Below, one piece after another: positions 1-64,000 of a DNA stretch of 64,000 nucleotides. The stretch comes from Nibricoccus sp. (GTDB taxonomy: Bacteria > Verrucomicrobiota > Verrucomicrobiia > Opitutales > Opitutaceae), in NCBI GenBank assembly GCA_047602425.1, contig JASGHG010000001.1, positions 2,432,001 through 2,496,000 of the forward strand, in the 5' to 3' direction. Position numbers and translations under genes: made by a program. The notes under the pieces were generated by a model. The model saw only the letters and a list, made by a program, of their open reading frames with translations. It was not told where the DNA came from and did not search any database. Positions within the stretch are counted from its first letter, which is position 1. Every line of letters starts with the position of its first letter.

Positions 1-2
1 CT

Positions 3-689
3 TCCATCGGAATTTCCGATCTCCTCGACATCGTAGATACCGCCCTGGCGACGATCTCCCGTCGTTTGCCGGTTCATGTTGGCCGTGAAGACCTGGCCAC
101 CGTCGGCAAGCTCGCGCTCATATCCGCGCTGGGCCAGTGCAGTGGTTCGGTCAGCGAGGTTCGCGCTTACTGCTTCGTGCGGGTGCGCGGCGCGATTCTG
201 GACGAACTACGCCGCCTTGATCCGCTTTCGCGCCGCCGCCGTGAACAACTCACAGCGGTTGTTCGTGCCCAAGCCGAATTGAGCGCGCGCCTCGGCCGAG
301 CAGCCACGCGGGCTGAAATCGCGGTAGCGACCAAGCTTTCACTTTCGGAGGTTACCGCTGTGCAGCAAATGCTCGCGCAGGAATCGGAATTTTCTGAAAC
401 GGAAGTCGAATTGCTGCCCGACACGGAAGCATCATCGCCGGCCGAAACGATCGAGGCTGAGGATCTTCGCCTAAATCTGCGCGGTGCACTTCAGCGCCTT
501 AACAGCGCTCAAGCGGCCGTGCTTTACCGCTACTATTTCGACGAGGTCACGCTCGATGTGATTGCGGCCGAGATGGGCCTCTCGAAAGAGCGTGTTCGCC
601 AGATCCGCGACGCCGGTGAAAAAAAACTCCGTGCTGACTTCATCGTCCTGTCGATCTGGCAGTCACTCATTAACCACAGCCGGGATTAG
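3..689 (+). CDS. Sigma-70 family RNA polymerase sigma factor, FliA/WhiG-like (5'-truncated by window edge)
   Basis: Frame is open from position 3 (SIGISDLLDIV...). Region 2 motif RVRGAILDELRRLDPLSR, region 3 LGRAATRAEIA and region 4 HTH TLDVIAAEMGLSKERVRQI. Confidence 0.85.
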   Translation, partial: SIGISDLLDIVDTALATISRRLPVHVGREDLATVGKLALISALGQCSGSVSEVRAYCFVRVRGAILDELRRLDPLSRRRREQLTAVVRAQAELSARLGRAATRAEIAVATKLSLSEVTAVQQMLAQESEFSETEVELLPDTEASSPAETIEAEDLRLNLRGALQRLNSAQAAVLYRYYFDEVTLDVIAAEMGLSKERVRQIRDAGEKKLRADFIVLSIWQSLINHSRD

Positions 690-709
690 TCATCCCGGCT
701 GCTTTGCTC

Positions 710-1375
710 ATGCGCTTTTTGGACAAACACACAACTCGGGACAAACTGTTGCTCAGGCTTGAACGCGAGCGCAACCGACTTTGGCAGGCGCAGCGAGATG
801 CTCCGATTGTTCCGCTGGAACATCCATACCAACGTGGCTGGGTGAAGACGTTTCAACTTCGCGAGGATGTTTCACGTCGCCCGGACGCTGCAATTTTCCG
901 AACCATCCTGGCTGCCGTGAACCTGAAAGTTTTTTCCCGCAATCGAGAATTTCTAAATCCACGAGGAGAGGAAATCCTGCTGCGACCGAAGAAACTCAGA
1001 ATCGACCAGTGGAGAAAGCTGGCTTGGCCAGCCAGTCATCAGCGCTTCTTTGCTTTCGGGCATTGGCGAGCGGACGAAGAGGCATGGATGCCTTTGCGGC
1101 TCCGCCGGCTGCTGCCCGGCTACAAGCTGGTGCATAATTGGTGGTTAGTAGAAGATGCACAGCCGCATTTGATCACTCACCAACGCGTGGAGCTTCCAAC
1201 AGTCCGCAAGCGCCTCTCAGAAATTGAGGCATACCTGAGCCACCGGCAGGGACACGAGCGACTCAACAAGCTTCATGGCCGGAGTGATTGGTGGCGCAGA
1301 TTTGTGGAATCGCGCGCCGATATCCGGACAAATTACTTCATCGAAGAGCAGCTTTCCCGCGAAATAGAAACATGA
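710..1375 (+). CDS. Conserved hypothetical protein, basic and Trp/Arg-rich
   Basis: 221-aa ORF from ATG 710, 20 nt after the sigma stop. The motif PLEHPYQRGW...LREDV resembles hypothetical proteins I recall near rtcB in Bacteroidota (not verified). Confidence 0.7.
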   Translation: MRFLDKHTTRDKLLLRLERERNRLWQAQRDAPIVPLEHPYQRGWVKTFQLREDVSRRPDAAIFRTILAAVNLKVFSRNREFLNPRGEEILLRPKKLRIDQWRKLAWPASHQRFFAFGHWRADEEAWMPLRLRRLLPGYKLVHNWWLVEDAQPHLITHQRVELPTVRKRLSEIEAYLSHRQGHERLNKLHGRSDWWRRFVESRADIRTNYFIEEQLSREIET

Positions 1376-1391
1376 CTAAACAGTCATGTTT

Positions 1392-1434
1392 TATGCCACA
1401 AGCCCTCTATTTCGATGCACGTCATTGTGGTATA
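1392..1434. promoter_or_regulatory. Imperfect inverted repeat, candidate operator upstream of the DIP1984-like gene
   Basis: TATGCCACAA (1392-1401) and TTGTGGTATA (1425-1434) are 9/10 reverse-complementary with a 23-nt spacer, in an AT-rich intergenic gap. Confidence 0.3.
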
Positions 1435-1473
1435 TTTTTCCAATCAAAACTAAGAAAAAGAAACAAAATACAT

Positions 1474-1962
1474 ATGAAAACGATCACCCTTTCACACGCC
1501 CTGAAACACAAAAACCGTCTGGCCGGCGACGTCGCACGGCTGCGCGAAATCGTGCAACGCGAAAACTCACGCAAGGAATCGCAGCCGGCTCGCGCCGACG
1601 TGCGGGTTGCCTTCGACGATAGCGTCGCCCGTTCCCGCGAACTGGCTGCTTTCAAAGGTGCAATCGCCTCCGCAAATGCAGGCGTGCTTTCCGAGGATCG
1701 TGGTATCTATGCCAAGTTGAATCTTCAGGCCGAGCTGCGTGGCCTGATCGTCTTTATCAAGGGGCTCAACACCAAGGAGGGTGAAGAGGTTGAGCGCGTC
1801 GGCTTCATGAGTCGCGACGATGCCATCCGCACGGTCTACGTTGCAACGATTACCCGCGAGGAAGTTGATCGTCTGGTTGTCGCCTATCAGAATGAAATCG
1901 AACGTTTGCAGGATGAAATCGACGAGTTCAACGCAACAACGCGCATTCCTTTGACCAACTAG
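1474..1962 (+). CDS. DIP1984-like helical/coiled-coil protein (162 aa)
   Basis: ATG 1474 follows an A-rich leader. N-terminal TLSHALKHKNRL, central KGAIASAN and C-terminal EIERLQDEIDEFNATTRI follow the DIP1984-family pattern as I recall it. Confidence 0.6.
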   Translation: MKTITLSHALKHKNRLAGDVARLREIVQRENSRKESQPARADVRVAFDDSVARSRELAAFKGAIASANAGVLSEDRGIYAKLNLQAELRGLIVFIKGLNTKEGEEVERVGFMSRDDAIRTVYVATITREEVDRLVVAYQNEIERLQDEIDEFNATTRIPLTN

Positions 1963-1967
1963 TCCTT

Positions 1968-2169
1968 TCGGGCCCGGCTTGAACACGTACGACTGACTAC
2001 AGGCATTCTGGCATCCAACGATGCCATTGCGGTCTGATAAACCGTAACAACGATATCGACCTGATTGTTAACAGTCATCGTTCAACCTCTCAAAATACAA
2101 AAATTACCGCTAAAGGTTAAAACTTTTGCCACCTGCTTCAATTGTACGCGTTTCAGGCCGGTGTCCCGA
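1968..2169 (+). ncRNA. Candidate structured non-coding RNA between the DIP1984-like gene and rtcB
   Basis: 1968-1992 pairs with 2142-2169 (about 24 bp, including 2 G-U pairs, 3 bulges and 1 mismatch). Internal hairpins at 2009-2026 and 2027-2047. A-rich tract with ~7-nt periodicity at 2068-2123. Confidence 0.65.
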
Positions 2170-2185
2170 TCAAATTGTAAGAGCC

Positions 2186-3721
2186 ATGAATATGGAAATC
2201 AAAGCCCGTGATCTCGTTGCTGCCGGTTGGCATGAAGGCCGCCGCCTAGGCGCTGCTCTCCGCCGCGCACGTGATCTCGAATCCACTGGAATTTCTCGCG
2301 CCGAAGTGCTCGTTCAACTCGAACAAGAATTTCCAAAGCAACTCGCCGTGATTCTTCCGCGCTATGAGCCGGCTCCGCTGGCCGAAGCGATCGAAGCTAC
2401 CACACCGGAAGAAGCGACCAACGTTACCTCGGCCCGTCAGCGCATGCTCGAACTTCTCCACGTCCCGGTGGTGAAGCGCGGAAGCATCATGCCGGACGCC
2501 TGCCCGTCGGGTGGTGGTCGTGCCACGATTCCGGTTGGGGGAGCCATCGAAGTCGAGAATGCCATCATTCCCGGCGCTCACTCGGCTGATATCTGCTGCT
2601 CGATGTACGCATCCTTTTTCCCGGCCAACCATCCGGTGGGCGAAATGATGGATCATCTTCAGAAGACCACGCACTTCGGTGCGGGTGGTCGTGCACGCGG
2701 TCAGCAATGGACCACGTCGGTGGTGGAAGAGCCGGTTTGGGATAACCCTTTCCTTTCCGGACTGCGTAGCCGGGCCCAGGATTTCATGGGAACCCAAGGC
2801 GACGGAAATCATTTCGCCTATGTCGGACGTATCCAGTTTACGGATGCGCAACGCGCTGCGCTTGAATCCGCCGGCTATACCGAACTCACCGAATGGATCG
2901 TGCGCCGCGACGGTGAATTCAACGTCCTCGTGACTCACCACGGTTCGCGTGGTCTCGGTGCTGATGTGTACAAACGCGGCCAGAAAGCTGCCCGCAAATG
3001 GTGTGACGAAAACGCCAAAGATATTCCCGACGCAGCTGTCTGGTTGCCGTACGATTCTCCGGATGGCTCCGCTTACTGGGACGCGTTGCAGTACGTATCT
3101 CGCTGGACGCGTGAAAACCACGCCCAGATCCATGCCGCCTTCCTGCGTCGCTTGGGTCAGCGTGGCCTCGTGCAAATCGGCAACGAGCACAACTTTGTTT
3201 GGAAACGCGGAGATTCTTTCTTCCACGGAAAGGGTGCTACGCCGGCGTGGAAAGACGCGCAGGGCCGTCCGCTGCTCGGAATTATTCCGCTTAACATGGC
3301 CCGTGAAATCCTCCTCGTACTTGGTTCGGACAACAACAACTACCTGTCGTTCTGTCCGCACGGCGCTGGTCGCAACCTGTCGCGCTCGGCCATGCTGCGT
3401 CCTTACAAAGACGTGGACGGTGAAATCGATCCGGCACTCGTGCAGAAGACCCTGGCCGAAACCACGGCCGGGCTTGATATCCGTTGGTTCAATGGCGCAC
3501 CGGATTTGTCCGAGTCTCCGCTCGGCTACAAAAACGCTACGCAGGTGAAGGCGCAGATCGACCGCTTTGGTTTGGCCACGGTGGTTGGCGAAATCCAACC
3601 GCGCGGTTGCATAATGGCCGGCGAAGCTCCGGAACCGCCATGGGCTCGTGCTCGCCGCGAAAAACGCGCTGCCCACAAAGCCATGCGCCGCGAGGGCGAT
3701 GTTGAAGTGGGTGAAGCCTAA
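2186..3721 (+). CDS. rtcB: RtcB family RNA ligase (3'-phosphate/5'-OH)
   Basis: Motifs MPDACP..IPVGG, SADICCS, GTQGDGNHF, THHGSRG, NEHNF, HGKGATPA, HGAGRNLSR and SESPLGYK. Confidence 0.93.
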   Translation: MNMEIKARDLVAAGWHEGRRLGAALRRARDLESTGISRAEVLVQLEQEFPKQLAVILPRYEPAPLAEAIEATTPEEATNVTSARQRMLELLHVPVVKRGSIMPDACPSGGGRATIPVGGAIEVENAIIPGAHSADICCSMYASFFPANHPVGEMMDHLQKTTHFGAGGRARGQQWTTSVVEEPVWDNPFLSGLRSRAQDFMGTQGDGNHFAYVGRIQFTDAQRAALESAGYTELTEWIVRRDGEFNVLVTHHGSRGLGADVYKRGQKAARKWCDENAKDIPDAAVWLPYDSPDGSAYWDALQYVSRWTRENHAQIHAAFLRRLGQRGLVQIGNEHNFVWKRGDSFFHGKGATPAWKDAQGRPLLGIIPLNMAREILLVLGSDNNNYLSFCPHGAGRNLSRSAMLRPYKDVDGEIDPALVQKTLAETTAGLDIRWFNGAPDLSESPLGYKNATQVKAQIDRFGLATVVGEIQPRGCIMAGEAPEPPWARARREKRAAHKAMRREGDVEVGEA

Positions 3722-3797
3722 AAGAGTGGTTCGTTGTCAGCTCAGCCGAGATTGTGGGTGACACCGAAGGTCCGGCGCGATTTTTAGTCCGCTCGGA

Positions 3798-3863
3798 GTC
3801 GCGGCGTTCTTTTTCGTGACCGGCAGACTAGATCTGCTGTTGCGGAAAAAGACGGCGCGCGAC
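3798..3863. terminator. Long imperfect hairpin between convergent rtcB and wza-like genes (possible terminator or repeat)
   Basis: GTCGCG..TCTTTTTCGTGA-CGGCAGA / TCTGCTG-TTGCGGAAAAAGA..CGCGAC. Confidence 0.35.
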
Positions 3864-3887
3864 GCGAAAGTTTTTGCAACAGACGCC

Positions 3888-4614
3888 TCAGAAAACAGCG
3901 AAGCGTTCCGGCACGATCACGATGTCAGACGGTTTCAGGAAAAAGGGTTCTTTGGTGGAACCATCCATCATGGCCTTCACATTCACGGTGAAGTTTTCGG
4001 TTCGGCCATTTTCATCCTTTCGGATGACCGTGACGGATTTCAGATTTGCCTTCGCGAAATCGGGGCCGCCCGCTTCCATGATGGCTTCCAGCAAGGTGAG
4101 AGCGTGATCGGTGGTGATTTTACCTGGATGGAGCACGGCGCCGGATACGAAGGTCGAAAAATTCGCAGTCACCACCGTGACAATGATTTCCTTGGTGACG
4201 AGCTGTGGGGCGTAGAGACGGATCAACTCAGCTTGAAGATCGCTAGGGGTGAATCCCGCGGCTCTGCACTTCGCCAATGAGCGCGAGAGAGATCTTGCCG
4301 TCGCGACGAATGGTTTGCACGGCGTCCAAGTTTGGCGCGCTCGGGAAGGAAATTTTCACAACGTCACCTTCGCGCAAGGTCAGGGCCTCGGCTTTCGACG
4401 TGGCGACAGGTGCCGGTTTTGATTCACGGACGGGAGCGGCAACAGGTGCGGGCGCCGAATCTCCCCGACGGAAGATTCCACAGCCAGTGTTCAAGGCCAG
4501 CAGCAGGATCGTGGTTATTGCAACTGTGCAACTAAAAGGACGGCGGGACTGCTCGCGATGGAGAAAGGTTGTTGAGCCGGACATAGGAGAGGAAGTTTTG
4601 AAAAGGGTGGTCAT
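3888..4614 (-). pseudogene. Polysaccharide biosynthesis/export (Wza-like, SLBB) lipoprotein split by a single-base frameshift
   Basis: ORF 4243-4614 has a lipoprotein-like signal and Poly_export motif (LREGDVVKISF..IRRDGKISLALIGEV). ORF 3888-4277 continues AAGFTPSDLQ..VSGAVLHPG..LLEAIMEAGG..LKPSDIVIVP. One extra base at ~4263-4265 separates the two frames. Confidence 0.8.
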
Positions 4615-5233
4615 GAGAGGACGCCGGAATGGTTCAGGATTTGGCGCAGGGAAGGTTATAAGGCGAGTTTAAAGGGGAGAGATATTTTGTGAATATCATT
4701 GTTAACCAATGAATGGCAACCGGCTGACAATGTTTTCTGTCTGCAGACTGTGGATATTTGCAGGTTAACCTGAACCGCGTCGCGGGATTTTCACACAAAT
4801 TTATTTTTCCAGACAGGAACGGATGGACCGGTCACGGGTCCGATGCCAGCGCCCTATCCCTTTTCTTGATTTATTTCCGCCCGCTGGTTCGTGTCAGAAG
4901 CTATAACTAGTAAACAGATACAATGGCTGGTTTTTGCAAAACATTTACAACCGTCATCAAGATGCAAATCGTTGGTGATTTCGCGTGGCTGGGGCGTAAG
5001 AAAAGCGTCAATCACGAGAGCATTTTCGAAGGTAAATTCGGAGAGGAAACGGTGCTCTGAATGCAGATGGTTTGTAACAGAATCACGAAACCTTCTGTTC
5101 GCACCAAACGGGGCTTGTGGACGGGTGGAGTTGTGGCGTTATCACACCCATTCACTAACAGGAATTCGCATCATCCGCTTCATCTCCCCTGACCATTTCG
5201 CCGCAAAAATCGACAACGAATAACGCCCTCCAA

Positions 5234-7666
5234 ATGAAGATTTTTCCCGCGCGCTTTTTTTCCAGTGTTCTTCTGCTGATCTCGTCACTCGCTCTTTGCG
5301 GCCCGGCTCACGCCGATACCATGACGGCGGCGGTCGGACAGAAAGTATCGATCGAGGTCACGGCGAATGGTTCTCAACCTTTCACTTACCAATGGTATAA
5401 AAATGGCACGGTCATTCCGAATGCCACTTCGTCGACCTACGTGATCAATGCGGTGGCGATGAGCGACGACGCCACCTACACGGCCACGGTAACCAATTCG
5501 ATGGATACCACCACGTCCGACGCCGCTGTGCTCACGGTGATTGCGGCTCTGACTCCGCCGACGATTTCGACTCAACCCGTTTCGCAAACCGTGACAGCCG
5601 GAACCGCCGTTACCGTCTCTGTGACCGCCTCCGGCACCGGCACGCTCAAATACCAATGGACGAAAGGCGGCGTGAACATTGCCGGAGCCACTTCTTCCAG
5701 TTACACGATCTCGAATCCGGCAACGACCGACTCCGGCTCCTACGCCGTCATGGTTACGAACACGGTGGGAACTGCTTCGTCGACGCCCGTCACCTCCAAT
5801 GCCGCAACGTTGACCGTCAACGCTCCGATTTTGCCAACCACGATCACTTCGCAACCCACCGCTTTGACAGTGACCACTGGTCAATCGGCCTCGTTTAGCG
5901 TGACTGCGACCGGTTCCGGAACGTTGACCTACCAATGGCGCAAAGGCGGCACCAACATTTCAGGCGCGACTTCCTCTTCCTACACGATCTCTGGAGCAAC
6001 AACCAATGACGCTGGCAGCTACTCGGTGGTCGTCACGGGCACGGGCGGCTCGGTCACTTCAAATTCTGTTACGCTCACCGTCAACGCACCGACGGTCATT
6101 ACTCAACAACCCACCGCTCTCGCCGTGATCTCTGGCCAGTCCGCGACATTGAGCGTCGCCGCAACGGGAACTTCGCTTACTTACCAATGGCGCAAAGGTG
6201 GCACGAATATTTCCGGTGCAACCTCTGCGAGCTATACCATTGCCACCACCACAAGCGCCGATGCTGGAAGTTACTCAGTCGTCGTTACGGGTACGGGCGG
6301 CTCTGTGACATCCAACGCTGTCGCGTTGACCGTAAATCCCGCTCCGATTCCCGGAGCTCCGGATGGTTACGCCACGTTGGTTACCGGCGGTGCCGCGGGC
6401 ACTGCTATTACAGTCACCACGGCGGCGGAACTGCGCACTTACGCGGAATCAGCCCCAGCCTATGTCATCACTGTTTCCGGCACCATCAATCTCAGCGGTT
6501 CGGTTGCAGTGAAATCGAACAAAACCATCCAAGGCGCGAACGCGTCCTCCACGATTGTCGGTCAGCTCGATCTCGGCAGCGGCGTGAACAACGTCATCAT
6601 CCGCGGCCTTAACGTCACAAATACCACCGGCAACGGAATCACCCTCCGCAATGCCAGCAGCGTTTTCATCACGCACTGTTCGGTCTACGATTGCGGCGGC
6701 AACTTGATCGAAATCAGCAATGGCTCGGATTACGTCACCGTTTCCTGGTCGGAATTTTATTACAGCAGCACCTCCTTCACCAATCGCAAAGCTCTCTTTG
6801 TCGGTGTCGCTGGTTCGGAAACCAAAGCCCTCCACGTGACATTGCACCACAACTGGTGGTCCGATCTTTGCGATCAGAGCATGCCGAACGGCACGTGGGG
6901 CTACGTGCATCTTTACAGCAATTGCTTTGGCGCCACCGTGGTCGCCAACGCCTTCAACAACACCAGCGGCACCGTCGCCAGCGATAACGCCCAATTCCTC
7001 GTCGAGCGCAACAACTACAACCGGGTCAAGGATCCATTGTACAAGGAGAACCTCGACACGACGAAAGCCATGGGCCGCATCCGCGCGATGGCTAACACCT
7101 TTACCAATTGCACGGGCAAAGCGGTTGATGCGGGCACCGATTCCGTTTTCACGCCGATTTATTCCTACGAAATGTATCATCAAGACGACGTCGATGCGGC
7201 CTTGCCCTCGCTCGTTGGCAACACGGGTGGCGCGAGTTCCACCACTCCTACGTCGTCGACCGCCAGCGTGAGCGACCCCAGCAGTGCGGTCTCTCCCGGC
7301 GCTTCATTCACTTTGACCGCCCTTCCGACCGGCTTCACCGCGACTTCTTATCAGTGGCGCAGAAACAACGTCGATATTTCCGGTGCAACTTCTGCCTCAT
7401 ACAGCGTTGGCTCGATGCAAAGCGCGAACGCCGGCACCTATACCGTGATGCTTGGACTTTCTTCTGGCAGTTATGTCGTCAGTTCGCCCCTTGATGTGCT
7501 TCTCGGCACGGACACAGGTAACGACGGCGGCTCGTCCAGTGGTGGTGCAAAACCCGCAGCCGCTGCTGCAGGTGGTGGCGGCGGCGGTGCTCCTGGCATT
7601 GCCTATCTAGCGGCGCTCTTGGCTCTCGGTTTCTTGCGAGCCATTTCTCGCCGCCGAATCGCCTGA
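5234..7666 (+). CDS. Secreted Ig-like-repeat protein with a PL1 pectate lyase domain and a GlyGly-CTERM-like anchor
   Basis: Signal peptide; four Ig repeats (TYQWxK..GATSSSYTI..DAGSYSVVVT); pectate lyase region (GYATLVTGGAAG, VKSNKTIQG, NNVIIRGL, VTVSW, VTLHHNWW); a fifth Ig; GGGGGGA + transmembrane helix + RRR tail. Confidence 0.85.
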   Translation: MKIFPARFFSSVLLLISSLALCGPAHADTMTAAVGQKVSIEVTANGSQPFTYQWYKNGTVIPNATSSTYVINAVAMSDDATYTATVTNSMDTTTSDAAVLTVIAALTPPTISTQPVSQTVTAGTAVTVSVTASGTGTLKYQWTKGGVNIAGATSSSYTISNPATTDSGSYAVMVTNTVGTASSTPVTSNAATLTVNAPILPTTITSQPTALTVTTGQSASFSVTATGSGTLTYQWRKGGTNISGATSSSYTISGATTNDAGSYSVVVTGTGGSVTSNSVTLTVNAPTVITQQPTALAVISGQSATLSVAATGTSLTYQWRKGGTNISGATSASYTIATTTSADAGSYSVVVTGTGGSVTSNAVALTVNPAPIPGAPDGYATLVTGGAAGTAITVTTAAELRTYAESAPAYVITVSGTINLSGSVAVKSNKTIQGANASSTIVGQLDLGSGVNNVIIRGLNVTNTTGNGITLRNASSVFITHCSVYDCGGNLIEISNGSDYVTVSWSEFYYSSTSFTNRKALFVGVAGSETKALHVTLHHNWWSDLCDQSMPNGTWGYVHLYSNCFGATVVANAFNNTSGTVASDNAQFLVERNNYNRVKDPLYKENLDTTKAMGRIRAMANTFTNCTGKAVDAGTDSVFTPIYSYEMYHQDDVDAALPSLVGNTGGASSTTPTSSTASVSDPSSAVSPGASFTLTALPTGFTATSYQWRRNNVDISGATSASYSVGSMQSANAGTYTVMLGLSSGSYVVSSPLDVLLGTDTGNDGGSSSGGAKPAAAAAGGGGGGAPGIAYLAALLALGFLRAISRRRIA

Positions 7667-7844
7667 TATCGTCAAGGCCCTTCTGGGCACGCGTGAAGGA
7701 ATCGGTGCCTGTGCCTCTTTGCAGGCATCGCCAGCTCCGCGCATGAGGAACACTCAATCGCCGTTTTCCAGATTCAAATGGGGGACTAGAGCACACACAA
7801 TAAAACTGTAGCCGTAAATCGGTGTTACAAACCGAGCTGTCCTC

Positions 7845-7915
7845 GTAGGGGCGCAGTCTTGCTGCGTCCTTTCTGAGGCGAAGCCAAACCGGGCGCAGCA
7901 AGACTGCGCCCCTAC
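7845..7915. repeat. GTAG-type REP-like inverted doublet
   Basis: GTAGGGGCGCAGTCTTGCTGCGTCC ... GGGCGCAGCAAGACTGCGCCCCTAC. The two 25-nt arms are reverse complements (1 mismatch), and each arm is itself a hairpin. Confidence 0.75.
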
Positions 7916-8425
7916 AGCCGGAGTTGTGCGGCTATGACATTTTTAAAAATGCTCTAAAGCTGAAGCCAAAATCGATGCCTACATTGGCCGCTCGGCTTCG
8001 ATTAATCGGGATTCTTCAATCGGTCGAAACAGGTCGCCAAAAATGGACTGCCCTTCGCTACGACTGGTCCAGACGAAATTTTATTTGTAGCATTTCAATT
8101 AATTGGATCTGCGTTCCCGCGTTTTGAATAGAAGCGAGTTGTAAGAGCGTGATCTTGCTGAAGCCGTACTCAACAGCCCCAATTCGGGTGCACCGGATTA
8201 CATGTCGGCCACAAATGCGCCACAATTTTGCCGTATTTGACCTAACCTACTCAAAGACAGTTTCTAATGGAATTTTATTCATTTTAAGGTGAAGAAGCTG
8301 TTGCAAGTCATTTGATAAATAATCCAACAGTGACTTTTTTAGTACGGCCTCTCATTGCAAGTTACTGTCTTAAAGTACGATGCCAATGAATTGCGCAAAT
8401 TGTGTGCAAAAACTGCTACAAATTG

Positions 8426-8556
8426 CGTCGGAATAGCTTACAAAGCGATTTTCAAGCTAGCATCGAAGACTAGGAAAATATATCGCAGAAGGTGCTTTAA
8501 ATAAGGATCATATAAAACGTAAATTGCCGGAATTCTTGCGTGGCATGCAGTTGGCT
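8426..8556 (+). promoter_or_regulatory. Sigma-54 promoter with candidate PrsR enhancer site
   Basis: TGGCATGCAGTTGGCT (8541-8556) fits GG-N10-GC. CGT-N11-ACA (8426-8442) ends 100 nt upstream of the GG. The same layout occurs before the paralog at 33483. Confidence 0.7.
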
Positions 8557-8597
8557 ATATCGGCGGAGCAGATCCTTTAGCGTCCACCTTCAAATCC

Positions 8598-9296
8598 ATG
8601 AAATCTTCCCTTAAAACGTTTACCCTTTTTATCGCCCTTGCGGGCCTGGCCACGGGCGCACGAGCGGATTCGCTCAAGCTCTTCCAAGACACCACGAATT
8701 ATTCGGTAGGTATTGGCGGCGCGTTTATCGCGCAGGTCGTCAATGGTCCGATCAGCAATGCCGACTACAGCGGCGCGGCTAAAATCGGCTCGAACAGCTT
8801 TCTCACTTTCTGCATTGAGCACAACGAAACGTTCAATCCTGGCAGCAGCTACACCTACAACTACGTTTTGAATAACGGTGCGGTCAACGGCGGAGCGGGC
8901 GGTCAGACTGCCCCGAATTACGACGGAGTTTCCAATGCGACCGCATTTCTATATTCGCAGTTCGCCCAAGGGTTGCTGACGGGTGCCGCGGGTTTTGCCT
9001 ACAACACAGGCGCGACGGGTTACGGTTTTCTGCAAAACGCCATTTGGCATCTCGAAGGCGAGGGCATTGCCGAAAACGCGCTGGCTGCTTGGGCGAAAAC
9101 CCAAGTCGGCGCCAATTGGAACGCCGACAGCAATGGGTCCTACGGTGTGCAGGCGCTCAATCTCACTTACGCTTCTGGCGCTCGCGCCCAAGATCAGCTC
9201 TACTACCACAACGTTCCTGAACAGGGTTTGACGATCGCGCTGCTCGGTCTCGCCCTCATGGGCGTGGCTGGTTTCCGTCGCCTGTTTGCAAAATAA
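8598..9296 (+). CDS. PEP-CTERM (VPxxG-CTERM) sorted surface protein
   Basis: Signal peptide; C-terminal VPEQG + hydrophobic helix + RRLFAK; paralog of 33483-34181. Confidence 0.88.
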   Translation: MKSSLKTFTLFIALAGLATGARADSLKLFQDTTNYSVGIGGAFIAQVVNGPISNADYSGAAKIGSNSFLTFCIEHNETFNPGSSYTYNYVLNNGAVNGGAGGQTAPNYDGVSNATAFLYSQFAQGLLTGAAGFAYNTGATGYGFLQNAIWHLEGEGIAENALAAWAKTQVGANWNADSNGSYGVQALNLTYASGARAQDQLYYHNVPEQGLTIALLGLALMGVAGFRRLFAK

Positions 9297-9318
9297 TTTT
9301 TCAACCCGTTTCACCCCG

Positions 9319-9348
9319 AGCGCCCGGAATTCCGGGCGCTTTTTTTTT
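9319..9348 (+). terminator. Rho-independent terminator
   Basis: AGCGCCCGG-AATT-CCGGGCGCT followed by a T run. Confidence 0.85.
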
Positions 9349-9365
9349 GGCGGTGACGAGCAGTT

Positions 9366-9397
9366 AAAAAAAGCGCGGCTCAAAAGAAGCCGCGCTT
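9366..9397 (-). terminator. Rho-independent terminator of gnd
   Basis: A7-GCGCGGCT-loop-AGCCGCGC on the + strand, i.e. stem plus U-tract on the - strand. Confidence 0.8.
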
Positions 9398-9427
9398 GGA
9401 AAAGCCAATGAGTTAATTCTAGCGAGA

Positions 9428-10933
9428 TCAGGAGATCTCGATTTGTGGACGATCTTTTTCCGGCCAGTCGACGTGGAAGAACTTGCCGCGGGGCTTGTCG
9501 ACGCGTTCGTAGGTGTGGGCGCCGAAGTAGTCACGCTGGCCTTGAAGCAGATTGGCCGGCAGACGAGCCGAGCGGTAGCTGTCGTAGTAGGCGAGAGCCG
9601 AGCTGAAGGTCGGAGCAGGCACGCCACACTCGGCGGCGAGAGCAACGACTTTGCGCCAGTTTTCTTGGGCCTTCTTGACGGTTTTGTTGAAGTACGCGTC
9701 GAGCAGGAGATTTGCGAGGTCAGGCTTGCGGGCAAAGGCCTCGGTGATCTTCTGCAGGAACACGGCGCGGATGATACAGCCGCCGCGCCAAATCTGAGCG
9801 ATCTCACCGAAGTTGAGCTTCCACTTGTACTCTTTCTGGGCTTCGCGCATGAGCTGGAAACCTTGGGCGTACGAGCAGATTTTCGAGCAGTACAACGCGT
9901 CGTGAATGGCGTCGATCAGGGCTTTCTTGGAGCCTTTGTATTTTTTCTTCGGGCCTTTGAGGATCTTGGAAGCGGCGACGCGTTCTTCTTTCACTGCGGA
10001 GATGCAGCGGGCGAAAACGGATTCGGCGATCGTCGGGGCGGGCACGCCCATGTCGAGCGCGTTGACGGAGGTCCATTTGCCGGTGCCTTTTTGGCCGGCG
10101 GTGTCGAGGACGATGTCAACGAAGGCTTTTTTCGAGGCGGGATCTTTTTGTTTCAGGATGTCGGCGGTGATTTCGACGAGGAAACTGCCAAGCATGCCCT
10201 GATTCCATTCCGAGAAAACGGCGCCCATTTCGGCGGCTTTCATGCCGAGCAGGCCCTGCATTAAAGCGTAGGCTTCACAGATCATCTGCATGTCGCCGTA
10301 TTCAATGCCGTTGTGGACCATCTTGACGTAGTGGCCGGCACCGTTTTCGCCGATGTACGTGGCGCAGGGAACGCCGCCTTCAATGGGTTTGCCAGGAGCG
10401 GCGCCTTCCAGCGGGCGGCCGGTCTTGGCATCGACCTTTGCGGCGATGGCGTTCCAGACGGGAGCGAGTTCTTTATACGCGGCGGGATCGCCACCGGGCA
10501 TGAGGGCGGGGCCGAAGCGGGCGCCTTCTTCACCGCCGGAGACGCCGGAGCCGATGAAGCGCAGGCCTTTTTCGCGGAGATTTTTCTCGCGACGAATGGT
10601 GTCGGTCCAGAGGGCGTTGCCGCCGTCGATCACGATATCGTTTTGCTCAAGAAGGGGGATGAGACTGTCGATGACGGCGTCGGTACCTTTGCCGGCTTGG
10701 ACGAGGATGACGATCTTGCGGGGCTTGGCGAGGGATTGGACGAATTCCTCAAGCGTCTTTGCGCCAACGAGGCCGCCGGGCGTATTGGGATTCTCGGCGA
10801 CGAATTTTTCCGTCTTTTCCGTGGTTCGGTTGTAGACCGAGATTTGGAAGCCGTGGTCGGCTATGTTGAGAGCGAGGTTCTGACCCATCACGGCCAGACC
10901 GATGAGTCCGATGTCAGATTGTGCTTTGGGCAT
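9428..10933 (-). CDS. gnd: 6-phosphogluconate dehydrogenase, NADP-dependent, decarboxylating
   Basis: [72 protein letters not shown]. Start taken at MPKAQ. Confidence 0.97.
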
Positions 10934-11029
10934 AGGGATGTGGAGCCCGACAGCTAGCCAGAAAGGGCGGCTGAAAACCACCCCAAAAATTAATGACACC
11001 GATAAGTTGGCGCAGGGGTGCCTGCGTTA

Positions 11030-11413
11030 CTATTTAGCCGGCTGCGTTGTAGTCGGTGCGGACTTGGACGGCGCCGGGTTTTTCCGTACGCCCGGCTTGG
11101 TCGCGTCCTGCTGCTGCTTGTCGTCGTACGATCCTTTGGTGGGAAACCATTGGGCGAGGATATCGACGAGGGGTGTGAGGGCTTTGGGCTCGTTGCGGTT
11201 ATAGATCCAGTTGAAGCCAATCACGCCAAAAACGACCGCCAGCACAATCACTAGAATGATCTTGTTCATCCCCGCCACTTTCCTGAACAGGAAGATGAGA
11301 AGCGACAGGATCACTATGCCCAAGATGACCTTAATCCAGAACTGCCCGGAGACGTTCTGTAATTTTTCGAGAGGGGTGACTCTTTCGGCGGCAGCAGCCA
11401 GGAGCAGTAACAT
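11030..11413 (-). CDS. Hypothetical membrane protein (2 transmembrane helices)
   Basis: Two hydrophobic segments and a WIYNRNEP motif; fills the gap upstream of gnd. Confidence 0.65.
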   Translation of the reverse strand: MLLLLAAAAERVTPLEKLQNVSGQFWIKVILGIVILSLLIFLFRKVAGMNKIILVIVLAVVFGVIGFNWIYNRNEPKALTPLVDILAQWFPTKGSYDDKQQQDATKPGVRKNPAPSKSAPTTTQPAK

Positions 11414-11569
11414 ACGGCATGAAAGATATCCCAGTGGCCGGCTCTGACCAGTTAAATTGTTTCGCCGGCCGGCCTTTAGCTTCTTTTTGGCAAAGCGGCG
11501 CTTGCGTGGCCCGGGATGTGTTTATGTTTGGCTCAGCACGTGTTAAACTGCCAGATTTCCGCCAACGCC

Positions 11570-12655
11570 ATGGAAGAAGCCGAATATTCGCGTCGTACCC
11601 GCCAGAAAAAGCCCAGCTTTTCCATTAGCGAGACTTTGAGGGCATACTTGCGGCGTTACCGACGAGAGCGCGAGCTGCCCGTACCTTACGAGCGTCTGCG
11701 CCGCTTCACGGAGACGGCTCCGCTGTACGATGAAAACGGCAAGCCGACACTTTGGGAAACCGTCGTTTATGACCGGCTGGAAATGGAATCCCTGCAGGAG
11801 GATCTGAAGCGGATCTATGCGTTGTTGCGTGTCGACGGCGATCTCTCGGTGATGCAGCACCTTTATGTCGACCGGATCGATTACTGCGCGTTCGGCAATT
11901 CCGCGCCATTTCGTATCCGGATTGTGAATGCGTACAACGACAACCCGGATTACTTTTACATCAAGCGAGGCGACGCTTCCCGTGTTTATGGGTTGGAATT
12001 GGAGCACCTGCTGTCGCCAAATCGAATGCATTATCTCACCTACGGCGACACCTTGGTCGAGGAGCACGTGGCCGGCATCCCCGGGGATGTCTTTATCAGC
12101 CGCTGGCTGCACAGCGAAGAACTAAAACCAATCCGCGTAGCCAAAGAATTGGTGAAATTCAACGAACGCTGCTTTGTGCGCCTGCTGGGCGATATGCGCA
12201 GTTACAATTTTGTCGTTGTGATCACTCCCGACTTCGAGGGCGCGCAAATCCGCATCCGTGCGATGGATTTTGACCAGCAGACCTACGAGGGTCGCATGAA
12301 TCTCTACAAACCGCAGTTTTTCCGGGAGAACAAGCCGCTCGCACTTTTCTGCGTGCAACATCTTCGGGTGGAAACTGCGCGCCAATATCAGCGTGAGGAA
12401 CAAGTCTTGATGCTTCAACGTAGAGCAATCATTGGCGAACGGTTCGATATGATGCTCGATGCAATGTCGCGTGACGAACTCGCGCCGATGGAAAATGTAA
12501 TCGAGCTGCGCGAAGGCCTGGCGGCTCACTACGGACGGACGGCCTATCTTCGATGCAATTCCATGGGTGAACTGGTTCGGGAGAACATGGAGAGCATTCG
12601 CCTGGCGGTCGATGCACCGCAAAAAGCCGCGACCCGGCCCGAGGAATACGAATAA
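11570..12655 (+). CDS. Conserved hypothetical protein with atypical-kinase-like motifs
   Basis: 361-aa ORF with YFYIKRGD, GLELEH, LLGDMRSYNF and RAMDFDQ. Confidence 0.75.
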   Translation: MEEAEYSRRTRQKKPSFSISETLRAYLRRYRRERELPVPYERLRRFTETAPLYDENGKPTLWETVVYDRLEMESLQEDLKRIYALLRVDGDLSVMQHLYVDRIDYCAFGNSAPFRIRIVNAYNDNPDYFYIKRGDASRVYGLELEHLLSPNRMHYLTYGDTLVEEHVAGIPGDVFISRWLHSEELKPIRVAKELVKFNERCFVRLLGDMRSYNFVVVITPDFEGAQIRIRAMDFDQQTYEGRMNLYKPQFFRENKPLALFCVQHLRVETARQYQREEQVLMLQRRAIIGERFDMMLDAMSRDELAPMENVIELREGLAAHYGRTAYLRCNSMGELVRENMESIRLAVDAPQKAATRPEEYE

Positions 12656-12673
12656 GCGGAAAGATGCCGGAAA

Positions 12674-14254
12674 TCAGAGGTCGGGAGTCGGCATCGGTAT
12701 TCCAACACCCGCGTGCCGGCCTTGGCGGCGGGCCGTGCTGAGTTCACCGCCATTGTTGTTTATGCGGGTCGAAACAGGTTCTCCCGGCAAATATTTTCGT
12801 AAAAATGGCGGCATTTCACCACGACCGCCGCGTTGGAAATCTCGCCAGAGAGCTGCGGCGACGAGACCGGAGTTTTGGCGAAGCTCAATTGTTAGGAAAT
12901 CGAAAAGGAGCTCCATCAACGTCACGAGTGCGATGGCATGATGGCGGCCTTCACGTTCGAAAAGCCAGTCACTCAGACGCAAAAAGGAGAAAAACGGCGA
13001 CGGAATTTTGCCGGTTTCAGCTGCTCCCCACACGAGTGGCGTGGTCTCGACGAAATTGCCGCTATTCCCGATCAAGTCCCAATAACGCGCAAACCGGCGC
13101 AGGCGCTGCATCGTCGGAAAATCGATCAATTTATTACGCAAAATTTCGTAGGTGGGCAGCGGCGAGTAGGCCATGTCCCACGTTTGGTCGTGCCGTGAAA
13201 TCGGTGTGCCGCGCAGGCGTTTGAGAATGCCGACCTGTATTTCGTGCGGGTGCAAGGCGACGAGGCGATCAAAGCCGGCGGCAAAACTTTCCAACGTCTC
13301 GCCCGGCAGTCCGGCGATGAGATCCGCGTGGAGATGGACGGTGGTTTTGGCCCGGAGGTAGCGGAAATTGTCTTCGAGCTTTTCGTAGTTCTGCCGACGG
13401 CTGATCAGCGTGGCCACTTCGGGATTGAAAGTCTGCACGCCAACCTCGAGTTGCATAGAGCCGGCGGGAAAACGTGCCAGCAATTCGCGCAGTTCGGGCG
13501 GCAAGCGGTCGGGCACCATTTCGAAATGCAGAAAAATGCCGGGCCGCAGACGCGCGAGGAAAAATTCCAGAATTTGCCGGCTGACCGCGAGGTTCAAATT
13601 GAAGGTTCGGTCGACGAATTTAAAATGCTGCACGCCTCGCGTAAGCAGCCGATCAAGCGCGGTGAGGAACGCATCGAGAGGCGCTTGCCGAACCGGTATA
13701 TCGAGGGAAGACAGGCAGAACTCGCAGCTAAATGGGCAACCGCGCGAAGCCTCGACGTAAATCAGACGATGCGCAACATCGTCTTCACGGTATTCATCGT
13801 AGGGAAGCGTGAGTTTGGCGAAATCGGGCAGCGGCGCCGAAATGATTTTTCCCGCCGGTGGCGAACCCGCGAGAATTTGACGGCAAAGTTCGGCAAACGC
13901 CAGGTCGCCTTCACCCTTGATCGTATAATCGGCAAATTTGACGATGTCTTGTTGTTCGGTTTCATAACTGACCTCGGGGCCTCCGAGCATGACGATCACG
14001 TCGGGGCGGGTTTTTTTCAGCAATGCCACGAGTTCGGTGGTTGGTGTAGCGTTCCAGATATAGACGCCGAGTCCGACAATGCGCGGATTGTGTGACAGGA
14101 TTTTCTCGGCTATTTCCAACGGCCGCTGGTTGATAATGAATTCATCCAGCACCGCACGCGGACGCAGATCCCCCAAGTTGGCCAGCAAATAACGCAGGCC
14201 AAAGGAAGCGTGAATGTATTTCGCATTAAGCGTCGCAAGGACGATGTCAGGCAT
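12674..14254 (-). CDS. B12-binding radical SAM protein (DUF4080-type)
   Basis: N-terminal LNAKYIH..GLRYL and GGPEVSY; EASRGCPFSCEFCLSS (CxxxCxxC); FKFVDRTFN. Confidence 0.9.
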   Translation of the reverse strand: MPDIVLATLNAKYIHASFGLRYLLANLGDLRPRAVLDEFIINQRPLEIAEKILSHNPRIVGLGVYIWNATPTTELVALLKKTRPDVIVMLGGPEVSYETEQQDIVKFADYTIKGEGDLAFAELCRQILAGSPPAGKIISAPLPDFAKLTLPYDEYREDDVAHRLIYVEASRGCPFSCEFCLSSLDIPVRQAPLDAFLTALDRLLTRGVQHFKFVDRTFNLNLAVSRQILEFFLARLRPGIFLHFEMVPDRLPPELRELLARFPAGSMQLEVGVQTFNPEVATLISRRQNYEKLEDNFRYLRAKTTVHLHADLIAGLPGETLESFAAGFDRLVALHPHEIQVGILKRLRGTPISRHDQTWDMAYSPLPTYEILRNKLIDFPTMQRLRRFARYWDLIGNSGNFVETTPLVWGAAETGKIPSPFFSFLRLSDWLFEREGRHHAIALVTLMELLFDFLTIELRQNSGLVAAALWRDFQRGGRGEMPPFLRKYLPGEPVSTRINNNGGELSTARRQGRHAGVGIPMPTPDL

Positions 14255-14456
14255 CGGGCTCCACGATCAAAGCATCGTGGAGAAATCTCAAACGCCAAAG
14301 CTGCAAATCCCAAAGGCTCTGCTACGCGGGGGCGGCTCCGCTTGGTTCCAAACAGACCAAAGACATGGGTGACAGGTGTTCGGAGACATAGGTAGCACTC
14401 GCGAGCCAATCGCCGAAGCTGTCATTGCCGGTGTTAGCGTTGTCACCCGCTGCCCG

Positions 14457-14489
14457 AAAAAAAGCGGATGCCGACGAAGCGGCATCCGC
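14457..14489 (-). terminator. Rho-independent terminator
   Basis: A7-GCGGATGCCG-ACGAAG-CGGCATCCGC just downstream of the glutamate-synthase-family gene. Confidence 0.8.
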
Positions 14490-14515
14490 GATGTAATATT
14501 AGGACTGGATAATGG

Positions 14516-16150
14516 TTAGATCAGGAGGACGGCGATGGCTTTGTCATGCTCGGCGTCGGTCATGTAGGGGATGCCGGTTTCCTTTGCGGTTTCGCGGTTG
14601 GCGGACATGAGATCATTGCGCGAGAGGTCGCAGAGGCGCGATTTGCGAGCGCCAGCCATGAATTGTTGCAGGCCGCAGGCGAGCTTGTCGGCGTAGCCGT
14701 ACATCGCGATCGCGCCGAGCGGGATGTTTTTCATTTCGGCGGCGCCGACTTTCTTCGCAACGGATTCCCAGGCGACGAAGATCTCCTCGGGCTTGTCGCC
14801 GAAGGCCGTGACGGACGGGGGCAAGTCTTCCCAATGGCCGTGAACTTCGGCGCGTTTCTCGGGGCGGAGCACGCCTTCGATGTTGCTGCCGAGGAAGGCG
14901 GGGATCATCGGGGCGCGGCCCATGCAGACGAGCTTCACGAAGGGAGCGCCAAGCGTGAGGGCTTTGAAGACGTGGTCTTCGCGGGCGAAGCCGCCGGCGA
15001 ACGACAGGTCGGGAACTTTCATGCCGCGGTCGGCGAGCATTTTGGTGTACTCGTAGGCGCGGGTGTGGAGCGAGAGCGAGGGCACGCCCCAGTATTCCAT
15101 CATGTTCCACGGGCTCATGCCGGTGCCGCCGCCCGAACCATCGATCGTAAGTAAATCGAGTCCGGCGTCGGTGGCGCAACGAATCGCGAGAGCCAGCGCC
15201 TCCATACCGTAGGAACCGGTCTTGAGCGTGATGCGCTTGTGGCCAATGCTGCGCAGGTAGGCGACGGCTTTCATGAAGTCTTCGCGGACTTGGGCGGCGT
15301 TGTTGAGGTTGGTTCCGCCGAGGCGGCTGTGGCGGGCGAAGTGGCGGATGGCGCCTTCCTTGAAACCGGCTTCGACGACGGGATCGTACGGATCAGGATC
15401 GACGATGTAACCGCGATCTTTGAGGAAGCGAGCATACTCGATGTTATCGACCTGGATTTCGCCGCCGATGCATTTGGCGCCCTGGCCCCACTTGAGCTCG
15501 AGGATGACTTTATCGCCGTATTTGTTTATCAAATACTCAGCCACGCCGTTGCGGGTGTCCTCGACGTTCATTTGCACGATCATCGCGCCGTGGCCGTCGT
15601 AGTAGCGGAAGAAAACTTCAATGCGGCGGTCGAGTTCGGGCGAAATTTCGATGCAGCCTTTTTTGAGGACGGATTTTTTGTCCACGCCGACAACATTTTC
15701 ACCAACGACGATCGGGAAACCAGCGAGCGCGGCGCCGATGGCGAAAGAATTCCAATAACGTGCGGCGACGAAGGTCGAGCCAAGCGCGCCGGTCATGATC
15801 GGGACGCGGCATTTTACGGGAATGTTGCGACCGAACTGGGTCGAGATGTCGACGTTGGGGAAGATGCAGTTGTCGGCGTCGTGGTTGCCGTTGTTGCCGT
15901 GCCAGCCGTAGGCGTAGCCTTGGATGCGGAGCGATTGATAGCCGACACCGACTGCGGTGGTGTTGGATGAGCCAGAGGTGATGTAGCCGAATTTGCGCGG
16001 GTAAAGCAGCTCGCGTCCGCGCATCGACGAAAGCCATGTCTCGCATTTACCTTTGCAGGCGGAGTCGCAAAGGGTGCAGAGGCCGGATTCACAGGCGTTG
16101 CCTCGGTTTACGGTGCCGAGCGCGTCATTACTTTTTCTCCATTCGATCAT
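14516..16150 (-). CDS. FMN-binding glutamate synthase family protein
   Basis: ELKWGQGAK..GGE, TIDGSGGGTG, KALTLGA..VCMGR and an N-terminal Cys cluster. Start taken at MIEWRK. Confidence 0.88.
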   Translation of the reverse strand: MIEWRKSNDALGTVNRGNACESGLCTLCDSACKGKCETWLSSMRGRELLYPRKFGYITSGSSNTTAVGVGYQSLRIQGYAYGWHGNNGNHDADNCIFPNVDISTQFGRNIPVKCRVPIMTGALGSTFVAARYWNSFAIGAALAGFPIVVGENVVGVDKKSVLKKGCIEISPELDRRIEVFFRYYDGHGAMIVQMNVEDTRNGVAEYLINKYGDKVILELKWGQGAKCIGGEIQVDNIEYARFLKDRGYIVDPDPYDPVVEAGFKEGAIRHFARHSRLGGTNLNNAAQVREDFMKAVAYLRSIGHKRITLKTGSYGMEALALAIRCATDAGLDLLTIDGSGGGTGMSPWNMMEYWGVPSLSLHTRAYEYTKMLADRGMKVPDLSFAGGFAREDHVFKALTLGAPFVKLVCMGRAPMIPAFLGSNIEGVLRPEKRAEVHGHWEDLPPSVTAFGDKPEEIFVAWESVAKKVGAAEMKNIPLGAIAMYGYADKLACGLQQFMAGARKSRLCDLSRNDLMSANRETAKETGIPYMTDAEHDKAIAVLLI

Positions 16151-16274
16151 GACAATTAGGTTTAGGGTTGGAGGGGTTGTGAGTGCGGCGCTCTCCGGGA
16201 AAAAACCCAAGCAGGCGCCAAGGAATACGAACGCGGAAACGCTGATAAGAAACACTGGCAGAGGCGAGAGCTAA

Positions 16275-16293
16275 CTATGAAAATATTTCATAG
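16275..16293. promoter_or_regulatory. Palindromic operator (LysR-type-like) upstream of the glutamate synthase family gene
   Basis: CTATGAAA-ATA-TTTCATAG is a perfect 8-bp inverted repeat with a T-N11-A core. Confidence 0.45.
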
Positions 16294-16753
16294 CAACGTC
16301 CGCCATTTGCTTTCCGGAGAATCTTTACTCGGCATTGGAGGCACGGCTTTGTGCATCTGCCGCCTTCCGATCTTCAGTTGCGCAGGGCCCGCAAACAACC
16401 GCGCAGGTGAAACCGCAGTTTACCGAAATGTCTCGTCATGAGATCGCGCCAGACCGCTCGTCCATTGAGGGCGAGTTGCTGAGACCGCGTCAGAATGTGG
16501 TCGGTGATCATGCTACATTCTATTCTACGGATTTGGCGCTGAGATGTTACAAGGTAACGGCTAATGAACTACGGAAGTTATTTTAGCAGAGCGTCTTAAA
16601 TCGATATTTCTGCTTGTAGAAACAGCCCGCAAGTGGAGCCCGAAAGGACATTCTTAAATTGTGCTCGAGAAAACTTAAGCTGAGAAGGAGCGACGAACTG
16701 CGGATTAAATTTACCTACAAACGCTTACTTCTGTGCCGATGCAGTAACTGATT

Positions 16754-16783
16754 TTGACATTGAAACCCAATCTCATTTAGCTT
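16754..16783 (+). promoter_or_regulatory. Sigma-70 promoter overlapped by a Fur-box-like site for the feo operon
   Basis: TTGACA (16754-16759) and TAGCTT (16778-16783). The 19-mer ATTGAAACCCAATCTCATT (16759-16777) resembles a Fur box. Confidence 0.55.
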
Positions 16784-16797
16784 CCCTTCATTCTGTT

Positions 16798-17061
16798 ATG
16801 TCCACGCCTGAAGAAAATAAGCCTAGCAATCTCGTGCCGCTGACGGAGCTTCCCGTTGGTTCCAGCGACCGGGTTCAGGAACTTTCGGGCAAGACGGAGG
16901 TTTGTCAGCGACTGCGTGAAATGGGCTTTTGCGAATCGGCCGTCATCGAAAAAGTGTCGGGCGTTCACACCGTACTTTGCCAGGTTTGCGGCACGCGCAT
17001 TGCGCTGTCCGACAAGGCCGCGCAACACATCCTGGTGGAGCAAATCCGCCGCACTGCCTGA
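16798..17061 (+). CDS. feoA: Ferrous iron transport protein A
   Basis: RLREMGF motif, SH3-like FeoA size, upstream of feoB. Confidence 0.85.
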   Translation: MSTPEENKPSNLVPLTELPVGSSDRVQELSGKTEVCQRLREMGFCESAVIEKVSGVHTVLCQVCGTRIALSDKAAQHILVEQIRRTA

Positions 17062-17091
17062 GCTCGGCAAAGTCGCTGGTTTTTTGTCGAT

Positions 17092-17331
17092 ATGACCGCG
17101 TTGTTGAAACTTTCCGAAATGGTCGTCGGTTCCCAAGCCGTGGTGCGTGAGTTCCCGAAACAAGGCTCGGCTTTTTTGCGTTTAAGGGAAATGGGCGTGA
17201 TGCCGGGAACGGCGTTGACGCTGGTGCGGCTTGCGCCGTTGGGCGATCCGCTGGAGATCAAAGTCCGCGGTTACAACCTGACATTGCGCAAGAGCGAGGC
17301 CGAGCACATCCTCGTCGAAGCCAAATCATGA
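17092..17331 (+). CDS. feoA: Ferrous iron transport protein A (second copy)
   Basis: RLREMGVMPG..APLGDPLEIKVRGYNLTLRKSEA. Confidence 0.93.
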   Translation: MTALLKLSEMVVGSQAVVREFPKQGSAFLRLREMGVMPGTALTLVRLAPLGDPLEIKVRGYNLTLRKSEAEHILVEAKS

Positions 17332-19436
17332 GCGCTGAAATCCGTTCTCCCGCGGCCCCGCGCACGCCGGTTTACGCTTTTGTCGGAAATCCGAATTGCG
17401 GCAAAAGCACGCTCTTTAACGCACTCACAGGACTAAAACAGAAGGTCGGCAACTATCCGGGAGTCACCGTTGAGAAGAAGATCGGCGAGACGTATTCACA
17501 ACATGGGCACCCGATAAAAATCATCGATCTGCCGGGCGCGTATTCGCTCGCGGCGCGTTCGCCGGACGAAGCAGTTTTGCGCGACGTGCTGCTCGGGCGC
17601 CGCGCCGATACGCCGCAGCCGGATCGCGTTGTCTGTATTCTCGATGCCTCGAATCTGGAGCGAAACCTTTATCTTGTTCACCAGATTCTCGATCTGGGAA
17701 AACCGGTGATTCTGGCGCTGAACATGATGGATCTCGCGGCGAAAGCCGGACTCGAAATTCGCATTGCGCGACTCGAAAAAGCCCTCGGTATTCCGGTGAT
17801 TCCCTGCGAAGCGGCCAACGGAAAGGGCATCGTGGAATTGCGTCTCGCGATGAGCCGCAACGACCTGCCGCTGGCGAAGCACGCGTGGGAAATTCCCGCC
17901 CCGATTGCGCCAGCGGTTTCCGAACTAGCTGCCAGTCTCCAAGAAAACGACGGCAAGGCGCCGCTGAGCGCGCGTGCCGAGGCCTTGTTGTTGCTGACTG
18001 ACCAGGACACCGTGCGTGTGACAGGTTCGACGCCGTTGCATCCACGCACCAGCGAGATTTTTCGGGGCTGGCAAAAGCGTTGGGAAAAGGAAGGCACCGA
18101 CTGGGCCGGCACGCTGGTCGGCAGTCGTTACGATGCGATCACCGAGCTTTGCAATCGCGTGATCGAGCGCAAAGCGAACCTCGGTCCAAGCCTAAGCGAT
18201 CGTATTGACCAAGTGGTGACGCATCCGGTCTGGGGCTGGATGTCGCTGGCGGCGATCATGACGCTGCTTTTCCTGTCAATTTTCACGCTGGCGGAGTACC
18301 CGATGAACTTCATCGACAGTCACATCGCGGCGCTGGCCGACTGGGTAAAACATACGATGGCCGAAGGCGACCTGCGCGATTTGATCACCGACGGTGCGAT
18401 TGCCGGCGTGGGCGGTGTGCTGGTGTTTCTGCCGCAGATTTTGATTTTGTTTCTGTTTATTGGTTTGCTGGAAAGCACGGGCTACATGGCGCGCGCGGCT
18501 TTTATTATGGACCGGCTGATGAGCCGCGTTGGCTTGAACGGCCGGAGTTTCATCCCGTTGCTCAGCTCCTATGCCTGCGCGATTCCGGGCATCATGGCAA
18601 CCCGAACCATTGAAGACCAGAAAGACCGCCTGACCACGATCCTCGTTGCGCCGCTGATGAGCTGTTCGGCGCGTTTGCCGGTGTATCTGCTGATGATGGC
18701 TGCACTGGTGCCCGGCGAACGCGTGCCGCTGCTGACCAAGGTGGGCATCATGCTGCTCATGTATGGGCTCGGCACGTGCGGCGCCTTTGGCTTTGCCTGG
18801 CTTTTCAAGCGCACGCTGCTCAAAGGCGAACCACCGCTCATGATCATGGAGCTGCCGCCCTATCGGCTGCCGCGCATACGCGACATCGCGTTTCACATGG
18901 TGGAACGCGCGTGGATGTTTTTGAAAAACGCCGGCACGGTCATTCTTGCGATCTCGATCGTGCTGTGGTTCCTGGCGGCGTATCCAAAAGCTCACGACGG
19001 TGCGACACCGACGCAGCAGCTCGAACAAAGTTTTGCCGGAAAGGCTGGACATGCACTTGAACCGGTGATCCGACCGATCGGGTTCGACTGGCAAATTGGC
19101 ATTGGCCTGATCAGTTCGCTGGCGGCGCGCGAGGTTTTTGTAAGCACGATGGGTGTCGTTTTCAACGCCGAGGGAAGTGACGAAGACACCACGCCGCTGC
19201 GTCAATCAATGGCCAAGGCAAAATGGCCGGATGGGCGGCCGCTGTTTACCCCGCTTGTTTGCGTTACGCTGATGGTCTTCTATGTTTTCGCCATGCAGTG
19301 CATGAGCACATTGGCTGTGGTGAAGCGCGAAACGAATTCGTGGCGCTGGCCCTTGTTTCAATTGGTGTACATGACGGGCACGGCCTGGGTCGTCTGCCTG
19401 ATCGTATACCAAACCGGCCGCGCACTCGGTTTTTAA
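17328..19436 (+). CDS. feoB: Ferrous iron transport protein B
   Basis: GNPNCGKST, VGNYPGVTVE, DLPGAYS, GYMARAAF and MSCSARLP; multiple transmembrane helices. Confidence 0.97.
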   Translation: MSAEIRSPAAPRTPVYAFVGNPNCGKSTLFNALTGLKQKVGNYPGVTVEKKIGETYSQHGHPIKIIDLPGAYSLAARSPDEAVLRDVLLGRRADTPQPDRVVCILDASNLERNLYLVHQILDLGKPVILALNMMDLAAKAGLEIRIARLEKALGIPVIPCEAANGKGIVELRLAMSRNDLPLAKHAWEIPAPIAPAVSELAASLQENDGKAPLSARAEALLLLTDQDTVRVTGSTPLHPRTSEIFRGWQKRWEKEGTDWAGTLVGSRYDAITELCNRVIERKANLGPSLSDRIDQVVTHPVWGWMSLAAIMTLLFLSIFTLAEYPMNFIDSHIAALADWVKHTMAEGDLRDLITDGAIAGVGGVLVFLPQILILFLFIGLLESTGYMARAAFIMDRLMSRVGLNGRSFIPLLSSYACAIPGIMATRTIEDQKDRLTTILVAPLMSCSARLPVYLLMMAALVPGERVPLLTKVGIMLLMYGLGTCGAFGFAWLFKRTLLKGEPPLMIMELPPYRLPRIRDIAFHMVERAWMFLKNAGTVILAISIVLWFLAAYPKAHDGATPTQQLEQSFAGKAGHALEPVIRPIGFDWQIGIGLISSLAAREVFVSTMGVVFNAEGSDEDTTPLRQSMAKAKWPDGRPLFTPLVCVTLMVFYVFAMQCMSTLAVVKRETNSWRWPLFQLVYMTGTAWVVCLIVYQTGRALGF

Positions 19437-19445
19437 GGAAGATCG

Positions 19446-19598
19446 ATGTTCGACAACTGGCAAACTCCCATCGCGATCCTGGTCGTGCTACTCGCGCTCG
19501 CGGCGCTGGTGCGCGGCGCGATTTCTAAAAAGAAAAAGCCTGGCTGCGGCGGTGGCTGCTGTCCGACGGATAAATTCAAGGCCGGACTCAAGCACTGA
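19446..19598 (+). CDS. FeoB-associated Cys-rich small membrane protein (50 aa; absent from the ORF track)
   Basis: MFDNWQTPIAILVVLLALAALVRGAISKKKKPGCGGGCCPTDKFKAGLKH, preceded by an AGGAAG RBS directly after feoB. Confidence 0.85.
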   Translation: MFDNWQTPIAILVVLLALAALVRGAISKKKKPGCGGGCCPTDKFKAGLKH

Positions 19599-19625
19599 AG
19601 CCCGGATAAGGCTTCTTGCAATTGG

Positions 19626-20402
19626 TTATAGTCCCGGTGCGACCGCGAAACGCGTGAGGATGGGGGCGTTTTTTACGAGATCGTCCGAAAATTCTTCACG
19701 TTTCAGCATCGCGGCAAAAACCTCGAGGACTTGCGCCAACAGGCTGCCAAACGACCAACCCGCGTCGGCCTGACCTTTTGGCAGCTTAACTTTTTCGAGG
19801 TAGCGCAACCAATGCGCACGAGCCTGTGAGTCGAGCCGGGCACGGACTTCGGCAAAAACTTTTGGCGAAGTTTCAAAGAGAGCCGACAACTCAGAGAGCA
19901 AAGCGTCACGAAACTCGGCGGCTTTTTTCAGCGAACCCTGATCGCAAATCAGATTGATCCGGGCGAAGCGAAGGTGATAGCCGACCTCCCAAAGTTCCGG
20001 GCCACTGAAGCCAAGGCTGCGGGGACCTCCGCGCGGCCATTCGGTGCGACCGCTCAAGTGATCTTCAAGCAGCGCCAGTATGATCTGTTTTTGCAGGGCC
20101 AAATAATGCCGGGCGTGAAGAGCGCTTAATGCTTCACCGAACCGGCTGCAAAAACTATTCGGACCGAAGGCGCTGCTCGCGATCCAGAAAAGAGCCTGCT
20201 CGTCCTGAGCCTGGTCGATTTTCGCGAGCACGCGGCGAAATTCATAAGTGGCGTAGCCGGCCGCGGATTCGTCGGCCGGCATTTGTGGCACGGGGGATAA
20301 ATGAAGCGCCGCTTCCTCATAAGGATCGTTGCTTTGGACCGACGCGACCAAGCGACCGATGCTATCATTCTCCGAGGAGTTCTGTACGTTCTTCTTAAGC
20401 AC
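19626..20402 (-). CDS. Hypothetical protein
   Basis: 258-aa ORF filling the gap; no recognised motif. Confidence 0.6.
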   Translation of the reverse strand: MLKKNVQNSSENDSIGRLVASVQSNDPYEEAALHLSPVPQMPADESAAGYATYEFRRVLAKIDQAQDEQALFWIASSAFGPNSFCSRFGEALSALHARHYLALQKQIILALLEDHLSGRTEWPRGGPRSLGFSGPELWEVGYHLRFARINLICDQGSLKKAAEFRDALLSELSALFETSPKVFAEVRARLDSQARAHWLRYLEKVKLPKGQADAGWSFGSLLAQVLEVFAAMLKREEFSDDLVKNAPILTRFAVAPGL

Positions 20403-20627
20403 GACAAAATCCTTGGTGAACTTTAGAAATGGAAATTCCTCCCACGCAAATCATGTGCGAAAATTAGGAGGCCGCTGAAAAGCGGACAAGGGCAAAATAC
20501 GATTAAGGACGATGGCTCTGCGAGCCGTCTGCCATGCAAAGTGTTCGGACGTTTTTTTGCCGCCGTTTATTCCAATATAATAGTTTGGTTTGTATAAACG
20601 CCGCAAAAGGAAGCCATGCCCCGTCGC

Positions 20628-21083
20628 TTATTCGGGCTGATATTTTGCGCGTTCGATGCCGAACCAGTTGGAAAGAAGCTTTCGTTGTGCCGGTGTCAAC
20701 CGGGCAGCGGGATGGGCGAGTTTGTAGGATGCGAGCGGCATCTCGCCTTCGGAAACCTCGTCGGCGCACTGTTCGAGTTTTTGCGCGGCGCGTTTGGGCG
20801 AGAGCTCGCCAAGGGTTGAAAAATTAAGATGACTTTTGCCCTCTTTTACATGGTGTGCGATCCACCAGCCAAAAGGCTGAACCTCGGTATACCATGGATA
20901 CCGTGTTTGGTTGGAGTGACAGTCATAACAGGTATTTACGAGCAGCTGTTTAATGCCGGGATCGGGGTCGGTGCGGACGATCAAGTCGTTGGGACCGGGG
21001 GGCAGGCCCTGATCTTTCGCCGGTCGCAGCAGCTGAATGGCCAAAAAAAGCACAAGCAGACCGATCAGGACTTTTTTCCACAT
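20628..21083 (-). CDS. Heme-binding domain protein (c-type cytochrome, Haem_bd family)
   Basis: Signal anchor; CYDCHSNQTRYPWY; HLNFS; EMPLASY. Confidence 0.9.
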   Translation of the reverse strand: MWKKVLIGLLVLFLAIQLLRPAKDQGLPPGPNDLIVRTDPDPGIKQLLVNTCYDCHSNQTRYPWYTEVQPFGWWIAHHVKEGKSHLNFSTLGELSPKRAAQKLEQCADEVSEGEMPLASYKLAHPAARLTPAQRKLLSNWFGIERAKYQPE

Positions 21084-21357
21084 GATGACCGACGTTCATG
21101 ATTTTTGCCGTGAGGGCAACTTTTCTGGTGGGCTTTGACAGCTGACCGTTGGATTTCGAAGGAGAAAAGAACCGCGGTGGTCCCCATTTGCCCGCCCCTT
21201 AAAAATACGTTGTTTCTGACCAAATTTGCAGGCGCCCGATATCCTCCAACGATCGCCAAAGGAGGATTATCCCTATCGGATGGTTTGTAACGTAATACGT
21301 GACAAACTGGATTGGCCGAAGAAACAAATCCTATCGGAAATTCGCAGATAACACGAC

Positions 21358-21387
21358 TCCCACAAACACCCGTTCGTGTTTGTGGGA
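21358..21387. terminator. 12-bp hairpin downstream of PEPCK (terminator or repeat)
   Basis: TCCCACAAACAC-CCGTTC-GTGTTTGTGGGA; no clear U-tract. Confidence 0.45.
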
Positions 21388-21424
21388 TAGATGTTGGTCG
21401 CGGTGCTGAAGTTTTTGCGCGGCC

Positions 21425-24400
21425 TCAGGTGGTCAGCGGTTGCACGCCGAGGGTGCCTTCGAGTTTGTCGCGGTAGGCGGGGGACTCGATGGCGCCGAGC
21501 TTGGATTTGGCGTGGGTCAGGCGATTGGTTAAGTTGAGGCGTGCGACCGTATCGGCGAAGCTCGGACGATCGAGGTAGGCCTCAAGATACGAAATGTGGC
21601 GCTTCCAGAGCTGGGCTTCGATCTTCTGCTTCGCGTCAAGCCGTTCCTTGTACCAAGGACTGACGAGGAGGCTGTCGCGGGTGAAGAGCGCGCGGATTTC
21701 GGGCGAGTTGAGGCCTTTGCCTTCGTAGTGGCCGTAGGCCATGATGTGGAGCAGGGCCCGGAGTGGAGGGCAGGCGAGGGCAATGCCGCCGTCGGCAAAA
21801 TAACTTTCCGCGACGCGTTTGTGGGTGGCGCAGATGTTATCCATGCCGTCGACGAAAACCTCCATGCCCTGGAGTTCGGGTTTGAGCATTTCGTCGGTGA
21901 AGACGACGTGCGGATGGTTGAAGACGCGGCCGAAATAAACGCGGACGAAGCGGGTGGTGATGCGGTAGCCGAGCCGGCTGGCGAGGATCGGTTTGCCGTC
22001 GTAGGTGAAGTCCGAGCATTTCTCCAGGCTGCCATCGGCGATGAGAGTGCGGGCGTCGCGCTCCGCGGGCGTCATGCGCGAAAACACCTCGGGGACGAGC
22101 AGGCTGACGTCGTGGTCAACCCGAACCTTTGGACCGACGTAACCGGCGGCGGAAAGGAAAATGTCGTGACCGGTGAGGATGAGCGAGATGAGGGCGGCGT
22201 TGAGATCGATGACGGGCGGCAGGGCGTTGAAGGGACCTTTGGTCAGGGCGCCTTCGGAGCCGGCACCGGTGGTCGAGGGCGATTTACCGGTCATGCTGCT
22301 GACGAACTCCATGAACGCTTCGGGCAATTCCATGTAATGGATCGGCCCGAAGACAGCGAGGGAGCGGATGCCTTTTTCCGGCGGGTTGTTGCGGCGGCCG
22401 GGGACGACGATGCTGACCGGCGTGTGGACGGGTTCGTCGGAATTGATGCAGCGATGGAGTCGCGCGGAAACCTCGGCAAGATAAGTGCCCTTGCAATCGG
22501 TGATGTCGGGCCGGACTTGGAGATAGCGAGGGTTTTTGGTCGGTTTGCCGTCGACGATGCGGGGGTGCGCGGAGGAGACGAAGTACTTCGGCGAAGAACC
22601 GTTGGCCTCGGCGGCGGCCTTGATGAGCTGTCGCATCGGGGCGGTGTAGGCGTTGAAACCAATGGCGTCCTCAATGATTTCGCGGGCGCTGTCTCCGTTG
22701 AGTGGTTCGTAGTTGGAGAGGAACGTGCCGGGCGAAGCCATATCGGCTTCGGCCTGGTGGTCATAGCCGCGATGGATGGCGTCATCGGGGCGCTGGAAGA
22801 GCCGGGCCTCGCAGTTTTCCACGAATTTTAGCGATGGCGCGAGGGTCGGCATCGGGATGCTCGGGCGGGAGGCCACATTTTGTGCGGGGGCCACGACGGA
22901 GGCGGTGATGTCGTCTTCGCGCTGCACCTTGGCCGCGGGATGAAAGTCGGAGCGCAGTCCGAAAACGCGCCAGGAGCCGTCTTCCTCGAAGCCGACGCGG
23001 AGGAAGCTGGAGACGAGCTTGCGGCCGTGGAGTTTGAGTTCGTTGCCCAAGCGACCATTGATGGTATCGACCGAGAAATGATGGAGCCAGGCGTCGGCCC
23101 AATCGGGCTGGTAGTAGCGCTTGAGGACGAAAACGAGTTCCTTGATGTACTGCGGAATAGCGGCGAGCCAGGAGTTATATTCCTCGGAATATTCGCGTCG
23201 CGACGGCGTAAGGAGTTTGATCACACTGCCCAGCGAACGCTCAGCGCTAAGAATGGGGCGCTTGTCCTTGCCGTTGCGCGACGGATCGCGGAAGCGGTTG
23301 GAGGTATCGCGATTCAGGATGGCCTGAACCTGGTCAAAGTCGCGATCAAAGTCGGAAACGAAGACGTGGCCGGGGAAAATCGCGTAGGCGATCGCCTTGG
23401 AAATTTCAGACTTGCCGCCGCCGGATACCGTACAGGGCTTGTGGCAAAGCGTGCCTTCGGGGACGGTGCCGACGAGGCGCCAGCGGCCTTTTTCACCGGG
23501 GATCGGTTCCATGTGAACGCGGTAACCGCTCGGGCGAACATAGGTTTTGTCGGCGAGAAGCTTGAGGCTGTGGGTTTTTCCGTTGGGTCCGGGCCAGACA
23601 ATGGTCTGTTTGCGCAGATCGAAACGCGTGTCTTCGCGAACGTAGATAACATCGGGGTGTTGGCGGTCGATCGCGTAGCCCTCGGGCATGAGCTGAATGC
23701 GGTCGCCGAGGCGTGCGGCGGCATCGGCGAAGGAGAACTCGCGAGTCGTCGGATAACGGACAAAGGTTTCGCCAAGATCGTAACTGGGATACACGAGGGC
23801 GCCGCCAGCATGTTCCTCTTCGACCAGACCGTAGAGATTGGCGGAGAAGCTGACCTGGGTCTTAACCTCTTTCTTGCAGTAACCGAAGTAATTGTCGGCG
23901 ATGATGGTAACCATCACACCCCGGGCATCGCGGGCGGTGAGTTTGAACGCAGAGCCGTTGTTGTAGAGCTCAGTTTCGTCTTTCCAACACATGCCATCGC
24001 GACGCTGGCGCGGCGTGGCGAGATCGTAGTGCGGAAGCCCCGCGAGATGTTTTGGCACCGATGTGAGATGCGGCGCGAGGATGACGCAGCCGGTGTGACC
24101 GGTCCAGTGGTCGACATCGAGGCCGGCGTCGTTTTCGGGAAGATAGGGATCACCGGCGTTGCCGAAAATGGATTCGACGAAATCGAGATTGGCGACGAGC
24201 GAGCCGGGCGCGAGGAAACGGATTTCCATGCGTTTTTCCTCGATGAAACCAGGGACATCGGGGCAAACGAGCGGACGCAAAAGCAGCGAGACAAAACACT
24301 CGGCTTGTTCAGCACGACCCGCGGTGAAGGGCAGGCGCTGGAGCTCGCGAGGCGGATGGAGCGCGATATCGAGCATCTTCGCGTAGGCGTTTTTCGGAAC

Positions 24401-24889
24401 GGCGAGTTTGTCGTCGGGGACCGGAAGGCCGCCTTCGGCGATGTGGAAAACACCCTGGGTGGTCCGGCGGTCATTGACGGGGTTGTGCAGAACGCCTTGG
24501 CGAATGCGGTAGCTTTTTAGGAGCGCGGAATTGAACTCATCTCCTTCGGCGGGGAGGGAAAGCGTGCGCGCAAGGCCGGCCTCATCGAGGATGAACGTGC
24601 GGGCGGGGAGGCGGGGGGAGGGGCCGATGTCCGAGAGGTAAGCTTCGAGCCAAGCCTGGATGCGTTGGTCAGCGGGGCTCAGCGGATCGATCAGCTGGCG
24701 TGTCGTTTCGCGGTAGCGCGAAAAAATGGGCGCGGTGAGCGTGGTCCAAGCAGCGCCTTCTGCGTCGGATACGGTCGGGCAACCGAGGAGGGCAAGACGC
24801 AGATTGATCGCGTGGCGGAGCTTGTCGGAGGGTTGTTCAGCGGAAGGAGTGAGCATGGAAGGAGAGGAAAGTTGGCGGCGTGAATCCAT
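21425..24889 (-). CDS. PPi-dependent phosphoenolpyruvate carboxykinase (PPi-PEPCK)
   Basis: ~1150 aa with QGVLHNP..DRRTTQGVFH, ADNYFGYCKKEVKTQ, EEEHAGGA, HKPCTVSGGGKSEISK and GKSPSTTGAGSEGALTKGPFN. The start may be at 24856. Confidence 0.85.
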   Translation of the reverse strand: MDSRRQLSSPSMLTPSAEQPSDKLRHAINLRLALLGCPTVSDAEGAAWTTLTAPIFSRYRETTRQLIDPLSPADQRIQAWLEAYLSDIGPSPRLPARTFILDEAGLARTLSLPAEGDEFNSALLKSYRIRQGVLHNPVNDRRTTQGVFHIAEGGLPVPDDKLAVPKNAYAKMLDIALHPPRELQRLPFTAGRAEQAECFVSLLLRPLVCPDVPGFIEEKRMEIRFLAPGSLVANLDFVESIFGNAGDPYLPENDAGLDVDHWTGHTGCVILAPHLTSVPKHLAGLPHYDLATPRQRRDGMCWKDETELYNNGSAFKLTARDARGVMVTIIADNYFGYCKKEVKTQVSFSANLYGLVEEEHAGGALVYPSYDLGETFVRYPTTREFSFADAAARLGDRIQLMPEGYAIDRQHPDVIYVREDTRFDLRKQTIVWPGPNGKTHSLKLLADKTYVRPSGYRVHMEPIPGEKGRWRLVGTVPEGTLCHKPCTVSGGGKSEISKAIAYAIFPGHVFVSDFDRDFDQVQAILNRDTSNRFRDPSRNGKDKRPILSAERSLGSVIKLLTPSRREYSEEYNSWLAAIPQYIKELVFVLKRYYQPDWADAWLHHFSVDTINGRLGNELKLHGRKLVSSFLRVGFEEDGSWRVFGLRSDFHPAAKVQREDDITASVVAPAQNVASRPSIPMPTLAPSLKFVENCEARLFQRPDDAIHRGYDHQAEADMASPGTFLSNYEPLNGDSAREIIEDAIGFNAYTAPMRQLIKAAAEANGSSPKYFVSSAHPRIVDGKPTKNPRYLQVRPDITDCKGTYLAEVSARLHRCINSDEPVHTPVSIVVPGRRNNPPEKGIRSLAVFGPIHYMELPEAFMEFVSSMTGKSPSTTGAGSEGALTKGPFNALPPVIDLNAALISLILTGHDIFLSAAGYVGPKVRVDHDVSLLVPEVFSRMTPAERDARTLIADGSLEKCSDFTYDGKPILASRLGYRITTRFVRVYFGRVFNHPHVVFTDEMLKPELQGMEVFVDGMDNICATHKRVAESYFADGGIALACPPLRALLHIMAYGHYEGKGLNSPEIRALFTRDSLLVSPWYKERLDAKQKIEAQLWKRHISYLEAYLDRPSFADTVARLNLTNRLTHAKSKLGAIESPAYRDKLEGTLGVQPLTT

Positions 24890-25102
24890 TGGGACTCAGA
24901 TACCTTTTTTTATCAGCCATTGAAGTACAATGGGCAATGCAAGGATTTGAAAATGGTGAATCTCCATGAGTGACGAGAGTTTCCGTAGGCTGACGTTTTA
25001 GCAAAACCGCGCTCATGAGCGGACACGTGTAGAAAATTGGGCGTAATTTTCCATAGGAGAGGTGGTTGCGGTAGTTGTTGGACTCGGTCTGTTGGTTGCC
25101 CA

Positions 25103-26125
25103 ATGACCGACTCGATCACGCTCTTCCCGCTCGCGCAGTATTGGTGGTTTTATGGAGTTTTCACGCTGTTTGTCGTGGCGGTTCTTGCGCTGGATCTCGG
25201 CGTGTTTCATCGGAAGGCACATGAAGTGAGTTTTCGCGAAGCGGCGACCTGGTCGGTGGTGTGGGTGGCGTTGGCCCTGCTTTTTTGCGCGGGCCTCTAC
25301 TATTATAGTGTGTGGGCATTTGCGCGCGACCCCCGGCTGGTCGCGATCGAGGGTTTTGACGCGACAGCGGCGGCGCGGCAGGTGGGTTTGGAGTTTCTCA
25401 CCGGATATCTGATCGAGGAAACGCTTTCGGTGGATAACATATTCATTTTTGCCGTAGTGTTTAACTATTTTGCGATTCCGCGCATGTACCAGCATCGCGT
25501 GCTGTTTTTCGGGATCTTGGGAGCGATTGTTTTTCGCGTACTGTTTATCGCGCTGGGCGCGGCGCTGATGCGGTTCCACGCGGTGATCTGGATCTTTGGC
25601 GGATTCTTGGTCGTGACGGGCCTGAAATTGCTATTGGCGCCCGAAAAACCGATCGAGCCTGAGAAGAATTTCGTGATCAGACTACTGCGGCGCGTGCTTC
25701 CGGTGACGCCCGCCTTGGATGGGCAGAAATTTTTCGTGAGAAAGGACAGTCTGTTGCACGCGACGCCGCTCTTTGTATGTTTGGTGCTGTTGGAGATGAC
25801 GGATATCGTTTTCGCAATCGATTCGGTGCCGGCGATCTTTGCGATCACCAAGGAGCCGCTGATCGTTTTCACCTCGAACATTTTTGCGATTCTCGGATTG
25901 CGCGCCATGTTCTTCCTGCTCGCGGGCGTGATGCACCGCTTTTACCTGCTTAAATATGGACTGGGCGTGATTCTGATATTCGTGGGCCTCAAAATGGCGT
26001 GGCTCAACGAGGCCTTTGGCGGCAAATTTCCGATCGGCTGGTCGCTCGGAATTATTGGCGGTGTGCTCGCGGTTTCGGTTGCCGCGTCACTGCTCTGGCC
26101 GGCGTCGTCTCACGGGAAGAAATAA
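25103..26125 (+). CDS. TerC/Alx family membrane protein
   Basis: EFLTGYLIEETLSVDNIF, YQHRVLFFGILGA, DIVFAIDSVPAIFAIT and SNIFAILGLR. Confidence 0.92.
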   Translation: MTDSITLFPLAQYWWFYGVFTLFVVAVLALDLGVFHRKAHEVSFREAATWSVVWVALALLFCAGLYYYSVWAFARDPRLVAIEGFDATAAARQVGLEFLTGYLIEETLSVDNIFIFAVVFNYFAIPRMYQHRVLFFGILGAIVFRVLFIALGAALMRFHAVIWIFGGFLVVTGLKLLLAPEKPIEPEKNFVIRLLRRVLPVTPALDGQKFFVRKDSLLHATPLFVCLVLLEMTDIVFAIDSVPAIFAITKEPLIVFTSNIFAILGLRAMFFLLAGVMHRFYLLKYGLGVILIFVGLKMAWLNEAFGGKFPIGWSLGIIGGVLAVSVAASLLWPASSHGKK

Positions 26126-26781
26126 TGGCGCAGGGCCTGCATGGCTCTTTGCACCGATTCTCCCAGCAGAAAAAAATACGCGACGCCGGCCGCAAAGACA
26201 ACGTGTCCGGCCAGCACGAATAATCCGTCACGCTCCAAGAGCCCGCAGGCGAGGAGCATGATTGCCCACGCCGGGAAGGTGTTTGTGAAAGGGATCGGCA
26301 GCGGCAGCAGGAGGGCGAGCCCTGCGAGGCAGATCGCAAGCGCGTGCAGGCGGCGGAGCACCTCCGTGTTCGTCAACGCGGGCCAGCGGGGCCGCAGCAT
26401 TTTCTCGAAAAACCCCACGATGCGTTGAGTGAACTTGATCAACTTTCCGAAAAATCCGGCGGGCAACTCCGTGCGCAGCAGTTTCTGCGGAAGCATGGGT
26501 TTGAGCCCCAGCGCAAGGCGCAGGCCAATGAACGCCACCACAAGTCCAAACGGTGTTGAAAGTCCGGGCAGCGGAATGGGTGTGCAGAAGGGCAGGCCGA
26601 GCAAAACCAAGAGCAAGAGATAAGCTCTCCCTTGGAGAACTTCGATCACTTCCTGGAGTTGCACGGACCGCTCGGCGAACATTTCCTGCAGGCGGGCCAG
26701 TTCTTCGGACAGTTTTCGCGTTGGCGCGGAGGAGGGGTGGCCGCGGCTGGAATCGGGGTCAGGTGCCGCGTCGGTTACCAT
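26110..26781 (-). CDS. exoD: ExoD family exopolysaccharide synthesis membrane protein
   Basis: PIPLPGLSTPFG, LPIPFTNTFPA and LLERDG. Confidence 0.88.
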   Translation of the reverse strand: MVTDAAPDPDSSRGHPSSAPTRKLSEELARLQEMFAERSVQLQEVIEVLQGRAYLLLLVLLGLPFCTPIPLPGLSTPFGLVVAFIGLRLALGLKPMLPQKLLRTELPAGFFGKLIKFTQRIVGFFEKMLRPRWPALTNTEVLRRLHALAICLAGLALLLPLPIPFTNTFPAWAIMLLACGLLERDGLFVLAGHVVFAAGVAYFFLLGESVQRAMQALRHYFFP

Positions 26782-27451
26782 AGAGTTCGATGTGAAGACG
26801 CGGAGCGTAGCGATAGCCGCGGGTTTTGCAAAGTTCGCTCAACCAGCCCGCACGCGATTGTAACGCGGCCTGCGTCGTTCCCTCGGGCATAAGCAGAACT
26901 TTGGCGGGCGCAATCGGTTCGTTGAGTTCGCGGAGCAGCGATTCGATCTCATCCACGTCCGAGGCGGAGGCGACGACGAATTTCAATTGAAAGGGATGAT
27001 TTCGCACCCATGCGCGAATGACGTCGGGCTGCCAGCGCGTTTGTTCGTGACGTTCACGCCAGGCGGTGGGCAAGCGTCCGTCGGGAGCGGAATTGCTCAG
27101 CTTAGGACTCAGTGAAGCGAGGTCGCACGCGATGCCCTCCGGTGCCACGGTCGCCGCCGTTTCAATCGTGATATGATGGCCAAGTTTTTTGATTTCGGCG
27201 GCGAGTTGACGAATTTCGGCGGCGATCATCGGCTCGCCCCCAGTGAGAACGACGTGGCGCGCGGGATGGACGGAGATTTGTTCGAGGATTTGGTCGATGG
27301 AGAGTTGTTCCCCTTCGGGATTCCATGAGGCAAACGGCGTGTCGCACCAGTTGCAGCGTAAGTTGCATCCTGAGAGTCGCACGAAAACCGAAGGCACGCC
27401 GAGTAATTCGCCTTCGCCTTGCAGGGAATAAAAAATTTCGGAGACCAGCAT
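26759..27451 (-). CDS. queE: 7-carboxy-7-deazaguanine synthase (radical SAM)
   Basis: SEIFYSLQGEG..FVRLSGCNLRCNWCDT, LTGGEP and LSPKL; adjacent to queC. Confidence 0.92.
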   Translation of the reverse strand: MLVSEIFYSLQGEGELLGVPSVFVRLSGCNLRCNWCDTPFASWNPEGEQLSIDQILEQISVHPARHVVLTGGEPMIAAEIRQLAAEIKKLGHHITIETAATVAPEGIACDLASLSPKLSNSAPDGRLPTAWRERHEQTRWQPDVIRAWVRNHPFQLKFVVASASDVDEIESLLRELNEPIAPAKVLLMPEGTTQAALQSRAGWLSELCKTRGYRYAPRLHIELYGNRRGT

Positions 27452-27458
27452 CGCGGAG

Positions 27459-28148
27459 TCAGTTGGAGGAAGGTTTTGGCGGCAACGGTGCGTGCGAGGC
27501 GTACAAGGTTGGGTCGTTGATACCGGCTTCAATGAAGGCTTCGCGTCGTTCCACGCACGTGCCACAAGTGCCACAATGAATGGCGCCGCCTTTGTAACAC
27601 GACCAGGTGCGTTTGTAGTCGACGCCAAGTCGTGCGCCCTCAGCGGCGATTTGGCCTTTGTTCATGGCGATAAACGGCCGCAGAAGTTTGATGCCCGGAT
27701 AAGTGCCGAGGCGCATGGCATCGCCCATCGCCTGCATGAATTCCTCGCGACAGTCCGGGTAGATCGCGTGGTCGCCGCCGTGCGCCGCGATGACGAGTCC
27801 TTCGGCACCGACGCTTTCGGCGAAACCAGTGGCTACCGACAGCATGATGGCGTTCCGGAATGGCACCACGGTCTGTTTCATCGTGGCGTGTTCGTAGTGC
27901 CCGTCTGGAATTTTTCCGCCCGAAGCGAGGAGGTCCGACGCGAAGAGCCGGTTCATGAAATCGAGTGCAACAACTTCGTGCCTCAGGCCGAGGTTGGCCG
28001 CGTGTTCGGCCGCGAAGGGAAGTTCACGAGGGTTGTGTTTCGAGCCATAGTCGAAACTCAACGATGCCACGACGTCATGTTCGCGACGCGCCCGGTAAAG
28101 GGCCGTCACGGAGTCCATGCCACCGGAGCAGAGCACTACAACTTTCAT
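27459..28148 (-). CDS. queC: 7-cyano-7-deazaguanine synthase
   Basis: SGGMDS, VPFRNAIML, YPDCR and TWSCY..HCGTCGTC. Confidence 0.95.
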   Translation of the reverse strand: MKVVVLCSGGMDSVTALYRARREHDVVASLSFDYGSKHNPRELPFAAEHAANLGLRHEVVALDFMNRLFASDLLASGGKIPDGHYEHATMKQTVVPFRNAIMLSVATGFAESVGAEGLVIAAHGGDHAIYPDCREEFMQAMGDAMRLGTYPGIKLLRPFIAMNKGQIAAEGARLGVDYKRTWSCYKGGAIHCGTCGTCVERREAFIEAGINDPTLYASHAPLPPKPSSN

Positions 28149-28246
28149 TGTCATCCGGCAGAAAAGCACAACAATCACAGAAAACAAAGCTTCTCTGCCG
28201 GCCTTTCGCGCCGGCTTTACTTTTCCCCTTTTTGCCGGTCCTGCTC

Positions 28247-29104
28247 ATGATCATATTTCACGATCCTCACTGTGCCGATTACGGCGCAACGGCACATCAG
28301 GAAAAACCGGCCCGGGTCTCCGCCACGGTTGCGCGTCTTCGGGCCAATCACCTCGATTGGCAGTGGCGCCTGCCGCCCCTCGCAGACGAATCTGTGTTGA
28401 AGCTCGTGCATTCGCCGCAACACCTCGAACGCCTCCAGTACGCCCACGATTTCGACGAAGATACGCCTTATTTCGAGAACATCTATGAGCATGCCCGTCG
28501 TTCGGTCGGTTCTGCGCTCGCGGCGATGGAGGCGGTGCTGACCGAAAATAAAAAAGTATTTTCGCTCATGCGTCCGCCCGGTCATCATGCGTTGCCGTCG
28601 CAGGCGATGGGTTTTTGTTATTTAAACCAAGTCGCGATCGCGGTTGTGGCGGCGCGCCAGCGTGGCTTGGGACGTGTCGCGGTGTGGGATTTCGATGCGC
28701 ATCACGGCAACGGCACGGAGGACATTCTCCACGATCGCGAAGGCGTGCTCTTTGTGGATGTGCATCAGGATAAAACGTATCCAGGCACTGGACACATTTC
28801 CTCAGGCAATTGTCGCAACTACTGCATCCCGCCGCACGCGCCGCGCGAGGAGCACCTAGCCGCGTTGCAGCGCTCCTTTAACGAAGTGCAAGCCTTCAAA
28901 CCCGAGCTGCTCTTTGTCTCGGCGGGATTCGATGCCTACGCGAAGGACCCGATCACGGAAATGGCGCTTGAGGTCGCGGACTATGCCACGTTGGGGCGCT
29001 GGCTTGCGGAAGCGAAGCTTCCCACGGTTGCTGTGCTCGAAGGTGGCTATAGTGGGGATGTGCCGGAACTTGTAGATTCGTTTTTGACCGCGTGGGCTGA
29101 GTAG
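28247..29104 (+). CDS. Histone deacetylase family protein
   Basis: RPPGHHA, GFCYLN, DFDAHHGNGT, SAGFDA and LEGGY. Confidence 0.93.
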   Translation: MIIFHDPHCADYGATAHQEKPARVSATVARLRANHLDWQWRLPPLADESVLKLVHSPQHLERLQYAHDFDEDTPYFENIYEHARRSVGSALAAMEAVLTENKKVFSLMRPPGHHALPSQAMGFCYLNQVAIAVVAARQRGLGRVAVWDFDAHHGNGTEDILHDREGVLFVDVHQDKTYPGTGHISSGNCRNYCIPPHAPREEHLAALQRSFNEVQAFKPELLFVSAGFDAYAKDPITEMALEVADYATLGRWLAEAKLPTVAVLEGGYSGDVPELVDSFLTAWAE

Positions 29105-29122
29105 TGTTTTGCTTTCCGTTCC

Positions 29123-30268
29123 TTGAACGCCACGCCTGCCTACCAACTTGTCGAAAATTCCGCGCAACTCGCGCCGCTCCTCGCCGCACTTGACCGAACC
29201 GAGGAAGCCGCTGTCGACACCGAGGCCGACAACCTTTACCACTACCGGACGCGGGTTTGCCTGCTGCAGTTTTTTGTCGCCGGGGAAATTTATCTGGTCG
29301 ACGTGCTTGCCCCCGAGCTCGACCTCGAACCGCTTTGGGAGCGCCTCGCGAAGAAACATCTGCTCATGCATGGCAGCGATTTTGACCTGCGCCTGCTGCA
29401 CGATCTCCGCGGTTTTAGAGCAAAGAGCATGTTCGACACCATGCTCGCCGCACAGCTTCTGAATCGCCAACGCATCGGGCTTGCCGCTTTGCTGGAGGAA
29501 CATTTCGACGTCGCCCTCGACAAGGATTCCCAAAAAGCCAACTGGTCAAAACGTCCTCTTTCCAAGCGGCTCCTCGATTACGCCGCGCTGGATGTTTATT
29601 ATCTGCCGAGACTGCGCGACATTCTCACGCACGAACTCGCAAAACTCCAGCGACTCGAATGGCTCGACCAGCAATGTCAGCGGCAAATCGAAGCCGCCGC
29701 CGCCGGTTTTCCCGGCAACGACGAAAACGCCTGGCGCATTGGCCGCTCCGAACGCCTGCACTCGCACGGTCTCGCCGTTCTGCACGCAGTCTGGCACTGG
29801 CGCGAAGAATGGGCGCGCAAACTTGATGTCCCGCCTTTCAAAGTCACCGGCAACGAACTCCTGATGAAGATGGCCGATGCCGCAGACCACGGCCTTTCCG
29901 TCCGCGCCATTCTCGAAACCGTCCACCTCGGCAAACGCCACGAACGCCTTGCGTCCAGCCTCGCCGCCGCGCTCGAGGCAGGTTTTGCCCGCGATCCGCA
30001 CACGCTTCCGCGTCGCCGGGGGCGCAATCCTGACATTCAACCCCTTTCTGCCGCCGAACTCGCTTTGCAGGACAGCCTCAAGGCCGACCGGGATCGCGTT
30101 GCCGCGCGTATTCAAATTGACCCTACACTCATAGCGAATCGTGCCCAACTCGCCTTGATTGCGCGGGCGCCCGACAAGCTCGACGAGTTTCTCCTTCCCT
30201 GGCAGGCCGGCCTCCTGCGCAACGAACCCTCGCTCAACCCCGCCAGCCCGGAAACACCGCCGGCCTGA
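29123..30268 (+). CDS. rnd: Ribonuclease D (DEDDy exonuclease + HRDC domain)
   Basis: AVDTE, FDTMLAA, NWSKRPLS..YAALDV and the HRDC motif WREEWARKLDVPPF. Confidence 0.9.
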   Translation: MNATPAYQLVENSAQLAPLLAALDRTEEAAVDTEADNLYHYRTRVCLLQFFVAGEIYLVDVLAPELDLEPLWERLAKKHLLMHGSDFDLRLLHDLRGFRAKSMFDTMLAAQLLNRQRIGLAALLEEHFDVALDKDSQKANWSKRPLSKRLLDYAALDVYYLPRLRDILTHELAKLQRLEWLDQQCQRQIEAAAAGFPGNDENAWRIGRSERLHSHGLAVLHAVWHWREEWARKLDVPPFKVTGNELLMKMADAADHGLSVRAILETVHLGKRHERLASSLAAALEAGFARDPHTLPRRRGRNPDIQPLSAAELALQDSLKADRDRVAARIQIDPTLIANRAQLALIARAPDKLDEFLLPWQAGLLRNEPSLNPASPETPPA

Positions 30269-30272
30269 GTCA

Positions 30273-32024
30273 ATGTCCGCCTCCGCCAATATCGCGCAAC
30301 ACCTGCCCCTGATGGCGGAGCGCCAGCCGGCCCGGCCCGCATTGAAAATTCCACGCGGTCGCACCGCGCGGGGAGACATCGATTATCTCACGCTCAACTT
30401 TGCCGAACTCGACGCCGAGGTCGACACCTGGGCCTCCCACCTGCGCAATCGCGGAGTCGCGACCGGCGATAGGACCTTGGTGATGGTTCGGCAAGGCCTT
30501 CCGCTGATTGCGGCGGCCTTCGCGCTTTTTAAAATTGGTGCCGTGCCGATCGTGATCGATCCTGGCATGGGCTTGAAAAGTTTTCTCGCCTGCGTCGGCC
30601 GTTCGCAGCCGCGGGTGTTGCTTGGAATTCCCTTCGCGCAAATCATCAGCCGCATAGCGCGAAACTCTTTTCGCAGTGTGCAGGTACGTGTGACGGCTAG
30701 CGGTAATCCTCTGGCTCGTCGCGAGCACTCTTTTTCGCCCAACAATTCGCGTCCCGCGCCGGTGGCCCGCAGCGCCGCCGATCTCGCGGCCATCCTGTTC
30801 ACTTCCGGTTCCACGGGCGCCCCGAAGGGCGTTTGCTATGAGCACGGCATGTTCGACGCGCAGATTCGTCTCATTCAGGAGACTTATGTAATCGAACCAG
30901 GCGAAATCGACCTGCCCATGTTGCCGATCTTCGCGCTTTTCAATCCCGCGCTCGGCATGACGACCATCGTTCCGGAGATTGATCCGAGCAAACCCGCGCA
31001 AGTTGACCCCGCCAAAATTGTGCAAGCCATCCAGCAGGAAGGCGTGACCAACTCCTTTGGCTCGCCAACCCTTTGGGGAAAAATCGCCGACCACTGCCTC
31101 GCTCGTGATATCACCTTGCCAAGCCTGAAACGTGTCTTGTGCGCCGGCGCGCCCGTGCCCGCGCCCCTCTGGGAAAAATCGCTGCGCCTCCTGCCCAACG
31201 GCCAACTCCACAGCCCGTACGGCGCCACCGAATCTTTACCGATAAGCACTGTCTCGGCTTCCGAAATCCTCGCACTGGGACAAATCCCCCCGAAGCCTGT
31301 TTGTAATTCATTAGATGACAAACTGCCTGTTTCAGCAGTGCCGGTAGTTCAGAAAGATTGTCATCTAATGAATGACAAACGTATTGCTGCAATTTCTCAG
31401 AATGGCGCCTGCGTGGGGCGGCCGGTGCAGGGAATTGAGGTGAAGATCGTCGCCGTCTCTGATGGGCCGATAGCTACGTTTGCGGAGGTGCGCGAACTTC
31501 CGACGGGCGAGATTGGCGAGATCATTGTCAGCGGTCCGGTGGTGACGAAGGAATACGATGGTCTGCCCGAGGCGACGGCAGCGTCGAAAATTAAGGGCGG
31601 CTCTGGTTTGGTTTGGCATCGGATGGGCGATTGTGGGTACCGCGATGCGGATGGGCGGCTTTGGTTTTGCGGGAGAAAAGCCGAGCGAGTTATTACCGCT
31701 AGCGAAACGTTGTTTACCGAACCTTGTGAACGCGTTTTTCGGCCGCTGCCTGGCGTGGCTCGTTGTGCGCTGATTGGTTTGGGCAAAAAAGGCGCGCAAG
31801 TGCCTGCGTTGGTCGTGCAGCCGACAAAAAAACTTTCCGCAGCCGACGCCGTGGAATTGGCGGGGGCACTTCGCAATCAGGCGAAGCAACACTCGGCGAC
31901 CAAGGGTATCGCGCGTTTTTATTTCCATCCCGATTTTCCGGTGGATGTTCGCCACAACGCCAAAATCCACCGGCTCACGCTCGCCAAGTGGGCGGCGAGC
32001 GCGCAAGCTCACGAGATTCCATGA
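30273..32024 (+). CDS. oleC: OleC-like AMP-dependent ligase (olefin beta-lactone synthetase)
   Basis: IDPGMG, AAILFTSGSTGAPKGV, SFGSP, SPYGATESLP, WHRMGD and FPVDVRHNAKI; directly followed by an oleD-like gene. Confidence 0.85.
   Translation: MSASANIAQHLPLMAERQPARPALKIPRGRTARGDIDYLTLNFAELDAEVDTWASHLRNRGVATGDRTLVMVRQGLPLIAAAFALFKIGAVPIVIDPGMGLKSFLACVGRSQPRVLLGIPFAQIISRIARNSFRSVQVRVTASGNPLARREHSFSPNNSRPAPVARSAADLAAILFTSGSTGAPKGVCYEHGMFDAQIRLIQETYVIEPGEIDLPMLPIFALFNPALGMTTIVPEIDPSKPAQVDPAKIVQAIQQEGVTNSFGSPTLWGKIADHCLARDITLPSLKRVLCAGAPVPAPLWEKSLRLLPNGQLHSPYGATESLPISTVSASEILALGQIPPKPVCNSLDDKLPVSAVPVVQKDCHLMNDKRIAAISQNGACVGRPVQGIEVKIVAVSDGPIATFAEVRELPTGEIGEIIVSGPVVTKEYDGLPEATAASKIKGGSGLVWHRMGDCGYRDADGRLWFCGRKAERVITASETLFTEPCERVFRPLPGVARCALIGLGKKGAQVPALVVQPTKKLSAADAVELAGALRNQAKQHSATKGIARFYFHPDFPVDVRHNAKIHRLTLAKWAASAQAHEIP
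31299..31380. repeat. AT-rich palindromic element inserted in frame within oleC
   Basis: Two 23-nt arms, GTTTGTAATTCATTAGATGACAA and TTGTCATCTAATGAATGACAAAC, are reverse complements (1 mismatch). Each arm is also self-complementary. Confidence 0.8.
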
Positions 32025-33064
32025 GCAGCGCACTAGTCACAGGCGGCACTGGTTTTCTAGGACGACGGCTTGTCGAGCGTTTGCTCGCGCAAGGTCGGTC
32101 AGTGGCTTTTTTGGCGCGGCATCCAGCGGCAGAGTTGGAGCGTCAAGGCGCACGGTTTATTTGTGCCAGCCTAGACGACCCGGATGACATCCACAAAGCA
32201 TGTGCGGACGTGGAAACCGTTTTCCATGTCGCCGCGAAAGTCGGCGTTTGGGGACGCTACGACGATTATTTCGCAACCAATGTGCTGGGCACACGCGCGC
32301 TTCTCGAAGGGTGCCGCAAGCACGGCGTCAAAAACTTCATCTACACGAGCACCCCGAGTGTGATCTACAACGGTTTCGACTTGGCCGACGCCGACGAAAA
32401 TTATCCCCTGACCGACGAGTGCCCGAGTCCCTATCCGTTGACCAAGGCCGTCGCCGAGCGCGAGGTGCTTGAGGCTAATTCGGAGGCTTTGCGCACCGTG
32501 GCCTTGCGGCCGCATTTGATCTGGGGCGTGGGCGATCCGCACCTTGTACCGCGCGTGCTGGAACGGGCCCGAGCCGGACGGTTGCGCATCGTCGGTGACG
32601 GCAAAAACCGTGTCGATATGGTCCACGTCGAGAACGCCGTCGATGCACAGTTGCTTGCCGAGAAAGCCCTCGACGGCTGCGCACCTGGCAAGGCCTATTT
32701 TATCACCAACGATGAACCGACGCTGCTCTGGGGTTGGATCAACCAATTGCTATCGGCGCTCGGCGAACGGCCGGTGGAAAAACAGCTATCGTTGCGCACT
32801 GCCTCCACGATCGGCTTCGCTTGCGAAACGCTTTGGCGTATTTTTCCGTTAAAAGGCGAGCCGCCCATGACCCGCTTTGTCGCGGCGGAGCTGGCAAAGG
32901 ATCATTGGTTCAACATCACCGCAGCGAAACGCGATCTGGGTTATCGCCCGCGGATTAGCATGGCGGAAGGCACGATCGAATTGATCGCCCATCTTAAGAA
33001 ACAGGCTGGCCTCTCAGCGGAAGATTCGCCGATCTCATTCCCACCGACAAACCGGACCGCGTGA
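32021..33064 (+). CDS. oleD: OleD-like NAD(P)-dependent reductase (3-beta-HSD/extended SDR)
   Basis: TGGTGFLG, HVAAKVGVWG, YTSTPSV, YPLTK and LRPHLIWG; ATGA overlap with oleC. Confidence 0.85.
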   Translation: MSSALVTGGTGFLGRRLVERLLAQGRSVAFLARHPAAELERQGARFICASLDDPDDIHKACADVETVFHVAAKVGVWGRYDDYFATNVLGTRALLEGCRKHGVKNFIYTSTPSVIYNGFDLADADENYPLTDECPSPYPLTKAVAEREVLEANSEALRTVALRPHLIWGVGDPHLVPRVLERARAGRLRIVGDGKNRVDMVHVENAVDAQLLAEKALDGCAPGKAYFITNDEPTLLWGWINQLLSALGERPVEKQLSLRTASTIGFACETLWRIFPLKGEPPMTRFVAAELAKDHWFNITAAKRDLGYRPRISMAEGTIELIAHLKKQAGLSAEDSPISFPPTNRTA

Positions 33065-33321
33065 GCGCGCTACTGCGCTCAGTGCGCGACCTTGGGCTCA
33101 CGTATCGGTGTCGCCGGAGAAGGCTGAAGGCGCCACTATAACAAACTACAGATTAACCTGTTATGAAATCATTCGGCCCGGTGTAAGGATTTCGGATTCA
33201 CATAAAAACTGACAAAGATGCCTACACCTTGCAAAAATCGAAACATCTAAACATAAGATTTTATTAATAAGATACTTATATAATATCTATTGCCTCGATT
33301 GTCCAAAATTGAGGGCTTCTT

Positions 33322-33454
33322 TGTCAGAAAACCTTACAATCGATTTTGCCGAAATAAAAACAATAGCCGGGAAAATAGATATTTTAAGCCGCTAATTTTA
33401 AGCAGCTTACAAAATCAAAAAATGCACATTTTTTGCATTGGCATGTAAGTGGCT
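33322..33454 (+). promoter_or_regulatory. Sigma-54 promoter with candidate PrsR enhancer site
   Basis: TGGCATGTAAGTGGCT (33439-33454, GG-N10-GC). TGT-N11-ACA (33322-33338) ends 102 nt upstream of the GG. Confidence 0.72.
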
Positions 33455-33482
33455 TTAGAACGGGTCAGGCTAAAAACTTAAA

Positions 33483-34181
33483 ATGAAAACATCCCTCAAA
33501 GCACTTGCATTGGTAGCGGCTCTTTCTAGCGCTATTTCAATTGTCCACGCAGATTCACTGACCCTGACATCTGATCCCAACTATTCTAACGAAGTATCCG
33601 GAGGCGGCGCGTACATCGCCAAGATCCTCAGCGGTCCGGCCAACAATTGGGACTACTCTGGCCCAGCCAAGATCGGCACCGACAGCTTCTTGACTTTCTG
33701 CATCGAAAAGAACGAAGGCTTCAATTCCACCAGCACCTACAACTACACATTGATCAACGGTGCCATGAACGGTGGTCTCGGCGGCCAAACCTCCTTGAAC
33801 TACGATGGCGTTTCGAATGCCACCGCGTTCCTCTACTCGGTCTTCGCTCAGGGCAACTTGGGTGGCGTTCTTGGCTTCACCTACGACAACACCGCCACGG
33901 GTTACAGCTACCTTCAGACCGCCATCTGGCATCTCGAAGGCGAGCTCGACACCGGCAATGCTCTGTCCGATTGGGTTAAATCCTACCTCGGCGCGGACTG
34001 GGCGGCTGACAACAATGGCGCTTTCGGCGTCCTTGCTCTGCACCTCACGGATGAGCGCCAGGGCTTGGTTCAGGATCAGCTCTACTTCCATCGCGTTCCT
34101 GATCAGGGCTGGACGGTTGCCTTTATCGGCCTCGTTTTGCTCGGCGTTGCCAGCTTCCGCAAATTCTCCTTCTCGAAATAA
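33483..34181 (+). CDS. PEP-CTERM (VPDxG-CTERM) sorted surface protein
   Basis: Signal peptide; VPDQG + transmembrane helix + RKFSFSK; paralog of 8598-9296; adjacent to the prs/exosortase cluster. Confidence 0.9.
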   Translation: MKTSLKALALVAALSSAISIVHADSLTLTSDPNYSNEVSGGGAYIAKILSGPANNWDYSGPAKIGTDSFLTFCIEKNEGFNSTSTYNYTLINGAMNGGLGGQTSLNYDGVSNATAFLYSVFAQGNLGGVLGFTYDNTATGYSYLQTAIWHLEGELDTGNALSDWVKSYLGADWAADNNGAFGVLALHLTDERQGLVQDQLYFHRVPDQGWTVAFIGLVLLGVASFRKFSFSK

Positions 34182-34206
34182 TTCGAGCGAGAATCGTTTG
34201 AAATTT

Positions 34207-34236
34207 GGCACCCGGATTTTCCGGGTGCCTTTTTTT
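34207..34236 (+). terminator. Rho-independent terminator
   Basis: GGCACCCGGA-TTT-TCCGGGTGCC followed by T7. Confidence 0.88.
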
Positions 34237-34389
34237 GCGTCGATTTTTTGGTTCCGGCTGGTGGAGGCAGACGCCCTTACATCCATTCAACAGCCTGAGT
34301 TGCCGGGTTGATCGAAGAACCGTGGTTCACCAGCGCGGACCGTGGAATCCATAAATCCCCTTTGGCGGGGGTTGTTTGTTCGGCAGAGG

Positions 34390-35754
34390 CTATTCAGATT
34401 CGTTCTTACTGATGCCGAGCTTTTCCATGAGTTCGTAGAAGGTGGGGCGACTGATGCCGAGTTCGGCGGCGGCGGCGGAAATTTTATTGTTATGTTTTCG
34501 AAGCGATTGCTGAAGCATGTCGCGCTCCAGTGCTTCGCGGGCTTCCTTGAGCGTGCCGCCTCCGCGGGTGGTGGCGTGGGTGCTGGTGAGTTCGAGGTCT
34601 TGGGCAGTCAGGCGTTTTTCACCGCCCATGATCACGGCCCGGCGCACACGATTCTGCAATTCGCGGATGTTGCCCGGCCAGTCGTGTCGCTGGATGGCAC
34701 GTTGGGCCTCGGGCGCAAAACTGAGTCCCGTCTTGCCGCTCTCCTTGGCGAATTGTTGGAGGAACGATTGCGCGAGGAAGAGGATGTCTCCTTCACGATT
34801 GCGCAGGGCGGGCAGCACAATTTGCACCACCGCGAGACGGTAGAAGAGATCCTCGCGGAAGGTGCCGCCAACCATGCCTTTTTTCAGATCGGCATTGGTT
34901 GCGGCGATCACGCGGGTGTCGACCGGGATTTCCTGGCGTCCACCGACGCGTTCGATGCAGCGTTCCTGAAGGAATCTTAGGAGCTTGACTTGGATCGGCA
35001 GTGGAATTTCGCCGATTTCGTCGAGAAAAAGAGTGCCGCCCGAAGCGGTTTCAATCCGTCCTTTGCGCTGGACGTGTGCGCCGGTGAAGGAGCCTTTTTC
35101 GTGACCGAAGAGTTCGCTTTCGATGAGCGTCTCCGGAATCGCGCTGCAATTGATGGCGACGAACGGACCATCCTTGCGCGTGCTCCGGTTGTGAATGGCG
35201 CGGGCGGTCATTTCCTTGCCAGTGCCGCTTTCTCCGAGGATGAGGACGGGAGCGTCGACGGTGGCAACCTTGCGGATCGTGTCGAAGACGATTTGCATGG
35301 GCGCGCTGGTTCCGAGAATGCCGTCGAAGACCTCGCCTTGAAGGCGGCCTTGGACATCACGGTATTCGCGTTCCAGCTGGGCTACATGGAAGCAACGCTT
35401 CAGGAGGAGCTTCAGCTCGACCATTTCCACGGGCTTGCCGAGGAAATCGTAAGCGCCGGCACCGACCGCTTGAAGGGCGTTAAATTTTTCGCCCTGACCG
35501 GAAATGATCACGATTTTCGTCAGCGGATCGAGGGCGAGCAATTCCGCGAGCGTGGCTAGCCCTTCATCGGACTTGGCGGGATTGGGCGGCAGTCCCAGGT
35601 CGAGAAGAACGACGGAGGGTTTGGCGATGCGGGCTTGTTCGACCGCTTGCGCACGGTCGCCCGCTTGCAGAATTTCATAGTCCTGCGTCAGCGCCCATTT
35701 CATTTGCGTGCGGATTTCGTCGTCGTCGTCGACGATGAGGAGTTTGGGTTTCAT
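34390..35754 (-). CDS. prsR: PEP-CTERM-box sigma-54 response regulator
   Basis: REC domain (VLLDLGLPP); AAA domain with [21 protein letters not shown] and [10 protein letters not shown]; Fis-type HTH; next to prsK. Confidence 0.9.
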
Positions 35755-37865
35755 CAGGTGCCTGGGGGAAGGGGGAGGGATACGCGAAAGGTGGTGCCTT
35801 GCCCGGGAGTGCTTTCGACCGCAATGCGGCCGCCATGGGCTTCAATAATCATCCTGCTTTGAAACATGCCGATGCCGAGCCCGTTTTTCTTGGTTGTTTG
35901 AAAGGGGCGAAAGAGCGATTTGCCGAGAAATTCTGGAGACATGCCACAACCATTGTCGGTCGCGGTGAGTACGGCCCAGTCGCCCTGCCGGCCCGTGGAG
36001 AGTCGGAGACGACCCTGGCCATTGGTGGCTTCGTGGGCGTTGAGCACGAGATTGGTGACAACTTTGCTGAACTGTTCTGAATCGACAAACAGACGTGGCA
36101 GCGGAGTCAGGGCGGTTTCGAGGGTGAACGTGGGGCCTGGTTCGAAACCGGCCAGCGCCGCGGTGACGACTGCGTTGAGGTCGGCTTCGGAGGACTGGAT
36201 TTTCAGCTCCCGACGCAGTTCGCTGAGCCGGCTAATGAGATTGTTGATGTGTGCAACGGATTTGCCGACGCCACGGAGAGCATCCTGCCGGAACTCGGGG
36301 TCGTCGAAGTGCGTGGGCAGGTTTTGCAGCATCAGGCTCAACGTCGAGGCGGCGTTCTTCAAATCATGCACGAAGAATGCTGCCATGGTTTGAAACGCCT
36401 CGTGTTCGCGAGATTGCAGTAGACGCTGTGAAAGGCGCACGTTGAGCAGGCCGGAGGCGACGTGTTCGCCGATGGATTTGAGCAAATCGCAATCCTGGAT
36501 CGTAAAGGAGGTTCCCGCCACGCGGTCGCCAAGCATGATGAAGGCGAGGACTTCGCCGCGACTCACGATGGGAACGCAGACACGGTTTCCGCCCTTGTGA
36601 AATTCGTCCGGATGGCAGCGGCGAAGGATGACCGCCCACATCTCGCCGGCTTTCTCGATATCGACTGGGTCGGTATGGCTGCGCAGATATTTGATGACGA
36701 TCTCGGTTCCGGCGGCGTCGGGTTTGAGCGTGCGTGCTTTTTCGGCGGATAACGAAGTGGAGGCGGCAAGGGCAACTTCCCCGCGCCGTTCGTCAAGCAC
36801 CCAGAGTGAGACGCAAAGGGCCTTGAACGTGTCGGCGAGCAGCATGACGACGGCTTGGCTGAAGTCGGTTTGTTCGACGCGCGAAGCGGTGCCTTCGGTG
36901 AAACGGCGCCACACCGCCTGATAGTCGTAAAGCGGACGCTTGAAATGACGGCTGACGAAACGCCGCAGGTGAAGATTGACGCGGTCCGATTGCAGGAGGA
37001 CGGCGAGGCTGACCACGGCGGCGAGGGTCGCAAAGGCCTTGAGTTCGAACGAACCTTCGCTGCCAAAGTGCCGGGCGAACGAGGCAAGCAGGCCGACCAC
37101 GAACAAATATATACCGGCAATAACGATTGTGACGGTTCCCTGCAGAACGGATTGCGAAGGATGGACATTAAGAGCGAGCGGTTCGTCGCGAAAGATCGAG
37201 CGAAAGATGAGCAAGGCCGCAACGAGCAGGCCGCAGGAGTTCAACGATTCCATGGCCGGGGTGATTTCCCGGTAAAGCAGAGCCTGGCTGGCGGTGAAAA
37301 TGCGGATGATGAGCAGGACCGCCGCCCCCATGAGCATGAATTTTATCCGCCAGCGGATCAGGCCAACCGAGGCACGGAAACTCCGCTCGAGGTTCATCAG
37401 GACAAGGATCGCGCTAACCAATAGCAATAGATAGCGGAACATGCCGAAGCCGCCCAAGATGAAATGCGGCATGGGGTCGGGTTTGTTGTCGTAGGCGATG
37501 ATGGGCAGGCTTTGTGGGAAAATCACGCTGATGCCGACCGGCAGAATAAAGGCCGCTACTAATATCCATCGCCAACGCGATACACATTCACGGGCGTTTT
37601 CCCGGGCATAGGTAAGGCTGAACAGAAGCCAGAAGCCTGGAAGGAACGCCGCTCCGATGCCGCAGGCATGCAACCATTGGGCGAGGTGTCCGAAGGCGGC
37701 CTGGTTTGAAGCGAAGCCGCAGAACGTGCGCTCGACGGCCAAGGTCAACATGCCACCGACAAACGCCCACATGGCAATGGAGCGTCGGGCCCGCAAGGCC
37801 GCGATCAACGCCAGCACGCCGGCGCCCATGGCGCTCAGAAAGGCGAGAATCTCGGCGGTGTGCAT
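35754..37865 (-). CDS. prsK: PEP-CTERM system histidine kinase
   Basis: N-terminal multi-transmembrane region, RFVSRHF..YDY, GAF domain, AFFVHDLKN and FRPFQTTKKNGLGIG. Confidence 0.9.
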   Translation of the reverse strand: MHTAEILAFLSAMGAGVLALIAALRARRSIAMWAFVGGMLTLAVERTFCGFASNQAAFGHLAQWLHACGIGAAFLPGFWLLFSLTYARENARECVSRWRWILVAAFILPVGISVIFPQSLPIIAYDNKPDPMPHFILGGFGMFRYLLLLVSAILVLMNLERSFRASVGLIRWRIKFMLMGAAVLLIIRIFTASQALLYREITPAMESLNSCGLLVAALLIFRSIFRDEPLALNVHPSQSVLQGTVTIVIAGIYLFVVGLLASFARHFGSEGSFELKAFATLAAVVSLAVLLQSDRVNLHLRRFVSRHFKRPLYDYQAVWRRFTEGTASRVEQTDFSQAVVMLLADTFKALCVSLWVLDERRGEVALAASTSLSAEKARTLKPDAAGTEIVIKYLRSHTDPVDIEKAGEMWAVILRRCHPDEFHKGGNRVCVPIVSRGEVLAFIMLGDRVAGTSFTIQDCDLLKSIGEHVASGLLNVRLSQRLLQSREHEAFQTMAAFFVHDLKNAASTLSLMLQNLPTHFDDPEFRQDALRGVGKSVAHINNLISRLSELRRELKIQSSEADLNAVVTAALAGFEPGPTFTLETALTPLPRLFVDSEQFSKVVTNLVLNAHEATNGQGRLRLSTGRQGDWAVLTATDNGCGMSPEFLGKSLFRPFQTTKKNGLGIGMFQSRMIIEAHGGRIAVESTPGQGTTFRVSLPLPPGT

Positions 37866-37918
37866 GCGGTCGGCGAGGCAGCGGTCCTACGTGAGGCGAT
37901 GAGGGGCCAGTCGGCTGG

Positions 37919-40900
37919 TTATTTTGGACCGGAGAGGACTTTGCGAGCCTCGGCCGCCAAATCGGGACGCAAGCCGGAATCGATCGCTTTCTGCAGCGAT
38001 TGTCGGGCGCCGGCGGTGTCTTTTGATTGTTGTTGGGCGAGGCCCAAATAGTAGAGCAGTTCGGGATCGTTGGCTTTTGCCGGTACGGCCTGTTTTAGGA
38101 GAGTGACCGCACGGCTTGGCTCCCCGCCTTTTTTGAAAAGCAGGATGCCGAGGGCGCGGGCGATTTCAGGATCGTTGGGCAGAGCGGCACGGGCTTGTTG
38201 CGCGAGTTCGTAGGCCTTGGCGTCAAAAGTCGGTTGAGCGGCGGCGAGGACGGCGATGCGGGCTTTGGCTGGAATAAAATCAGGGAACCGGGCCAGCGCT
38301 TTTTCACACGCCTGGCGGGCGCCGGCGAAATCGCCCTGTTGTTCGAGAAGGGCCGCCGAGGCCATAAGCGCGGCGACATGGTTAGGGTCGGCGGCGAGGA
38401 CTTGTTGAATCTGGCCGACAGCGGAGGGCTTCGGCGCCTGCGACAGATCGATCATCTCCAGCAAGGTGCGGATTTGGGAAGCGTCCGGCGCATTGAGGGG
38501 TATGGCGATTGGTTTGGCTTCGAGTAAACTCAACGCTTTTTGCAGATTGGCTTCGGCATCCGCGACGCGTCCGACGGCGTAGTAGGCGAGACCGGCTTCA
38601 TGGAGTAACGCAGGATCGTCGGGTAGTTTTTGCGTCGCTTCGGAGAGAAGGCTGGCGGCCCAACCGTAGTCTCCGGACTGATAGGCGATTTGCCCGAGGG
38701 TGTGTGCTATGGTGGGGTCATCTGGTTCGATTTTGCGGGCGGCGCGGGCGGCTTCAAGCGCCTTGGCGGTGTCCTTGGAGAGAGCATGAAGGCGGGCGAG
38801 GCGGATGAGAGGCGTGGCATTGGCGGGGTTGGCCGCCGCGGCTTTTTGCAGCGTGGCGATGGCTTTGGGGCGGGCGCCATCACGCTCCTCGAACGCAGCG
38901 AGACGGGTGAGTGCAGTCGGATCGTTCGGCTGCGCTGTGAGGATCTTTTCCAGGAGCGCGCGATTTTCCGCTGTGGCGGAGTCGGGCGTCAGGCTCAGCA
39001 TGGCCAGCCGTTGTTGGTTTTCCTGTAGTTCGGGAAAGTCTTTGCCGAGATCGGCGGCTTGTTGGAAGGCAAGGCGGGCGGGTTCTTCCTGGCCCAACAT
39101 GCATCGGGCCATGCCGAGATGGAAAAAAATCGTCGGCGAATCAGTCAGTTTGGAGGCGCTTTCTTCAAGCAGGCTCAAGGCCCAGCGATATTGGCCTTTT
39201 TTGAACGCGATCCACGCGAGTGTGTCGGCCACGTGGGGTTCTTGAGGCATAAGTTCGCGGGCTTTCTGCGCGGCGGCGAGAGCTTTTTCGGGTTCATTGA
39301 GTTGATCGGAGTAGAGGCAGGCGAGATTGTTGTAGGCGCTGCCGATGCGTGGATCGACGGCGATGATTTTTTCGTAGGCGTCCCGAGCGGCGGGATAATT
39401 TTTGCGTTGTTCGTAAATCTGGGCGGTGAGCATCCAGGCGCCAACGTCGCGTGGATTTTTGCCAACGACCGTCTGCAGGTTCGCCAGCGCTTTTTCGTCC
39501 TCGTGGGACTGGAGATAGAGCTGGGCGAGCAGCATGCAGGCCTCGGTGTTGTCGGGCTGGAGTTCGACGGCCTTGAGGAGTTCGGCGGTGGCGCGAGCTG
39601 TATCTTTTTTCATGATACAGATTTTTCCGAGGAGGGTGTGTGCGCCGGCGGAAGAGGGATTGCGGACGAGTTCGGTTTCAACGCGGCGGAGGGCATCGTC
39701 GAGCTTGTTTTCCACCAGATCGAGCGTGGCCAGGCGTTCGAGGGCCGGGACGAGGCCGGGCGAGCGGGCGAGCGCCTGGTTGAACGCCTGTCTTGCCTCA
39801 GCCGGCTGGTTAAGCTGGAGGTGAACAAGGCCGGTGAGCAGGGCGTTTTGCGCATTTCCGGGAAAATCGACTTCGAGCTGTCGGTATATTTTCAGCGCTT
39901 CGTCGAAATTCTTTTGCATGCGATGCGTTTCAGCGAGGAGCAGGCGGGCCTGGCTGTTCTTGGGCTGTTGTTGAACGAGCGGTTTGAGCAGAACGAGCGC
40001 CGCGCTGGGATCGCCCGTGCGCAGATTCAAGTTGGCGAGCGCAAGTGTGGCCTCGGTCTGGCCGGGCATCAGGGAAAGGGTCTGACGAAGGCTGTTCGCC
40101 GCGGCGGTGGCGTTGCCGGCGGCGAGGTAGGCAAGACCAAGCTGATAATGCGCGAGCGGCGTGCGGGGATAGATTTTGAGGAGACGCTCGAGCTCCTCGA
40201 TCGCTTTGGCGGTGTTGCCTTGGGCGAGTTGCAGGCGGCCGCGGATGAAAAGCGCTTCGAGATTTTGCGGGTCCCGCAACAGGATTTTTTCAATATAGTC
40301 CGCGGAAGCCTTATATTGTTTTTCCATCAAGGCGACCTCCGCAAGCATGGTCCCGGGCGTGAGATAGTCCGGCGTGGAGCGGGTCATTTCCTCAAGGTAG
40401 CGTTTCCCACCGGCTACATCGCCGGTTTGAATCATAAATTGGGCATATTGGAGGCGGAACGGAGAGCGCGTCGGTGAATTTTCCGCGCCCGATCGAAACG
40501 ATTCAATGGCGTGGGTTTTATCATTTTGTTGTAGATAAAGGTGTCCCAAGCCGCTGTGAGCCGCTGCAAACTTGGGGTTAAGCGTGAGAGCTTGGCGTAG
40601 GAGTGGTTCGGCGGCCTTGGCGTTTCCCTGACGCAGTTCCATCAGGCCAAGAGCGGTCAGCACGGGAGCGCCGGCCGGGAGCGTTTCAAAACGGCTGCGG
40701 AGGGCGGCCACATCTTTGGGTTTGGTCGTGGCTGCTGCGAGGACGAGCGGCGCCTCGGGGTCCTGCGGCCGATGGGTCAAAACGTAATCGGCCTCTGCTT
40801 GGGCGTCCTTCGGGTTGCCGACGAGGAGGTTGAGCTGGGCAATTTTTAAGCGGAGATCGAGATTGTCGGGCTGAAGTTCGCGGGCTTTCAAGACGAACGG

Positions 40901-41152
40901 AACGGCCTGGCCGATACGGCCTTGTTCGGCATAGATAAGGCCGAGCCGGGCAAAAGCCTGTGGGTTCTGGCCGTCGATCTTGAGGATGTTTTTGTAATTG
41001 ATCTCAGCCTCGTCGTATTTGCCGCTTTGAAAATTCCGATCGGCTTGTTCGAGGTAACGGGCCTTCTTGGCCTGTGGCGAGCAACCGCCAAGCACGAGGC
41101 CGCACAGCAGGGAGAAAGCAAGGACATGGACGGAGGCAAAACGTGTTCTCAT
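37919..41152 (-). CDS. prsT: PrsT-like TPR-repeat lipoprotein
   Basis: Lipobox LVLGGC; many TPR repeats; ADTLAWI motif; ATGA overlap with the exosortase stop. Confidence 0.8.
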   Translation of the reverse strand: MRTRFASVHVLAFSLLCGLVLGGCSPQAKKARYLEQADRNFQSGKYDEAEINYKNILKIDGQNPQAFARLGLIYAEQGRIGQAVPFVLKARELQPDNLDLRLKIAQLNLLVGNPKDAQAEADYVLTHRPQDPEAPLVLAAATTKPKDVAALRSRFETLPAGAPVLTALGLMELRQGNAKAAEPLLRQALTLNPKFAAAHSGLGHLYLQQNDKTHAIESFRSGAENSPTRSPFRLQYAQFMIQTGDVAGGKRYLEEMTRSTPDYLTPGTMLAEVALMEKQYKASADYIEKILLRDPQNLEALFIRGRLQLAQGNTAKAIEELERLLKIYPRTPLAHYQLGLAYLAAGNATAAANSLRQTLSLMPGQTEATLALANLNLRTGDPSAALVLLKPLVQQQPKNSQARLLLAETHRMQKNFDEALKIYRQLEVDFPGNAQNALLTGLVHLQLNQPAEARQAFNQALARSPGLVPALERLATLDLVENKLDDALRRVETELVRNPSSAGAHTLLGKICIMKKDTARATAELLKAVELQPDNTEACMLLAQLYLQSHEDEKALANLQTVVGKNPRDVGAWMLTAQIYEQRKNYPAARDAYEKIIAVDPRIGSAYNNLACLYSDQLNEPEKALAAAQKARELMPQEPHVADTLAWIAFKKGQYRWALSLLEESASKLTDSPTIFFHLGMARCMLGQEEPARLAFQQAADLGKDFPELQENQQRLAMLSLTPDSATAENRALLEKILTAQPNDPTALTRLAAFEERDGARPKAIATLQKAAAANPANATPLIRLARLHALSKDTAKALEAARAARKIEPDDPTIAHTLGQIAYQSGDYGWAASLLSEATQKLPDDPALLHEAGLAYYAVGRVADAEANLQKALSLLEAKPIAIPLNAPDASQIRTLLEMIDLSQAPKPSAVGQIQQVLAADPNHVAALMASAALLEQQGDFAGARQACEKALARFPDFIPAKARIAVLAAAQPTFDAKAYELAQQARAALPNDPEIARALGILLFKKGGEPSRAVTLLKQAVPAKANDPELLYYLGLAQQQSKDTAGARQSLQKAIDSGLRPDLAAEARKVLSGPK

Positions 41153-42069
41153 GATTTTGTAGGGAGCGATTTGTTCTTGGACTTTCGTTCCAGCCGGATC
41201 AACAAAGCGAGCAGGAGGAAGAAAGGGACAAGGGAGATGACGAAAAATATGGGGCCGCCCTGGCGATGTATGTAGGAGTCGATCATTTCGGGGCCGATAT
41301 GCACGCAGAGTTCCCCGATGACAAAAACACGCAGGCCATTGCGCAACAGGGCCAGCGGGATGACTGCGAGAGCGAGAATGATACGCTTGCTGCGCGAACG
41401 CAAAACCAATTGCCCAGTGACAAGACTGGTGATCAGCAAGGCGAGGCTGGAGTGAATGCCGCTGCATTCGGGCGCGATTTGCAGTGTGATGCCGGGAAGC
41501 TGAAAGCTGAGTCCATTAGCATAGACCGTAGTTCCAGCCAGCATGAAAAAGAATCGCGCGGCGAGAGCGGAGCCGTGCTGAAGGAATGTCTCGGTCATCG
41601 TCTCGACCGCGGTGGGCAGCGGCACCATGAAGAGGAGGAAGGCCACTGGAAAGGCGATGGCGCGCAACATTTGACGACCCAGCAGCCAGGCGCAAAGGCC
41701 GGCGACGAAGCTGACGAGCGAGAGCGTGGTCAGCGCCAGATTATCGACGGGGGCGAGGTTTGCGCCGGAAAATTTTCCGAACCAATAGCCACCCGTCGAT
41801 GCGACTCCCATACCGAAACAGACGTACGCCGGCAGACGCCAGGGTGCGGCCACGGCGGGCAGCGATGCACGTTGCACCCAGATCAGATACGCGCTGACGA
41901 ACGGAATCAGGACGATGTGCGAGTAGAGCGAGCTTTGGACTGAAAACCGAACCAGCGAATAGAGGGGTAGGCTGAAAACCAGGACGAGTACCGTCAGTGG
42001 GACGATACATTTACGCAGGGCCTCGGCTTGATGTTGACGGCCTGGTTGCGTGGCTTGCGGGCTGGTCAT
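41149..42069 (-). CDS. Exosortase (EpsH-type, probably the verrucomicrobial XrtC-like form; no EpsI domain)
   Basis: Multi-transmembrane protein with candidate catalytic triad motifs APECSG, RNGLRV and IHRQGG. Confidence 0.9.
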   Translation of the reverse strand: MTSPQATQPGRQHQAEALRKCIVPLTVLVLVFSLPLYSLVRFSVQSSLYSHIVLIPFVSAYLIWVQRASLPAVAAPWRLPAYVCFGMGVASTGGYWFGKFSGANLAPVDNLALTTLSLVSFVAGLCAWLLGRQMLRAIAFPVAFLLFMVPLPTAVETMTETFLQHGSALAARFFFMLAGTTVYANGLSFQLPGITLQIAPECSGIHSSLALLITSLVTGQLVLRSRSKRIILALAVIPLALLRNGLRVFVIGELCVHIGPEMIDSYIHRQGGPIFFVISLVPFFLLLALLIRLERKSKNKSLPTKS

Positions 42070-42111
42070 TGCTAAGAACTATCGAGTGGTTGCGGGTACG
42101 ACAACGCTTTC

Positions 42112-43356
42112 CTAGTAGCTGTAACCAATTTCGAAGCCGAACTGTGTGCTCTTGAACTGAAAGAGGGCGACGTTCGAGAGGTTATTGGTGCGCTGATAAC
42201 TCAATGCGACCCGAAGGCGGGTGAGGAAACTGGTGCCAAGTGCAGCGCTCACCGAGTCGGCGGTGTCTTTTCGCCCTGTGATGGTTGGATTTCGGGTGGT
42301 TCGGTATTCTGTCTCCTGGCGATTGTAACCGGCGGTGAATTGCATGCGCTTGAACAAAATCTGTTGGAAGTTGAATCCGTACTGCGTCGATTCCGTGAGC
42401 TGACCATCGAGAAAAGAAGCAGCGGTGGAGCGGGAGGCCGTGGCGCCAAATTGAGTCCTGTTCACCGGCGCAATCTGAAGCGTTACTGTGTAGACGGGCG
42501 TCCGCACGTTGACGGAAGGCTCCGAATAAACGCGGCGATTTTCCAAGCCGGCTTGAGCGGACAAGCTCACTTGATGAATGGGTCTGAAAGTTATGCTGCC
42601 AAGGAATTGCAGCGCGGCCATGTCATCCGCTTTCCGGAGCGCGGTGAAACTGTATTGCGTGCCGATCGCGGTGTCGAGGTAGACCGAAGCCTGCCGATGG
42701 AGCATCTCACGAAATGTCCAAGTATGCGGGTCTTCGTAGTTACCCGAGGTATTGGTTAAGTTTTGCGTGAAGGCGGATTCAAGAGCCCAGTTGCGGCCCA
42801 TGGCGCAGTAGGCGTTGAACATGGTATTGTGGACATTCACTTTTGTCTGCTGCGCCGTCTCGACCATGATGGAGTTGGTGAAGGAAGAGGTGTGCGACGC
42901 GGTGAGCGTCCATATGTCATATTTGGTGTTCCAATATGCGCTCAGCGCCTGTTCGAGGCTGTCGTGAAAATCCGAGTTGGAATAGAGACTCCAAGTTTGG
43001 GCGTAGCGGAACGTCCAGTGGGAGCCTAGCTCTGCGGCCAGCTCTGGGATGAAGGTATGGATGTTGGTTTTACTGGCGACGCCCGGTTGGGATTGGATTC
43101 CATCGATCGCCACGAAACGGTAGAGAATCTGCGGATGGAGTACGAACGGTCCCCAGTACAAAGGCCGGCCGGCGGGCATGACGCCGCTGAGGTCGACCAA
43201 GCTTTCCTCGGCAGGGCGCACGCGCTCGGTAATGTCCGGCGTGACGGTGGTCTGGGCGAAAGTGGCTTGAATCAAACCGAAAGAAAGAACCAAAGCCAGC
43301 GGGGCAAATCCCTTCAGCCAGCATGCAGGGGTGGATTTTATGGAGGTCATTTTCAT
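42112..43356 (-). CDS. Outer membrane beta-barrel protein of EPS/PEP-CTERM loci
   Basis: Signal peptide, amphipathic beta-strand pattern and a C-terminal aromatic residue (FGFEIGYSY). Confidence 0.75.
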   Translation of the reverse strand: MKMTSIKSTPACWLKGFAPLALVLSFGLIQATFAQTTVTPDITERVRPAEESLVDLSGVMPAGRPLYWGPFVLHPQILYRFVAIDGIQSQPGVASKTNIHTFIPELAAELGSHWTFRYAQTWSLYSNSDFHDSLEQALSAYWNTKYDIWTLTASHTSSFTNSIMVETAQQTKVNVHNTMFNAYCAMGRNWALESAFTQNLTNTSGNYEDPHTWTFREMLHRQASVYLDTAIGTQYSFTALRKADDMAALQFLGSITFRPIHQVSLSAQAGLENRRVYSEPSVNVRTPVYTVTLQIAPVNRTQFGATASRSTAASFLDGQLTESTQYGFNFQQILFKRMQFTAGYNRQETEYRTTRNPTITGRKDTADSVSAALGTSFLTRLRVALSYQRTNNLSNVALFQFKSTQFGFEIGYSY

Positions 43357-43432
43357 GGCGATGCCCGGTAGCAGCGTCTTGCAGGGTACGAATAGCGACG
43401 CGGAAGGCGAATGGTTGGTTGTGTTTTTAGTT

Positions 43433-45430
43433 TTATGCCTGTCGGAGGAGGGTGCCCCGGCAGACTTTTACAGAACTGCCTGGAGGCAGCGCGGCAGTCG
43501 ACCGACGATGGGAGACGAATTGTCGGTGGAGAAGTTGCGTGGAAATAATGCCGGCCAGGGCCATGTCATCAGTTTCACCGAGGCCTCCGTTCGCGGCTTT
43601 TTTTGCGAGCAATGCGACGGCATCCGGGTCGAAGAGGCCGGTTGCACGAAGTTGATCGGGCGAAAGGACGTCGTCGACGTAGTCGCGGGCGCCTTCGTTG
43701 AAGAAGCTGCGGTGAATCGGAGCGCGGTAGGGCTTTTTGCGGCGGCTGGCGATTTCCTCCGGCAACCAGCGCGACGCCAGTTTCTTCAGCAGGTATTTTT
43801 CGGTGAGGCCGCGCAATTTGAACGTGGGCGGCAGACGGTTGCAAAACTCGACGACACGATAGTCGAGGAAAGGGAAGCGGCCCTCGATCGAATGCGCCAT
43901 CGAGACCCGGTCGCCCTGCGAGCATAACAAATATTGTGAAAGGAAAATCGAGATTTCGAGATATTGGGCCTGAGCGAGAGAATCCCACTGCTTGAAGGCA
44001 GGCGGGTAGGCGAGTTGATCGAAGATCTGCGTTTGCTGGGCCGCGACGGTCGCTTTTACGGGCGCGGAAAAAAAACGGGTGGTGCGTCGTCCATTGCGCC
44101 AGCGCAGTGCGTGCGAATAGGTGGGGGCATCTGTTTCGAGGAGTCCTTGGCGGAAAAACGCTTCAAGGAACGAGGCATTGCCGCCTGCCACGCCGGGTAT
44201 GTCCGGATAGAGGCGCTTAAGCAGCAACGGACGCCGTGCTGAACCAGGATTGCGTGCCCAAAAGCGGCGGATTTTCGCCTCCTTGAAAATGTCGTAACCC
44301 GCGACAAACTCATCGGCGCCTTCGCCGGTCAGAACCACCTTGTATCCACAATCACGCACCAGTTTTGAAAGAAGGAACATGGGCGCAGGCGAGGTGCGCA
44401 TCAGCGGCGTTTCCGCGTGCCAGACGACGTCGGGGAACGCCCGGCCGATGTCGTCATGGGTGGCTTGCACGACGTTGTGCTTGGTGCCGAGAAACTCGGC
44501 CATTTTCAGCTGGTGTGGGCTTTCGTCGAACGTGGCATCGGTAAAGGCGATCGAGAAAGTCTCCAGTCGGTTTTTCGTGAAATTCCTGATGATCGCGGCG
44601 ATCAATGACGAATCGAGGCCGCCGCTCAAATAAGCGCCCACCGGAACGTCGGCGCGAAGGCGTATGCGCGCGGCGTCGATCAACAGCGCAGAAAGCTGTT
44701 CGATCATCTCGGCTTCGTTATTGGCGGTGACTGGCGGTTCGTCGATGGACGGGAAGTGCGGCTCCCAATACCTGCGAATCAGCAACTCGCCGCCGCGGAT
44801 CTGCATGAAGTGTCCGGGTGGCAGTTGGTAGATGCCTTTGAAAATACTGCGTGGCGCGAGTGGAGACCAGAAGGTGAACACCTGGTCCAGGACAACAGGG
44901 TCGATCTCGAAGGCGACGGAGCGCTCCGCCATGAGTGCCTTGATCTCGGAGCCAAAAACGAAACGCCCACCGCTCACGGCGTAAAAAAGCGGCCGCACGC
45001 CGAGGCGATCCCGCGCGAGAAAAAGCGAGCGCTCGCGAGTGTTCCAGACGGCGAAAGCGAACTGGCCATTGAGGCGATCGAGGCATTTCGGACCATATTC
45101 CTCGAAAGCGTGCAGAAGCACTTCGGTGTCGGAATTTGTGGCGAAACGATGGCCGCGGGCTTCGAGTTCGGGACGCAGTTCGACGTAGTTGAAAATCTCG
45201 CCGTTAAAAACGATCCAGAGCGTGCCGTCTTCGTTGCTGATCGGCTGTTGGCCTCCGCTCAGGTCGATGATGCTCAAGCGGGCGTTACCGAGACCGACTT
45301 GTTCGTCGAGATAGAGCCCAAATTCATCAGGTCCGCGATGCCGGATCTGGGCGAGCATGCCGGAGACCAGCTCCTCGGTGGGAGGGCTGGCGTGGTCGGA
45401 AAGGTTAAGTATGCCGGCGATGCCACACAT
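43433..45430 (-). CDS. asnB: Asparagine synthase (glutamine-hydrolysing) family amidotransferase
   Basis: MCGIAG, HRGPD, RLSIID, NGEIFN, LSGGLDSS, LTGEGADE and EGRFPFLD. Confidence 0.92.
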   Translation of the reverse strand: MCGIAGILNLSDHASPPTEELVSGMLAQIRHRGPDEFGLYLDEQVGLGNARLSIIDLSGGQQPISNEDGTLWIVFNGEIFNYVELRPELEARGHRFATNSDTEVLLHAFEEYGPKCLDRLNGQFAFAVWNTRERSLFLARDRLGVRPLFYAVSGGRFVFGSEIKALMAERSVAFEIDPVVLDQVFTFWSPLAPRSIFKGIYQLPPGHFMQIRGGELLIRRYWEPHFPSIDEPPVTANNEAEMIEQLSALLIDAARIRLRADVPVGAYLSGGLDSSLIAAIIRNFTKNRLETFSIAFTDATFDESPHQLKMAEFLGTKHNVVQATHDDIGRAFPDVVWHAETPLMRTSPAPMFLLSKLVRDCGYKVVLTGEGADEFVAGYDIFKEAKIRRFWARNPGSARRPLLLKRLYPDIPGVAGGNASFLEAFFRQGLLETDAPTYSHALRWRNGRRTTRFFSAPVKATVAAQQTQIFDQLAYPPAFKQWDSLAQAQYLEISIFLSQYLLCSQGDRVSMAHSIEGRFPFLDYRVVEFCNRLPPTFKLRGLTEKYLLKKLASRWLPEEIASRRKKPYRAPIHRSFFNEGARDYVDDVLSPDQLRATGLFDPDAVALLAKKAANGGLGETDDMALAGIISTQLLHRQFVSHRRSTAALPPGSSVKVCRGTLLRQA

Positions 45431-45463
45431 GATGTCTGAAAAGCTGCACCCTTTTAACGCGAG

Positions 45464-46105
45464 CTACGAACGCAGTCCAACGAGTTGTTCCTTCAGCCAG
45501 CCCGCGAAATCCTTCGTGGTTTTTGCGATTCCGGCGGACGAAGCCCACCAACGTTCGGGTTTGTAATCGTTTTTGGGGTACGAGATGACACCGACCGCCG
45601 TGGTCTGCCCCAACATGCGATCGTAGGCCAGCAGGCTTTGGCGCGCATGCGGCCCCAGCGTAATCACATTCACCCCTTTGGGCGCGTATTTTAGAGATAG
45701 CATTCGGTCGCGTACGGCGCGGGCCATATGCGAAGTGCGATTGAAGGAAGGGCATTCGGTCGGGCACGCTTCAATCTGCGTTTTTGGAACACCTCGCTTG
45801 AGCAGCCAGGCCGTGACAATGGCTGAATCAGATCCCTGCGAGAACCGCGGGTCGGTCCTTTCGAAAAACAGGCCCGAGATGAAAACCATGCGATATCGTC
45901 CCGAAAGCATCTCTTTGGCCGCTTCAGCCGCGACATATTCGGGCACCCAACCTTCGACCACGAGCGTGTCGGCCGCGACCGGCCTGCTGATGGCGAGGAA
46001 GGGGTGAACGAACCAAATGAAAAGAGCCAGCGCGGCCAGTGCCAGGAGGCCGGACAGCAGGAGGCGTCGGGAAGTGGATTTGCGGAGGCCCATGGTGTGG
46101 ATCAA
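45464..46105 (-). CDS. YdcF/DUF218 (ElyC/SanA-like) protein
   Basis: N-terminal transmembrane helix, ADTLVVEGW and VITLGPHARQS. Confidence 0.7.
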   Translation of the reverse strand: MIHTMGLRKSTSRRLLLSGLLALAALALFIWFVHPFLAISRPVAADTLVVEGWVPEYVAAEAAKEMLSGRYRMVFISGLFFERTDPRFSQGSDSAIVTAWLLKRGVPKTQIEACPTECPSFNRTSHMARAVRDRMLSLKYAPKGVNVITLGPHARQSLLAYDRMLGQTTAVGVISYPKNDYKPERWWASSAGIAKTTKDFAGWLKEQLVGLRS

Positions 46106-47676
46106 CTAAGTCCGGTCTTCTTGATCTTGCCTGTGGCGGTTTTTGGAAGTTCGTCACAGAACTCCACCTTCTTGGGCACCATGAAGTCCTCCAAGTGCGC
46201 GCGGCAATGGGCCAATATTTGTTTTTCCGTCAATGCCGGGTCGCTGCTCACGACGAAGGCTTTGACCGCCTGACCGAGCACCGGATCGTGAACGCCGATC
46301 ACGGCGGCCTCGCGAATGCTCGGAATCTGGTAAAGCGTCGCCTCCACTTCCTTCGGCGCGACTTTTTCGCCGCGGCTTTTGATAATGTCGTCCTTCCGGC
46401 CGACGAAATAAAAGAATCCAGCTTCGTCCGTGCGGAAAAGATCGCCGGTCAGGCAGACCCGGTCGCCGCTCGCCGGATCGATGCGGTAACGCCTGGCGGT
46501 GAGTTCGGGCGCCTCCCAGTAGCCGCGCATGACATGACGACCGCGCACGACGAGTTCGCCCGTCGCTCCGGAGGGCAGGCGCCGGCCTTGTTCATCTTCG
46601 AGCCAGGCCTCGGTTCCCGGAATAGGCACACCGACCGAACCAGGACGACGATCCAATTCCGCCGGCGGAAGGAAAAGGGTGCGCTTCGTTTCAGTCAGGC
46701 CGTACATCGAGAAAACAGTGACGCCAGGGAATTTTTTGCGCAGCTCCTCGATGTGGCTGACCGGGAGGGCCGCCGCGGTGTTGGTCAGATAGCGCAGGCT
46801 GGAAAGATTGAAACTGCTCAGGTCCATCCCGAGGAGCATGGCGTAAACAGTCGGCACACCGGGGAATCCTGTGACGCGTTCCTGTTCGATGCGTTTCAAG
46901 ATGGCGGCGGGATATGTGAAGGAGCGTTCGAGCACCAGCGTGCCGCCGAATTTGAAAGTCATCAGCAGCTGATAAAGCCCATAGTCGAAGGAGAGCGGCA
47001 GTACGTTGATCACGACGTCGTTTTCCACGTTGCCGAGATACTCAATGATCGCGCTTGCGGCAAAAACGACATTGCTGTGATCGCTCATCACTCCTTTGGG
47101 TTCGCCGGTGGTGCCCGAAGTGTAGATCAGGCAGGCGAGGTCGAGATCGATGTTTTCACGGGCAGGCTGCCGGGCAGGAGATTCGGAAAGAGCCTGATCG
47201 AAACCGACAATCTTTAACAACCCGCTATCGGGAAAAGCCAAGGTTGCGCCACATTTGATGCAACCACGCAGCGAAGGAACGAGTTGGGCGCCATCACGGG
47301 CGAGATCGGCGACATCGGCCGCATTGTCGGTCACGAGCGCGGTCGCGCGGCAATTGTTCAGAATGTAGAAAAATTTGTCCCGCTTGGTCGTCGGGTTAAC
47401 GACCACGAACGTGGCGGACGCTTTAAGCGCACCGAAGATCGAAACCACCGTCTCGACGGAATTTTGGAGAAAAATCGCCACTCGATCACCGCGAACGACA
47501 CCGAGGGCCTTGAATGTGTGGGCCACGCGATTGGCCATCGCATCGAGTTCGCCGTACGTGAAACGTTTGCCGTCGCAAACGAGGGCGGTTTTTTGCGGGG
47601 TCCGGCTTGCGTTGTGTTCAAGAAAATCCCGGACGAGCAGAGCGTGCCGCGCGGCGGTGGTGGTGACGTTTGACAC
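46102..47676 (-). CDS. AMP-dependent acyl-CoA/acyl-ACP ligase
   Basis: YTSGTTGEPKG, MYGLTE, TGDLF, GRKDDIIK and LPKTATGKI. Start is approximate (GTG). Confidence 0.9.
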   Translation of the reverse strand: MSNVTTTAARHALLVRDFLEHNASRTPQKTALVCDGKRFTYGELDAMANRVAHTFKALGVVRGDRVAIFLQNSVETVVSIFGALKASATFVVVNPTTKRDKFFYILNNCRATALVTDNAADVADLARDGAQLVPSLRGCIKCGATLAFPDSGLLKIVGFDQALSESPARQPARENIDLDLACLIYTSGTTGEPKGVMSDHSNVVFAASAIIEYLGNVENDVVINVLPLSFDYGLYQLLMTFKFGGTLVLERSFTYPAAILKRIEQERVTGFPGVPTVYAMLLGMDLSSFNLSSLRYLTNTAAALPVSHIEELRKKFPGVTVFSMYGLTETKRTLFLPPAELDRRPGSVGVPIPGTEAWLEDEQGRRLPSGATGELVVRGRHVMRGYWEAPELTARRYRIDPASGDRVCLTGDLFRTDEAGFFYFVGRKDDIIKSRGEKVAPKEVEATLYQIPSIREAAVIGVHDPVLGQAVKAFVVSSDPALTEKQILAHCRAHLEDFMVPKKVEFCDELPKTATGKIKKTGLS

Positions 47677-47695
47677 GGGCGAAAAGGAGCCAGGG

Positions 47696-47965
47696 TTAAC
47701 CTGGCTGAGAGCACTTGCGGGACAGAAACGCCGCAATCGAATCGATCGAATCGAGATTTTCCGGGATCAATTCGTCGTCCTTGATTTTTATCCGATAGGT
47801 CTTTTCGAGGTGCGCGACGAGCTCGAGGACGCCGGTCGAATCGATGATGCCGTTGGCCAGAAAAGAGGCATCGTTCGCGACACCATCTTCGCTGCCGAAC
47901 AGGAAGGTATCGACGACAAATCGACGAATTGCGGTTTTAAGGGAGGTCAGGGATGAGTCGTTCAC
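47696..47965 (-). CDS. Acyl carrier protein
   Basis: GIIDSTGVLEL phosphopantetheine site; 89 aa, acidic. Confidence 0.9.
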   Translation of the reverse strand: MNDSSLTSLKTAIRRFVVDTFLFGSEDGVANDASFLANGIIDSTGVLELVAHLEKTYRIKIKDDELIPENLDSIDSIAAFLSRKCSQPG

Positions 47966-47983
47966 AAGTAGAGCAACGATAGA

Positions 47984-48973
47984 TTAAGGACAGATTTGGA
48001 GGTTTTCAACGAGCAAGGGCGGCAAATGGAGATAGCGGGTGGTTGATCTTTTCCGCTCGATGTCGGCCCAGGCCAGTTCCACGGACTCCGGTGTCATTCC
48101 CGCGGCCTTGGCGACGGAGCCGGCGGGAAGCTTGTGGTTCAAGCCATAAAGACAAAGGTCCATCTTGTCGTAGGGAAGGGCGAAGTAGAATTCATCCTGA
48201 CCTTGCGGCATCGAGTAGGTGTCGGTGGTCGGCTTGCGCTGGCGGATGCCGGCCGGGAGATCGAGGTATTCAGCCAATTGATACACCTGCGTTTTATAAA
48301 GGTGGGCGATCGGTTTGACGTCGGCGGAACCGTCGCCGTTTTTCACGAAGAAACCCTGATCGTATTCCAAGCGATTGGGCGTGCCGGCGACGGCGTAGTT
48401 CAGGCGATCCGCGTGGTAGTATTCGATCATTTTGCGGATGCGTTGCTTGAAATTAGTGGCGGCGACCACGCCCAGATACGCTTTCAGCGGCAGACGTTCA
48501 CGGACGATGCGGCCGTCCGGGGCCTGCGCGACAATGGAAAACGTGGTGAAACCGTGGCCGGTGGCCACGCCGCCGATGACGAGCTTCGAAAGCCATCCGG
48601 GGCCGAATTCCGGGACAACTTCGCGGATCGCCTCGTCGTAGCGGCGATAAAAACCCACGGCTTCGAGCGTGCCTGTAATGTTTTCCTCAATACAAGCGAT
48701 GCCGAGGGAATCAGCCACTTGCTGGCCGAGCGAACTCGACTCCGATTGGGAGTGACGCTCGGGCATGAGAATTCCGAAAACTTTTTCTTTGCCCAGCGCC
48801 CTGACGGCCAAGGCCGCGGTCACGGTGCTGTCGATGCCGCCGGAAAGTCCGATCACCAAGCCGCGCCGTTTGAGTTCTCGGCCGAGCTGCTGGCGTAACG
48901 CCTCGACGATGCGTTGTGTTTCGACCGGAGCATCCAGTTTCAAATCGTTGAGCGAAAAGTCAGTTACGGACAT
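47984..48973 (-). CDS. nadE: NH3-dependent NAD+ synthetase-like ATP pyrophosphatase
   Basis: GLSGGIDS, NFKQRIR, GTPNRLE, GFFVKNGDG and PIAHLYKTQVY. The cluster context suggests a specialised paralog. Confidence 0.75.
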   Translation of the reverse strand: MSVTDFSLNDLKLDAPVETQRIVEALRQQLGRELKRRGLVIGLSGGIDSTVTAALAVRALGKEKVFGILMPERHSQSESSSLGQQVADSLGIACIEENITGTLEAVGFYRRYDEAIREVVPEFGPGWLSKLVIGGVATGHGFTTFSIVAQAPDGRIVRERLPLKAYLGVVAATNFKQRIRKMIEYYHADRLNYAVAGTPNRLEYDQGFFVKNGDGSADVKPIAHLYKTQVYQLAEYLDLPAGIRQRKPTTDTYSMPQGQDEFYFALPYDKMDLCLYGLNHKLPAGSVAKAAGMTPESVELAWADIERKRSTTRYLHLPPLLVENLQICP

Positions 48974-49121
48974 GCGGGGAAAATAGAGACGATCTTTCCT
49001 TCAGGAGAAGTACAAAGGAGGCGCGGCGAGGTCCACCCGATGTTTCGCGAAACATCCAGGTTGGTTTCTATGAAGTAGTTGCGTATGCTCCCGGCGACTC
49101 AGGTATAATCTTACACGCGGA

Positions 49122-49643
49122 TCAGGGTGTCTCAGGGAGGTCCTCAGCGGGACGGGCGGTGGCGATTGGTTTCAAACCGCGCACAAAATCTTCGTAGGGA
49201 TAATCCGGCCCCAAGGGCACGGTGATCCGCGCCAACGGAGCTGCGACGGAGCCTCCCCAGAACATGCGTGGTGGAATGGACCGGCTTACCACGCTGCCTG
49301 CGCGGATGACCGAGTCATCGCCAATTCGCACGCCGGGCAAAATAACGCAATGCGGGCCGACGAAAACGTTGTTACCGATAACGACTGGTTTTTCTCCGCC
49401 GGTGGCCCGGCGCTGGCCCCAGTGAAAATGAGCGAAAATCGACGTGCGCATGCCCAGCGTGCAATTGTCGCCGAGCGTCACGGCGTGAGGATAAATCTCG
49501 TCGATGTAGACGTTCTGGCTCACCCAGCAATTCCGGCCGATTTTGACTCCACGCAAACGGTGCAGGGTCGGTCGAAGCGAATAACCGCCCGGCGCAAGCT
49601 GAGCGAGGCGGGCAAAAAGCGCATTTAGCAGGCGATTCGTCAT
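49122..49643 (-). CDS. Hexapeptide-repeat acyltransferase
   Basis: GVKIGRNC, VTLGDNC and VVIGNNVFVG..ILPGVRIGDDSVIRAGSVV. Confidence 0.85.
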   Translation of the reverse strand: MTNRLLNALFARLAQLAPGGYSLRPTLHRLRGVKIGRNCWVSQNVYIDEIYPHAVTLGDNCTLGMRTSIFAHFHWGQRRATGGEKPVVIGNNVFVGPHCVILPGVRIGDDSVIRAGSVVSRSIPPRMFWGGSVAAPLARITVPLGPDYPYEDFVRGLKPIATARPAEDLPETP

Positions 49644-49727
49644 GGCGGTGGAGGGCAGGAGGAAGGAAGGTGTTTAGAACCCTGTCCCGACCATTTTGCA
49701 AGAGGCAGGTTGGTTGGCCATGAGAGG

Positions 49728-50627
49728 TTATTGGTCCTCGGGTTTAATAAAGGGCCAAGCCATTGATAGTTCGGATGCTGCGATTCCGGTCGCCTGTACG
49801 CTGAGAGCCCACAAATCCGAAGCGGCGTGGGATGTATGAAACGAAGAAAGCGCTGTCACATCGTGTTCGCGGCGCACATATCGGCCGGAAATTCCCTGCA
49901 TCGCGGGTGAGCAGAGGCGCAAAATGCCATCCGCCGCTCTGCCGGGCATCGCCAGATCCCGTTTGAGACTATGACTAACCAAATGGCGGAGCCAAGGAAG
50001 AAGTCCATTGTTCCTCGCGAACGACGAAAAAACGCCGCCGGGTTCGTAAACGTTGGAAGTTATTTTTGTCGGACTGAGGCGTCGCGCAAGTTCGGAAGCG
50101 AATACGATATTGGCCATCTTCGACCGCGCATACGCGAGACGACGGTCGTAGTTTTCGCGGTTGAGTTCCCAGCAGCCATAACCCGGCACCGCGCCGTGAT
50201 TCCCGGAGGAGACGGTGATAACGCCGCCTTCGGGCGCAGCCAGCAGGCGATCGAGCAGCAGGCAAGTCAGCAGGAAATGCCCGAGATGATTGCAGGCGAA
50301 CGTCTGTTCATGTCCATTGGCAGCGCTAAGATACTGATCATTTCTGGCACCCGCGTTGTTGATTAAAATGTCGATAACGGAATGATCGGTGCGAATGGCC
50401 ACGGCGGCGGTTCGCACTTGTTCCGGCTCGGCGAGGTCGGCCGCAATAAAAGTTGCGCTGTCATCGCCATGGCGCCGCCGAATTTTGCGGGCAATTTTCT
50501 CGCCGATTTTCGCCCGTCGGCCGAGCAAGATCACCCTGACATCGTTTCGCGCGAGCCTGAAGGCGACCGCGCGACCGAGGCCGGAAGTGGCGCCGGTGAT
50601 CACAGCGGTTTTACGGCGATCTGGCAT
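49728..50627 (-). CDS. SDR family oxidoreductase
   Basis: TGATSGLG, LINNAG, NHLGHF and YARSK. Confidence 0.9.
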   Translation of the reverse strand: MPDRRKTAVITGATSGLGRAVAFRLARNDVRVILLGRRAKIGEKIARKIRRRHGDDSATFIAADLAEPEQVRTAAVAIRTDHSVIDILINNAGARNDQYLSAANGHEQTFACNHLGHFLLTCLLLDRLLAAPEGGVITVSSGNHGAVPGYGCWELNRENYDRRLAYARSKMANIVFASELARRLSPTKITSNVYEPGGVFSSFARNNGLLPWLRHLVSHSLKRDLAMPGRAADGILRLCSPAMQGISGRYVRREHDVTALSSFHTSHAASDLWALSVQATGIAASELSMAWPFIKPEDQ

Positions 50628-50675
50628 GGAATGACCGGTTAGAGGAATGTGTTCGGGCGGGCCGTCCCGGCGGGA

Positions 50676-51407
50676 TCATTCGTTCCTGGCAGTGAATTCA
50701 AACAACAGATTGGTCCGCAGGGTGAGGCGCTTGGGATAGCCGAACTGCTCAATCGTTCCAATTTCGCGTACCTTCAAACCATGCCTATCGGCTTGAGCTT
50801 GGAGGGATTCCTTGGTGTGGCGGATATAGTGGCCCGGATTTTCCGGATAGCGAAACTCGTAGTGATCGAGGGCGAAAACATCGCCGAGGAATTTGCCGCC
50901 CGGACGCATGCGCTGCCGCACCGTCTCCAGCAACTGGTGCATGACATCGTCGTTGAAATAATAGAGAATCTGGGAGGCCCAAAAATAATCGAACGTGTCC
51001 GAGCCGAGTTCATCGCGCCCAAAGGAGGACGATGCGACAACGCGGGGTTTTTTGTCGGCGAGACGATGCCTTGCGATCTGGGTATGGGCGGCGGCGATAC
51101 GATCCTGGGCTATGTCGATGCCGGTGTAGCGATTTGGCTCAAGGTATTTGATAAAGGCAATGCCGCCCTGGAGCGGGCCACAACCAATGTCGAGCAAGGT
51201 GTGGTGGGGTTTGAGGCCGTTGCTTTGGAGCAGTCGCAATTGGTAGCGTTGCAGTTGGCTCCAGAAACCCAGCGGACCCACCATCGCTTCGAAACGGTGA
51301 TGGTCGCGCAACCCCGGGATGAAGGCGCGGAGACCGTAGGCGCGCCGCCGAAGATGCTGCAATTGACGCTTGAGCTGGTGCACGAGAGGTCCTTGGGACA
51401 TAGGCAT
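50676..51407 (-). CDS. Class I SAM-dependent methyltransferase
   Basis: LLDIGCGPLQGG, YTGIDI and MRPGGKF. Confidence 0.85.
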   Translation of the reverse strand: MPMSQGPLVHQLKRQLQHLRRRAYGLRAFIPGLRDHHRFEAMVGPLGFWSQLQRYQLRLLQSNGLKPHHTLLDIGCGPLQGGIAFIKYLEPNRYTGIDIAQDRIAAAHTQIARHRLADKKPRVVASSSFGRDELGSDTFDYFWASQILYYFNDDVMHQLLETVRQRMRPGGKFLGDVFALDHYEFRYPENPGHYIRHTKESLQAQADRHGLKVREIGTIEQFGYPKRLTLRTNLLFEFTARNE

Positions 51408-51509
51408 GATGCGGTGGCGATTCGGGACGATACAGAGTTGGAGGCTGGCGTAGTCAATACATCGCTTGTTCGCTCGACCTGGCAAATCGGCCAATGCAAA
51501 TTATTCGAC

Positions 51510-52280
51510 GTGGATCCCCATGACTCAAACGTCTGGTTGCTCGAAGCGAACACGGTGCATGTCTGGCACGCGCGTGTGTCGGCGCTGGGACAGGTCTTGC
51601 CGCTACTAGCGCGATCGTTGGCCAACGATGAGCGGAAACGCGTCGAAGGTTTTTTTCGCGCCGAGGATCGCGAACGCTTTGTCGCCGCGCATGGAATTTT
51701 AAGGCACGTTCTTGGCTGCTATCTGAAGGTTCGACCGGAGTTTTTGACCTTTGAGAAAACCGGGCAGGGCAAACCTCAGCTTGCGGCCGATTTTGCCGCG
51801 CCGAAAATTCGTTTCAACCTGGCGCATTCCGGTGACGTTGTGGCGCTTGCTTTCGCACGTGAGACGGAAGTCGGAATCGACGTCGAAGAAATTAACGCCC
51901 GGTTGGATCCGCTGGACCTTGCACAGAGCCAATTTTCGGAACGGGAGCTTGAAGGCTTGCGGGCGCTTTCGATGGACAATCTTCGCGAAGCTTTTTTTCA
52001 CTGTTGGGCGCGCAAGGAGGCCTATCTGAAAGCTCGCGGCGACGGATTGTTTTTCGCGCTCAACCGGTTTGCGGTGTCCGTGGAGCCGGGCCAGCCCGCG
52101 GCGTTGCTCTGGGTCGACGATGATATTGCGGCCGCGCAGACCTGGCGTCTGCACGATTTAGATCTAGGTGCGGGTTATGCCGCCGCTCTGGCTTTGCCCG
52201 ACACGCGGGCTGAAATTGCTGTGCGGCCTTGGGATCGCCGTTGGCTTTGCGAAGGTACCGCGAACGCTGACGTCCTTTAG
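51510..52280 (+). CDS. Sfp-type 4'-phosphopantetheinyl transferase
   Basis: GKPQL, FNLAHSG, VGIDVE and WARKEAYLKARG. Start is approximate. Confidence 0.9.
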   Translation: MDPHDSNVWLLEANTVHVWHARVSALGQVLPLLARSLANDERKRVEGFFRAEDRERFVAAHGILRHVLGCYLKVRPEFLTFEKTGQGKPQLAADFAAPKIRFNLAHSGDVVALAFARETEVGIDVEEINARLDPLDLAQSQFSERELEGLRALSMDNLREAFFHCWARKEAYLKARGDGLFFALNRFAVSVEPGQPAALLWVDDDIAAAQTWRLHDLDLGAGYAAALALPDTRAEIAVRPWDRRWLCEGTANADVL

Positions 52281-52314
52281 GTATTACTATTTGTTTGGCA
52301 AACCGCCTCTTTTT

Positions 52315-53163
52315 TCACGCGCTATCCTGGACGGCGAGCAACCTGCGTTTGGCGACGAAACTAAGGAAGGCAACTCCGGCGACGAAGCAGATCAGGTAGT
52401 TGGCCACGAAACGGTGGAGGAAATGATAGATGCCGGCGAGCGACAGACCGAAGCCTTCCTGAAAAAGGGTGATCACTCCGGCGACGAGGGTGGGCAGAAA
52501 CACCGCCATGCCCCAAAGCACGAACCGCTTCCTATCGTCCTGATAAGGCGTTTGTGGATTGGTTTTTGCACGATTCAAAAATCCTAGGTAAGCGACAGCC
52601 AAAGCCACCGTGCCTCCGATTGAGCTGATCATCCACATGACGCGGAAAATCTCCACATTGGTGGTGCCGATATTGAAGAGATGGAAATGGAGGGACGGCA
52701 GATGGTGCGACAGCCAGCGGCCTTTGTTGGTGAGCGAATCCCACCCGATGTGCAGCCAGATGCCGATGAAGAGCGAAAGGGCGGTTGCCAGCACGGTATG
52801 TTTTCGACCGCACAGCGGACGAAGGGCATCCCTGTGCGGGTTGGGCAAAGTTTCGATCAAGGAGCCGCGCAGGGCATTGAATAAACCGAGCACAAGCAAA
52901 CCCACGGGGATGCAAAAGAAGATGCTGCCGAGAAAGTCATGGGTCAGATCGTCCCATTCCCAGTCGGCTTTGATGCTCTCGAAGTTCGCGGCGAGATCGC
53001 CAAAAATGAATTTAACGGTATCGACATAGCTATTGAGGTCCGCGGCTGCGTAGCCGAAGTCCGGAGCGACGGAACCTGCAATCAGGGCGGAAAAACTCAG
53101 GTGTTTCGGACAAAAACGTCGCAAGGGAAGGACCGCGGCGGGATGGGCGATTGGCAATGGCAT
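52315..53163 (-). CDS. DUF4184 family membrane protein
   Basis: MPLPIAHPAAVLPL, GSVAPDF and HIGWDSLT. Confidence 0.8.
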   Translation of the reverse strand: MPLPIAHPAAVLPLRRFCPKHLSFSALIAGSVAPDFGYAAADLNSYVDTVKFIFGDLAANFESIKADWEWDDLTHDFLGSIFFCIPVGLLVLGLFNALRGSLIETLPNPHRDALRPLCGRKHTVLATALSLFIGIWLHIGWDSLTNKGRWLSHHLPSLHFHLFNIGTTNVEIFRVMWMISSIGGTVALAVAYLGFLNRAKTNPQTPYQDDRKRFVLWGMAVFLPTLVAGVITLFQEGFGLSLAGIYHFLHRFVANYLICFVAGVAFLSFVAKRRLLAVQDSA

Positions 53164-53288
53164 CGGCTACGTTTACTGAGGGAGTGCTTTGTGGGACGGA
53201 TGTTGCAATTGTAAAACGCTGGGGTGGAGAAACAAGAGACGGTTAATAGCTGGAGCTTTTTTGAATTTTTGCTAGATGGTACAGGTGC

Positions 53289-54221
53289 ATGGGTCCAGCT
53301 GCGAAACCTCCAAGGTTTAGCATATTAATACCAACTTACAACCGACAGGAGTTGGTTTGTCTCACCGTCGAGTCCGTGCTGGCCCAGAGTTTTGGCGATT
53401 ATGAGTTGATCGTTATCGATGACGGTTCCACGGACCAGACGGTTAAGAGGCTCGAAGCGTACGGGCCCTGCGTCAAAATTCTCGTCCAGAAAAACAGCGG
53501 TCCGGAGATAGCGCGTCGCAACGGTGCCGCTCTTGCCACGGGCGATTACCTTGTGCTGCTGGATAACGACGATCTGCTCTATCCCTGGGCGTTGTCGACT
53601 TACGATCGCCTTATCCGGGCGCTGGGTTCGCCGCCGCTGCTCCTCGGGGCTGTTTACGAATTTACGGAAAATCGCCGGCATCCGGAAATCAATGTTCGCA
53701 GCGCCACGATTGAGTACCTGCGTTTCCGCGACTTCCTGTCGAAAGACGTTTCCGTAAATCACATTTGCAGTCAGATTGTGATCAAGCGTTCCGAGGCGGA
53801 GGCGATGAAGCCGCTGCGCACCGGTGCCTGGCCGTACGAACCATCGGATATCATGCTGCGACTGGCCACGTGTCAGCCGTTCGTTGTCATTCAGCAGCCG
53901 TATATGGTGGGATATCGTATGCATGCGACGAATACAATTTGGCGAAGAGATTTTCCGTATTCTGCATTTTTATCGTTGGCCCGTGCTGAGCGCCGCGGGG
54001 AATATCCAGGAGGGTCGGCGCGTCGATTTGATCGACGGGCTTACATTGGGGGAATGGCCTTGTTTTCGATGCGCTGGGCGATGAGACGCGACCAATATCG
54101 GCTCGCTCTCCACCTGCTGCTGCACGTGGGCACCATGATGCCGGCCGCTTTGCTCAAACGCTTCACCCGTTTGTGCCGGAAACGGACCGCTACCAGTCGC
54201 ATGCCGTTGAACGATAACTGA
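53289..54221 (+). CDS. Glycosyltransferase family 2
   Basis: SILIPTYNR, IDDGSTD and LLDNDD. Confidence 0.9.
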   Translation: MGPAAKPPRFSILIPTYNRQELVCLTVESVLAQSFGDYELIVIDDGSTDQTVKRLEAYGPCVKILVQKNSGPEIARRNGAALATGDYLVLLDNDDLLYPWALSTYDRLIRALGSPPLLLGAVYEFTENRRHPEINVRSATIEYLRFRDFLSKDVSVNHICSQIVIKRSEAEAMKPLRTGAWPYEPSDIMLRLATCQPFVVIQQPYMVGYRMHATNTIWRRDFPYSAFLSLARAERRGEYPGGSARRFDRRAYIGGMALFSMRWAMRRDQYRLALHLLLHVGTMMPAALLKRFTRLCRKRTATSRMPLNDN

Positions 54222-54236
54222 AGCACGGGCGTGAAG

Positions 54237-57200
54237 CTACTGCTTGCCGGCGGGGGCGATTTCGCGGGCTTCAATCAAGTCGATTCGCTGGCGCAACTCT
54301 CGGGCGAGATGTTGAACAAACGGTGTCATGAGCATCGCGTGAGGATTCACCGGCAGGGCGATTACCTCCAATCCGCCGGTCACACAGTCTCCCCAGCCCA
54401 TTTTTGGATCTGGAAAAAAGTTGTAGTTTTTCCGCGGTTTAAAAACGGTGGCGGAGCCGCCGTAGATTTCCGGCTGGTAGGCGTCCGCTGCGGCATCGTT
54501 GATCTCCTGCACCGTGGCCTCGCCCGGCTGACGGGCGCGCTTGGAGAACAAGGATTTTGAAAGATTCTTCCAAAGGGCGCGCAATTCGCCATCGGTGGCG
54601 ATGCGGATTTTGTTGGCCAGATAGCCCGACAGATCTTTCCAGGAGAGGCTCGCGATGTTGCGTCCATGGAACGAAACCTTTTGCCAGAGGTAGGGCAGGG
54701 CCCTGGCTTTGTTCATCTGGGTAAAGTTATAGGTGTCGAAGAGCGCGAGCAGCGCCACCTCCTCGCCTTCCTGCCGCAGTCGTTGCGCCATCTCGTAGGC
54801 AATGGTGCCGCCCAGGCAGTAGCCGCCGAGGCAGTAAGGGCCGTGTGGCTGAAGGGCTCGGATTTCCTCCAGATAGTGTTCCGCCATCGCCTGGACGGTG
54901 GTCAATGGTTTGGTTTTCCGGTCCAAACCCTGGGATTGGAGGCCATAGAAGGGGTAGTCGGGTCCCAAGGCGCGCACCAGGTCGCGATAAAGCAGGATGT
55001 TTCCGCCCGCGCCGTGTACGCAAAAGAAGCGGGGTTTTGTGCCTGCCGGTTGTATTGGCACGAGCGAGTTCCAGCCTTTGGTAGTGTTGGATACGGTTTC
55101 GAGTTCGGCGGCGAGCGCGGCGACGGTGGGAGCCCGGAAGAGCGTGGCGAGAGGAATGCGTCGTTTGAATTCGCGCTCGATCTCGTTGAACAAGGACACG
55201 GCGAGAATGGAGTATCCGCCTAGGGCAAAAAAGTCGTCCGTGCGGCCGACGCGAGGAACTTTTAACAGCGTGCCCATCATGGCCGCCAATTTCTCCTCTG
55301 TTGGACTCCGTGGCGGTTCGTACGAAGCCTCGGGAATGGCGATTTTATCGGGTTCGGGTAGTGCCTTGCGATCGATTTTACCATTCGGTGTGAGCGGAAG
55401 CTCCGGCAGGAACACGAAGGTCGATGGAATCATGTATTCCGGCAGGTTGGTCCTCAGCGAAGTGCGCAGGGCTCCCATCTCAAGATTGACCGTGGCGGAA
55501 GATCCGTTGGAACCGTTTTGTGCCGCAGGCGGTTGTTTCGGTACGAGGTAGGCGACAAGGCGTTTTTCGCCCGGAGTATCCTCGCGCACAACGACCACGG
55601 CGCGGGCAACGCCGTCGATGGCGGCGAGCGCGGTCTCGATCTCGCCGATCTCGATGCGGAATCCGCGGATCTTTACCTGGAAGTCGGATCGGCCGAGAAA
55701 CTCGATGCGCCCATCGCTGCGGTAGCGGGCGAGATCGCCGGTGCGATAGAGCCTGGCGTCTGGTTGTTGAACGAAGGGATTGGGTATGAACTTCTCGCGT
55801 GTCAGTTCTGGACGGTTCAGATACCCGCGGGCGACGCCATCGCCGCCAATCAACAAGTCGCCGATGACGCCCGGCGGGGTCGGGCGGCCGCTGGAATCGA
55901 GGATGTAGACCTGGGTGTTGGCAATGGGCTTGCCGATGGTAATGAGTTCGTCGGGCTTTAGTCTTTCCAAGGTCGACCAGATTGTGGTCTCGGTCGGGCC
56001 ATACATGTTCCAGAGTTCGCCGCAGCGCTTGAGCAACTGGTCGGCGAGGCCGCGATCAATGGCCTCACCGCCGCAGAGGATTTTGAGGCGCGGGTTTCCG
56101 TCCCAACCGGCGTCGATCAGCATGCGCCAGGTTGCCGGGGTTGCCTGCATCAGGGTGGTGTTAGAGGTGGCAATGAGTTTGGCCAGGCGTAATCCATCAA
56201 TGGCATCCTCACGGGAGGCGATGACCACTTTTGCCCCTGTTGTCAGGGGCAGGAAAAGTTCCAGGCCGGCGATGTCGAACGACAAGGTCGTAATGGCGAG
56301 CAGCACGTCGTCGGGGCGCAAGCCGGGTTCCTGTCGCATGGAATGCAGGAAATTCACGACGGCCCGGTGGGAAATCTGCACTCCCTTGGGTCGGCCGGTG
56401 GAACCGGAGGTGAAAAGAACGTAGGCCAGATTTGACGATGTAGAGTGGTTGTGCCGAGTCTGCTCGCGCGCAGCTGGGGTGGAACGGGTCAGTTTATCGA
56501 CCTGCACGATCTCGGCCTGGTGGTCCGGCAGATCGACCACGAGTCGGGACTGGGTGAGCAGCACCGGAATTTTAGCGTCGCTGACCATGTAACTCAGGCG
56601 ATCTTTTGGGAACGCAGGGTCGAGCGGGATGTAGTAACCGCCCGCTTTCAGTGTTGCGAGCAGGGCGACCACCATGTCGATCGACCGTTCAACAAAAATG
56701 CCGACAGGGGTTTCGACACCGACGCCTTTTCCCCGAAGCTCGGCAGCTAACTGCTCTGCCCGATGGTTCAACTCGGCATAGGAAATGCGGGAGCCTTCGT
56801 GTTCGAGGGCGATGGAGTTTGGCGTTCGAGCCGCCTGAGCTTCAAACAAGCCGTGTACAGTTTGTTCGGTCGGATAAGCGAGGGCCGTGCGATTCCAATC
56901 GACGAGAATTTTCCGTTCTTCGTCTGGAGGCAGGAGGGTGAGTTTGGAAATTTCCTGATCGGGATTTCCCACCATGCTTTCCATCAAGCATTCGAAATGA
57001 GCCAGCATGCGCCCGGCGGTTTCCGCCGTGAAAAGATCGGTGGAGTACTCAAGCCAGAGCAGCAACTCGTCGCCTTTTTCACGCGCGAGAAGGGTCAGGT
57101 CATACTTTGAGGTGGCGGTACTGACTGGATCGGTTTTGGCCTCGAGTCCGGCCAGCTGAAGCGGATGGTGATCTTCCTGGAGGAACATCAATGCGACTTG

Positions 57201-60200
57201 GAAAAGTGGCGCATGGCTGAGATTTCTCTCGGGCTTCAAGGCACGCACCAGCATTTCGAACGGCAACTCGTCGATCGAAAGGGCATCGAGCGTGGATTGC
57301 CGGACTTGGGCGAGCAGTTGCATTACATTTAGCGGAGACGAGAAATCGGCCCGCAAGGGGATCATGTTGACGAAAAATCCGATCAGAGGCTCGAACTCGA
57401 CGCGGCTCCGATTCGTGACCGGCGAGCCGACGAGTATGTCCGACTGGCCGGAATAGCGGTGGAGGAACGCCTGCAATCCCGCGAGAAGGGTCATGAACGG
57501 CGTCGCGTTGTTGTTTTCGCCCAAGCGCCGGATCTTGTCGGTCAGTGCGGGGCCGAGCGTGCGCTCGCAGTAGGCCCCGCGATAGCTTTGTTGGGCCGGA
57601 CGAGGAAAATCTGTCGGAAGTTCGAGCAGCGGGGGTACGCCTTTGAGACGATCGATCCAATATTTCAGAGCCTGTTCAAGACGCCCTGTTTTCAGGAGCG
57701 AATGCTGCCAGTGGGCAAAGTCTGCGTATTGCCGTCCCAAGGGTGGCAGCACGGCCGGTCGACCGTCGAGAAAATCGGCGTACAAGGTGGACAGCTCGCG
57801 AAACAACACTTCGAAGGACCACCCGTCGGCCACGATATGGTGAACGGTCAGCGCCAAAAAATGGTCTTCCGGAGCGAGCTTCAAAAGATGGGCGTGAAAC
57901 AACGGACCACGGGACAGCCGCATGGGCCGGCGCGCAATTTCCTCCATTTTTAGCCAGGCCGCCCGTTCCATTGCCGATGGCGTACTGATCGGTATGTCGA
58001 CGACGGTCAGCTTGAAATCGACCGTCTCAAGGATCTGCTGCACGGGCGGACGATCATTCTCGGAGGGCGGAAAAATGGTGCGCAACGATTCGTGGCGGCG
58101 CACGATTTCGGCGAGGGCCTGTTCGAGACAGTCCGCGCGGAACGCGCCGCGGAGCCGGACGGCAAAGGCAATGTTATTGAGAGCGGAAGCTTCCTCGAGT
58201 TGGTCAAGAAACCAGAGACGCTCTTGTGAAAACGAAAGAAGCGGAGGCTCGGACGCAGGCCGCTTGGGAGACGGCTCTGGTTGTACCTTTACCAGCTCGC
58301 CGCCATGGGACGTTCCATTGTTGGCGGACGAACCGTTGAGTGCCTCGCTCGCGGGCGCGGGGACATGAGACGGCGAAATTTTCAGCGCGAGTTTTTCCAC
58401 CGTGGGCGCGGAGAAAACGGCGGAAAGAGGCAGTTCGCGGCCGAAATGCTGCCGGATGCGCGAAACGACTTTCAAGGCCAGCAGGGAATGTCCGCCCAGT
58501 TCGAAGAAGTTGTCGCACACGCCCACTTGCGGCGCCCGCAGGACTTCCTGCCAGATTGCGGCGACCTGTCTTTCGACCTCGTTGCGTGGGCGGACGTGCG
58601 ACGCCGCGGTATCGGAGGCGGGTTCAAAGGCGGGAAGTGCCTTGCGATCGATCTTGCCGTTGGCCGATAGCGGAAGGTTTTGGAGAAACACAAACGCCGC
58701 GGGCACCATATAGTCGGGCACTTGCTTGAGCAGGTGTTCGCGCAACGCGGGGATTTCCGGTTTGGCTGCCCCTGACACCAGATAGGCGACGAGGCGTTTG
58801 TCTCCGGCGGTTGCTTCGCGGGCGACGACGACAGCTTCCTTCACTGCGGGATGCTGAACGAGTACGGACTCGATTTCGCCCAATTCTATTCTCAGGCCGC
58901 GTATTTTTACCTGATGATCGATGCGGGCAAGGTACTCGATGCTGCCATCCGGCAGCCACCGCGCGAGGTCGCCGGTTTTATAAAGCCTGGCGTTTGGTTC
59001 GGTGTTGAACGGGTCGGGGATGAACTTCTCGGCCGTGAGATCGGGTCGGTTGTAGTAGCCGAGTCCGACTTGCACGCCGCCGAGATGCAATTCGCCGGGC
59101 AAGCCGACCGGCAGAGGATTCAGATGGGAATCGAGAACGTAAGTTTGCGTGTTGGCCACCGGCCGGCCGATCGGAACGATCTTGGACTGACTGTTGCGCT
59201 GGCAGGCCCAATAAGTGACGTCAACCGCGGCCTCGGTCGGGCCGTAAAGATTTTCCAGATTGGCCGGCAGACGGGCAAAAAACGCTTCCTGCAAATCGTG
59301 GGGCAATGCTTCGCCGCTGCAGATGACCTCTCGCAGGCAACGGCACCGTTCGACTCCCGGTTCCTCGAGGAACACCCGGAGCATGGACGGGACAAAGTGC
59401 ATGACCGTGATTTTTTCACGGCAAATGATATCGCACAGGTACGCGGGGTCTTGATGGCCGCCGGGAATGGCCACGACAAGCCGGGCTCCGGTGAGCAGCG
59501 GCCAGAAAAACTCCCATACCGACACATCGAAGCTAAAAGGAGTCTTTTGGAGAACCGAATCGTTCGGCGTGAGCTTGTACTCATCTTGCATCCAAAGGAG
59601 CCGGTTCACGATGCCGCGGTGGGAGTTTAACGCGCCTTTGGGCCGGCCGGTCGAGCCGGAGGTATAGATCATGTAGGCCGGATCGGCAGCCGTAGCGGTA
59701 TTTGGTGGTTCTGCAGGACTCTGTTCCGCGATTTGTCCCCATTCGGAATCGAGGCTGACGGTGGAGGCTTGATGAGACGGCAGGTTTTTCAGCAAATGCT
59801 GCTGTGTGAGCAGCACCTGCACCTGCGAATCTTCCAGCATGTAGGCGACACGATTTTGCGGATACGAGGGATCGATCGGAACGTACGCAGCGCCGGCTTT
59901 TAGGATTCCGAGCAAGCCCACCACCAGTTCCAGCGAGCGTTCTACGCAGATGCCGACCAAACTGCCAGGTCCCAAGCCGCGCCCCTGAAGAAAATGCGCC
60001 AGCTGGTTGGCCCTTGCGTTGAGTTCGCCATAGGTCAGATGGCGGCTTTCGAAGACCACGGCGGACGCATCCGGTGTGCGCTTGACCTGTGCCTCGATGA
60101 GTTGATGCAGGCAGACATCGCGGGGATAGGCGACGGCGGTGTTGTTCCAATCGATCAGAATCTTTTGACGCTCGTCGCTGGACAGAATCGGAATTTCCTG

Positions 60201-61613
60201 GAGCGTTTGATTTGGATCGGCAGCGACTTGGCGCAGCAGGTTCAAAAAGTGGCCGGCGAAGTTCTCGACCGTGGTGCGTTCGAGCAGATCCGAGCAATAT
60301 TCGAAGCGGCCGCGGTAGCCGCCTGCAATCTCATTGAGGTGAAGACTTAAATCGAATTGGGCGAAGCCGGGATCGAAATGAATTTCTTCCATGCCCAAAT
60401 TTCCGAGCTTCAATTCTGTCTTCGGCAGAATTTGGAGCATGGCTTGGAAGAGTGGGTTGCGGCTGGTGTCCCGCGCCAGATGCAATTGCTCGACGACTTG
60501 TTGGAAAGGGACCTCGCGATGCGAGAAAGCGTCCAGCGCGAGCTCCCGCGTGCGCTTTAGGTGCTGATTGAAGGTTTGCCCGGGAGTCGTCTCGCAGCGC
60601 AGGGCAAGGATATTGAGGAAATTACCAATGAGAGGCTGCACGTCGTCCGACGAACGGTTGGCGACCGGCGTCCCGATAACGACTTCGGACGCGTTCGAAT
60701 AGCGATGGAGAATCGCCGAGAACGCAGCCAGCACAACCATGAAGAAGGTACAATCCTGCGCGGTCGCCAGCGTTTGCAGTTGCGCGCACAAGGGGCCGGG
60801 AATTTCGAGAAAAACGTTGCCGCCCTTGAAGGATTGCACACTGGGGCGTGGCTTGTCCCACGGAAGCTCAAGCACTGGCAGGGGCCCCTTGAGCCGTTCC
60901 TTCCAAAACGAAAGCTGGGCCGCCCGGTTTGCCGTCGTGACTTCGCTTCTTTCCCAGGCCGCGAAATCGGCATACTGTACGGGAAGCGGCGGCAGCGTCG
61001 GTTTCAGCCCGCCGGAGAAGGCTTGGTAGGTTGCATCAAGTTCGTTAATGAGGAGCGAAAGCGAAAGTCCGTCGGCGAGGATGTGATGCAGGTTGACCAA
61101 CAACGCATATTCGGAGTCACCGAGTGTGAGTAGGGACACACGGAGCAAAGGCAATTTGGTCAGGTCGAACGGTTTTTTTGCCTCGGCTAAAAGGCGGTCG
61201 TGCAGCGCTTTTTCGCGAGCCTGTCCGGCGGGAATTTGTTGAAGGTCCTCGCGTTCAATTTTTAACTCCCACGCGGGCTGGACCTCCTGAACGGCATCTC
61301 CGTCTATCGCGGAAAATGTCGTGCGCAGTATTTCGTGCCGCTTAATAACTTCGCAGAAGGCCGCTTCCAGGGCCGCGACGTGGATTGTCCCGGTAACTTT
61401 GAACGCCATCGGCAAATGATACGCGGTCGTGCCGGGCGCCATCTGCTCGATCAACCACATCTGATGCTGCGCAAACGACAAGGGAGTCGGTCCAGCCTGG
61501 GGGCGCGCTTGAACGGTGCGCGCAGCGGCATTGGCGTTGACACCTGCTCCTTTGAGGCGGCGTTGCAGCAGCAAAAGTTTTTCGGGCGAAAGTTTTGGCG
61601 TAGCGTCGGACAT
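54237..61613 (-). CDS. Two-module NRPS, C-A(Ser)-T-C-A(Gly)-T-TE
   Basis: HHILADG and HHIVADG condensation motifs; two A domains (YTSGSTGRPKG, FTSGSTGRPKG); GGHSLL and GGYSIL carrier sites; TE motif GGYCLGG. Confidence 0.93.
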   Translation of the reverse strand: MSDATPKLSPEKLLLLQRRLKGAGVNANAAARTVQARPQAGPTPLSFAQHQMWLIEQMAPGTTAYHLPMAFKVTGTIHVAALEAAFCEVIKRHEILRTTFSAIDGDAVQEVQPAWELKIEREDLQQIPAGQAREKALHDRLLAEAKKPFDLTKLPLLRVSLLTLGDSEYALLVNLHHILADGLSLSLLINELDATYQAFSGGLKPTLPPLPVQYADFAAWERSEVTTANRAAQLSFWKERLKGPLPVLELPWDKPRPSVQSFKGGNVFLEIPGPLCAQLQTLATAQDCTFFMVVLAAFSAILHRYSNASEVVIGTPVANRSSDDVQPLIGNFLNILALRCETTPGQTFNQHLKRTRELALDAFSHREVPFQQVVEQLHLARDTSRNPLFQAMLQILPKTELKLGNLGMEEIHFDPGFAQFDLSLHLNEIAGGYRGRFEYCSDLLERTTVENFAGHFLNLLRQVAADPNQTLQEIPILSSDERQKILIDWNNTAVAYPRDVCLHQLIEAQVKRTPDASAVVFESRHLTYGELNARANQLAHFLQGRGLGPGSLVGICVERSLELVVGLLGILKAGAAYVPIDPSYPQNRVAYMLEDSQVQVLLTQQHLLKNLPSHQASTVSLDSEWGQIAEQSPAEPPNTATAADPAYMIYTSGSTGRPKGALNSHRGIVNRLLWMQDEYKLTPNDSVLQKTPFSFDVSVWEFFWPLLTGARLVVAIPGGHQDPAYLCDIICREKITVMHFVPSMLRVFLEEPGVERCRCLREVICSGEALPHDLQEAFFARLPANLENLYGPTEAAVDVTYWACQRNSQSKIVPIGRPVANTQTYVLDSHLNPLPVGLPGELHLGGVQVGLGYYNRPDLTAEKFIPDPFNTEPNARLYKTGDLARWLPDGSIEYLARIDHQVKIRGLRIELGEIESVLVQHPAVKEAVVVAREATAGDKRLVAYLVSGAAKPEIPALREHLLKQVPDYMVPAAFVFLQNLPLSANGKIDRKALPAFEPASDTAASHVRPRNEVERQVAAIWQEVLRAPQVGVCDNFFELGGHSLLALKVVSRIRQHFGRELPLSAVFSAPTVEKLALKISPSHVPAPASEALNGSSANNGTSHGGELVKVQPEPSPKRPASEPPLLSFSQERLWFLDQLEEASALNNIAFAVRLRGAFRADCLEQALAEIVRRHESLRTIFPPSENDRPPVQQILETVDFKLTVVDIPISTPSAMERAAWLKMEEIARRPMRLSRGPLFHAHLLKLAPEDHFLALTVHHIVADGWSFEVLFRELSTLYADFLDGRPAVLPPLGRQYADFAHWQHSLLKTGRLEQALKYWIDRLKGVPPLLELPTDFPRPAQQSYRGAYCERTLGPALTDKIRRLGENNNATPFMTLLAGLQAFLHRYSGQSDILVGSPVTNRSRVEFEPLIGFFVNMIPLRADFSSPLNVMQLLAQVRQSTLDALSIDELPFEMLVRALKPERNLSHAPLFQVALMFLQEDHHPLQLAGLEAKTDPVSTATSKYDLTLLAREKGDELLLWLEYSTDLFTAETAGRMLAHFECLMESMVGNPDQEISKLTLLPPDEERKILVDWNRTALAYPTEQTVHGLFEAQAARTPNSIALEHEGSRISYAELNHRAEQLAAELRGKGVGVETPVGIFVERSIDMVVALLATLKAGGYYIPLDPAFPKDRLSYMVSDAKIPVLLTQSRLVVDLPDHQAEIVQVDKLTRSTPAAREQTRHNHSTSSNLAYVLFTSGSTGRPKGVQISHRAVVNFLHSMRQEPGLRPDDVLLAITTLSFDIAGLELFLPLTTGAKVVIASREDAIDGLRLAKLIATSNTTLMQATPATWRMLIDAGWDGNPRLKILCGGEAIDRGLADQLLKRCGELWNMYGPTETTIWSTLERLKPDELITIGKPIANTQVYILDSSGRPTPPGVIGDLLIGGDGVARGYLNRPELTREKFIPNPFVQQPDARLYRTGDLARYRSDGRIEFLGRSDFQVKIRGFRIEIGEIETALAAIDGVARAVVVVREDTPGEKRLVAYLVPKQPPAAQNGSNGSSATVNLEMGALRTSLRTNLPEYMIPSTFVFLPELPLTPNGKIDRKALPEPDKIAIPEASYEPPRSPTEEKLAAMMGTLLKVPRVGRTDDFFALGGYSILAVSLFNEIEREFKRRIPLATLFRAPTVAALAAELETVSNTTKGWNSLVPIQPAGTKPRFFCVHGAGGNILLYRDLVRALGPDYPFYGLQSQGLDRKTKPLTTVQAMAEHYLEEIRALQPHGPYCLGGYCLGGTIAYEMAQRLRQEGEEVALLALFDTYNFTQMNKARALPYLWQKVSFHGRNIASLSWKDLSGYLANKIRIATDGELRALWKNLSKSLFSKRARQPGEATVQEINDAAADAYQPEIYGGSATVFKPRKNYNFFPDPKMGWGDCVTGGLEVIALPVNPHAMLMTPFVQHLARELRQRIDLIEAREIAPAGKQ

Positions 61614-61658
61614 CAACAGTCGAGAGTCATTTCGTGGTGAGCTTGGATCGTTTGGGCG

Positions 61659-64000
61659 TCAGGATTCAGCCATGAGGCGTTTCACCTCCGCATCGTCCAT
61701 TTTTTCGATTTCGGCAACAAGGCTTGCTTGAATGGCGCCTGCGAGCTGTTCGATCGTGGGACCTTCGAAAAAGTTGCGCAGGGTGAAATTGATGCCGTAG
61801 GCCCTGCGAATGCGCGAAACAATTTGCATGGCCATGAGGGAATGTCCCCCGAGGTCGAGAAACGTCTCCTGACGCCCGATCGGGGTGATACCGAGGACGT
61901 CGCCCCAGATCTCAGCTATATTTTGTTCCACTTCGTCGCGCGGTTCCTCGCCAACCGGGACGCGCTTCTTCGCCGCAGCCGATGTAGCGGTTGAAATTGG
62001 TTCGTTATTGCTGGCCACCGGATCGGGCATCTCGCTAAGCAGGTCGTCGAGATTTTCCGGACTCACCACCACTTGGGGCAGCCCGGAAGCGAGGATGCGC
62101 ATAAATGCTTCCAAACCGTCGGCGGTGAAAATGGCTTTTTCCAAGGCTTGCTGTTTCCAGCGTTCGACGCCGGGCTGGGTTTTCAAATTCACCAACTGGC
62201 CAACTTCCCGCCAGCCGGGCCAATTTATGGCAACGGTCTTTGGTCCGCCTTGCGAATTCAGATAGTGGGAGAACGCGTCGAGAAAGGCATTGGCCGCACT
62301 GTAGTCAGATTCTGCATACGGCGTGATGACCGACGTAATGGAGGAGAAGAGCACCAGGAAATCCACCTTGAGGTTGCGCAGGGCCTCATGGAGGGCGAGA
62401 GTGCCTGCGACCTTGGGGGCTAGCACGCTTTCGATTGTTTCCCTCGATTTTGCCTGGATCAATCCGGCCCGCACGATGCCGGTCGCATGGATGACGCCAT
62501 GAATGGTTCCCCATTTGGCAACGCCGGTTTCCACGATCCGCCGCATGCCCGCGCGATCGGAGGCGTCAGCCACGAGTACTTCCACTTCTCCGCCGAGCGT
62601 TTCGATTTCCCGCAGATTCTTCACGAGCTGTCTATCGGCGGCGGAGAGCGCGGTGTCGTTTGCGTAGGCACGCCACAACGAATTCGTCAAAAACGGCGTT
62701 TTCCTCGTAAGAACGAGCCGCGCCTGGCAGGTTTTGGCGAGATGTTTGGCCAGTGCGAGGCCGATGCCGCCGGTTCCGCCAGTGATAAGGTAAACGCCTT
62801 TGTGACGCAGTCCATGGCCGACGGCGTGCTTAGGCGCGAGCAGTGGTTGTTGTTGGAATCGCCGTCGCCAGCGGTACTTTCCCCGGAGGGCGATGACGTC
62901 GGCTTGATGCGACGTTTGGAATTCGCTGATGAGATGCGAGACCAGCTCGTCGAGCTTTTGTCCGGATGTCGGTAGTGAGGTTAGGTCGACCGAAAAACAG
63001 GACACACCGGGATACTCTTTCGGAATGACTCCGCACGGGCCGAGAATGGTCGCTGTCAGTGGGTTTAGCTTTTCTTCACCGGTGACTTCATGCAACCCGC
63101 AGGTGACAACACCCAGCCGGACAGTCGGTGAAACCTCCTGTTCTCCGAGAGCCTTTGCGACATGCATCAGGCTGTGGAAACCCAATTCGAGGGCTATTTC
63201 GCAACCGGCGCCGTCGGGCTGCTCGGCGCGAGACGAAAGCGGGCCCAAATGAATGACATTTAAGATTTCCTCCGCTCCGAGATCGAGCGAACCAAAGAGT
63301 TTGAGGTAATCCTCGAAACAAGCCGCGCGCAGCACATAGGAGTCGTCCGCCGTTTGATTCCAGGCGGCGCCAAACTCCGCGAGGGTCACATTCGCGCCGA
63401 GAGTATCCAGCACGTTTTTGCAGTGGTTGGCGATATCCGAAGGATCGGCAAGAATCAGCCAGCGCGTATTTTTGACCTCCGATTTTGCCTCGGAGAAACG
63501 CGTTCTCTCCCACGTTGGGACATAGAACCAATCGGAGAGATTGTGGGTTTGTTTGCGTTCTTTCCCACCTGCTTTTTCCGTTCGAGGGCCAACCGGTTCA
63601 ATCCAATGGCGTTGTTTTTCGAAAGGATAGGTCGGGAGAGATACTTTTTTGGCGCCGGCTATGACGTTGCATTTTTCCAAGGCGAGGTTTTGCCCCGCTG
63701 TCCACAACCGGCCGGCGTTGCCAAGCAGGAATTCTGCGTCGGGCAGGTTTTCGTATCCATGGCGTAACGACGAGGCGACGACCGGAGCCGCAGTGGCTGG
63801 TTTGGCCGGATGTTGCAGGGCCAGAACGCCGAGAGTGCGGCCCGGACCGACTTCGAGCAAAACGAAGTCCGGCAGCTTCCACACCTGTTCAAGCGCATCG
63901 CCGAAACGGGCGGTGCGCCGTGCGTGTTCGACCCAGTACGACGGATCCGTCGCTTTTTCCGCGGTGATCCACGTTCCCGTCACATTTGAAATGAACGGCA
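61659..64000 (-). CDS. Type I PKS module, C-terminal part (end of AT, KR, ACP); 5'-truncated by window edge
   Basis: SNVTGTW..YWVEH, LEVGPG, LPTYPFE, KR motifs ITGGTGGIG and YSAAN, ACP motif LGGHSLMA. Confidence 0.92.
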   Translation of the reverse strand, partial: PFISNVTGTWITAEKATDPSYWVEHARRTARFGDALEQVWKLPDFVLLEVGPGRTLGVLALQHPAKPATAAPVVASSLRHGYENLPDAEFLLGNAGRLWTAGQNLALEKCNVIAGAKKVSLPTYPFEKQRHWIEPVGPRTEKAGGKERKQTHNLSDWFYVPTWERTRFSEAKSEVKNTRWLILADPSDIANHCKNVLDTLGANVTLAEFGAAWNQTADDSYVLRAACFEDYLKLFGSLDLGAEEILNVIHLGPLSSRAEQPDGAGCEIALELGFHSLMHVAKALGEQEVSPTVRLGVVTCGLHEVTGEEKLNPLTATILGPCGVIPKEYPGVSCFSVDLTSLPTSGQKLDELVSHLISEFQTSHQADVIALRGKYRWRRRFQQQPLLAPKHAVGHGLRHKGVYLITGGTGGIGLALAKHLAKTCQARLVLTRKTPFLTNSLWRAYANDTALSAADRQLVKNLREIETLGGEVEVLVADASDRAGMRRIVETGVAKWGTIHGVIHATGIVRAGLIQAKSRETIESVLAPKVAGTLALHEALRNLKVDFLVLFSSITSVITPYAESDYSAANAFLDAFSHYLNSQGGPKTVAINWPGWREVGQLVNLKTQPGVERWKQQALEKAIFTADGLEAFMRILASGLPQVVVSPENLDDLLSEMPDPVASNNEPISTATSAAAKKRVPVGEEPRDEVEQNIAEIWGDVLGITPIGRQETFLDLGGHSLMAMQIVSRIRRAYGINFTLRNFFEGPTIEQLAGAIQASLVAEIEKMDDAEVKRLMAES

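Follow-up and report, generated by a model that had tools for sequence, protein, structure and literature searches.

What is the folded segment of 202 nucleotides that separates the gene for a small helical protein from a gene for an RtcB-type RNA ligase, and to which of these two neighbors does it belong? This question is raised by a locus near the start of the 64,000-nucleotide stretch of Nibricoccus sp. DNA that we analysed as a whole (the window). A previous sequence-only reading had described an RNA whose juxtaposed ends would suit excision from the mRNA and possibly circularisation by the adjacent RtcB. Judged from the comparison of homologous loci, the element is a real and conserved structured RNA, uncatalogued in Rfam, which is tied to the DIP1984-like protein encoded in front of it. 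The locus is composed of the following features.

1 to 1375, plus strand: sigma-70-family (FliA/WhiG-like) gene and an ORF of 221 amino acids, end of a tRNA-array island
1373 to 1386, no strand assigned: palindromic operator-like site TGACT-N4-AGTCA, about 90 nt ahead of the DIP1984-like gene
1474 to 1962, plus strand: P0001, helical protein of 162 amino acids, remote DIP1984/DUF6847 relative and likely RNA partner
1968 to 2169, plus strand: structured RNA of 202 nt (z -6.53, 30 distinct homologues, covariation)
2186 to 3721, plus strand: RtcB-family RNA ligase of 511 amino acids (Pfam RtcB, E 2e-32), co-operonic neighbor and not an obligate partner

The element begins 5 nt past the stop codon of the 162-amino-acid ORF (1474-1962), and 16 nt lie between its end and the rtcB start (2186). 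The RtcB protein carries an N-terminal extension ahead of its ligase domain (2186-2350); family models start at about residue 80.

Fold and conservation of the element

Comparison of the folding energy with dinucleotide-shuffled sequence had been proposed as a check on the RNA. RNAfold gives -71.3 kcal/mol for positions 1968-2169 (z -6.53), and not one of 200 dinucleotide-shuffled controls was equally stable. Both arms and the two hairpins of the sequence-only reading are found where it had placed them. The arms 1968-1992 and 2142-2169 form 24 pairs in the RNAfold structure, including the G-U pairs 1979/2156 and 1991/2143, with three bulged U residues (2151, 2162, 2164) and A1985 opposite C2149, and the closing stem extends inward to about 2004/2131. 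The juxtaposition of the two ends is thereby supported as well. The hairpins did not fare alike: the one at 2009-2026 is strong, with pair probabilities of 0.85-1.0, and the one at 2027-2047 is weak, reaching 0.28-0.43 in the full-length fold. The element can be subdivided as follows.

1968 to 2004, plus strand: 5' strand of P1, the closing helix, with its inward continuation; 99% identity in the outer 10 pairs, which hardly vary
2009 to 2026, plus strand: hairpin 1; double changes in 3 of 6 pairs, 98.3% paired
2027 to 2047, plus strand: hairpin 2, variable in sequence and length; 48% identity, like neutral sites
2048 to 2128, plus strand: gap-free, sequence-conserved core; 85% identity, 0 gaps in 30 sequences
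2067 to 2123, plus strand: eight N-U-Y-A-N-N-N units, each with an A that is shared by 30 of 30 sequences
2131 to 2169, plus strand: 3' strand of P1; its bulged U residues 2162 and 2164 are invariant

The minus strand of 1968-2169 is also stable (z -6.23), and folding energy alone consequently does not choose the strand. The frequent G-U pairs that are kept across the homologues favor pairing at the RNA level on the plus strand, as had been argued from the two G-U pairs of the arms. The element is thus a conserved single-strand structure of the plus strand with juxtaposed ends, and most likely an RNA.

A search of species genomes with the DIP1984-like protein yielded 19 loci, among them 14 close ones with 77-86% identity. 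Directly behind the stop codon, 13 of these 14 possess the complete element and one (L016) its 5' half only. The cultured Geminisphaera colitermitum TAV2 carries the element twice (L006, L008). We aligned 30 distinct elements to a structure of 49 pairs; 96.4% of the alignment cells are paired, against 25-48% in slid controls. Double changes affect 13 of the 49 pairs (74 cells), a level reached in none of 500 shuffles, which overstates the significance since the 30 close homologues represent few clades and the counts are not independent. These double changes are located in the closing helix and in hairpin 1, and with them the alignment demonstrates a fold that is maintained by covariation. The inner part of P1 is 58% identical yet remains paired. 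At the position of hairpin 2, a hairpin of different sequence forms in 8 of 9 folded homologue fragments; in L009 this region folds otherwise. Helices predicted inside the core (2048-2128) show zero double changes, and we distrust them.

Searches of the window at the Rfam gathering score returned no match; on the element itself at E ≤ 10, the only Rfam hit was a chance snoRNA row (E 1.9). ARAGORN detected no tRNA in the window. Three further candidates were rejected: a sigma-70-like site at 2068-2096, which is at chance level; an antisense pairing of 10 nt with tRNA-Asn, which needs A2073, a C in 28 of the 30 homologues; and a read joint at 1806-2046 as evidence for splicing. The sequencing run behind this joint is probably DNA and contains only pieces from relatives; the joint fits a collinear diverged homologue.

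Partner gene and genomic setting

The profile of the DIP1984-like protein matches 8 of the 301 family genomes and none of the four that belong to the same genus. The RNA is present in the same eight genomes, strongly in seven and weakly in the eighth, where the covariance model confirms it, and it is always positioned just behind the gene. Six further RNA matches of 20-32 nt in the 301 genomes were not confirmed by this model. A pattern derived from the RNA only led to 17 metagenome loci, 16 of which carry the gene directly upstream (broken in L063), and the remaining one is cut by the end of its contig. Searches of viral contigs with the RNA pattern and with one distant DIP1984-like protein gave 0 matches each, and plasmids gave none with two proteins as queries.

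The relationship to rtcB is of a different kind. An rtcB gene follows the RNA in 11 of the 14 close loci of species genomes and in 13 of the 17 metagenome loci (it is absent in three, and one contig ends too early). The RNA is intact without rtcB in L005, L013 and L049, and in L054 and L056 an intact RNA is followed by a decayed rtcB start. Close rtcB relatives (rows with E < 1e-100) occur in 60 of the 301 family genomes; among 29 loci whose rtcB is 79-87% identical, four have both the gene and the RNA, and 25 have neither. In most distant relatives rtcB is not adjacent; RtcB or RtcA is encoded behind five distant loci. Collectively, these neighborhood counts establish a one-to-one link of the RNA to the DIP1984-like gene. 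The special tie to the adjacent RtcB is not supported, as the RNA is kept without rtcB and 25 of 29 close rtcB loci lack it.

With at most one mismatch, the palindrome TGACT-N4-AGTCA stands ahead of the gene in 13 of 14 related cassette loci and directly ahead of rtcB in 11 of the 25 loci that lack gene and RNA. The both-or-neither distribution and this shared site mark gene and RNA as one cassette, and the compared loci show that it is gained or lost as such between the operator-like site and rtcB. Five exact copies of the palindrome exist in the genome, four of them in two islands, and two of these copies are found ahead of tRNA arrays. The site at 1373-1386 is hence a candidate operator of an RNA-repair regulator.

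The cassette is situated at the end of a tRNA array together with genes for Ro60, HNH and RtcB. The DNA preceding the window carries a gene for a LysR regulator, 22 tRNA genes (ARAGORN), the TROVE/Ro60 gene and an HNH nuclease gene; 38 of the 84 tRNA genes of the genome belong to two islands and 46 are elsewhere. By analogy, this is likely a tRNA-rescue island that is induced by stress. RNA-repair or tRNA neighbors were present at 7 of 27 distant loci (RtcB at L025, L032, L033 and L034; RtcA at L024; Ro60 at L033; RlaP at L090; tRNAs at L025, L039 and L090). The other 20 have no such gene nearby (mostly 1.5 kb on each side), and the stress role may consequently be local.

Several observations concern the island as such. 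The 221-amino-acid ORF (704-1375) recurs between the sigma factor gene and rtcB in related islands and has no match in Pfam, NCBIfam, PADLOC or PHROGs. The tRNA array (L092:6987-13080, genome positions 2,424,987-2,431,080) contains extra tRNA-like units that are Rfam-only or unscored. At about 9830-10720 of L092, just ahead of the Ro60 gene, several units open with a repeated GGGTAGTGA-like motif; judged by this motif, they may be unrecognised Y RNAs.

The concern that the arms might occur genome-wide as MITE terminal repeats was examined and laid to rest. In the genome of 5.16 Mb, BLAST finds two copies of the element, both within one duplicated 12-kb island, and each 18-nt arm, with up to two mismatches allowed, occurs only at these two copies. 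With arms and element confined to a single segmental duplicate, and with no dispersed copies or arms, we reject a MITE or REP element. The duplicate islands (genome positions 2,386,500-2,397,130 and 2,423,100-2,435,715) are 86-97% identical. The upstream island, whose element copy lies 38.6 kb upstream, has 16 tRNAs, no TROVE gene and a frameshifted rtcB, and has kept the RNA. A segment of 1,349 nt that covers the DIP1984-like gene, the RNA and the rtcB start has a single base difference between the islands, a sequence likeness that suggests recent gene conversion. A true MITE-like repeat of 171 nt, whose ends are inverted repeats that enclose a long hairpin, is present at 7786-7956 of the window; it is unrelated to the structured RNA and has 39 BLAST matches in the genome, 26 of them of at least 140 nt.

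The seven-base register and the protein

The sequence-only reading had overlooked what, by sequence comparison, is the most conserved part of the element and a feature common across lineages: the core with its seven-base repeat. This core of 81 nt (2048-2128) is 85% identical, against 50% at the four-fold sites of the adjacent gene (14 loci). The invariant A residues of its eight units lie at 2070, 2077, 2084, 2092, 2099, 2106, 2113 and 2120, hence at a spacing of 7, 7, 8, 7, 7, 7 and 7, and they are constant in the 30 sequences even where the adjoining bases vary. In the pooled units, the positions outside the scoring show a pyrimidine at position 1 (72%) and an A at position 5 (66%). The unit, a palindrome in part, loosely resembles the consensus of two tRNA loops, the T loop and the anticodon loop, a likeness that serves as a lead only. 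Positions 2067-2072 form the self-complementary hexamer GUUAAC in 30 of 30 homologues, inside a longer near-palindrome, which could permit dimerisation of the RNA.

We assessed the register at 20 distant loci from other Verrucomicrobiota lineages, Armatimonadota and two huge phages; the covariance model of the close RNAs does not recognise the RNAs of these loci. At 14 of the 20 the unit score exceeded all 12 shuffles, compared with 3 of 100 other 3' regions of the genome and 1 of 19 stretches ahead of the genes at the distant loci. Likewise, the mean lag-7 z was 2.77 at the distant loci and 0.07 and 0.71 in the respective controls. Perfect unit scores were obtained for L031, L032, L033 and the phage locus L091, three of these four being related. 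Owing to the partial palindrome of the unit, the opposite strand passed the unit test at 9 of the 20 loci, so that periodicity alone is no proof of a reading at the RNA level. Among the classic DUF6847 loci, 2-3 of 7 passed. These comparisons show a seven-nucleotide register that is invariant here and recurs in distant lineages. It persists in Verrucomicrobiota, in Armatimonadota and in huge phages though the RNA sequences no longer align, and it suggests a widespread RNA-protein particle of fixed geometry near tRNA arrays and RNA-repair genes.

A stable fold, defined as z ≤ -3 plus at least 10 confident long-range pairs, was found behind 16 of 21 subfamily genes, one of them borderline. The corresponding counts are 5 of 60 for the controls and none of 7 for the classic DUF6847 loci. 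The long-range pair count alone was rejected as a discriminator, as 21 of the 60 controls reach at least 15. These tests on 28 loci omit the near-duplicates L019, L028, L083 and L085 and the fragments L036 and L038, and they retain the locus of the window as the only close homologue. For L039 the start of the region was shifted by 120 nt owing to an intervening short ORF. This lysine-rich ORF (L039:4460-4575) lies between the DIP1984-like gene and the RNA of a 595-kb phage (LR756511.1), and tRNA genes follow 2 kb beyond the pair. In L025, L027, L030, L031 and L032 the distant RNA is followed by its own terminator-like hairpin with a U run. Rfam detected nothing but tRNAs in the 20 distant loci and the two islands.

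P0001 matches the NCBIfam DIP1984 model (NF038048) with E 1.4e-4 and 22.1 bits against a cut-off of 70, and it has no Pfam match, PF20935 included; 27 of 127 aligned relatives match DUF6847 at E ≤ 0.01. These scores, under both curated cut-offs, place it in a remote subfamily of DIP1984/DUF6847. In the Atlas the nearest clusters are those of DIP1984 (score 0.95), and 890 representatives were found at E ≤ 0.001. The AlphaFold model has a pLDDT of 94.8. The top row of a Foldseek search of the PDB is the DIP1984 structure 3kdq, with a probability of 0.98 but with E 0.044, a TM-score of 0.41 and an rmsd of 17.7; 3kdq was the third row in a profile search. A wide structural search returned only generic helical bundles (best Z 8.8), and 3kdq was not among the best 50 listed. 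The basic residues K11, K13, R15, K61 and R89 are conserved, and neither a conserved histidine nor a known nuclease fold was found in the DIP1984-like family.

Self-association of P0001 is predicted by a four-copy model with a score of 0.61, the best of three controls having obtained 0.00; 20 of 30 solved homodimers attained the same mark, as did 1 of 23 single chains. In the four-copy runs at least 82% of the contacts agree, the pLDDT is at least 83, and the interface is a two-fold dimer only, neither a ring nor a filament. That the model passes may be due to the likeness to the solved 3kdq.

The classic DUF6847 genes (L086-L090, L034, L035) have a different conserved RNA behind them, with motifs of its own; in L090 the gene stands behind a tRNA array and ahead of the RlaP gene. 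Deinococcus radiodurans, used as a control genome, carries PF20935. The literature that we searched contained no link of DIP1984/DUF6847 to an RNA and no description of the present RNA; the RtcB-neighborhood survey by Burroughs and Aravind (2016), which lay outside its scope, could mention the protein family.

Possible function and known counterparts

The reading that we favor, at a probability of roughly 0.55, sees in the element a small RNA that binds several copies of the DIP1984-like protein via its eight seven-base units and forms with them a particle that is active under translation stress. The operator-like site would drive one transcript of gene, RNA and rtcB, along with the tRNA array, as in the L-arrays of cyanobacteria. 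The long closing helix would shield the ends of the RNA, which host nucleases would trim to a stable species, as with Y RNA, and the largely single-stranded core would be open to the protein. The latter, a predicted dimer or higher oligomer, would use its basic patch (K11, K13, R15, K61, R89) to read one U-Y-A per 7 nt; TRAP reads spaced triplets. The RNA might then store, shape or titrate the protein, and the latter would have unfolded or broken tRNA as further ligands. This is the weakest step of the model, and tRNA is considered because the unit resembles the 7-nt loop of tRNA.

The most serious rival, though an unlikely one, is a cis-acting switch in the 3' untranslated region, in which the protein would bind the array on its own mRNA and thereby control mRNA stability, termination or translation of the following rtcB, in the manner of TRAP attenuation. 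The invariable position of the RNA on the gene strand, a few bases past the stop codon and here 16 nt ahead of the rtcB start, speaks for such a switch, as does the binding of oligomers to repeated short sites, which is typical of cis regulators. At many loci, however, the downstream gene is unrelated or absent, several distant RNAs have their own terminator-like hairpin and U run, and in 11 of the 25 loci that lack the RNA the same rtcB comes immediately after the operator; an alternative fold involving the rtcB start was not seen.

Somewhat less probable still is an elaboration in which the RNA is an assembly template on which the protein would polymerise, one unit per seven bases, into a ring or a short nucleocapsid-like particle. 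The seven-base units would mimic tRNA loops, and the particle would accordingly serve, in bacteria as in huge phages, as a decoy for nucleases that cut tRNA or as a chaperone against them, with RtcB, where present, resealing or circularising the RNA.

Two further proposals, on a par with each other, appear more doubtful still. In the first, the pair would resemble a type III toxin-antitoxin system, with a free protein that is harmful and neutralised by its own repeat RNA. Type III systems consist of a toxin gene with tandem RNA repeats and a terminator upstream. The cassette is compact, has a patchy distribution that takes in 8 of the 301 family genomes and none of the four from the same genus, occurs in two huge phage genomes, and its gene and RNA are gained or lost jointly, all of which would suit this idea; but the RNA lies downstream and has 7-nt units instead of the longer upstream pseudoknot repeats of type III systems, PADLOC, PHROGs and Pfam give no toxin family match, and the protein has neither a conserved histidine nor a known nuclease fold. 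The second is the original proposal that the RNA is excised and circularised by the neighboring RtcB as a dedicated substrate. Its juxtaposed ends and its outer stem, 99% conserved and with two invariant bulged U residues, would suit an enzyme site, rtcB is the next gene at 11 of the 14 close loci of species genomes and at 13 of the 17 metagenome loci, RtcB or RtcA is encoded behind five distant ones, and this RtcB presumably retains its active-site motifs. Against it stand the intact RNAs without a functional neighboring rtcB (L005, L013, L049, L054, L056) and the 25 of 29 close rtcB loci that lack the RNA; moreover, the window contains no match to Rfam ribozymes that could make RtcB-type ends, and a hammerhead core was found in 0 of 30 homologues.

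Finally, a DNA-level element, be it a MITE or an array of 7-bp protein sites between inverted repeats, 7-bp arrays being known for some plasmid DNA-binding proteins, is very improbable, since the about equally stable minus strand and the partly palindromic unit are outweighed by a copy number of two within the 12-kb duplicate, frequent plus-strand G-U pairs, conserved bulges and internal hairpins, and a position and strand that are fixed relative to the gene.

For the favored particle of RNA and DIP1984-like protein, four known systems provide a frame of reference. The first is the DIP1984/DUF6847 family itself, which has had a crystal structure (PDB 3kdq) since 2009 without an assigned function and for which the present locus offers a candidate ligand. 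P0001 has the same size and helical fold class as 3kdq, and a closed structured region also lies behind the genes of classic members; the RNA model built from the close elements does not extend to classic or distant members, whose RNAs reach E 0.04 at best.

In TRAP and in CsrA/CsrB, an oligomeric protein binds repeated short RNA sites. Evenly spaced short motifs and a small protein, here predicted to be oligomeric, recall these systems; the fold is unrelated, the period is 7 nt, a long closing helix is present, and RNA and protein form one cassette. Eight invariant A residues at a spacing of 7 nt predict a precise and testable binding geometry.

The trn operon of Anabaena is a horizontally spread tRNA L-array with HNH and rtcB genes that is induced under translational stress (PMC8421152, PMC10272220). 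The present island likewise combines a long tRNA array with HNH and rtcB, and an operator-like site is shared by array and operon. Regulation of the L-arrays relies on direct repeats, whereas the site found here is a palindrome, and the accessible portions of the two L-array papers do not mention such an RNA or protein family (PMC8421152, PMC10272220).

Ro60 (Rsr) and its Y RNA or YrlA are encoded in rsr-yrlBA-rtcBA operons (PMC4201824, PMC7790460). The Y RNA corresponds to the element in that it is small, has paired ends and is encoded in an RtcB operon next to the protein that it partners, and a TROVE/Ro60 gene is present in the element's own island. The marks of a Y RNA are nevertheless lacking. 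There is no YrlA match in Rfam for the window and the islands (none relevant at E ≤ 10), the Ro60 motif GNCGAAN0-1G, placed near the 5' end in PMC4201824, occurs in 1 of 30 element homologues, the consensus fold has no D arm, and 8 of 30 sequences contain a T-loop-like string. A Y RNA is expected within about 4 kb of a Ro60 gene on its own strand; the distance from the end of the TROVE gene to the window copy is 3.7 kb, and the duplicate island has no such gene. The element sits behind a DIP1984-like gene. Despite these differences, the analogy makes Ro60-Y RNA the functionally nearest system, and, in the portions of the literature that we consulted, it is the only partner pair described beside tRNA arrays and RNA-repair genes, a setting in which the DIP1984-like protein and its RNA would constitute a second one.
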